Source of the DNA: Candidatus Woesearchaeota archaeon
Lineage (GTDB): Archaea > Nanobdellota > Nanobdellia > Woesearchaeales > B72-G16
Reading direction: 5' to 3'
Length of the DNA: 37,789 bases
Assembly: GCA_003650545.1 (NCBI GenBank)
Contig: QMQO01000010.1
Location: 1 to 37,789, forward strand
This document shows, piece by piece, positions 1-37,789 of this stretch (its first letter is position 1; every line of letters begins with the position of its first letter). The notes beneath the pieces were generated by a model. That model saw only the letters and a list, made by a program, of their open reading frames with translations. It had not been told where the DNA came from and searched no databases. Both the position numbers and the translations under genes were made by a program.

Positions 1-214
1 CGTCTATCGATTACAGATAATTCAACTAAAAACAGATTATAAAAATAGCCTTAAGTAGTTGAAAATAAGATAAAAGTAATCTTAGCATATACCAACTATA
101 CCAACTTTGTGGTCTAAAAAAAATCTTGGTGGTCTAAAGAAAGTTATCTATCAGAGAAACCAGAGATCTTATGATATTTTTTAAAATCGAGTAGATGCTA
201 CTAAAAATATTAAC

Positions 215-952
215 TTAATGTGCAAAAAATGAATATATCCTAAGGCCTAGTTTGGCAATAGCTATTTTTATTGATTTGAAAAACCCAACCCCCTTGTACG
301 TTATTTTGCCTGTTTCCATCGCTTCTGTAAAAGTCATCTCTCTTCGGATAATATTTTCGATTGTTTCCATGTCAGTATAAACATTTACTGTCGGATTTTC
401 CAGTTCTCCTTTTGTGACTGTGATCATCTTTCCGTCTTTTGTCACAAACGAGATGCTTGCCTTTTTAATTTTTTCAATATAAAGGTTTACTCTCTCGTTT
501 TTGAAAAATTTCGCAACAGCAGGAGCTTTCTCAACATTTGAGTTATACATTTCCATCAATTGCTCCAAACTCTCATTGCTAAAATAATCCACCAGATAAA
601 ACTGCACAATGCTTTTCTGTATGTCTTTTCCAGTGACCAAAATGTCCCTTACACCAATCTGCGTTCCATCAGCTAGGACATCTGTTTCCCCATCAGCCAA
701 TTCATCAGTCATCTCTCCGTTTATACTGAACATTACTAACCTATCATCAGAGATATTGATAACCTTTACCTCGTAATCTTTGCCACCAACAACATAGGCT
801 CCCATATCACCTTCACTAAGAATACCAACTATGGTTTCTACTCCTATATTCAGACCATTGTTGCCATTATTTTTCAGAAGTTGCGCGTTTACAATGTACA
901 CCAACAAAAAAACGAATAGTATAAAACAAGTAAGTTTCCTTAGTTTCCTCAT
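215..952 (-). CDS. Secreted/surface protein with S-layer-like middle region and probable C-terminal SCP2-like domain
   Basis: Basic plus hydrophobic signal peptide (MRKLRKLTCFILFVFLLVYIVNA); C-terminal 'PTVNVYTDMETIENII...EAMETGKITYKG' resembles SCP2 sterol-carrier folds. Confidence 0.5.
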   Translation of the reverse strand: MRKLRKLTCFILFVFLLVYIVNAQLLKNNGNNGLNIGVETIVGILSEGDMGAYVVGGKDYEVKVINISDDRLVMFSINGEMTDELADGETDVLADGTQIGVRDILVTGKDIQKSIVQFYLVDYFSNESLEQLMEMYNSNVEKAPAVAKFFKNERVNLYIEKIKKASISFVTKDGKMITVTKGELENPTVNVYTDMETIENIIRREMTFTEAMETGKITYKGVGFFKSIKIAIAKLGLRIYSFFAH

Positions 953-1117
953 TATAAAGCAGAATAATCTATTGTTTTATAAAACTTTTTATAAATACAT
1001 CAGATAAATATGTTAAGTCAACTTTGAGGTTGAGACTGTTCTGTTTTAGTCTTTTTTTTTCTTTAGGTGTTTCGCCTGAACCAAAATTTTATAAATCCAA
1101 AAATAAAGCTATTTATT

Positions 1118-2335
1118 ATGGGTAACCTAAAAGAGTATGAAAAAATAGTTGGAAAAGATGTGTTAGCTGAAATACAGACTAAAGTTAAAAAGCTTAGACA
1201 TAAGCATATAGTAAGCATCTCTTCAACATATCAAGGCGGAGGCGTAGCAGAGATTCTCAACAGTATTGTAATCTTATTTAATAGAGCTGGTCTTGATTTT
1301 GGTTGGAGAATCCTACATGGTTCTCACGATTTTTTTAAAATCACAAAAAAGTTTCATAATGCATTACAAGGTCAGAAAATACATCTGACTCAAAAAAAGA
1401 AAAACATCTATTATGAAACAAACAAACGTTTCTCAGAGTTCACTCACATAGGAACCTATCATGATTTGGTTGTTGTTCATGATCCTCAGCCATTACCAAT
1501 GATAGATTTCTATAAGAAAAAACAACCTTGGATCTTTCGTTGCCACATAGACCTATCTCAACCAAATCTTGAGGTGTGGAACTACCTTAAAAAATTCATA
1601 AAAAAATACGACCACTTCATAGTTACCAAAGAAAACTACAAGAAAAAATTAAGAATTCCTCAGCTAGTTATGCGGCCAGCAATCGATCCTCTCTCAATAA
1701 AGAACAGACAGGTGTCAGACAGGACCATCACGAAATATCTTAGCGGGCACGATATAAAGCAAGATAAACCAATCATCTCACAAATCTCAAGGTTCGACAG
1801 ATGGAAAGATCATACAGGAACAATACGCATTTTTGAGTCTGTCAGAAAAAAAGTAAACTGCCAGTTGGTGTTGCTTGGCTCTTTTGCCTCTGACGATCCA
1901 GAGGGTCAGAAAATATATGGTCAAATTAAAAAGAAAGTAGAAAAAAGTAATTACAAAAAAGACATAAAACTATTGCTATTGCATAGCGATATTTTGGTTA
2001 ATTGTTTACAGCGCGCTTCGGCTGTTGTTTTCCAGAAGTCTCTAAAAGAAGGTTTTGGATTAACAGTTTCAGAAGCCCTGTATAAAGGGACACCGGTAGT
2101 AGCATCTAATGTTGGCGGGATCCCTCTGCAAATTATTAACGGCATGAATGGTTTTATTCATGAGCCAAAAGACTTTAAGGGTTTTGTAGCTAGCACGATA
2201 AAACTCTTAAAAGATGAAAATCTAAGAACCCAGCTTGGCAAGAGAGGCAAAGAATATGTTAGGGATAATTTCTTGATTACAAGACTGATGTTAGACTGGC
2301 TTAATCTGTTCGGGGTTTACTTAGCAAAAAAATAA
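1118..2335 (+). CDS. treT: GT4 glycosyltransferase, trehalose synthase (TreT-like)
   Basis: Motifs ST..GGGVAE, HDPQP, RCHID, ISRFDRWK, EGFGLTVSEA. Start moved to ATG 1118, downstream of TATA box TTTATAAA at 1088-1095. Confidence 0.85.
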   Translation: MGNLKEYEKIVGKDVLAEIQTKVKKLRHKHIVSISSTYQGGGVAEILNSIVILFNRAGLDFGWRILHGSHDFFKITKKFHNALQGQKIHLTQKKKNIYYETNKRFSEFTHIGTYHDLVVVHDPQPLPMIDFYKKKQPWIFRCHIDLSQPNLEVWNYLKKFIKKYDHFIVTKENYKKKLRIPQLVMRPAIDPLSIKNRQVSDRTITKYLSGHDIKQDKPIISQISRFDRWKDHTGTIRIFESVRKKVNCQLVLLGSFASDDPEGQKIYGQIKKKVEKSNYKKDIKLLLLHSDILVNCLQRASAVVFQKSLKEGFGLTVSEALYKGTPVVASNVGGIPLQIINGMNGFIHEPKDFKGFVASTIKLLKDENLRTQLGKRGKEYVRDNFLITRLMLDWLNLFGVYLAKK

Positions 2336-2582
2336 TTATTTTTTGTACAAAAGATATGCCACTTAAAGGTATATCATATATCACTCTTATGATATATCAC
2401 ATTTAATCTAAATCATTTAAGCTAAATATTAAAGTGGCAGAGTAACTATTTACAACCAAAATATTTAAAAAAATCAAAATAAAGAATCATAAAATAAAAA
2501 AAATAGACAAAATAAAAAATAGCTTTTGAAATAAATTGAAATAAAACTTACATAAAACTTACAACTTCTTGCAGCTTTTTCA

Positions 2583-2924
2583 TCAGCCCCACTTTTTTTT
2601 CTTCATGTGTGTTTCTAACTCAGCCAAAATTGACTGATAGTTTTCATGACTGTCTTTTACGATTCTATTAAAAATAGATACACAAGCTGGATCTAGATTT
2701 TCGTGTATGCCAGCTTCTGCATATTTTCTTATTTTCACTAGAAATCTTGTGAGTTTCATGTGTAAATAATTCGTTTTCCTTGCTTTTGTAATCAAAGCAG
2801 CTTCTTCATCTGAAACTCTTGAAAACTTTTCTTTTGGGGCGCCGCATTTAGGACATTTATCTGGAGCATCATCTCCGTCATGTAGATATCCGCAAACACC
2901 ACATCTCCACAATGTCATATCCAT
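2583..2924 (-). CDS. Rubredoxin-like domain protein with C-terminal helical extension
   Basis: WRCGVCGY...CPKCGAPKEKF; GGAGG SD upstream. Confidence 0.85.
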   Translation of the reverse strand: MDMTLWRCGVCGYLHDGDDAPDKCPKCGAPKEKFSRVSDEEAALITKARKTNYLHMKLTRFLVKIRKYAEAGIHENLDPACVSIFNRIVKDSHENYQSILAELETHMKKKKWG

Positions 2925-2981
2925 CCCTCCTATTAAGTTCTAAACTTTCAAAATTCTCACACCTGCTATTACCGTAAGTTA

Positions 2982-3023
2982 TTATGTTTACAGTTATTTA
3001 TGTTTACAGGCTTATGTTTGCAA
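2982..3023. repeat. Three imperfect direct repeats TTATGTTT(A/G)CA(G/A)
   Basis: Copies at 2982-2993, 2998-3009 and 3012-3023. Confidence 0.75.
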
Positions 3024-3401
3024 GCAGGCAGGTTTGGTCTTTGTTTAATATTTTTATGTATATAAAAAACTTGTCTTTGTTTTTTTCTTTCTATGGCTAA
3101 GAAAATGGGAAAAAAGATTTTTATTCTTTCTTGCTAAGCCTGTTTTTTTAGTTAAATTAATTAAATATTTCCTAATTATAAATAAAAAGACTATTTTATT
3201 TTGTCTATGAGGTATAGATATCAGATGTAATTAGATGATCATGATAATTTTTTACATGATTTTTTACTACTTTTCAAAGAATCTATATAAACCACAATTG
3301 TACATGAACTATATAAACATATATTTTATATATTTCCATTTATATATAAAAAACAAAAACTATATATACTTTGATGAGAAATATATACCTTAGGTGGTAG
3401 A

Positions 3402-4304
3402 ATGACTAAGAGAAAACTAGTGGCATTGGGTGGATCAACCCTGATGGTCAGTTTGCCAAGTAGATTTGTCCAAAGCTATGGCCTTAAAAAAGGTGACGAA
3501 GTAACTGTTACTGAACAACAACACAGTATTGTAATCTCAACTGATAAAGACTATCAAGCAAACAACATCCAACTTGATGTATCTGGCATCAAAAACATCT
3601 TAGGAAGGATTGTTGGTGCATTGTACAAAGCAGGCTATGATGACATAGAACTCAGATTTAAGTCAACAGAAGAGCTAGCATTAATACAAAAAGAATTACA
3701 GCGTACTTGTCTCGGCTTTGAGGTAATGGAGCAAGGCAAAAACCACATAGTTATTAAAAATGTCTCTAAATTGGATGATGATGAATTCAAAAACATCTTA
3801 AGAAGAGCATTTCTTTTTTTGTTGGATTTTTCTAGAGACACTCTAGATGCACTTAAGACAGGAGATAAAGATTATCTGGAACGGGTTGCACTGCGTGACA
3901 TCCAGATCAATAAATATATGGATTTCTGCAGAAGAACCCTTAATAAACGGGGAGCTGCTATCATGAAGATGGTTGCACCAATGTACTACATTCTTGAGCA
4001 AATAGAACGTATTGGCGACATCTACAAATATATCTGTACTGAAAATGCAAAGAACCCAATCAAAATAGACTCGCATCTGCAAGATCTCTTTGAGGATGTG
4101 AATGAAATAGTCTACAACTTTTATCAGTTATTTTATAAGTTCAATTTAAAAAGCTTGGATGAACTAGCAACAAAAAAAACAGCATTGCAAAGCAAACTAA
4201 ATAGTCTGAAAAATAAAGACCACAATGAACTGGTTTTTAGACTGAATCAGATTGTTAACAACATCTATGATATGAATGGCGCATTGATGATGTTAAACTT
4301 ATAA
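3402..4304 (+). CDS. AbrB-PhoU family phosphate uptake regulator
   Basis: N-terminal AbrB motif RKLVALGGSTLMVSLP...GLKKGDEV; PhoU-like 'ERIGD' helix. Confidence 0.85.
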   Translation: MTKRKLVALGGSTLMVSLPSRFVQSYGLKKGDEVTVTEQQHSIVISTDKDYQANNIQLDVSGIKNILGRIVGALYKAGYDDIELRFKSTEELALIQKELQRTCLGFEVMEQGKNHIVIKNVSKLDDDEFKNILRRAFLFLLDFSRDTLDALKTGDKDYLERVALRDIQINKYMDFCRRTLNKRGAAIMKMVAPMYYILEQIERIGDIYKYICTENAKNPIKIDSHLQDLFEDVNEIVYNFYQLFYKFNLKSLDELATKKTALQSKLNSLKNKDHNELVFRLNQIVNNIYDMNGALMMLNL

Positions 4305-4392
4305 CAAATGCTCCTAGATACGATGAGGCAGTGCAACTTTTAATAGTATGATAGTCAAGTATAATCAGGCGAGATTAAACTAGCGTCTAAGA

Positions 4393-6420
4393 TTAAACTA
4401 GTAGTCTCTTAACATCCTCATTCTTTCCAGTTTTTATAATCTCTTCTAATTTAGATACACCATCTATTTCTGGAATCGCTCTAAGATTGGACCTTAATAC
4501 GCCGTAATTATGTAAAATCTCTTTATCCTTCTTTTGATTAATAAAACTTCCAAATAAACAAGCAGAGTTCAACAAAGAATAATAGAATAATTGAGCATTG
4601 TCTCTTTTTAATCTGTAAAAACTGAACCTATTGAATGTTTTATGATAGTGTTCAACTAGCTTGTCCTCTATTTTTAATTCAGCAACAACTGGGTGCAACA
4701 AGAAATGTGTCAATCCGTAATAAGGATGAGCAAAAACCTTTTTTTCATTATCAAACAAAACTCCTCCAACGAAGAAATTAGTTGCATAGGTATCGCCTGA
4801 ATCAAGACAATCGCCTTCTTTTAGTCTTGGTTTTAGATACTCTATTAAACTGGCTTCGAAGTCATCAACTAAACCAATGTCTGGTTGAATTATTTCCTTT
4901 ATTCTTGTGCTGAATCTTCTTGCTAATGTTGCTTGCCAATCTAGCTGATGAATCAGGATTTTCTCTTTTTTACCGTCTATTTTAATCATAATCGTACCAG
5001 TGCCTTTCTCTCTTCTTTTCCTTCTTATATCACGAGCCCCAAAAGAATGCATCATAGCTATGGTTTCAGTGGCTTCTTTTAATTGAAGTGTCTTCACATT
5101 GTCTGAAAAATCACTATACAATAATGCATCAAGCGTTAGATCTAATGTGTGTGGGGTTCTCATAGCATAAACCAAGCCGATTTTTTTTAGATTGACTAAA
5201 CCTAATGATTCTATAATTTTCTTAGGCTTTTTCGCGTATTTTTTAAAGGCGTTTCTTAAAAACACATTTGTTACGTATTCTTCTCTCAGCGATTTTGCAT
5301 CACTTTTTACGCCTTTGAAAACAAAAAGTCTTCTTGACGCAGGAATGATGGTAGTATAAATCGGTTTGTCTTGAACCTTCTGCATCAAGCTATCGATAAA
5401 TTCAACGTCATTTTCAAATAACGAAAGTAATTTGGAAATGCGATTTTTATCGTTGGTGTATTCCAGCAGAGGCAAAAGTGCAGCTATGTCTTCTACACAA
5501 GTAATATTTTTCTGAGATATTAGGTCTACAAAAAAATTAACTCCTATTTTCTGTATTAATGTTTCTATTAGAAATTTTGTATTTTCATTTGTTGGATTTG
5601 CGAATCTTGCTTTAGTTAGTGAGATCAATGCAGATAAATAATTTCCTCTTTGTAACTCAAATTGTCCTTCAACATAATGAACAAGATGATAATCAGGTCT
5701 AACACTTATGGCTCTATTCATGTATTTTAATGCATTATCTTCATCGCCTATGGCCAGGTAGAGCAATGCAAGATTCAATAAGGCGTCTAGATAATTCCCG
5801 TTTATTTGCAGAGTCATTTTATAGTATTTTTCTGCATTCTTTATGTCTCTTTTTAACATATAACAGGCTCCAATATTTGTTAATGCTGCTAGATTTTTTG
5901 GGTCAACCTCTAATACTTTTTTAGCATATTTTATTCCTTCATCCACGTTGTCTTTTTGAAGATAAAAAAGAGTGTATCCTGATAACATATCTCTACATTT
6001 TGGATTGATTTCGTAGGATATTTTCAGTAGCTTTTCTGCGCTGTCAAAATCACCTAAACGAACACATGCTATTGCAGTTACACCTAATAATCTATCTGTC
6101 GTTATTTTGAGCTTCTCAGCTTTATTATACAACCATAATACTTTCTTATAATCATTGAGATGCATATAACAATGCCCAAGAAAATGGAAAAAGACTTCTT
6201 TTTCTGTACCTAGTTCTATTGCTTTCTCTAACAAGGTGATGCCTTCGTATTCTTTTTTTGGATCTTCATTTGATTCCCCGAGTAGGATTAAAGCAGACAT
6301 GCCGATAGCATCTGCATCATTAGGATTCTGATCTAAAACTCTGTTAATAATCTTTCTTGCAGAAAGAAAATCGTTATTTCTGTAATACTCAAAAATCTTT
6401 TTATAGTCATCTTCCATCAT
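4393..6420 (-). CDS. TPR-repeat protein with C-terminal kinase/phosphotransferase-like domain
   Basis: About 8 TPR-like repeats in the first ~290 aa; C-terminal FVFK, SGDTYATNF and LFDNE resemble APH/choline-kinase-like motifs. Confidence 0.6.
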   Translation of the reverse strand: MMEDDYKKIFEYYRNNDFLSARKIINRVLDQNPNDADAIGMSALILLGESNEDPKKEYEGITLLEKAIELGTEKEVFFHFLGHCYMHLNDYKKVLWLYNKAEKLKITTDRLLGVTAIACVRLGDFDSAEKLLKISYEINPKCRDMLSGYTLFYLQKDNVDEGIKYAKKVLEVDPKNLAALTNIGACYMLKRDIKNAEKYYKMTLQINGNYLDALLNLALLYLAIGDEDNALKYMNRAISVRPDYHLVHYVEGQFELQRGNYLSALISLTKARFANPTNENTKFLIETLIQKIGVNFFVDLISQKNITCVEDIAALLPLLEYTNDKNRISKLLSLFENDVEFIDSLMQKVQDKPIYTTIIPASRRLFVFKGVKSDAKSLREEYVTNVFLRNAFKKYAKKPKKIIESLGLVNLKKIGLVYAMRTPHTLDLTLDALLYSDFSDNVKTLQLKEATETIAMMHSFGARDIRRKRREKGTGTIMIKIDGKKEKILIHQLDWQATLARRFSTRIKEIIQPDIGLVDDFEASLIEYLKPRLKEGDCLDSGDTYATNFFVGGVLFDNEKKVFAHPYYGLTHFLLHPVVAELKIEDKLVEHYHKTFNRFSFYRLKRDNAQLFYYSLLNSACLFGSFINQKKDKEILHNYGVLRSNLRAIPEIDGVSKLEEIIKTGKNEDVKRLLV

Positions 6421-6532
6421 GATGATATATAAATATAATTCTAATTTTAAAAAGATTTGTTGTCAAAAGTCAGTTACAAAAAATAAGAACAAACTAAAAT
6501 CCTTGAGAATGATCTTTTTTATCATACCAAGG

Positions 6533-7894
6533 TTACATCCCAAAACCTTTTGGAACTTTTCCTTTCATCTTTTTTATCATTTTTTCCATATCGCGAGGGC
6601 TTCCACTTCCTTTAAACATCTTCACCATCTTTTTGCTCTGCTTATACTGTTTCAATAATTCGCGAACATCAGAAATCTCAACACCAGAACCACGTGCAAT
6701 CCTTTCTGCACGGGAGCCTGTAATTATCTCTGGATCCTCAAGCTCTTCCTTGGTCATTCCGTTCATTGCAAACCTCCATTTTTTTAACTTCTCTTCTTGC
6801 ACCTGAATTATATCCTTTGGTAACTTCAACTGCCCCAACCCAGGTATCATTTCCATTATTTTTCCAAGCGGGCCCATCTTACTCATTGCTTCCATCTGCT
6901 GATACAAATCTAGAAGATTGAATTCTCCTTTCAAGAACTTTTTTCCAAGATCCTGGGCTTCTTCTTCTGTTATAGCATCTTTTGCTTTCTCAAGCAACGC
7001 CTCGATGTCGCCCATTCCTAACAGTCTGCCTACAAAGTTTGGTGGGTTAAATTTTTCTAAGTCGTCTATTTTTTCACCTACACCAATGAACATAACAGGT
7101 GCTTTTGTAACAGAACATGCGATTAACGCGCCACCACCCTTAGCAGTTCCGTCTAATTTTGTGATTATCACGCCTGTTACATCGGTTGTTTCATGAAAAG
7201 CGCGAGCTTGCTTCTCAGCAGCTTGGCCAACATCTGCTGAAATAACAAGTATCCTTTCATCAGCTTTTACAGTTTTGTTGATCTCATTTAACTCTTCAAT
7301 CAGATCATCCGATAAAGCATCTCTTCCAGCAGTATCAATTATAACAATATCAAATTTCTTTAGCTCATCTTCAAACTCATTGTATATGCTTACGGGATCT
7401 TTCTTATTTGGATTACCGAATACAGGCACATTTATCTGCTTGCCTAGCTGCTGCAACTGTGTGAACGCAGCAGGTCTCCAAGTATCAGTTGACATCAATG
7501 CAATCTTATAGCCACGTTTCTGAAAAAACTTACCTAGCTTGGCTGCCGTAGTTGTTTTTCCGTTACCAAATAGACCAACAAGCAAAATCTTTGTTGGCCT
7601 TTTTTTAATCTCAATTTTTTTGGGTTCTTTTCCTAAGAAATTAGTTAACTCCTCATATACAATATTGATCAAGTGTTCCTTTTTTGTTAAGCCGGCAGGT
7701 TCTTTTTCTTTTAAAGCTCGCTCTTTAATTTTCTTTGTGAGATCAAACACGAGCTGCACGTTAACATCAGATTGCAATAGAGCACGTTGAATATCTTTTA
7801 CTAGCTCACTTATTAGTCTTTCATCTACAAAGACAGATTTTGCAATCTTACTTAGCGTATCCTTCAAGCTTGAACTTAGTGTTTCTAGTACCAT
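6533..7894 (-). CDS. srp54: Signal recognition particle protein SRP54
   Basis: ALLQSDV, GLFGNGKTTT, DTAGR, TKLDGTAKGGGAL and Met-rich M domain (RIARGSG). Confidence 0.97.
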   Translation of the reverse strand: MVLETLSSSLKDTLSKIAKSVFVDERLISELVKDIQRALLQSDVNVQLVFDLTKKIKERALKEKEPAGLTKKEHLINIVYEELTNFLGKEPKKIEIKKRPTKILLVGLFGNGKTTTAAKLGKFFQKRGYKIALMSTDTWRPAAFTQLQQLGKQINVPVFGNPNKKDPVSIYNEFEDELKKFDIVIIDTAGRDALSDDLIEELNEINKTVKADERILVISADVGQAAEKQARAFHETTDVTGVIITKLDGTAKGGGALIACSVTKAPVMFIGVGEKIDDLEKFNPPNFVGRLLGMGDIEALLEKAKDAITEEEAQDLGKKFLKGEFNLLDLYQQMEAMSKMGPLGKIMEMIPGLGQLKLPKDIIQVQEEKLKKWRFAMNGMTKEELEDPEIITGSRAERIARGSGVEISDVRELLKQYKQSKKMVKMFKGSGSPRDMEKMIKKMKGKVPKGFGM

Positions 7895-7983
7895 TTCCCT
7901 ATCTATATGCTTTATATACCAAAGAATAGATTTTGCTTTATAAATGTTTAGGAATAGAATTGTTTGACAGATCTATATCCTAG

Positions 7984-9303
7984 CTATATCCTAGAAATTA
8001 TGCTTTCAATCTTTTTTCTAACCTCTTCTAACCTTTCCTTACTATTTGCTTCTATGTTCACCCTTAACATTGGTTCTGTATGGCTCTCCCTTACACTAAA
8101 CCAGAAATCTGGGTAATCAACCCTTAAACCATCAATAGTTGTTCTCTTACCATTTGGGAAAGCAGCTCTTATCTCTGTTATAGCTGATTTCCTGTCACCA
8201 ACTTTGAAATTAAGTTCTCCAGAATTAAAATATTTATCATAAATCTTTACAATGTCTGAAAACCTTTTCTTTGTGTTTGATAATATGTCGAAGATAATCA
8301 TCATGGTTATTAAACCAGAATCTGCATAATAATTATCTTGATAATAATAATGTCCGCTAAGCTCGCCACCAAACAATATACCAAGCTTTCTCATTGTCTT
8401 CTTGATGAATGAATGGCCTACACGAGATATAATGGGGATCCCATCGTGTGTTTTGATTACCTCAGACACAATTTTGCTGCTTCTGATGTCGAATAAAATT
8501 TTTCCACCCAAGTTTTCTTTTAGAAATTTCTCAGCAATAATGGCAGTTATCACATACGGTGGTACTTTGTTGCTTTTCTCGTCAATGAATATCACTCTGT
8601 CGCCATCATTATCAAAAGCAACACCTAGGTCTGCCTTTCTTTTCTTAACCTCTCTTTTCAAAGACACGAGATTTTCTTCTTTAGATGGATCTGGACCATG
8701 GTTAGGAAAGCGTCCATTCGGACTGAAGAATAACTTTGTTGCTTTAATATTCTTCAACATAGAAAACAGATGAGTTAATATCTTTCCAGTTGAACCATTG
8801 CCAGCATCAACAACAACCTTTAATCTCCTACTGACTTTCCCAAACTTAAGAACGTGGTTTAGATATTCATTTGTCAGATCTATCTTTGCATAGTGTCCAA
8901 GGCATTTTAACCTATATTTGCGATCCATTAATTTCTCTATTTTCTTTAGTTCTTTTCCACCGATAGGAATCGCCTCTTTTCTACAAAACTTCATGCCATT
9001 GTAGTCTTTTGGGTCGTGACTAGCAGTAACCATGATTCCTGCTTTAAAACCAAGATGGTTAATAGCGTAATAGAAGTATGGTGTACTACATAAACCAAGA
9101 TCGATAACACTGGCACCACTATGTCTTAAACCATTGGTTATAGCTTCTGAAAGTGATAACGAACTCGATCTGGCGTCCCTTCCAATCACAACAAGCTTTG
9201 CTTTTGTATAAGCAATAAAGGCCTGTGCAATCTTATAGGCAATGCGTTCATTGATTTCACGCGGGTAGATTCCGCGTACATCATAAGCATGGAAGATGCT
9301 CAT
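7984..9303 (-). CDS. Phosphomannomutase/phosphoglucomutase
   Basis: FHAYDVRG, TASHDP (phosphoserine loop), DNDGDR, GELSGH, RESHTEP. Confidence 0.93.
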   Translation of the reverse strand: MSIFHAYDVRGIYPREINERIAYKIAQAFIAYTKAKLVVIGRDARSSSLSLSEAITNGLRHSGASVIDLGLCSTPYFYYAINHLGFKAGIMVTASHDPKDYNGMKFCRKEAIPIGGKELKKIEKLMDRKYRLKCLGHYAKIDLTNEYLNHVLKFGKVSRRLKVVVDAGNGSTGKILTHLFSMLKNIKATKLFFSPNGRFPNHGPDPSKEENLVSLKREVKKRKADLGVAFDNDGDRVIFIDEKSNKVPPYVITAIIAEKFLKENLGGKILFDIRSSKIVSEVIKTHDGIPIISRVGHSFIKKTMRKLGILFGGELSGHYYYQDNYYADSGLITMMIIFDILSNTKKRFSDIVKIYDKYFNSGELNFKVGDRKSAITEIRAAFPNGKRTTIDGLRVDYPDFWFSVRESHTEPMLRVNIEANSKERLEEVRKKIESIISRI

Positions 9304-9306
9304 TTT

Positions 9307-9588
9307 TCACCTCTTATATACTTTATCATGATGTACCAGTCTATCAAATAAAATAAACCTTTTATCTTTAAATACCTTAAAAATTAAAACAAAGCTTCTA
9401 TCGATATGAACGCGTTTATATTCTTTCAAACCGTATCTCAAGTTTTTATATTTCTCTATAGAACTAATATCACAAGAGATTATTTCTCTAATTTTTCTAT
9501 TTAAGATTAAAACCCTGGCCTTATCTTTTTTAGATAGTTTTCTGATAGCAATTTTCAGTTCGTCAGATATATTGAAGTCAAAAGTCAT
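9307..9588 (-). CDS. RelE/StbE-family toxin
   Basis: Small basic protein with YKNLRYGLKEYKRVHI..FVLIF...HHDKVY; start 9588 overlaps the upstream stop (ATGA). Confidence 0.85.
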   Translation of the reverse strand: MTFDFNISDELKIAIRKLSKKDKARVLILNRKIREIISCDISSIEKYKNLRYGLKEYKRVHIDRSFVLIFKVFKDKRFILFDRLVHHDKVYKR

Positions 9589-9842
9589 TCTATTCCACAC
9601 AGCTTATCAAGTTCTTTTGAGTTCATTTTTCTAAAGCCATGTTTCTTGATATGCCTGTTACACGATTCTATTACTTCATTGACTATTTTTTCATCCACTT
9701 CTTTTTCAACAAATTCCTCACCAAAGAGATCGGCGAATTTATCCAGAGCTTCTGCTTTATCCTTTAGCCCGAATTTTTCTTTGATTACGCCTAAAACTCG
9801 ATTTGTGTAATCTTCAACTTTTATGTTTAATGAAGTGCTCAT
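9585..9842 (-). CDS. Cognate antitoxin (DUF2683-like, RHH-type N-terminus)
   Basis: YTNRVLGVIKEKFGLKDKAEA pattern; directly upstream of and overlapping the toxin. Confidence 0.75.
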   Translation of the reverse strand: MSTSLNIKVEDYTNRVLGVIKEKFGLKDKAEALDKFADLFGEEFVEKEVDEKIVNEVIESCNRHIKKHGFRKMNSKELDKLCGIE

Positions 9843-10139
9843 ATAACATCACCTTAGTCATATATTATTTTTTAAATTAGTTTATTTTTTTATATTGTTA
9901 ATATTAGTTTTAGTTATTTTTCATATTAAGTAATATTAATTATTTTTTATATTTTTTAGTATTAGTTAATCTTAGTTTATATAATTTTATATAACATATT
10001 ATAAGTTAATCATATTTAAAGTTTTTTATTTTTTAGGCTATTGCCTCAAAAATTTTAGAAGAAATCCTTAGAATTTTTGATATGTATTCTATGTCCTTTT
10101 TATTTTTGTTTTCGTATGATGATTTGGAAAAAGCATAAA

Positions 10140-10294
10140 TCCCCGCCGCCGGAGTTTCCTGCTACGAATCTTAACCCGCAACATCTCGAACCAGCAACCT
10201 TTCGGTAACGGCTGGTTGCCTCTCATCACAGCTAAAATAGCCATTTCAAAACAACGTCTACAGCCGAATGCTCTACCAATTGAGCTAGGCGGGG
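10140..10294 (-). tRNA. tRNA-Tyr(GTA) with two introns (37/38 and 59/60)
   Basis: Minus strand: acceptor CCCCGCC/GGCGGGG+A73 (C1-G72, archaeal Tyr), D stem GCTC/GAGC, anticodon stem TTCGG/CCGAA with CT-GTA-G, T stem GCTGG/CCGGC. Inserts at 10207-10257 (51 nt) and 10154-10184 (31 nt). Confidence 0.92.
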
Positions 10295-10401
10295 ATGTTC
10301 ATACAGTGTCATATAGTAGTAGATAACCCTTTATAAATCTTTAGTTTTGATTGGGTTTTGATATATAAAAATTTATAAATCTTTAAGATAAAATTGATAT
10401 T

Positions 10402-11382
10402 ATGCCGACAAAATGCGCAGTATTCTGTCCTGAAAGCCTTGACGGAATAGCTGCAGCTAGCGTTCTCATCAGGATGTTCAAATTACGCAGATATAGCTAT
10501 AAGGTTGACTTCATTAGCTATGATAATGCTAATGAAAAATTCAATGAGATGACTAATCTTACAGCCACCATGATATTCGTACTAGACTTTTCACCAGAGG
10601 AACTGATTGACATAGAAAAAAAAATAAAAGCTCTTGAAAAGAACAACAACAAAATAGTTTATTGGAATTCTCATCATCCGATTTCCAAAGATAAATACGA
10701 ACTTCTCAGAAGGATGGTAAAGATTGTAGAATTCTCAGGAGAGATTAAAGGATTAAAGAAACCTAGTGAGAAATTATGTGCAACAGATCTTGTTGCTAAC
10801 CGTTTCATGAAGGCAGACTTTGTTAGTCAGACATTAAAGACTATTGCTCATGATAAAGAGTTTTGGTTAAGACAAGATGAACGTTCAAAAAAGTTAGCAG
10901 ATATAATTGCATCGGGCTATGATGTTAAAAAACTAATAGATTCTTTAAGCAGAGGTGTTTATTGGAGTGACAGTTTAGAAAAATTTAGAGATGAATATCT
11001 AATAAAAAAAGCTGAGAAACTTAAAAAAGTTGAGCAAACAGCCATTGTTAAAAGGTTCGGGAGCATAAGGATTGGTTTTGCATATGGTTCAAGTATATTA
11101 TCTAGTTCAGAAGCAGCTCAACTTGTTATTGATAGTAAAGCGGTCATGATTGCGGCTGTTATTGGCAGAGATGGAAAAATAAGTTTTAGAAGATCAGAGG
11201 ATTGTGTAGTTGATCTTGAGCAGCTGGCAAAGAAATTTGGTGGTGGGGGAAACCAATATGCTGCAGCAGGTAAAATCAATCTAAACCATATTTATCTTAA
11301 ATCAATCAATAGCCAGAAAAACTTTGAAAAATCTGTTTTCTATGCAGCTAACAAAATTGAAAACTTTTTGGCTAATCTGTAA
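10402..11382 (+). CDS. DHH/DHHA1 phosphoesterase-family protein with degenerate motifs
   Basis: SLDG, VLDF, YWNSHH, ISFR, GGGGNQYAAAG. Confidence 0.75.
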   Translation: MPTKCAVFCPESLDGIAAASVLIRMFKLRRYSYKVDFISYDNANEKFNEMTNLTATMIFVLDFSPEELIDIEKKIKALEKNNNKIVYWNSHHPISKDKYELLRRMVKIVEFSGEIKGLKKPSEKLCATDLVANRFMKADFVSQTLKTIAHDKEFWLRQDERSKKLADIIASGYDVKKLIDSLSRGVYWSDSLEKFRDEYLIKKAEKLKKVEQTAIVKRFGSIRIGFAYGSSILSSSEAAQLVIDSKAVMIAAVIGRDGKISFRRSEDCVVDLEQLAKKFGGGGNQYAAAGKINLNHIYLKSINSQKNFEKSVFYAANKIENFLANL

Positions 11383-11498
11383 ACTAAACTAAGATTCGCG
11401 ATTTTTATAGAATAGATAGAGTTAAATATTCTTCTAGAATGCACAGATGGCACGGATAGTTATGTTATTGTAAAAATTATTAAAAGTTATAATTATTA

Positions 11499-14486
11499 TT
11501 ATCCCATCACAACGATTAGAGGTCTTAAGCGGACAACTCTTTTTGCTATACCGCTCTCGTGCATTATATCTACAACTTCATTAACATCTTTGTAGACTCC
11601 TGGCGCTTCCTCAGCTACACCTTTCAAAGAATGTCCCTTAACAATGATGCCTTGCTTTGCCATATCCCTTACAACATCAGAACCTCTGAATTGCCTCAAT
11701 GCTTGATGTCTGCTCATCACTCTTCCAGCACCATGGCAAGCAGAGCCAAATGTTTCATTCATCCCTTGTGCAGTACCATGTAATATATAACTATAAGTAC
11801 CCATTGTTCCACCGATTAGAACAGGTTGCCCTATCTTCATATATTTTTCAGGGATCTCCTCTCTTCCAGGACCAAATGCTCTTGTAGCACCTTTTCTCAT
11901 CACACATAGTTGCATTACATTGCCATTAACATCGTGTTTTTCTAGCTTTGCTGTGTTATGACCTATGTCATATAAAACTTCTATATCAGAATCCTTTAAC
12001 CCAAGCACAGGGCAGGTAGCTTGTCTAACTAGATGGGTTATAGCTTGTCTGTTTGAGAATGCCATGTTTATTCCACAATTCACTGCGGAAAAATACTTTT
12101 TGCCTTCTGGAGAGTTAAATGGTGCACAAACAAGTTCACGCTCTCTTATAGGTATTTTATATTTTTTAGATGCAGCATCGAGTTCTTTTAGATAATCTGT
12201 ACCAATCTGATGGCCATAGGCTCTACTGCCACAATGAATGCTTATTACTACTTGATCCTTCTTAAGATTGTAGGCTTTAGCTGCATCTTCATCGTATACT
12301 TCCTCAACATATTGCACCTCTAAGTAATGATTTCCGCTACCGAGAGTTCCTACTTGTTTTAGCTGTCTTTGTTTTGCTATATTACTTACGTTATCTGGAT
12401 TAGCACCAGCAACACAACCATGCTCTTCAGTATATTCAAGATCTTGTTTTAAGCCATAGCCAAGGTTTATGACATATTTTGCACCTTTCACAGCAACCTC
12501 ATCTAGCATGTCTGGATCCATCTTGATCTCACCCTTACTACCCAAACCTGCTGGTACTGTATTATATAGTGCATCTGTTAGCTGTTGTTGTATTTTTATT
12601 ACATCTTCTCTCATCAACGGTGTCCTCAATGTACGAACGCCACAATTTGATACTATTATATTATTTGCAATAAAGCTATGTGTTTTTGGTATGTTGAAAT
12701 CATAAACAAAACCATCATACCCCTCCTTCAAGATTACCTCAACCTTATCAAACAAGCAGCCAAATTCTTTAATTTCTCTTATTTTGGTTTTGACAAATTC
12801 ACTGAACGGCGGAAAGCTTAACGCTGTTTTTTGTTCAGCATTACGATGATAATGTCTTCTGATAAATCTTCTATTAATTATAGACGATCCTAATAACTTC
12901 TGAATCTCTTTAAGCGTTAATCCTTTTCTCTTTAAATCTTTGATTTTTAATGCAGCTTCTCTTCGTCTCTTGGTTAAAAGTTTTTTTTCTTTTATATACA
13001 ATATAGCTATTTGTGATAATAAGTTCTTCTTTTTGTTATAGCTAAAACCTATTCTTGACCACAATCGCAAAAGATTATCTTCATTTGAAGAGATTTTCAA
13101 TTTCAACCTATCGACAGGACCATGTTTATCGTGGTGATCTTTTCGTTGTAATAGTCTATGACAACCAACTCTAAATTCTTCCAATAGAGACATTAATTGT
13201 ATTACTATTTCTCGTCCAGAATTAACAACCTTTTTATTCTTGTCTATTGATATTGTAGGACAGGTTAAGCCAGTATTAGTATGAGCTATGGGAGACGAGA
13301 GCTCGGCTCCAAAGAATCCTGATAAAAACAATCTTTTTACCCATAGAGGACTTTCCATTATCCATTTTGGTATGGTATAAGGTGTTATAGTTTTTTCACC
13401 GCTAGGGAAACCTAATTTAAAAAAGAGCTTTACTAACAATTTAGAAGACACGCGCAACTCATGATTTTTTGTTGGTGATTCAACTTTGCTTTTAACTTTG
13501 CAATAATTATTAATTGTAACATCATGTTCTGTTGTACCAGTGTAGATCATCCCTGAAAAACCTAACCTGGTAAAATCACTTTGAATTTCTTTTAAATCAT
13601 CTTTTGGACCGCAAATGTTGAGATAACCATTTTGACTTGATATATAGACTCTTCTGGCACCAAATAAGTAACCAAATAACCTAATCAAAATAGGTAATTT
13701 AGGGTTCTTTAAGTTCAGTGGCAATAAGTTTCTTTTTTTTAATTCGTCTTTTTCTTGTTCCGTAAATGTATCTTCCCTAACAAGCACTCTGTCTTTGATA
13801 GTTTCTTGATATTCGCATCCTTCAAATGGATGAATTGCTATTTCTTGGCCTTTTCCCAAATCTCCAGATCGAACCATACCCATTTTTGTTAATATAGGAT
13901 GGTCTGCAGTGACATTAATAGTGTACCCCAATTTAGTTTTAATTTTCAGAATTGGTTCTGAATGCTTCCTCTTCATAATATAAAGAGCGTGTTTAGAAGA
14001 GAAACATTTCTGGTTAATATCAAATGAAACTAGTGACTGTATGTATTTCATTGATTTTAGGGTGTAGTCTGCATGAGCATTTTCAACTTCGATGAAGTCA
14101 GTCTCAAAATCTTTTATTTTCTTATAATAACCAAAGTCAGTAAGAATTCTAGAGTCCCCTGTCAAACAATTAATATCAAAGCCAACGCCTGCAACAGTTA
14201 TTATTCCATTCTCAATATCAAACGCACCAACACCACCAATTGGAAATCCATAGCCGGGATGTACATCAGGCATTGCTAAGCTTGCTTTCTGGATCCCTGG
14301 CAGCATAGCAACATTTCTTATTTGTGATAGAGCGTTCCATTGTTTACCAGCTTCAATATCTTTCTTCAGTTCATCAACAATATGGTCATTAGCATAGACC
14401 CGACCAGAAACTAACATTTCTCCCTCTTTAGGTATTTCATATACAAAATCTCTTATTTTTTTAATAGGAATTTTTTCTATACCCAT
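11499..14486 (-). CDS. rtcB: tRNA-splicing ligase RtcB, intein-containing (about 487 aa after splicing)
   Basis: MPDVHPGYGFPIG, GFDIN|CG, GTLGSGNHY, HCGSR, HNTA, HGAGR, EEAPGVYK. Confidence 0.97.
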   Translation of the reverse strand: MGIEKIPIKKIRDFVYEIPKEGEMLVSGRVYANDHIVDELKKDIEAGKQWNALSQIRNVAMLPGIQKASLAMPDVHPGYGFPIGGVGAFDIENGIITVAGVGFDINCLTGDSRILTDFGYYKKIKDFETDFIEVENAHADYTLKSMKYIQSLVSFDINQKCFSSKHALYIMKRKHSEPILKIKTKLGYTINVTADHPILTKMGMVRSGDLGKGQEIAIHPFEGCEYQETIKDRVLVREDTFTEQEKDELKKRNLLPLNLKNPKLPILIRLFGYLFGARRVYISSQNGYLNICGPKDDLKEIQSDFTRLGFSGMIYTGTTEHDVTINNYCKVKSKVESPTKNHELRVSSKLLVKLFFKLGFPSGEKTITPYTIPKWIMESPLWVKRLFLSGFFGAELSSPIAHTNTGLTCPTISIDKNKKVVNSGREIVIQLMSLLEEFRVGCHRLLQRKDHHDKHGPVDRLKLKISSNEDNLLRLWSRIGFSYNKKKNLLSQIAILYIKEKKLLTKRRREAALKIKDLKRKGLTLKEIQKLLGSSIINRRFIRRHYHRNAEQKTALSFPPFSEFVKTKIREIKEFGCLFDKVEVILKEGYDGFVYDFNIPKTHSFIANNIIVSNCGVRTLRTPLMREDVIKIQQQLTDALYNTVPAGLGSKGEIKMDPDMLDEVAVKGAKYVINLGYGLKQDLEYTEEHGCVAGANPDNVSNIAKQRQLKQVGTLGSGNHYLEVQYVEEVYDEDAAKAYNLKKDQVVISIHCGSRAYGHQIGTDYLKELDAASKKYKIPIRERELVCAPFNSPEGKKYFSAVNCGINMAFSNRQAITHLVRQATCPVLGLKDSDIEVLYDIGHNTAKLEKHDVNGNVMQLCVMRKGATRAFGPGREEIPEKYMKIGQPVLIGGTMGTYSYILHGTAQGMNETFGSACHGAGRVMSRHQALRQFRGSDVVRDMAKQGIIVKGHSLKGVAEEAPGVYKDVNEVVDIMHESGIAKRVVRLRPLIVVMG
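12645..14168 (-). mobile_element. 508-aa intein with LAGLIDADG-type endonuclease region
   Basis: Starts CLTGDSRILT, block B TADHPIL, block F VYDFNI, ends IIVSN followed by extein Cys. Confidence 0.95.
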
Positions 14487-14518
14487 TATATCACCTTTTA
14501 AACTTCGATATGTTATTT

Positions 14519-14941
14519 TTAAACGTCAACTACACATTGAAGTATGTGCTTACCACTCTTCTCTTCGTACTTTAGCCCATAATAAGTTGCAGCTTTAACT
14601 TCTTCTTTGATATCATGTTTGTCTTGATCAATTGTTTCGCCATAGGCTTTTGCCCTCAAATAATATTTCTTATTTTTATATTTAATACTTACCTTAAACT
14701 CTTTAAAAAACATATCTTTGATATCTTTTTCACTTACCAATTTATTTAACCATTCCACATATAACGAAGGGATGTCATCAGCTTCACAACTAATATTAAT
14801 CTCTTGTAGTGTTTCAACTGTATCAAGTTCAACCATCACTCCAAACATAGCTTTTGCTCCTTCCTGGAAAGCTTCCTCAAGGGTATCCCCCATAGCTAAG
14901 ATTCCAATATCTGCTTCATGTTCTAAGTATTTATATGGCAT
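14519..14941 (-). CDS. Archease
   Basis: YLEHEADIG...EVKAATYY...VVDV; immediately upstream of rtcB. Start moved to MPYKY. Confidence 0.95.
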   Translation of the reverse strand: MPYKYLEHEADIGILAMGDTLEEAFQEGAKAMFGVMVELDTVETLQEINISCEADDIPSLYVEWLNKLVSEKDIKDMFFKEFKVSIKYKNKKYYLRAKAYGETIDQDKHDIKEEVKAATYYGLKYEEKSGKHILQCVVDV

Positions 14942-15047
14942 AATATCAAGAAAAATATGTTGTTTATAAAGTATAACTAATAGTAGTAGTAACAACACAG
15001 TAGTAAAAAACCAAATGTTTAAATACCTATTTAACCATTATTGATGT

Positions 15048-16017
15048 ATGAATGATGTGATATCTGATTTAGAAGAAAGATTAAGATCTGGTAATTTAGA
15101 TGCTTTTTGTAGAAAACACAAAAAAATCTAGATATAAGAGTTCAAAATATTATAAAAGTATTATTTAGCTTCAATCTAAAAATAAATGAAGTAGATTAAC
15201 TAATCAATATATTACATGGAGGATATAGTGTTCTATTACATTTGATTCATTCGATTAGTCAAAATGTTCTCCCGAGATAGCGGGATTCTTACAACTTAGA
15301 TATTTACGGTAATGAAGAAATTATTAATAAAATCTATACATATTTTCAAGTAATAAGTGCTCATCGAAGTTGTAATATTAAAAATAAGAGAACAATTAAA
15401 ATTAAATTAAAAGACGATCCAGAGAAATATAAGCTTGATGTTAAAACTGAAAAATATGGGTGACACTGAAATAATAAATGTTTTTGGTATAGACTTTAAT
15501 GTGCCAATTAAACAGTTTATTAGCAGATAAATTAAATATTACTAGAAAAATTGAAAGAGATAAGCAAGATATAGCAAATCTATTAGGGGTGTTTTATTTT
15601 AAGGGTACTAATCCGAAGTATGTTGTTAAGAATCTAGTATAAAAAAAAGAAGAAAATTGTATGGCATTGTGAAAGACAAAAAAATTTATATCGACGATGT
15701 TCATATAGAAAGAAGTGAAATATTTGTCGTTTAACTACAATAAAAAGAATGTTGAAGACTTATTAGCTAATGCGCCCTGTACTTGGCTAGCTACTGGGAG
15801 CTATGGGATAGAATTAGTTTTAAAAGGGGAGTGCAAAAGTACCAGAAGCTATATATGTGTACGAGAAAGACTTAAACAAAAGGAATACCTGTCTTCCAAT
15901 GGAGCAACTTCTACTAATATATTGCCAAATCTAAGATTGATTGCTATTCGTGAGTTACCCAAAGCTTATCCTAAGAATAACAGAGTTGTTAATATCTCAT
16001 TTAATAAGAGATGGTAA
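15048..16017 (+). pseudogene. Probable decayed coding region
   Basis: TATA box TTTAAATA 15018-15025 and ATG 15048, then purine-rich coding-like sequence broken by stops; only a 100-aa fragment (15715-16017) stays open. Confidence 0.45.
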
Positions 16018-16190
16018 AAAAAAAAGAATAGTTTCTAGATTTAGAGAAAACCAAAGAGACATTTTTTCTAGATCAGAAAGTTTAAAATATTGTTGAATGA
16101 TTAATTCTCTAATTATTCTCTAATGACTATCACTTAGTGACTATAAAAAACCTCAAAAAGCTTTTAAATCTTTCTATGTTTGTAGCTAAA

Positions 16191-17636
16191 ATGTGTGGTA
16201 TTGTTGGGGTTTTTAATAATGATGAAGCTGTAAAGATCGCCATTGACAGTTTTAAAATCATAAAGAACCGAGGTCAAGATGGCTATGGTGTTACAGACGG
16301 CAAAAAGATAACTCAAGACACAAAAATAATTTCTTTTCTTAAAAAACTTGAAAAACTGAAAACAAAAAATATTATGATGCATAATCTACATAAACTAGGT
16401 GACCGTGGTCTGCAGCCATTAAAAAGCAACAAAGGTCTCTTTATTTGTGATTGTGAAATTTATAACTGGCAGCATTTAACCAAAAAACACCAGATAAAAG
16501 CCAAGACAGATGCAGAACTATTAATGTTACTGTTCGAGAAATACTATCCAAATAATCTAGGGGACTTCTATGAAGATATTGATGGACCATTTGCTCTTGC
16601 TTACTGGACAGACGCAAAGGTTGTTGTTGCTCGTGACCTAATTGGTATGAAACCACTTTGCTATCGCTATGATAAAGACACATTTATGTTTGCATCAGAA
16701 AACAAAATCTTAGATAATAAAGGCAAAATGCTAGATCCCACTAAGGTTATAACCTACAATACAAAAACAAAAAAACTAACAGAGCAGGATATCAGATTTT
16801 ACTCAACTAAACCCACATTAAACCATTACAAAAAAACTTTGATTGATGAAGTTAAGGAAAAGATAACACTTGCAATTGAAAAACGAACTCGCGATGTCAA
16901 TAAATTCGGTATCCTTTTTTCGGGTGGGGTTGACTCAAGCATAATCACAACAATATGTAAGGATTTAAAAAAGAACTTTATCTGTTATAATGCAGTCTTC
17001 GAGCATAAAACAGTAAAGATGCCTCAAGATATAGAGTTTGCAAGAAAAATCGCCAAAGAGCTTAAAGTTCCATTCAAGATCATAAAAGTAGGTGTCAAAG
17101 CGACTGAAGAAGCGATAAAACAAGTTATCGATCTAATTGAAACAACTGAACCTGAGAAAGTTGGTGCAGCCCTTCCTTTATTCTTAGCCGCACGACAAGC
17201 TAGAAAAGACCGCATCAAAGTTCTCTTAACACCCCGTGGTACTGAGGAAATCTTTGCAGGCTATGAACATCATAGGCAAGCGTTGATACAAGGTGAAGAT
17301 GTTAATAGGGTTTGTGCAAACGACCTTAAAAAATTGTATTCAGAAGAGCTATACAAAGATAATATTGTTACTATGATTCACAATGTTGAGATACGTTCGC
17401 CTTATCTTGATCGTAATCTGGTTTCTTATGTTATCAAGATTCCACCAAAGTTTAAACTTGATGAGGAATACCAAAAGTTAATATTGAGAGAGGTTGCACA
17501 AGAACTTGGCTTAAGAAAAGATATTGCTTTCCATCGAAAGAGAACATTACTAGGAACTGACTTCTCAAAAAGCATTCAGACTATTGGTAAGAAGAAAGGC
17601 TTTAGAAAGCAAGAAGATTTCTTAGAGAGCTTGTAA
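16191..17636 (+). CDS. Asparagine synthetase B-like (Ntn amidotransferase plus PP-loop)
   Basis: N-terminal MCGI, NRGQDG, EIYN, RDLIGMKPL, SGGVDSS, RSPYLD. Confidence 0.85.
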   Translation: MCGIVGVFNNDEAVKIAIDSFKIIKNRGQDGYGVTDGKKITQDTKIISFLKKLEKLKTKNIMMHNLHKLGDRGLQPLKSNKGLFICDCEIYNWQHLTKKHQIKAKTDAELLMLLFEKYYPNNLGDFYEDIDGPFALAYWTDAKVVVARDLIGMKPLCYRYDKDTFMFASENKILDNKGKMLDPTKVITYNTKTKKLTEQDIRFYSTKPTLNHYKKTLIDEVKEKITLAIEKRTRDVNKFGILFSGGVDSSIITTICKDLKKNFICYNAVFEHKTVKMPQDIEFARKIAKELKVPFKIIKVGVKATEEAIKQVIDLIETTEPEKVGAALPLFLAARQARKDRIKVLLTPRGTEEIFAGYEHHRQALIQGEDVNRVCANDLKKLYSEELYKDNIVTMIHNVEIRSPYLDRNLVSYVIKIPPKFKLDEEYQKLILREVAQELGLRKDIAFHRKRTLLGTDFSKSIQTIGKKKGFRKQEDFLESL

Positions 17637-17637
17637 C

Positions 17638-17868
17638 TTAAAAATCTGGAATTTCAGTTTGTACAGGTTTTCTCATATAGATATCCCTTACAAGCTCAGC
17701 AAATCCTATGATTTCTTCTTTAGTTAATAATTTTCCTTTTGTCCTTAATGTTTCAATTATCTTTTGATATAATTTGTCATTCCTATTCCCTATAGAATAA
17801 ATATCATCATCTTTAACAAAGTCTGTTTCTTCGCTCTTACCAGTTATATATTGCTGGAAGCCTATCAT
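17638..17868 (-). CDS. Hypothetical protein
   Basis: 76-aa ORF with ATG and a TATA-like element upstream; no recognised motif. Confidence 0.5.
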   Translation of the reverse strand: MIGFQQYITGKSEETDFVKDDDIYSIGNRNDKLYQKIIETLRTKGKLLTKEEIIGFAELVRDIYMRKPVQTEIPDF

Positions 17869-17954
17869 ATTAAAATCTGTTAGACCATTATGAGGATTTG
17901 TGGTGATATTTTTCCCCCTAAAATTTTATATATTTCAAGGTTGTAATAGTTTAT

Positions 17955-19079
17955 ATGACACTTGAAGCAGAACTCAGGCAACCAACAGCTTCACAGATTA
18001 TAGAACCTATACTTAAGAAACATAGAATAAGCAAAAATAGATTTGCCAAAAGTGTGTACTATAGTATTAGAAAGCTAACTAAAACTGACGATATTGTTAT
18101 ACCTGAGTTCTTTGATACTGCATTTAGCTATACTTTTATAAAAAGTGATAAGTCAGTTGAGGGTGATTTTCTGAGAAATAAGATCTCGGTAGGCTATACA
18201 AACATTGTTGAATCGATAGAACAACTAAAGCCAGGTCAGGTCTTGGTAATTCCTAAACATGTTAATCTTGTGCCAAATGAAGCAGGAAATATTAGCAATA
18301 ACCCTAAGAAAAAGTTCTCTAAGCATGGTGATGTTGTAAAGTTAAAGAGATACAATTCTATAGACGATGCAATTCAAGACAGAGCTCACCCTAAAAGACT
18401 TCTCAAAATAGCTGTCACAAACACAAAAATGTATAAGAACTATATTGGTTATGACTTCCAAGGTGTTGGAGATGGTCGCGGATCTATTTATAACAAGGTT
18501 ATGATCGAAGATATAATCGAGGCAAAAAAGATCTTCATGTATTGCAAGGATAATGGAGATGAAACATTGGAAGTAGTAAATTACTATAACGGCAATAGCT
18601 TTAATAATAAATCAGTAAAGGTCCGCGTTAGTTCGGTTGAGAAGAAAGAACGCGATATTTACGAATTTGACATTGATAATCTTCCACTTAGAAAAAAACA
18701 CTCTAGAGATTACTCGTGTTATGCAAATTGGACAAGGATCCACAGTTTACACGATTGTAAAGGAAGAATTGATTCTGGTTTACATAGAAGAACCCAGAGA
18801 GGTACATATAATGCATGCAAGCACATGATTGCTGGCTTTTGGGAGGTTATGATTGATATAAAAAAGAAAACAAAAGGACAGTATTATCTAATTAATCCAT
18901 TCCGCTGCCCAACAGAAGAGCTCGAAGAATACGCTAACAGGCTTAGAACGCAAGTATTGATTGAGTGTTATAATCCCTATAAAAGAAGAACAGAGCTAAG
19001 AAAACTAACAAAGATAGAGCGTGAAGTACTAGACTGGAAAAGGATTACATTATATGGATATAAAAGAAATTTTAATTAA
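17955..19079 (+). CDS. Hypothetical protein with SWIM-like zinc-binding motif
   Basis: HDC-x19-CKH followed by a hydrophobic helix (MIAG); TATA TTTATATA about 25 nt upstream. Confidence 0.6.
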   Translation: MTLEAELRQPTASQIIEPILKKHRISKNRFAKSVYYSIRKLTKTDDIVIPEFFDTAFSYTFIKSDKSVEGDFLRNKISVGYTNIVESIEQLKPGQVLVIPKHVNLVPNEAGNISNNPKKKFSKHGDVVKLKRYNSIDDAIQDRAHPKRLLKIAVTNTKMYKNYIGYDFQGVGDGRGSIYNKVMIEDIIEAKKIFMYCKDNGDETLEVVNYYNGNSFNNKSVKVRVSSVEKKERDIYEFDIDNLPLRKKHSRDYSCYANWTRIHSLHDCKGRIDSGLHRRTQRGTYNACKHMIAGFWEVMIDIKKKTKGQYYLINPFRCPTEELEEYANRLRTQVLIECYNPYKRRTELRKLTKIEREVLDWKRITLYGYKRNFN

Positions 19080-19132
19080 TCTAAAAAGTAAGTTTAATAA
19101 AGAACTTCTCCTTTCTGACAGTGGGTGATAGT

Positions 19133-19900
19133 ATGAAAGCTGTCTGGAAAGGTTCTATTTCATTTGGCATGGTTAATATTCCTATAAAGTTATATACAGC
19201 TACCGAGCCACAAGCTCTCGGTTTCCGCTTACTTTGTACAAAATGTCATACCCCTCTTCACTACCGCCGTTTTTGTCCAAAATGCAAAAAAGAAATTGAA
19301 TGGGAAGATGTAGTCAAAGGTCTTGAAATAGCCAAGGGTAAATACTATGTTCTGACAAAGGAAAAGATCGAAAAACTAAAACCAGAAAAAAGTGATATAA
19401 TAGAAATAATAGAGTTTGTTGACATGAATCAGATTCACCCAATTTATTTTGATAAAAGTTATTATGTAGCTCCCATACAAAAAAAAGAAAAAGCATACTT
19501 CCTTTTTAAAGAGGTTCTACAAGATACTGCAAAGGTTGCAATCGGCCGTTTTATAATGCGAGAGAAAGAATATATCTGCGCAATAGAAAGCTACATCAAT
19601 GGTCTGCTTCTAACTACACTGAACTATGCTTATGAAATTCGTGATATTAAAAAAATAGAAGAACTAAAGAATCCTCCAAAGTTAAAAGAAGAAGAACTTA
19701 AACTGGCTCGACAATTAATCAACAAACTATACGAAAAAGAATTTGATGTATCTGAATTTAAAGATACATTTGCACAACAATTAAAAAGGTTAATTAAAAA
19801 AGGTATAAAAACAGAATTAATAGAAGAAATCAAGGCAACTAAGAAACATAAGAAAGAACCAACTTTGATGGAGGCACTTAAAGCCAGCATTAAAAAATGA
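19133..19900 (+). CDS. ku: Prokaryotic Ku (non-homologous end-joining protein)
   Basis: WKGSISFGMVNIPIKLY, IEIIEFV, YFDKSYY, LNYAYEIR, FKDTF, LMEALKAS; SD GGTGA before ATG 19133. Confidence 0.95.
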   Translation: MKAVWKGSISFGMVNIPIKLYTATEPQALGFRLLCTKCHTPLHYRRFCPKCKKEIEWEDVVKGLEIAKGKYYVLTKEKIEKLKPEKSDIIEIIEFVDMNQIHPIYFDKSYYVAPIQKKEKAYFLFKEVLQDTAKVAIGRFIMREKEYICAIESYINGLLLTTLNYAYEIRDIKKIEELKNPPKLKEEELKLARQLINKLYEKEFDVSEFKDTFAQQLKRLIKKGIKTELIEEIKATKKHKKEPTLMEALKASIKK

Positions 19901-20829
19901 ATTCTATTGCACCTATGCTTACAAAGCTAGGAGAGAAAAGTGATCTGAATAAGAAAGGTTTTATTTCAGAACCTAAGCTAGATGGTACACGAGCTATTTT
20001 AATCAAAAAAGGCAAAAAAATCCAGCTGATCAACAGACGCTACAGAAATATAACTTATCGCTATCCGGAGTTCAAGTTTGACAAAAACATAAAAGCAAAT
20101 TTTTGCATCCTAGATGGAGAAATCGTCGTTTATAAAGATGGATTGCCAAATTTCAACCTGCTACAAAAACGTGACCAACTTGAAAATAAAACAATTATAG
20201 AACTAAGGTCAAAGTTGTACCCTGCAACATTTGTAGTGTTTGACATTCTTAAACTTGAAAGAAGAGATACAAAAAAGCTTCCTTTAATAGAAAGGAAAAA
20301 ATTATTGGAGAAAATAATAAAGCAAGATAAAACAATAGAAACAGTGTTATATACAGAAGACATAAAGGCCCTGTGGCGACATATCCAAAAGAAAAAGCTA
20401 GAAGGTATCGTGCTAAAAAAGAAATACAGTAAGTACTATCCAGGTAAACGCACACCACTCTGGCTAAAAATAAAAAACATTAAAACAATCGACGCTATTA
20501 TCGTTGGTTATACTAAGGAAAAACGTAAGATAAGTTCGCTTGTCACAGCGTTATACATAAAAGGTAAACTAACCTATATCGGCAGGGTTGGGACTGGCTT
20601 TACTGAAGCATTTATTGATGAATTTTATAAAAAACTAAAAAAGATCGAACTAAAGAAACCATTAATTAAGATCGAGACGAGTAAAAAGATTCATTATGTT
20701 AAGCCCATATTCATAGCAGAAATTCGTTTCTTAGAGTTCAGCAGAGAAAGCATAATGAGGGCGCCAGTATTTTTAAGACTGAGAACGGATAAATTGCCGA
20801 AGGATTGCACACTAGAGGATCAAGTATGA
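19897..20829 (+). CDS. Stand-alone ATP-dependent DNA ligase (LigD ligase-domain type)
   Basis: EPKLDG, LDGE, VFDIL, EGIVLK, WLKIK, GRVGTGF; ATGA overlap with ku. Confidence 0.92.
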   Translation: MNSIAPMLTKLGEKSDLNKKGFISEPKLDGTRAILIKKGKKIQLINRRYRNITYRYPEFKFDKNIKANFCILDGEIVVYKDGLPNFNLLQKRDQLENKTIIELRSKLYPATFVVFDILKLERRDTKKLPLIERKKLLEKIIKQDKTIETVLYTEDIKALWRHIQKKKLEGIVLKKKYSKYYPGKRTPLWLKIKNIKTIDAIIVGYTKEKRKISSLVTALYIKGKLTYIGRVGTGFTEAFIDEFYKKLKKIELKKPLIKIETSKKIHYVKPIFIAEIRFLEFSRESIMRAPVFLRLRTDKLPKDCTLEDQV

Positions 20830-21374
20830 TTTTAGAAAGTATAAATAAACGGATTCGTAACTGCAAACGCTGCCAACTTTATACACAAGGTAGAGCTGTA
20901 CCTGGCGAAGGACCTGATGACGCAGAAATTATGCTAGTCGGACAAGCACCAGGGAAAATAGAGAGCATTCGCGGAAAACCTTTTATTGGAAAAGCAGGGC
21001 GGTTTCTTGACGAATTGTTAGAAATAGCAGATCTCAAAAGAGAAAAAGTCTTTATCACGTCTGTTCTAAAACACTATCCACCAAAAAACCGTCCTCCAAG
21101 AAAAGATGAAATCCTTGCGTGTAAACCTTTTCTAGAGCAACAGATAGAAATAATAAAACCAAAAGTTATTGTTCTCATGGGAAATGTTGCTATCAAGAGT
21201 ATTCTAGATAACCAATCTTTGAAAGTGACAGAGATGCATGGAAAAAAAAGAGAAAAGTCTGGGAGAAGATATCTTCTAACATTTCATCCTGCTGCAGGGA
21301 TGAGATTTCCTAAAATAAAAAAACTAATCAAAAGTGATTTTAAAAAACTGAAAAATATAAAAAATAAGGTTTAA
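20826..21374 (+). CDS. Family-4-like uracil-DNA glycosylase
   Basis: CKRC, GQAPG, PFIGKAG, NRPP, HPAA; ATGA overlap with the ligase. Confidence 0.9.
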   Translation: MILESINKRIRNCKRCQLYTQGRAVPGEGPDDAEIMLVGQAPGKIESIRGKPFIGKAGRFLDELLEIADLKREKVFITSVLKHYPPKNRPPRKDEILACKPFLEQQIEIIKPKVIVLMGNVAIKSILDNQSLKVTEMHGKKREKSGRRYLLTFHPAAGMRFPKIKKLIKSDFKKLKNIKNKV

Positions 21375-21409
21375 AATAGATAAGGTTTAAAAACAGTTGC
21401 TTAATACAT

Positions 21410-21985
21410 GTGAAAATGGATAGAAAACCACACCTAATGGAATCACAAATAGAAGAGTCGATTGTAGTTCAACCAAACATAGATGGTCTAGTCTCAGCCA
21501 TGTTAATTGGAAAGAAAGAAGGAGTACCTGCTTCAGAAGTATATTTCGCCAAATCAGCAGACAATTATGAAAAGCCGGGAGCAATCATAGTCGGTCTTCC
21601 CTATAACCAGCAAGCTACTATGTGGTTTGATAACCGAAGACACCCAGACCATAGCGATGTTCGTGGCAAACGCACAGACGCTCCAAGCTGCGCAAGGGTG
21701 ATTTTTAATTATTACCGAGATAATGAAGAAATACAGAAATACTCTAAATTGGTTGATGAAACAGACAGAGTGATAAAAAGTGATTCGTTGGATATACTTT
21801 CTGGGTTAAGCATTTTATCGTTTGTAATTCATAATGATGTACACAACATTGTTTCTAGAAATTTTAACAGATTCGTGATTCATTGTCTGAGCATGGTCGA
21901 TTCAAACTTGAGTTTAAGTCTGCATGGAATTCTTAATTTTGAGGCTATCAGAGAACGAACAGCAAAATATTTTATACATTATTAA
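21410..21985 (+). CDS. Short degenerate DHH-family (exopolyphosphatase-like) protein
   Basis: NIDGLVSA, LPY, WFDNR and APSCARVIFNYY match the family layout but lack DHH. Confidence 0.6.
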   Translation: MKMDRKPHLMESQIEESIVVQPNIDGLVSAMLIGKKEGVPASEVYFAKSADNYEKPGAIIVGLPYNQQATMWFDNRRHPDHSDVRGKRTDAPSCARVIFNYYRDNEEIQKYSKLVDETDRVIKSDSLDILSGLSILSFVIHNDVHNIVSRNFNRFVIHCLSMVDSNLSLSLHGILNFEAIRERTAKYFIHY

Positions 21986-22030
21986 AAACTCATCATAAAG
22001 TATATAAGTGAGTAAGAACCAAACTAAAAT

Positions 22031-22735
22031 ATGAAGTACCTTGGTACATCTGGCTGGTATTATCAACATTGGGTTAAAAGATTTTATCCTAAAGACCTAT
22101 CGAAAGATAAATGGCTGGAATATTATGCAAGACATTTCAACACTGTAGAGATCAACTCAACATTTTATCATCTTCCCTATAAAAATGTACTAAAAAATTG
22201 GTATAACCAGACTCCAGAAAAATTCAGGTTCACTTTAAAAGCAAACAGACAAATAACTCATGTTAAAAAATTTAAGAATGTAAAAAAATCTGTCAAAACT
22301 TTCTATATGTTATCAGACATCATGCAAGAAAAGCTAGCAAATATACTCTGGCAGATTCCACCCACACTAAAATTTAATATGAAAAAATTAAATGAAATCA
22401 TCAAAGTCCTTAATCCAGATTATAAAAATGTAATAGAATTCCGTCACAAATCTTGGTTCACATTAGAAGTATATGAAAATCTTAAGGAAAATGACATTAT
22501 ATATTGCATCGTATCTGGTCCAAACTTACCTCTGGATTTTAAGCTAACAGCCAAAACAGGATATTTCAGGCTTCATGGAAGATCTTGGTATAACTATAAC
22601 TATGGTAAGAAAGAACTAACAGAGTTTGCAGGAAAAATCAAAAAATTAAAAGCAAAAGATTTTTATATATACTTTAATAACGATTATAATGCATATGCAA
22701 TAAAAAATTGTGAAATGTTAAAAGGTCTGATTTGA
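22031..22735 (+). CDS. DUF72 (YecE-like) TIM-barrel protein
   Basis: GTSGW, VEINSTFY, ITH, QIPP, EFRHKSW, YFRLHG, YFNND. Confidence 0.93.
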   Translation: MKYLGTSGWYYQHWVKRFYPKDLSKDKWLEYYARHFNTVEINSTFYHLPYKNVLKNWYNQTPEKFRFTLKANRQITHVKKFKNVKKSVKTFYMLSDIMQEKLANILWQIPPTLKFNMKKLNEIIKVLNPDYKNVIEFRHKSWFTLEVYENLKENDIIYCIVSGPNLPLDFKLTAKTGYFRLHGRSWYNYNYGKKELTEFAGKIKKLKAKDFYIYFNNDYNAYAIKNCEMLKGLI

Positions 22736-22745
22736 GGTGATAGGC

Positions 22746-22907
22746 ATGGAAGTTGCTCCTGAAAAACTAAAAGAAATCGAGAATGAGGTTCGCGATATAA
22801 CGAACTGGATCTCTGTTTTTGAAACAGAGTATAATCTTCCAAAAGAAGTCGTAGAACAACTTAAGACAAGGTTGGAGAACATTAGTAAAAAAATTGCTGG
22901 ATTGTAA
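22746..22907 (+). CDS. Small helical protein (53 aa), absent from the ORF track
   Basis: SD GAGGTGA 22734-22740; MEVAPEKLKEIENEVRDITNWISVFETEYNLPKEVVEQLKTRLENISKKIAGL. Confidence 0.7.
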   Translation: MEVAPEKLKEIENEVRDITNWISVFETEYNLPKEVVEQLKTRLENISKKIAGL

Positions 22908-23081
22908 GCATGTAGATATGGCTGATTAAAAAAGCCTTCCAGTAAGCTTTCTCAGAGTTAAAAAAATTGTCTTTGTGAAACTGCAAGGTTGACAGAACAA
23001 CCGGAACAGCCGAAACTTAGGCAACTGCTAGGTCATAAAATATGCGAAATAAGTTTAAATTATTTATATAGTATAGATCAA

Positions 23082-24488
23082 TTATATTTTATAAATTTTA
23101 GAAATCTCTTCTTGCACCTTTCCTGTTTTTTTATCTCTATAAACCTTATCAACAAATAAAATATCTAATTGAATCTTTCTAGGATCTATGTTGTGCTTTT
23201 CAAATATCTTCTCAAATCCTTCGATAATCTTGTTCTTGATCTTTATTTTACTCGATCTTTCTTTTTTGATGACATTTACAATTAACCAATCTTCAGTCTC
23301 TTGAATGATCTGTTTCTGTACGATATCATGCATTAATTCGAGCATGGTGCTAAAAACAAAAGGATGGATGAGTATTTTTTCAGCTCTTTTATTTTTAAAA
23401 ACAAACATTGTACTTGTTCTTCCATCTTTTATGTCGATGACTTTCATATTAGAACCACATTTACATTTCTTTTTTTTAATCAAAATTCTATCATCGATCA
23501 TGTACCGTATTATAGGAAAAGTTTTACTATAAAAGTTTGTCAAAAGAATATAACAACCAACTTTATTTTCTTGAACGCTTTTAAGTTTTTTATCAACTAT
23601 TTCAACCAAACAAAAGTCTTCATTAATATGATGTTCTTGTTCTTTACACATGTTAGAAATAGGGTGAGCTTCTGTACAGCCATAAACATCATAAACCTTA
23701 GTTCTAAAAACATCTTCAATATATTCTCTTACTTTCTTGCTTAAGAATTCGCCTCCTGTCACAATATTTTCTGGCTTAATTCTTAATTTGTTTTTTTGTT
23801 TTATTTTTGCAAGATTGAATATAATTGAAGGAAAACCTGTCAGAAAATCGGGTTTAAACTTATTCAGATCGGCAACAATAGTATTAATATCTTGATGTAT
23901 CGGTACTATTCTCATTTTGAAAAAATGGATAACTCCCATGCTGAAAGACCTTGTTGAAAGGTGCATTGGATTACATGTAAATAACCCTACCGACTTATAC
24001 CCTTTTAGAATCATTTTCAGATAATTTATTTTTACGGGTGTTCTTGCTTTAGCAAACGCTGTCGTTGTGACCATATAATCACGATCCCATACAAACCAAC
24101 CATTATAACCAGATGTGCCTGCGGTAGCCAATAAGTAGTATTTGTCTTTGCATACTTTAAGATTTTCTTCTTGTTTTTCAATAATCTTTTTTATTTGATT
24201 TATATCAATATCTTTTACAGTTAGAACCCTATCAAAATTTTCCATTAGCATCTTTTTATTGATTATAGGTAGATCTTTCAATTTAAAGTTATTTATATCT
24301 ATGCCTGCCCTATCGTATAACTCTCTGTAGAATTCAGAATTGTAATAGGCAAATTTAACAATATCTCTTATTTTTCTATTCGCTGTTTTTTCTATATCTC
24401 TTCTGGATTTTTTAGGGTTATTTTCAATTTTTTTACTTATATAAAGCATCTTCATTAAATCAAAAATGCTATTTAGAGTTTTTATCAT
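23082..24488 (-). CDS. Phenylacetate-CoA ligase/F390 synthetase-like adenylate-forming enzyme
   Basis: LPIINK, TAGTSG, GGE, YGCTE, LTNF, PIIRYMIDD, CKCG, GR. Confidence 0.85.
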   Translation of the reverse strand: MIKTLNSIFDLMKMLYISKKIENNPKKSRRDIEKTANRKIRDIVKFAYYNSEFYRELYDRAGIDINNFKLKDLPIINKKMLMENFDRVLTVKDIDINQIKKIIEKQEENLKVCKDKYYLLATAGTSGYNGWFVWDRDYMVTTTAFAKARTPVKINYLKMILKGYKSVGLFTCNPMHLSTRSFSMGVIHFFKMRIVPIHQDINTIVADLNKFKPDFLTGFPSIIFNLAKIKQKNKLRIKPENIVTGGEFLSKKVREYIEDVFRTKVYDVYGCTEAHPISNMCKEQEHHINEDFCLVEIVDKKLKSVQENKVGCYILLTNFYSKTFPIIRYMIDDRILIKKKKCKCGSNMKVIDIKDGRTSTMFVFKNKRAEKILIHPFVFSTMLELMHDIVQKQIIQETEDWLIVNVIKKERSSKIKIKNKIIEGFEKIFEKHNIDPRKIQLDILFVDKVYRDKKTGKVQEEISKIYKI

Positions 24489-24645
24489 TCATATCCCGGT
24501 TCTAGAAAAAAATAAACTTTTATAAATCTTTTTAACATTCTTTTTTATATAAAAACTTAGAAATATATAAAAACATGAAAAAAAAAGCAGAAAAAGGGCA
24601 ACTTGCTTTATGTTTCGCTAGCTTTTAATCAAAGAGGGGATTATT

Positions 24646-25260
24646 TTGAGACAAGAAAAAGAACTAATTGAGAGGTATGGTAAATTGTACTCCGAAGAAC
24701 TGGGAATAAATCTTAAAAAAGGAGAAAAAGAATGGTTTAAATGGCTCATTGCTTCTGTTCTATTTGGTGCAAGGATCTCTGAAACCATTGCAAAGAACAC
24801 ATATAGAGCATTAGTTAAACACAATCTCTTAACCCCACAAAGAATACTGCAAGCTGGCAGAGCATATTTAATAAGGCATATAATGAGCGAAGGCGGCTAT
24901 GTTCGGTATGATGGTATAACATCGAATTATCTTCAAAGTATATGTAAAAAATTGATAAAGGAATATGATGGTAAGATCGCAAATGTGCATAAAAAGGCTA
25001 AAGATCCAAAAGATTTAGAAAATAGACTACTCGATTTTAAGGGTATTGGCCCAGTAACAGTAAACATTTTTTTGAGAGAAATGAAGTGTGTTTGGAAAAA
25101 AGCAAAGCCAGAGTTATTACCATTTATTAAAGAATTAGCAAGAAAATATAATATAAGTTTAAATAAAATAAAAAGGAAAAGTGAAAAATCAATGAGGTTA
25201 GAAGCAGCTTTGGTTAGGTTAAGAAAGATTCCAAAACAGAAGACAGAACTTTCTGACTAA
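24646..25260 (+). CDS. HhH-GPD superfamily DNA glycosylase-like protein
   Basis: YSEELGI, FKWLIASVLFGARI, GGYVRYD, HhH motif FKGIGPVTVNIFLRE; TTG start after GAGGGG. Confidence 0.8.
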   Translation: MRQEKELIERYGKLYSEELGINLKKGEKEWFKWLIASVLFGARISETIAKNTYRALVKHNLLTPQRILQAGRAYLIRHIMSEGGYVRYDGITSNYLQSICKKLIKEYDGKIANVHKKAKDPKDLENRLLDFKGIGPVTVNIFLREMKCVWKKAKPELLPFIKELARKYNISLNKIKRKSEKSMRLEAALVRLRKIPKQKTELSD

Positions 25261-25608
25261 TAAATAGCTTTTTCTTTGATTAAAAAAATCTCTAAAAATT
25301 GGTATAGGTTTAATATGAGCTAATACAAATCAAGTTGGTTAGGTTGATGTAGCAGTAATAGAGAATAGATTCACAGAAACTTTAGAGGAGGTTATTCCAA
25401 AACTTGGAAAATCAAACTTTTTTTAGACATCAAGAGAGTGGTAGAATTTTTTAGGTGAAAATTCTTAATAGTTCCAAACACAAATCTTGACACAATCTTA
25501 TAGATGAATAAAATCTAGTAGATAAATATAAAAACAAAAGAGAATTATTCGTGCTTTAATAGAAAAATAGAAACACTTTGAAAATAAACAAGAAAATTTG
25601 GTAAAGAG

Positions 25609-26046
25609 GTGAGAAAAATGGCAAGGAAAAATCCTCAGGATCGCGGCATGGGTGTGTTTCGCGATTGGGTAGATCATTTAAGAAATGCTTCGAAAGACAA
25701 GATCATTCTAGTGCAATACAAAACAGACAAAGATGAACTTGAACAACTTGGTATAAAAAACATTCTTTATTTGACAAAACCGGAATACAAAGTAATAGAA
25801 CAAATAGCATCTACAAGCAAAGAATGTATTCTTCTATTTAATGTGAATGATAAGAGTAACGAACTCTGCCAGAAAATAAGAGCAAAGTTAGAAGAAAATG
25901 GTGTAAAGGTTAATACACGATTTAGAAAACTAATGTTCACAACCGATATGAGGGAAATCCGTGGTTTAATAAAATACATCCGAAACAAAGCAACTTGGGA
26001 AGAAGGAAAAAGGGTTGCAATTGATATCTTTCCTGAAAAAAAATAA
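25609..26046 (+). CDS. Small Toprim-fold protein with degenerate acidic motifs
   Basis: IILVQYKTDKDEL corresponds to VEGxxD; ILLFNVN corresponds to ILxDxD; C-terminal similarity to small archaeal Toprim proteins. Confidence 0.6.
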   Translation: MRKMARKNPQDRGMGVFRDWVDHLRNASKDKIILVQYKTDKDELEQLGIKNILYLTKPEYKVIEQIASTSKECILLFNVNDKSNELCQKIRAKLEENGVKVNTRFRKLMFTTDMREIRGLIKYIRNKATWEEGKRVAIDIFPEKK

Positions 26047-26114
26047 AACACATTGTGATTTAATTACAATTAAAATTTTTAATTATGATTAGAATTATTA
26101 AATAGAAAAATTCA

Positions 26115-26214
26115 TGGGAGCTGACGTCTAAGCTTAGACTGAACTTTTCTTTCGAAAAATTCTTTATCAATAATATTTCTATTATTGATTGGTGTCTAAG
26201 TAACTCCGTCAGCT
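26115..26214 (-). ncRNA. Candidate structured small RNA of unknown family
   Basis: Four stems (8, 7, 10 and 9 bp), two GAAA tetraloops, upstream TATA box and downstream T-tract on the minus strand. Confidence 0.65.
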
Positions 26215-26236
26215 AAAGTAAAGAAAGTTATACTAA

Positions 26237-26250
26237 TATTTAAATCTTTT
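26237..26250 (-). promoter_or_regulatory. BRE-TATA promoter for the candidate RNA
   Basis: Minus-strand AAAAGA-TTTAAATA ending 22 nt before the first stem. Confidence 0.55.
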
Positions 26251-26327
26251 TAATTAAATTTGATTTTTCTCAAACCTTTAATTTTTCATCCACAAGATAT
26301 ATAAACAAACACATCCTAACCAAAGAT

Positions 26328-27044
26328 ATGAACCAAATTCTGGTGGAAGCTGGATTAACAGACTCTGAAGCCAAAGTTTATCTTACTTTGTTGGACCTCG
26401 GCATGGATCTTGCAGGAACCATAGCTAGAAAATCTGGCATTCATAGACGGTCTGTTTATGATATCTTGGATAGACTTATTGAAAAAGGCTTAGTTAGTTA
26501 TATTGTAAAAAATAATCAACGCCATTACGAAGCAACAGACCCAATTAGATTAATAGAGTTGTTAAAGGAAAAAGAAAGAAAGATTCAAGAGGTGCTTCCT
26601 CGGCTACAATTAAAATACTCGATGACTCGCGAGAAACAAGAAACAAATTTCTACCGTGGTAAAAACGGACTAAAGACTGTGTTTGAAGATCAATTAAAAG
26701 AGGGAAAAGAAATCTTAATATTTGGGGCAAATGTTGATGTTAATGAGGTTATTAAGTTTTACTTCCCACATTTTGATAGAGCTCGCGTCCAGAAAAAGAT
26801 TAAGGTTAAGTTTATCTTTAGCGAAGATGCCAGAGACAATCCTGCCATAAAAAAGATTCCTCTAAAAGAAGTCAGGTATATTCCTAAAGGCTTTTCGAGC
26901 CCTGCAGCCACATACATTTACGGTAATAAGGTTGCGATTATTCTGTGGAGCGAAAATCCACTTGCAATTCTTATCAAACAGAAAGAAATAGCAGATAACT
27001 ATAAACAGTTCTTTAAATTTGTCTGGGATAGTGCTAAAAAATGA
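26328..27044 (+). CDS. TrmB-family transcriptional regulator
   Basis: GLTDSEAKVYLTLL...IARKSGIHRRSVYDILDRLIEKGLV; C-terminal IYGNKVAI domain. Confidence 0.9.
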   Translation: MNQILVEAGLTDSEAKVYLTLLDLGMDLAGTIARKSGIHRRSVYDILDRLIEKGLVSYIVKNNQRHYEATDPIRLIELLKEKERKIQEVLPRLQLKYSMTREKQETNFYRGKNGLKTVFEDQLKEGKEILIFGANVDVNEVIKFYFPHFDRARVQKKIKVKFIFSEDARDNPAIKKIPLKEVRYIPKGFSSPAATYIYGNKVAIILWSENPLAILIKQKEIADNYKQFFKFVWDSAKK

Positions 27045-27046
27045 TA

Positions 27047-27886
27047 TTAAAATATTTTTTTTATCTCATTCAACCTGGTGTTGTAATCTATTGAAGACCG
27101 AAACAGATTCCAAAAAACCTTCTGCAACCATGCGATCCAATCGGGATCATATATTTCATAAAAGATTCTTGTATTTTTGTGTAGTTCACCTTTTTTGTAG
27201 GTCTTTAATTGTTCTTCATTCTTGAATCTTGCAACCTTATCGTCTATTATAAAACCACGTAATGGTTGGTAGCAATGCTTGATCTCAACTAAGTCAGAGT
27301 ACTTTGCGGTGAGGCTAGTTAATTTATTTAGGTTACTAATAGAAGCAATATTCACCCTTGTCAATATCTTAAATCGAATTTTTCTTTTTAACAATTCTTC
27401 TATCACAGAGAAGATCTTTACATTGTTTTCTTCTATATTGATAAATGACAGATTCCCTGAAAAACAATACACCTGGTTAATTGCCTTCCTGAATAAAGAA
27501 ACAATCTGTTGGTTCTTGCTCACCTCTTCTTTATCATACTCTTCTAAAATCGCTTTCTTCTTATCTTCTTGCACATACTGAAAGATCTCCATAAAATCAA
27601 AATCTGTCTTAGCCCTGCTGTTCCTCAGTTGGTAGTATAAATTCTCTCTGACATCATCTGTTACCAGACTATCAGAATGATTATAGAACACAACTTTTAA
27701 AGCGCCCTGAGTGCCTTTTCTAAATGTCTTTACATCAACCAATCCTGTTAGATCCTTTATTTTCTTTACGTAACTGTCTGTTGTAACCCAGCTCTTTCCA
27801 ATAAGCCTTGAGACATCTTGAATGGTTCTTGGTTCTTTTTTAACATAGTCAGTAATCTGCTTAATAACTTCCTCTTTTAATGCCAT
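27047..27886 (-). CDS. Winged-HTH protein with PLD-like C-terminal domain
   Basis: PRTIQDVSRLIGKSWVTTDSY HTH; FKILTR...RGFIIDD...WLQKVFWNLF resembles a PLD fold without HKD. Confidence 0.6.
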   Translation of the reverse strand: MALKEEVIKQITDYVKKEPRTIQDVSRLIGKSWVTTDSYVKKIKDLTGLVDVKTFRKGTQGALKVVFYNHSDSLVTDDVRENLYYQLRNSRAKTDFDFMEIFQYVQEDKKKAILEEYDKEEVSKNQQIVSLFRKAINQVYCFSGNLSFINIEENNVKIFSVIEELLKRKIRFKILTRVNIASISNLNKLTSLTAKYSDLVEIKHCYQPLRGFIIDDKVARFKNEEQLKTYKKGELHKNTRIFYEIYDPDWIAWLQKVFWNLFRSSIDYNTRLNEIKKIF

Positions 27887-28003
27887 AGAAAAAGCTAATT
27901 CTCACTGATATTTAAAACACTATTATAAAAAATTAAAACAATATTTTATTTAAACTGAAACTCTTATATAATTTAATCACAACTAAAAGAGGAGGTGTAA
28001 AAG

Positions 28004-28207
28004 ATGGAAAAAATTGAATTTGTTTTTATTGGTGAGCATGGCTCGTTTGTTCTAGAGCTGGACACAACACTAGAAGCATTAAAACAAGACATTCTACATC
28101 TTGTAGAGAAATATGGAGATGTCACAGTGAGGAACGAACTTTATAGACACTGCAGAACACCACCATTTGTAATAGAAAATGGAAAAGAAATTGTAATGGT
28201 GTGCTGA
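28004..28207 (+). CDS. Hypothetical protein
   Basis: Strong SD GGAGGTG and upstream TATA. Confidence 0.65.
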   Translation: MEKIEFVFIGEHGSFVLELDTTLEALKQDILHLVEKYGDVTVRNELYRHCRTPPFVIENGKEIVMVC

Positions 28208-28219
28208 GAGGTGTAAAAG

Positions 28220-28999
28220 ATGAACACAAACCTACAGGCTTTAACTGGTAATGAAACAACACAGGTCATCCTTGACAAAGCATTAATTGATAAAATTGAT
28301 AAAACAGCGCCTTTGTTTCAAGAAGAGATTAATAAACGCAGAGAAGAGAAAAAAAAGAAATTGTTGAGCCTTCTTGAACAAACACTAAGGACAATTCCTT
28401 TCAAAGGTGAAGAAGCCAAAATCAAGAAAGATAGTAAAACATATGTTAATGAGTATCTTTCCTTGCTTATAAGAGAGAGGTATCCTCTTGTTCTGAAAGA
28501 CATATACGAATTAAAAAGGAAAGTTAAATTTGACTACAATGATAAGGAAGTCACTCTTGATTTGCCTGTATTTGCATGCGTGACACTTGGAAAAAGTACA
28601 CAGTGGGAAGAATGTTATGGTTGTAAAATAGGCTATAATACTCTAGAAGTGACGGTTTCAGCAAAGATGCCTCATCTAAGCGATTCTGTAAAAGAAGCAG
28701 GAAGAGAGGCTATTGCATATTGTTATGAGATGTATAGTAAGGCAATGAAAACACCTATTGTTGGTGAATTATTGTTCACAAATGTTATAGAATATAATCC
28801 AGGTACACCCAAACTCGATGTTGTTTGGAAACCAAGACGATCTGACTTTAATATAGAAATTGAAACCATCGAGGATCCTGACCCGATACTTCTCTTGAAT
28901 TGGGGTTCAAAACTATATAAAGTTGTAACATGGGAAGACAAACATGAAGAGGACTTTCAAACATTGTTGGACTATCTCATGGATAGTTCAAGTTTCTAA
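28220..28999 (+). CDS. Hypothetical protein
   Basis: 259-aa ORF with SD GAGGTG; C-terminal DPDPILL...W motif. Confidence 0.75.
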   Translation: MNTNLQALTGNETTQVILDKALIDKIDKTAPLFQEEINKRREEKKKKLLSLLEQTLRTIPFKGEEAKIKKDSKTYVNEYLSLLIRERYPLVLKDIYELKRKVKFDYNDKEVTLDLPVFACVTLGKSTQWEECYGCKIGYNTLEVTVSAKMPHLSDSVKEAGREAIAYCYEMYSKAMKTPIVGELLFTNVIEYNPGTPKLDVVWKPRRSDFNIEIETIEDPDPILLLNWGSKLYKVVTWEDKHEEDFQTLLDYLMDSSSF

Positions 29000-29234
29000 A
29001 ATGATAGTTCCAACAAATTAAACCTGCAAAGAGGAAATATAAGCAATACATCTAAACTATTAATTTTTTAAATTATTAATTTTTAAAACATATTTTAATT
29101 TATAACATAGAAAAAAGATGAAAATGGCTTTTATATTTTTATTCTTTGATATTTTTTTATTTTTATGCTTAGCTTCTTTTATTAGCTTTGTTAGCTTTAT
29201 GCTAAACACTCTTATGGTTTAAATTCAGGAACTG

Positions 29235-29280
29235 ATTCTATAGACCAGGGACTTGTCATTCTATAGACATAAAACTTGTC
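29235..29280. repeat. 23-nt tandem duplication ATTCTATAGAC-N5-ACTTGTC
   Basis: Copies at 29235-29257 and 29258-29280 differ only in the 5-nt core. Confidence 0.8.
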
Positions 29281-29401
29281 ACGAATCACAATCCAAAACT
29301 TAATATAAAAAATGCTCATAAAAAATAGTAAACCATTTAAATAGGAGATATAATTATGTATTATATACATATAACAATACATATATGGGATGTACGTATA
29401 T

Positions 29402-29556
29402 GGGCCTATGGTGTAATGGATACTTGCGTTGCTTTATGCAAACTTATGCAAGCTATAGAGCACTCTTGGCTTCGGCTCTAATGAGAAGACACCAAGCAAT
29501 TCCGGTTCGAATGGGAATATGGGAATCCAGTTTTCACGGATGTCCGGATAGGCCCA
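29402..29556 (+). tRNA. tRNA-Arg(TCG) with three introns (D-loop, 37/38, 59/60)
   Basis: Acceptor GGGCCTA/TAGGCCC+A, D stem GTGT/GCAC, anticodon stem CTTGG/CCAAG with CT-TCG-G, T stem TCCGG/CCGGA. Introns 29422-29458, 29476-29490 and 29512-29542; 72 nt after removal. Confidence 0.92.
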
Positions 29557-29834
29557 TTTCAAATTAATTGTTCTTAAACAGAATTAACCTTCTTTATGCA
29601 ATAAAGTGACAATAAAGTGAAAAGATTATTATAAAATAATCAGCATTATTTATAAAGCGTGATCTTAATTGATGAGTGTTCTTAATTGATGTTCTTAATC
29701 TTAATTTGGTTTTTTAAATGTAATTAAATCTTCAAAATATTTTGTCATTTTTTAGTAGCTATATCCAGAAAACCACAATCTTTATAAACCAACCCCAATT
29801 CTACAATCAAAGAGAGAGAAGAAGACGCTGGGTA

Positions 29835-29874
29835 GGGAATCCACGTTTTCTGGATATTGATAGGAGAGATTCCC
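29835..29874 (+). promoter_or_regulatory. 5'-UTR hairpin covering the SD-like sequence of pop5
   Basis: GGGAATC/GATTCCC plus TTTTCTG/TAGGAGA, ending directly before ATG 29875. Confidence 0.5.
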
Positions 29875-30222
29875 ATGAGGGTTAAACCAATATTACCAAG
29901 TTTAAAAGAGAAAAAACGTTATCTTGCTTATGAAATTATAGCAGATAAAAGGATAGACGCACAATCTGCAGAAGATGTAATAACCAAAACTAGTTTAGAT
30001 TATCTAGGCGCTCTAGGATATGGAGAAGCAGGAATTCAAGTTTTGAAAGAGACTCATGATAATAACCGCGGTCTAATTAGAGTTGGCCACAAGCATGTCG
30101 ATAGACTCAAGGCAGCACTAATTTTTATCACAAAAATAAAAAACCAAAATGTAATTGTGCGCTCTCTTGGTGTGAGTGGCGTGATCAAGAAAGCAAAAGA
30201 AAAATACTTGGAGGCAAAATGA
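29875..30222 (+). CDS. rnp2: RNase P protein Pop5/Rpp14
   Basis: LPSLKEKKRY, GLIRV, LGVSGVIKKA; canonical position upstream of psmA. Confidence 0.92.
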   Translation: MRVKPILPSLKEKKRYLAYEIIADKRIDAQSAEDVITKTSLDYLGALGYGEAGIQVLKETHDNNRGLIRVGHKHVDRLKAALIFITKIKNQNVIVRSLGVSGVIKKAKEKYLEAK

Positions 30223-30680
30223 AAGCTATAAAAAATGGGTGGTTGTTAGGATTTTTGTTTTTTCTGTTAACAAGTGCTTTAACAGCACTGTTTGCCTTTA
30301 TAGGCTTGTTGTTTAAATTACCAGTTAAATCTGCAGGATTTTTAATGGGAGTGCTTGGAGTGATTGGCATCTATCTTTCAATAGTTATTTTTGCGTTTTT
30401 ATACACAAGAAATTTTGGCGAATTTACTAAAAAACAGCGAACAAGCATCAGCCTAACATATTTCGTATTAAACTCATTTATAGGACTGATAGTTGGCATT
30501 GTATTTAAACCATATCCCTATGCGTTTATCTTAACGATAGCGGTTGTTGCTTTGATATTTGCTGCAATAATCTACTGGCTTCTCGCTGTAGAAGCAAGAC
30601 GGTATATCCTTACAATTAAAGGAATGAGAAGCGAACTCAAAACTAAAACAAAGAAAAAAATAAAGAAAAAAATAAAATAA
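30219..30680 (+). CDS. Four-TM membrane protein with Lys-rich tail
   Basis: Four hydrophobic segments; ATGA overlap with rnp2. Confidence 0.75.
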   Translation: MKAIKNGWLLGFLFFLLTSALTALFAFIGLLFKLPVKSAGFLMGVLGVIGIYLSIVIFAFLYTRNFGEFTKKQRTSISLTYFVLNSFIGLIVGIVFKPYPYAFILTIAVVALIFAAIIYWLLAVEARRYILTIKGMRSELKTKTKKKIKKKIK

Positions 30681-30714
30681 AAGAAGAGAAAAAAAAAGAT
30701 AAGGAGGGATATTT

Positions 30715-31437
30715 ATGCAACCATTACAACACCAAATGATGGGGTATGATCGAGCAATAACAATGTTCAGTCCAGATGGAAGACTGTTACAGGTAGAATA
30801 TGCAAGGAAAACGGTAAGACAGGGGAATACCGCAATAGGCTTGGTCTGTAAAGATGGTGTTTTGCTTGTAACAGACAAACGCGTACTTAACCCCTTGATG
30901 ATTACGGAAGCTGTTGAAAAGATGTGGCAAATTGACGATCATATTGGCGCAACAGCATCAGGCTTTTTATCCGACGCTCGCATACTAATTGAGCGTGCCC
31001 AAGTAAAAGCACAACAAAACAAGGTGACATACGATAGCCCTGTTGACATTCTAACCATTGTAAAGGACCTCTGTACATTAAAACAAACGACAACACAATA
31101 TGGCGGTCTAAGACCGTTTGGTGTTGCCTTGATTATTGCAGGAGTTGATGATGGAGTTCCTGTTGTATACGAAACAGATCCCATGGGCAACTACTTTCAG
31201 TATAAAGCAGCAGTTATAGGCGAAGCAGAAGAAGAAGTTGAAGCAATCCTTAACAAAGAATATAAAGAAACACTAACAATAGAAGAAGGCCTCAAACTTT
31301 TGATAAAGACGCTAAAGAAAGTACTTGGGGAGGAGTTTAGCTCAGAAAGAATAGACGCTGCTTATATAAAGGTTGATGAAGCGAAATTCACAAAAATTAA
31401 AAAATCAAAAATTGATAGAGTCGTAAAAGAAAAGTAA
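30715..31437 (+). CDS. psmA: Proteasome alpha subunit
   Basis: GYDRAITMFSPDGRLLQVEYA, RPFGVAL. Confidence 0.97.
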   Translation: MQPLQHQMMGYDRAITMFSPDGRLLQVEYARKTVRQGNTAIGLVCKDGVLLVTDKRVLNPLMITEAVEKMWQIDDHIGATASGFLSDARILIERAQVKAQQNKVTYDSPVDILTIVKDLCTLKQTTTQYGGLRPFGVALIIAGVDDGVPVVYETDPMGNYFQYKAAVIGEAEEEVEAILNKEYKETLTIEEGLKLLIKTLKKVLGEEFSSERIDAAYIKVDEAKFTKIKKSKIDRVVKEK

Positions 31438-31438
31438 A

Positions 31439-32164
31439 ATGGTAAAAGGGCAAGGATTAATAGATCAAAGGCAGAATGTTTACCTTAATCTTGCTAGATT
31501 AAAAAAAGCAGGGGATGTTTTTGAAATAAGCATAGATCCAGATGCAGCCATCAAGTATAAAGAGAAAGGAGAAATAGATATTAGAGACATCTTAACAGCC
31601 CAGAAAATATTCTCTGATGCAAAACGCGGCATGCTTGCTTCGGAAAATAGATTAAAATCTGTTTTTGGCACAATCGATGTGCTTCAGGTAGCAAAAAAGA
31701 TTCTTGATGAAGGTGAGATTCAACTTACCGAAGAATATAGAAGAAGCTTAATCGAAAGAAAACGTAAACGTATCGTTGAGATCATTCATAGAAATGGTAT
31801 TGACCCAAAAACAAAACTCCCGCATCCAGTAAAAAGAATAGAGAATGCATTTGAGGAAGCCAAAATCAAGATTGATAATTACAAAACCGCAGAAGATCAG
31901 ATAAATGATATAATTAAAAAAATAAGACCCGTGTTGCCAATCAGCTTTGAACGGAAAAGATTTCGCGTGGTAATTCCTGCAGTCTATGCAGGAAAGGTTT
32001 ATCGCAATTTAAAACAATCAGGAGAACTTTCTGATGAAGACTGGAAGAATGATGGTTCTTTTGAATGCGTCATCGAGATGCCTGCTGGCCTTGTAGGAGA
32101 GTTCTTTGATAAAATAAATGATGCAACACATGGCGAATCATTGATTGAAGAAATAGAGGAGTGA
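31439..32164 (+). CDS. Ribosome maturation factor SBDS/Sdo1
   Basis: ARLKKAGDVFEI, GEIQLT, DPKTKLPHPVKRIE. Confidence 0.95.
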   Translation: MVKGQGLIDQRQNVYLNLARLKKAGDVFEISIDPDAAIKYKEKGEIDIRDILTAQKIFSDAKRGMLASENRLKSVFGTIDVLQVAKKILDEGEIQLTEEYRRSLIERKRKRIVEIIHRNGIDPKTKLPHPVKRIENAFEEAKIKIDNYKTAEDQINDIIKKIRPVLPISFERKRFRVVIPAVYAGKVYRNLKQSGELSDEDWKNDGSFECVIEMPAGLVGEFFDKINDATHGESLIEEIEE

Positions 32165-32169
32165 TCGAT

Positions 32170-32892
32170 ATGGCAGAAGAGAAAAGTAGTTTGTACATAA
32201 AAGATAAAGATGTGGTTGTTCCTGGCGAGATACTTGCAATAGGGCTTGATTATTTGCCAGGCTTTGGAACATATCGTTTAGAAAATAAAATAATTGCATC
32301 TAGACTAGGACTGATAAATGTCGATGGTAGAGCACTTAAAATAACACCGCTTTCAGGCAAATACTTGCCTAAGCGTAATGATGTTATAATCTGTAAGGTC
32401 ATCGATATAACCTTAAATGGTTGGCGATTAGACACAAACTCTGCTTTTCCAGCAATGCTCTCATTAAAAGATGCAACTTCTGAATATATTGAACGCGGTG
32501 CCGATCTTTCAAAAATATACAATATTGGAGAATACTTAATGGTTAAGATTGTTGCTGTAACATCTCAGATGTTGGTTGATGTCTCTTTGAAGGGCCCTGG
32601 GCTTAAAAAGCTGCCTCCCGGAAGAATAATAAAAGTAAATCCAATGAAAGTCCCACGAATTATCGGTAAACAGGGCAGCATGGTTTCTATGGTTAAGAAG
32701 GTGACGGGTTGTAGGATTTTAGTAGGACAGAATGGCGTAGTGTGGATTCAGGGCGACACAATAAATGAGAATCTTGCAATCGAAACAATCAAGAAGATTG
32801 AGCAGGAAGCGCATGTTCCCGGCTTAACTGAAAAAATAGAAATTTTCCTCAAAAAGAGGATGGAAAAAAAAGAAAAAAGTGATGAAAAATGA
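32170..32892 (+). CDS. rrp4: Exosome RNA-binding subunit Rrp4
   Basis: VVPGE, S1 domain, KH motif PRIIGKQGSM, GQNG. Confidence 0.95.
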   Translation: MAEEKSSLYIKDKDVVVPGEILAIGLDYLPGFGTYRLENKIIASRLGLINVDGRALKITPLSGKYLPKRNDVIICKVIDITLNGWRLDTNSAFPAMLSLKDATSEYIERGADLSKIYNIGEYLMVKIVAVTSQMLVDVSLKGPGLKKLPPGRIIKVNPMKVPRIIGKQGSMVSMVKKVTGCRILVGQNGVVWIQGDTINENLAIETIKKIEQEAHVPGLTEKIEIFLKKRMEKKEKSDEK

Positions 32893-33596
32893 CTTACGAT
32901 AAAAGACCAGAAGGACGGAAGTTTGATGAGCTAAGGCCAATAGTAGCAAAAGCAGGTGTAATTCCAAACGCAGAAGGTTCTGCCTATTTTAAGATTGGAA
33001 AAACTGTAGCTTATGCAGCAGTTTATGGTCCACGTGAACTGCATCCCAAATTTTTGCAAAATCCTGAAAAAGGTGTTTTAAGATGTCTCTACAATATGAT
33101 GCCTTTTGCTGGAATGGGAGACCGAGTACGCCCTGGACCAAATAGAAGAGCTAAGGAGATTTCTTTAGTCACTGAGAAAGCGATACTTCCTTTCATAAAT
33201 CTAGACAGATACCCAAATGCGGTTGTGGATGTTTTTATAGAGCTTACACAGACAGATGCGGGTAGCAGATGTGCTGGGATATGCGCAGCAGCAATTGCGC
33301 TTGCGGATGCAGGTATAGAAATGAGAGAGATGATCAGCGCTGTTGCTGTTGGCAAGGTTGCTGACAAGATCGTAGTTGATCTAGACTATTCTGAAGAGAT
33401 TTACGAAGACGGCCATGTTGCAGATATCCCTATAGCTATGGGCAATGTTTCACAGCAGATCACCTTGCTACAAGCTGATGGCTATATAACAAGAGAAGAC
33501 CTGAAGAAATGTCTCGAAATAGCCAAAAAGGCTTGCGCACAGATAAACGAGATCCAGAAGAAAGCACTCAAGCAGAAATACGAGGGTTCAAAATGA
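32889..33596 (+). CDS. rrp41: Exosome RNase PH subunit Rrp41
   Basis: GRKFDELR, VYGPRE, DAGSR, LLQADG. Confidence 0.95.
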   Translation: MTYDKRPEGRKFDELRPIVAKAGVIPNAEGSAYFKIGKTVAYAAVYGPRELHPKFLQNPEKGVLRCLYNMMPFAGMGDRVRPGPNRRAKEISLVTEKAILPFINLDRYPNAVVDVFIELTQTDAGSRCAGICAAAIALADAGIEMREMISAVAVGKVADKIVVDLDYSEEIYEDGHVADIPIAMGNVSQQITLLQADGYITREDLKKCLEIAKKACAQINEIQKKALKQKYEGSK

Positions 33597-34357
33597 ACAA
33601 AAGAAAACAGATTTTGGATGCTCTGGATAAAAATGTTCGCTTTGACGGCAGGAAAAAAGACGAGTACAGAAAGATAGAAGTGATAAAGGGTGTTTCAGCA
33701 ACAGCTGAAGGAAGTGCGACTGTTAAGATTGGTGATACAGAAGTGATGGTCGGCGTAAAGCTTGGCATTGGCACACCATACCCAGATTCGCCAGATTCTG
33801 GCAATCTTATTGTTAGTGCAGAGTTTTTACCATTAGCCAGCCCAGAATATGAACCAGGTCCTCCAGACATAGATGCCATAGAACTAGCCAGAGTTGTTGA
33901 TCGTGGCATTAGGGAAGCTAAAGCAATCGACGTGAAAAAACTTTGCATTGAAAAAGGAGAAAAGATCTGGGAAGTGTCGGTTGATATCTGTACAATCAAT
34001 ACAGCCGGCAATCTGTTTGACGCGGCTACGTTAGCAACATTGGCTGCGCTCATGGATACAAAATTTCCAAAATACGAAAATGATGAAATAGATTATAAAG
34101 TTAAAACAGATCAAAGACTTCCTCTAGAAATTTTACCTGTCGCGATCACTGTGATTAAGATTGGTAATCATTTTCTGGTCGACCCATTGCCGGAAGAAGA
34201 AGAAGTTTTAGATGCAAGACTTACAGTTACATTAACGGAAGACGGTTCAGTGTGCGCATTACAGAAAGGGGGCGATCAACCTCTAACAGTTGAGCAGATA
34301 GATGAGATGATAGGTATAGCACTTGAAAAATCAAAAGAATTTAGGAAACTTTTATAA
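33593..34357 (+). CDS. rrp42: Exosome subunit Rrp42
   Basis: RFDGR, PYPDSP, ELARVVDRGIRE, GNLFDA, QKGG; start moved to ATG 33593 (ATGA overlap). Confidence 0.95.
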   Translation: MNKRKQILDALDKNVRFDGRKKDEYRKIEVIKGVSATAEGSATVKIGDTEVMVGVKLGIGTPYPDSPDSGNLIVSAEFLPLASPEYEPGPPDIDAIELARVVDRGIREAKAIDVKKLCIEKGEKIWEVSVDICTINTAGNLFDAATLATLAALMDTKFPKYENDEIDYKVKTDQRLPLEILPVAITVIKIGNHFLVDPLPEEEEVLDARLTVTLTEDGSVCALQKGGDQPLTVEQIDEMIGIALEKSKEFRKLL

Positions 34358-34380
34358 ACAAGATATTTTTCGATGTAAAA

Positions 34381-34614
34381 ATGTCAAAGAAGAAAGTAGA
34401 ACAAGAAAAAGAGATCCATTACACAAAGTATGAGAAAGCTAGATTACTTGGAAGCAGAGCTTTACAGCTTGCTATGGGCGCTCCTTTTTTGTTAAAGATT
34501 TCTAAAGAGGAACTTGAAAGGATTAGATATAATCCAATGGAGATAGCAAAAAAAGAATTTGAAGCTGGAGTTATCCCAATAACAGTTAAAAGGCTTTTGC
34601 CTCATGAGAGATAG
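34381..34614 (+). CDS. rpoK: RNA polymerase subunit K (Rpo6)
   Basis: TKYEKARLLGSRALQLAMGAP...IPITVKR. Confidence 0.96.
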   Translation: MSKKKVEQEKEIHYTKYEKARLLGSRALQLAMGAPFLLKISKEELERIRYNPMEIAKKEFEAGVIPITVKRLLPHER

Positions 34615-34641
34615 TACAGTAGTACAGTTTTTATGTTTTTA

Positions 34642-35664
34642 TTATTCTATCTTGGGATAAACACCAGGTTTCATAAATACCTTGTCAACTTTAAATGCTA
34701 GTCCTTTTTTTTCTTTAAGAATTTGCTTTGCAACCATTTCTGCTTTGCCTAGAGCAACAAGTTCACCTTTCAAAGTCATTATTGCAACAGTATCGCCAAT
34801 GTCAAACTCTTTATTCATGCTAACAACCCCTGGAACTTTTAAATTAGCACCATGGCACAATGTATCAACTGCACTATCCTGAATCCAAACCTTTGGAAGG
34901 TGGCTGACTGCAAACTCAACTGGCAAAATAATGTTATACAACATCTTATCGTTACCTTCTTCTTTGTAATAATAGAAAGCATCTTTTAGATCTTGCAGTG
35001 TAAAAGATTCTTCTTCCTTGAACGGTCCTGCTTTAGTCCTGCGAAGCTCTTGCATGTTAGCACCAACATCTAAACGCTCACCTACATCGTGTACGAGTTT
35101 TCTTATATAAGTTCCTGCTTGACAGCCAATTCTAAAAAGAACATCTTTATTATCTTCGCTGATCTCTATTATATCAATGTAATAAATTGTTCTATATCTT
35201 TGCTGTCTTTTGATTGCAGACTTAATTGGAGGTAATTGTTTAATTCTACCAACAAATTCATTTAGCATAACTTTTTTGACGATTGAAGCTTCAACTGGTT
35301 TATGCAGGTGCATTAAACAGACATACTCTTTCCCTGCAGGTAGCAGCGTTTGAACAATTCTTGTAGCTCTGCCTAGCGCAATAGGCAAAACACCAGTGAC
35401 TTTTGGGTCTAATGTTCCTGAGTGCCCTGCTTTTTTAATTCCCAAGATTTCTTTTACATAAGAGCTTACTTGATGACTCGTCGGGCCAGAAGGTTTGTCT
35501 AAGTTGACTATTCCATATTCAAGAAGTTCTTCTACTGACCGTTCATTTGGTTTACAGCCAAATCTATCACTGGTTTTAACATTATCTATTTTTACAACTA
35601 CAGCTTTGTTACGTTTTTCAAATGGCAACTTGTTTAGACCTGAGATTTTGCTTCCACTCCTCAT
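34642..35664 (-). CDS. cbf5: Pseudouridine synthase Cbf5 (TruB family) with PUA domain
   Basis: DKPSGPTSHQV, GHSGTLDP, GTYIRKL, LRRTKAG. Confidence 0.96.
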   Translation of the reverse strand: MRSGSKISGLNKLPFEKRNKAVVVKIDNVKTSDRFGCKPNERSVEELLEYGIVNLDKPSGPTSHQVSSYVKEILGIKKAGHSGTLDPKVTGVLPIALGRATRIVQTLLPAGKEYVCLMHLHKPVEASIVKKVMLNEFVGRIKQLPPIKSAIKRQQRYRTIYYIDIIEISEDNKDVLFRIGCQAGTYIRKLVHDVGERLDVGANMQELRRTKAGPFKEEESFTLQDLKDAFYYYKEEGNDKMLYNIILPVEFAVSHLPKVWIQDSAVDTLCHGANLKVPGVVSMNKEFDIGDTVAIMTLKGELVALGKAEMVAKQILKEKKGLAFKVDKVFMKPGVYPKIE

Positions 35665-35944
35665 TAGGTTAGAGAAATAAGAAGATTTTTTAAATTTTTA
35701 GGTTGTTTAATTTAAATTTTTAAATGTTTAACTTAGATCTTTTTTATCTGTTATGTGGTTTATATTTTTATTTTTTGTATGGTGAGTTGTAATTGACGAA
35801 ACATTTAATATTTCTTTTATTATTTTTATTGAAAATAACTAAAGAATATAACAACTTGATGTGATTAATGACAATATGACCAATCCTAACCAACTCTTTC
35901 CAAAACCTATTTAAATGACCTCTAAATTTAATCTATAAGAAAAA

Positions 35945-37669
35945 ATGGTTGATATTAACAGATTTGTCTGGAAGATTGGAGGTGAAGCTGGCTACGGTAT
36001 AAAGTCTGCGGGCTACATCTTTGCTAAATTCTGTATACGTCATGGTTTATTCGTCTTTTCAAAAACAGAATATCCTTCTTTGATTAGAGGAGGGCATAAT
36101 AGCTACACACTCAGAGTTGAAGAAAAACAAATTCATTCTTATATCTCAACAGTAGACATTCTAGTTGCATTAGATAAAAGAACATTAGACCTACACAAGG
36201 ATGAACTTACACAGAATGGCGTGATTATCCATGATGATACCTTTAAAGTTGATAACATTAGGCAGGATATTAAAGTGTACGCCCTGCCTCTATCAAAGAT
36301 TGCAGAGAAGCGTCTGGGCGAGAAAAAGATTATGATGAATACTGTTAGCATTGGTGCAACAATTGCTCTGCTAGATGCTGATTTAAACCATCTCACAAGC
36401 ATACTAGAAGAACGTTTTAAAACAAAACCAAAAAAGATTTTTGAAGATAATATCAAAGCTGCAAAAGCTGGCTATGACTTTGTCAAGGAGAACAATTTAA
36501 CTTGTGAAAAAAAGCTTGTGAAAAAAAGCGAAAACAAAAACATACTTGTTAATGGCAATGAAGCAATGACTCTTGGTGCAATCAAAGCAGGCTGTAAATT
36601 TGTTTCTATTTACCCAATGACACCCATAAACAGCATATTACACATGATGGCAAGATTTAGCCGTGATTATGGCATCGTCGTAAAGCAGCCTGAAGATGAG
36701 ATTTCTGCTATTAATATGGCTATTGGAGCCAGCTTTGCGGGAGCAAGAGCTTTAACAGCAACATCTGGAGGAGGTTTCTGTCTAATGACTGAGGGCGTTG
36801 GACTTGCAGGCGAAACAGAAACCCCGGTTGTGATAATAGAAGGTCAACGTTCAGCTCCATCGACAGGAATGCCTACTAATACAGAGCAAGGCGACTTAAA
36901 ATTTGTTATGAATGCTAGCCAGGGTGATTTTCCAAGAATCGTTATAGCGCCTGGCGATCAAGAAGAAGCATTTTATCTCACAGCAGAAGCGTTTAATATT
37001 GCCGAACATTATCAAACACCTGTTATAGTTCTAACAGACAAACACCTTGCTGAAAGCTATAAATCAGTAGAGCCATTTGACCAAGAAAAGATTAAGATCG
37101 ACCGTGGGCTCATTGCTACTAAAATTGAGGAAGTTCCGTTCAAACGCTACAGGTTTACAGATAATGGAATCTCTCCAAGATCCTTTCCAGGTCTGGAAAA
37201 TGGGATGCACAACGCTGCCTCAGATGAGCATGACGAGATTGGTCAGATTGACGAGAGTTCAGCTAATAGAAATAAGATGATGGAAAAACGTATGAAAAAG
37301 TTGGAGTTGGCTGAAAAAGAGCTACAAAAGCCAGAAATAATTGGAAAAAAGGACGCAGACTTCACAATTGTTAGCTGGGGTTCAACAAAAGGCGCGATCA
37401 TAGATGCTATCGATTTTCTTAAGGAAGAAAACATTACAGTTAATTTTTTGCAGATTAAATTTATAAATCCTTTGCATAAAGATATATCGCAGTTAATGAA
37501 AGCTGCAAAGAAAACAATTCTTGTTGAGAATAATTTCACAGGCCAGCTTGGTACTGTCATTAAAGAAAAAACAGGTTTAGATTTTGACTATCGCATCTTG
37601 AAGTATGACGGCAGAGCATTTTCCTCAAGTGAGCTCTGCGACAGAATTAAAAAAATAACCTACAGGTAA
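35945..37669 (+). CDS. korA: 2-oxoacid:ferredoxin oxidoreductase alpha subunit (gamma-alpha fusion)
   Basis: GGEAGYG, IRGGH, YPMTP, EDEISA, TSGGG, STGMPT..EQGD. Confidence 0.92.
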   Translation: MVDINRFVWKIGGEAGYGIKSAGYIFAKFCIRHGLFVFSKTEYPSLIRGGHNSYTLRVEEKQIHSYISTVDILVALDKRTLDLHKDELTQNGVIIHDDTFKVDNIRQDIKVYALPLSKIAEKRLGEKKIMMNTVSIGATIALLDADLNHLTSILEERFKTKPKKIFEDNIKAAKAGYDFVKENNLTCEKKLVKKSENKNILVNGNEAMTLGAIKAGCKFVSIYPMTPINSILHMMARFSRDYGIVVKQPEDEISAINMAIGASFAGARALTATSGGGFCLMTEGVGLAGETETPVVIIEGQRSAPSTGMPTNTEQGDLKFVMNASQGDFPRIVIAPGDQEEAFYLTAEAFNIAEHYQTPVIVLTDKHLAESYKSVEPFDQEKIKIDRGLIATKIEEVPFKRYRFTDNGISPRSFPGLENGMHNAASDEHDEIGQIDESSANRNKMMEKRMKKLELAEKELQKPEIIGKKDADFTIVSWGSTKGAIIDAIDFLKEENITVNFLQIKFINPLHKDISQLMKAAKKTILVENNFTGQLGTVIKEKTGLDFDYRILKYDGRAFSSSELCDRIKKITYR

Positions 37670-37670
37670 A

Positions 37671-37789
37671 GTAAACAACTGTGGGCTGAAGCCCACAGCA
37701 TTTCGCTTGGGTAGCGTGGCTATTCAAGCTTAGGCACAAAAACCTACCAATGATTTTTGTGCACGCATACGCTGTTGCTTAAGTCGAGC
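37671..37789. mobile_element. IS200/IS605-like terminal palindrome followed by structured sequence (runs off window)
   Basis: GTAAACAA-CTGTGGGC-TGAA-GCCCACAG, then hairpins at 37705-37729 and 37734-37762; GC-richer than local intergenic DNA. Confidence 0.6.

Follow-up and report, generated by a model that had tools for sequence, protein, structure and literature searches.

The window (the whole 37,789-nt stretch of DNA that was analysed, from an uncultured DPANN archaeon assigned to the Woesearchaeota) holds an intergenic element of ~100 nt at 26214-26115 on the minus strand, flanked by two genes. Both flanking genes lie on the plus strand: upstream is a Toprim gene (RNase M5-like), whose stop codon is separated from the element by a T5 run, and downstream is a gene for a TrmB-like regulator. 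The latter is leaderless, with a TATA box of its own that precedes the ATG by 22 nt and lies downstream of the element, and its orthologues are arranged alike; the element is therefore not part of the TrmB-like mRNA. In the orthologues the TrmB operator is a conserved inverted repeat, TGTGGTGA-N-TCACCACA, that adjoins the TATA box. Operator-like repeats were found in the upstream regions of 64 of 79 orthologues with a loose pattern and of 24 with a strict one; this window lacks the operator's upstream half. The operator was rejected as an identity for the element, whose palindromes are unrelated to it and lie ~80 bp further upstream. A small protein was rejected too, the only ORFs being one of 36 codons that starts with TTG and one of 5 codons that starts with ATG.

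Around the element lie core housekeeping genes, and neither an integrase nor a transposase is among them. RtcB and Archease are encoded at 11499-14998 and Cbf5 at 34642-35664; RNase P is kept, as judged from Pop5 at 29857-30222. No gene for the tRNA-splicing endonuclease EndA is encoded in the window. Two tRNA-like genes (10140-10294, minus strand; ~29402-29557, plus strand) carry two and three introns, T-loop introns included, and both are missed by ARAGORN and Rfam. Their introns span 15 to ~51 nt, and by reading, the T-loop introns use UUCG in their central helix. Both genes have 5′ leaders and are followed at the 3′ end by UUU, not CCA.

Fold, strand and promoter

Fold. The minus-strand sequence given in an earlier sequence-only reading of this DNA is identical to ours, and the architecture described there (closing stem, 6x6 internal loop, 7-bp stem, three-way junction, two hairpins) is reproduced by the minimum free energy (MFE) fold (Table 1). 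The minus-strand MFE is -37.8 kcal/mol against a shuffle mean of -14.8 (z = -8.05), and none of 200 shuffles was as stable. The MFE structure has an ensemble frequency of 0.56, and the symmetric loop is kept in both the MFE and the centroid structures. By raw MFE the element ranks 2nd of 15,076 sliding 100-nt windows across the 37.8-kb window, and it alone among the top-ranked windows has a G+C content of 0.34; with G+C corrected for, it takes 8th place among the distinct regions of 12,894 intergenic windows, drawn from this window and 80 related loci. These ranks, with the shuffle result, place its stability far beyond chance for its base composition. The stems comprise 34 pairs, only one of them a wobble; such perfect stems are also expected of a young DNA palindrome. 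The perfect 14-nt palindrome that had been reported, GTCTAAGCTTAGAC, is indeed present at 26126-26139. It permits an alternative fold with a 3′ hairpin, GUCUA-AGCU-UAGAC, that stacks on the closing stem to give 12 bp, at -34.4 kcal/mol or 3.4 kcal/mol above the MFE.

Table 1. Positions and structural assignments of the parts of the element
Feature	Position	Strand	Basis or remark
A-rich BRE-like stretch AAAAAGA	26245..26251	-	Adjoins TATA box; putative
TATA box TTTAAATA	26237..26244	-	Box search and spacing comparison
Predicted transcription start, A, base 1 of closing stem	26214	-	22-nt spacer, as in five leaderless genes
Closing (outer) helix, 5′ strand AGCUGACG	26207..26214	-	8 bp; fold
Closing (outer) helix, 3′ strand CGUCAGCU	26119..26126	-	8 bp; fold
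Internal loop, 5′ side, GAGUUA (26206-26201) and C26200	26200..26206	-	Fold
Same, BHB reading: central-helix GAGU; bulge UAC	26206-26203; 26202-26200	-	
Internal loop, 3′ side, CUUAGA (26132-26127) and G26133	26127..26133	-	Fold
Same, BHB reading: central-helix GCUU; bulge AGA	26133-26130; 26129-26127	-	
Inner helix, 5′ strand CUUAGAC	26194..26200	-	7 bp; fold
Inner helix, 3′ strand GUCUAAG	26133..26139	-	Forms the 14-nt palindrome with 26126-26132
Hairpin 1, GAAA loop 26179-26176 on a perfect 10-bp stem	26166..26189	-	Fold
Hairpin 2, 9-bp stem including one U.G, GAAA loop 26153-26150	26141..26162	-	Fold
T5 run inside hairpin 2	within 26141..26162	-	Run search
Predicted excised and circularised segment, 73 nt	26128..26200	-	From the BHB rule in the available part of PMC4090602
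CCCA immediately 3′ of closing stem	26115..26118	-	Sequence; significance doubtful
T5 run, possible but weak terminator	26106..26110	-	Within second GAAUUUUUC copy, 26113-26105

Strand. Two cues had been taken to favor the minus strand, the GAAA sequence of both loops and the U.G pair of hairpin 2, and both held. The plus-strand fold is weaker (-32.6 kcal/mol, z = -5.57), with an A.C mismatch in hairpin 2 and loops that read UUUC. Among 274 GNRA hairpins found on both strands of 81 sources, only two adjacent pairs occurred, namely this element and a weak 6+6-bp case (L061), so that the search returned no analogue of the element.

Promoter and ends. A TATA box had been proposed, and it lies exactly 22 nt upstream of A26214. 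This is the modal spacing for leaderless genes, seen in five of the 27 genes listed in the window; the gene at 27047-27886 has both the identical TATA 8-mer and the 22-nt spacer, and A-rich stretches comparable to the BRE-like one occur upstream of TATA boxes in leaderless genes. Such boxes are rare (41 in 5,532 nt of intergenic DNA, counting both strands, or 0.0037 per strand-nt), and upstream of the element the plus strand has none comparable. With modal spacing and rare boxes, the promoter is stronger than the sequence-only reading could know, and since five leaderless genes share the spacing, a minus-strand transcript that starts at the first base of the stem is plausible from the sequence. 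The T-tract that had been noted downstream is present as a T5 run at 26110-26106; its proposed role as a terminator is weakened, because the window contains 732 copies of TTTTT, or about one per 100 nt per strand. The T5 run inside hairpin 2 could itself terminate transcription early.

We consider it probable that a real small structured RNA gene lies on the minus strand. That the RNA is functional we can only infer, because no homologue or covariation was found.

Searches for families, homologues and copies

Known families. The sequence-only reading could match the element to no 5S, SRP, RNase P, C/D, H/ACA or hammerhead consensus, and Rfam agrees: the whole window gave no match at gathering score, and at E <= 10 the region 25950-26400 gave only noise (17.4 bits at most), with no match to SRP RNA, 5S rRNA, RNase P RNA or self-cleaving ribozymes. 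ARAGORN called no tRNA gene in the window, with the caveat that it was also blind to the two intron-rich tRNA-like genes there. Several candidate identities were rejected. A weak match to sR60 is noise (12.7 bits, where the gathering score is 50). A C/D box sRNA does not fit, as UGAUGA is absent from the element and CUGA occurs solely inside the closing stem. By reading of the sequence, a K-turn is lacking (no 3-nt bulge followed by G.A/A.G), the sarcin-ricin/loop E consensus is not matched, and the 11-nt tetraloop receptor, the hammerhead core, SRP helix 8 and the 5S loops were likewise rejected. Four universal rRNA motifs, used to look for rRNA genes, had no match in the window or the 80 related loci.

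Homologues. The 80 related Woesearchaeota loci were retrieved with the adjacent TrmB-like protein as query. The other seven neighboring proteins have a match in none of them, and with synteny absent, these loci are poorly suited to a search for the RNA. A 77%-identical relative of the TrmB-like protein is encoded on a contig of 1,262 nt. Searches of the 80 loci with blastn-short and nhmmer gave nothing credible, and a single-sequence covariance model found itself alone in 1,187,503 bases (80 loci plus the window), the best other match scoring 17.5 bits (E = 1.1). A BLASTN search of phages and plasmids with the ‘distant’ setting returned short AT-rich matches and nothing else (E >= 0.08). Because ORFs might have been called on homologous elements, the translation of a 50-codon open frame that spans the element was compared with 1.84 billion protein representatives; no homologue was found, and two repetitive, multi-stretch matches (E = 4.7e-6 and 1.2e-4) were judged spurious.

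Copies. The element occurs once in the 37.8-kb window and in none of the 80 foreign loci, and by reading of the sequence no target-site duplication is visible at either boundary of the inverted repeat. Strongly palindromic intergenic elements, some clearly repeated, do occur in related genomes (L036, L057, L066/L067).

Literature. DPANN archaea have tiny genomes and heavily fragmented tRNA genes, and to our knowledge almost none of their noncoding RNAs beyond the universal ones have been described. No description of an RNA like this one in Woesearchaeota or other DPANN archaea was found in the open-access literature searched.

A possible bulge-helix-bulge motif in the internal loop

A bulge-helix-bulge, or BHB, consists of two 3-nt bulges around a 4-bp helix, and the available parts of PMC4090602 and PMC5829648 present it as the critical and transplantable determinant for archaeal EndA, in which the 5′ strand of the central helix runs on from the exon helix. 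A point new in this analysis is that the 6x6 loop can be redrawn, in a modeled alternative pairing, as a strict BHB with the polarity of a tRNA intron. In that conformer an 8-bp outer helix leads into a 4-bp central helix, GAGU/GCUU, and then into a 6-bp inner helix, so that helices stand on either side as h and h′; the 3-nt bulges UAC and AGA lie on opposite strands of the central helix. The 3′ bulge abuts the outer helix, which is the pre-tRNA polarity under the rule given in the available part of PMC4090602. The central pairs are G.U, A-U, G-C and U.G, with a G.U-type pair at both ends; these two pairs become C.A and A.C on the plus strand, and the motif can therefore form on the minus strand only.

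A scripted test of the loop showed that a strict BHB can form with tRNA polarity and fails with mirror polarity. The chance of a strict BHB in random loops is 3.1-4.5%, and that of all six in-register loop positions being non-pairs, as they are here, is 5%. The BHB conformer has an energy of -35.4 kcal/mol against the MFE of -37.8, a cost of only 2.4 kcal/mol, and is thus sterically and energetically possible; its pairs have an ensemble probability of at most 0.3%, and the competing C-G pair one of 0.96. A loose BHB descriptor is not enriched in the 1.19 Mb searched (372 matches versus 387 for its mirror image), so BHB compatibility here counts as a post hoc observation with p ~0.03-0.045.

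Our best guess, a tentative one, is that the element is a free-standing small RNA from which the splicing endonuclease cuts a 73-nt circle. If a real minus-strand small RNA is granted, the odds that it is BHB-processed come a little short of even. Transcription, cleavage, circularization and any downstream role are all predictions of this proposal. The element's own promoter would drive a minus-strand transcript of ~105-110 nt from A26214 to or beyond the T5 run at 26110-26106; the tRNA-splicing endonuclease would cut both bulges (the 73-nt figure assumes cuts between bulge bases 2 and 3), and RtcB would join the cleaved ends. One product would be the 73-nt circle, made up of the three-way junction, the two GAAA-capped hairpins and a third hairpin of 6 bp. 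The other would be a short ligated hairpin from the two ends of the transcript, and this ligated ‘exon’ microhelix might, with its CCA tail, count as a second product. No assignable function is carried by either the circle or the ligated hairpin. The more general proposition, that Woesearchaeota have free-standing genes whose sole yield is a BHB-excised circular noncoding RNA, here from a leaderless 105-nt precursor, is more doubtful still.

If the proposal were true, the element would define a new class: circular RNAs that depend on EndA but are not introns, rRNA intermediates or permuted forms of known RNAs. It would be a stand-alone gene whose circular RNA, of a new family, is made by the tRNA-splicing machinery. 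The known substrates of that machinery would then extend beyond tRNA introns, rRNA stems, one mRNA leader and one permuted SRP RNA. Should the element be just a young palindrome beside a TATA box that arose by chance, it would matter little.

Alternative explanations and known systems

A linear small structured RNA with the same promoter and ends, left unprocessed at the loop, is also a possible reading, and just as tentative. Here the loop would be a continuous non-Watson-Crick helix (G.A, A.G, G.A, U.U, U.U, A.C) that serves as a site for protein binding or tertiary contact, with the GAAA hairpins as a rigid scaffold. The persistence of the symmetric loop in the MFE and centroid structures and the strength of the competing C-G pair favor this, as do three consecutive purine-purine oppositions beside the closing helix; promoter geometry and GAAA loops count equally for it. 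It leaves the BHB geometry of the loop unexplained, however, and no known motif, Rfam match to E = 10 or homologue supports it. The other explanation of some weight, though we judge it unlikely, dispenses with an RNA function and takes the element as a palindrome at the DNA level, be it a young nested inverted repeat, a mobile or MITE-like remnant, or a site for a protein or for single-stranded DNA; the TATA box would in that case be a coincidence, or reflect divergent promoter activity of the regulator gene. With DNA parameters the two strands fold with equal significance (z = -7.10 and -7.13), the near-perfect stems resemble those of recently formed palindromes, related genomes contain other intergenic elements that are strongly palindromic, no conservation was found, and the missing upstream half of the operator is compatible with an insertion 5′ of the TrmB-like gene. 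Yet the element is single-copy in the window and absent from the 80 loci, without a visible target-site duplication, amid housekeeping genes devoid of integrase or transposase, and its palindromes are unlike the TrmB operator. Moreover, GAAA in both loops of one strand would be very unlikely if the element were strand-neutral, the loop shows six non-complementary positions out of six rather than a few decayed pairs, and the TATA box is at the exact leaderless spacing. The present evidence does not separate a stand-alone gene for a spliced circular RNA from a young palindrome beside a chance TATA box.

The remaining readings are much less probable. A tRNA-like or minihelix RNA, in which the 7-8-bp closing stem and C-CCA mimic an acceptor end on which tRNA-end enzymes act, would account for a predicted start flush with the stem and for the C-CCA that follows it, and the fold with the 12-bp stack is just 3.4 kcal/mol above the MFE. 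The CCCA at 26118-26115 had been likened to a tRNA end, and although the letters are there, the likeness is unsupported: ARAGORN calls no tRNA and no cloverleaf in the element, and the two local tRNA-like genes are followed by UUU, encode no CCA and have leaders. In Rfam none of the tRNA clan matched; D- and T-loop signatures and 7-nt loops are absent, the T-arm-like hairpin having a loop of 4 nt; and a CCA at offset 1, with a chance of ~1/64, was noticed post hoc. This reading is very unlikely. Similarly improbable is an element of the plus strand, acting as a stabilizer or terminator in the Toprim 3′ UTR or as a 5′ structure that regulates the TrmB-like gene: it would suit the plus-strand orientation of both flanking genes and the significant plus-strand fold, but that fold is 5 kcal/mol weaker, with UUUC loops and the A.C mismatch in hairpin 2, and the T5 run separates the Toprim stop codon from the element. 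Least likely of all is a divergent H/ACA guide with a lower stem of 8 bp, a pocket of 6+6 nt, an upper stem of 7 bp and a CCA 14-15 nt from the pocket top in place of the ACA box. The stem-pocket-stem geometry, the distance of 14 nt that separates the 3′ tail from the top of the pocket, and the presence of Cbf5 in the window fit this reading, which is largely refuted by the missing boxes: CCCAUG, with no ACA box, follows the 14 nt. Nor is there a K-turn or K-loop above the pocket, where the upper stem ends in the three-way junction, and the sole H/ACA-type match in Rfam (SNORA40, 14.7 bits, E = 7.1) falls outside the element at 26274-26314. The 3′ strand of the pocket has the same sequence as the upper stem's 5′ strand, so the pocket would also compete with itself.

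The closest precedents for the proposed circle are the BHB-bounded RNAs circularized by EndA and RtcB. These are the pre-16S and pre-23S rRNA stems and two further non-tRNA substrates, the permuted SRP RNA of Thermoproteus tenax (PMC4731332, available part) and the 5′ UTR intron of HVO_1309 in Haloferax volcanii (PMC7714728, available part). In the element, as in these RNAs, a long end-to-end helix carries a 3-4-3 BHB with structured RNA inside, and the window also encodes the tRNA-splicing ligase together with its activator. The element differs from them in that its inner RNA is of no known family, its gene appears to be a stand-alone one of 100 nt with its own promoter, its circle is predicted from sequence alone, and its central helix ends in two G.U pairs. 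Motif geometry and polarity equal those of archaeal tRNA introns at canonical and noncanonical positions; unlike them, the element has no tRNA body, and its ‘exons’ of 14 nt and ~9-20 nt would yield a bare hairpin.

Other small RNAs share parts of the layout. With archaeal H/ACA sRNAs the element has in common a lower stem, a symmetric internal loop, an upper stem and the 14-nt spacing, but it has neither an ACA box nor a K-turn or K-loop, and a three-way junction replaces the apical loop. The S domain of SRP RNA and 5S rRNA share its topology of closing helix, internal loop and paired hairpins, and both hairpins of SRP RNA have GNAR-type tetraloops; the hairpins of the element, unlike theirs, are perfect, without the conserved helix-8 loops or the 5S loops, in an RNA of 100 nt. 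The tRNA genes of Nanoarchaeum equitans are reportedly leaderless and transcribed from the first base that is paired in the terminal helix. The promoter of the element is likewise spaced for a start at the first paired base; unlike those genes, the element is not a tRNA, and its source genome has RNase P and leadered tRNA-like genes.

Fold and putative promoter of the element

The element, a candidate gene for a structured small RNA, reads on its strand AGCUGACG-GAGUUA-CUUAGAC-ACCA-[AUCAAUAAUA-GAAA-UAUUAUUGAU]-AAA-[GAAUUUUUC-GAAA-GAAAAGUUC]-A-GUCUAAG-CUUAGA-CGUCAGCU-CCCA, exactly the layout proposed from sequence alone. RNAfold returns the proposed stems, internal loop and three-way junction as both the minimum free energy (MFE) and the centroid structure (-37.8 kcal/mol, ensemble frequency 0.56). 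Shuffled sequences average -14.8 (z = -8.05) and none of 200 was equally stable, which confirms that the fold far exceeds chance expectation given base composition. It ranks second in stability of 15,076 100-nt windows slid along the whole window, and alone among the top-ranking ones it has a G+C content of 34%; when energy is regressed on G+C, it is the eighth distinct region of 12,894 intergenic windows from the window and 80 related loci.

The proposed strand cues also hold, namely that GAAA is the loop sequence of both hairpins on the minus strand, and that a U.G pair there is an A.C mismatch on the plus strand. GNRA-capped hairpins number 274 in the 81 sources, i.e. the loci plus the window (1.19 Mb, both strands), with only two adjacent pairs, the element and one weak 6+6-bp case.

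Exactly 22 nt separate the TATA box, TTTAAATA, from A26214, where the closing stem begins. This is the modal spacing between TATA 8-mer and start codon for leaderless genes of the window (5 of the 27 genes listed; the next commonest spacings occur twice each), and one of the five carries the same 8-mer. TATA-type boxes have a density of 0.0037 per strand-nucleotide (41 in 5,532 nt of intergenic DNA of the window), and the chance of one at the exact position is about 0.4%, or about 2% within 2 nt either way, for a match noticed post hoc. Promoter evidence for minus-strand transcription is better than the sequence-only reading could tell. A separate TATA box serves the TrmB-like gene; it lies downstream of the element, 22 nt upstream of the ATG, so the element is outside the TrmB-like mRNA. 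A plus-strand reading of the element is unlikely; that strand forms a mirror structure, but a weaker one (-32.6, z = -5.57), and no TATA-type box was found upstream of the element on it.

The T-tract following the element, mentioned in the sequence-only reading, counts for little: the window has 732 occurrences of TTTTT, and a second T5 run lies inside hairpin 2, within the 9-mer GAAUUUUUC that recurs in the trailer. Over 24 nt the trailer also shows 79% complementarity with hairpin 2 (26140-26163), and it agrees with the top of hairpin 1 (26172-26183) at 11 of 12 positions; were the transcript longer, it might refold through this stretch, or this may be an AT-rich coincidence. No inverted repeat of the window is longer than one of 59 nt (71% complementary) that joins the trailer to sequence upstream of the Pop5 gene; it is AT-rich and may reflect chance.

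Features of the window and of related loci (L numbers)
Feature	Position	Strand	Remark
Element	26214-26115	minus	
TATA box of element	26244-26237	minus	
Trailer	26091-26114	minus	
Longest inverted repeat	26057-26115, 29672-29730		
Genes with 22-nt TATA spacer (starts)	10402, 17955, 26328		
Genes with 22-nt TATA spacer (starts)	27886, 35664	minus	
TrmB-like regulator	26328-27044	plus	adjoins element
Small Toprim protein	25609-26046	plus	other neighbour of element
Operator-like repeat, right half	~26281-26290		
Operator-like repeat, left half	17899		exact
Unannotated gene	17955-19079		
Ku, ATP-dependent DNA ligase, uracil-DNA glycosylase	19121-21374		in series
tRNA-Tyr(GUA)-like gene	10140-10294	minus	two introns
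tRNA-Arg(UCG)-like gene	~29402-29557	plus	three introns
RtcB, 995 aa, intein-interrupted	11499-14998	minus	directly downstream of Archease
Most stable 100-nt window	37676-37775	plus	-40.1 kcal/mol, 49% G+C
Recurrent hairpin/palindrome, L036	2764-2868		
Recurrent hairpin/palindrome, L047	15879-15983		
Recurrent hairpin/palindrome, L057	7073-7177		
Recurrent hairpin/palindrome, L066	1-105, 4561-4665		
Recurrent hairpin/palindrome, L067	31-135, 4525-4629		

Genomic setting and search for relatives

The DNA comes from a DPANN archaeon, within Woesearchaeota/Nanoarchaeota. The window is core chromosome, with genes for SRP54, RtcB and Archease, Ku, DNA ligase, Pop5, proteasome alpha, SBDS, Rrp4/41/42 and Cbf5, and no integrase or transposase was found in it. 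The Toprim neighbour is labelled RNase M5-like in some sources. The TrmB-like regulator has 701 relatives, all from Woesearchaeota or Nanoarchaeota where named. One genome-collection search anchored on this well-conserved protein gave the 80 related loci, most of them titled likewise; none holds any of seven other neighbours, so gene order is not conserved.

The RNA that the sequence-only reading could place in no family matches none in Rfam either: the whole window gave nothing at the gathering score, and around the element a search at E <= 10 returned only noise (<= 17.4 bits). Direct reading found no C/D boxes, ACA box or K-turn, no hammerhead core, and neither the SRP helix 8 nor the 5S rRNA internal loops; an H/ACA reading is unlikely. 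The element is single-copy within the window. In the 80 loci, blastn and nhmmer found no homologue, nor did a single-sequence covariance model (best non-self match 17.5 bits, E = 1.1), and a structure descriptor found no analogue. Phage and plasmid collections showed no significant similarity, and an open 50-codon frame across the element gave, against 1.84 billion protein representatives, two repetitive matches judged spurious.

Conserved upstream of TrmB-like orthologues, about 30-60 nt from the gene, is an operator-like inverted repeat made up of TGTGGTGA and TCACCACA with 6-7 nt between them, touching the TATA box (64 of 79 regions with a loose pattern, 24 of 79 with a strict one). The palindromes of the element are unrelated to it. 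The window has the right half alone upstream of the regulator, which fits, without proving, a rearrangement or insertion there. The exact left half occurs upstream of an unannotated gene, which may be a target of the regulator. In L006, L013, L026, L040 and L076 (also L011) an opposite-strand protein-coding gene diverges from the TrmB-like gene and has the operator region in common with it; a small conserved hairpin of the ACCGAA..TTCGG type lies in the 5′ leader of the divergent gene.

Internal loop and splicing machinery

In the 6x6 internal loop all six in-register positions are non-pairs (G.A, A.G, G.A, U.U, U.U, A.C; chance 5%), so it is not a decayed helix. A strict bulge-helix-bulge (BHB), the substrate motif of the splicing endonuclease EndA, is a 4-bp helix between two 3-nt bulges (PMC5829648, PMC4090602), and in pre-tRNA polarity the central helix continues the exon helix with its 5′ strand (PMC4090602). 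With the first inner-stem pair opened, the loop can be redrawn as an 8-bp outer helix, a central helix GAGU/GCUU (G.U, A-U, G-C, U.G) between bulges UAC (5′ strand) and AGA (3′ strand), and a 6-bp inner helix; so modelled, it is a strict BHB of pre-tRNA polarity. Only the minus strand can carry it, since the G.U pairs turn into C.A on the other, and the loop forms no such motif in mirror polarity. The conformer lies 2.4 kcal/mol above the MFE. Cuts between the second and third bulge bases would release 26200-26128 as a 73-nt circle, and the ends, once ligated, would leave an 8-bp hairpin closed by a 7-nt loop and tailed by CCCA.

Two tRNA-like genes came up during a check of G+C-rich structured spots; both were missed by ARAGORN, which found no tRNA, and by Rfam, and their exons and introns were assigned by manual reading. 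The Tyr(GUA)-like gene has an intron of ~51 nt after position 37, bearing a C-box-like GUGAUGA, and one of ~31 nt in the T-loop; its leader is ~13 nt and its TATA spacer 35 nt. Introns of the Arg(UCG)-like gene follow the D-arm and lie in the anticodon loop and T-loop, the last forming a near-strict BHB through UUCG/CGGA; this gene too has a leader, with a TATA spacer of 58 nt. The genome clearly relies on tRNA-splicing machinery: two tRNA-like genes together hold five introns inside 38 kb, and the ligase RtcB with its activator Archease lies 11 kb from the element. No EndA gene was found in the window. UUU, not CCA, follows both tRNA-like genes, and both have leaders, so a tRNA-like gene here would look different from the element; the CCA end once proposed for it is unsupported and a tRNA-like reading unlikely.

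Weighing the explanations

The element is most likely, with reasonable rather than high confidence, a lineage-specific, independently transcribed small RNA gene. It stays a candidate, no homologue having been found in the 80 loci; its fold and promoter spacing stand out, and BHB processing lends itself to a direct test. Processing at the BHB into a circular RNA is the mechanism we put forward, tentatively. rRNA stems are known non-tRNA substrates of the splicing machinery. Others are the HVO_1309 5′ UTR (PMC7714728) and the permuted, circularised Thermoproteus SRP RNA (PMC4731332). In DPANN archaea, endonucleases that have an extra loop go together with tRNA genes that are heavily disrupted (PMC5829648). 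Random loops in the same setting yield a BHB in 3.1-4.5% of cases (p ~0.03-0.045, for a post hoc observation), and a loose descriptor finds true and mirror forms equally often in 1.19 Mb (372 vs 387). In the thermodynamic ensemble the BHB pairs occur at 0.3% or less.

An RNA serving unprocessed as a linear scaffold is a possibility we hold equally loosely. A DNA palindrome without RNA function would account for the two strands being equally unusual under DNA folding parameters (z = -7.10 and -7.13); given the minus-strand GAAA loops and promoter spacing, we consider it somewhat less likely than either RNA reading.

Strongly palindromic intergenic elements of different shapes are present in related genomes. 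A hairpin ACTCCRGC-(3-4 nt)-GCYGGAGT recurs in several Woesearchaeota loci, and L066 and L067 carry nested palindromes with AAAAACGAGCGCC-type ends that resemble a repeated MITE-like element, one of them a three-way junction directly after the TrmB-like gene. The most stable 100-nt window overall consists of three G+C-rich hairpins just past the pyruvate:ferredoxin oxidoreductase gene, cut by the window end. Within this small DPANN genome, the Ku, ligase and glycosylase genes form a compact end-joining/repair cluster.
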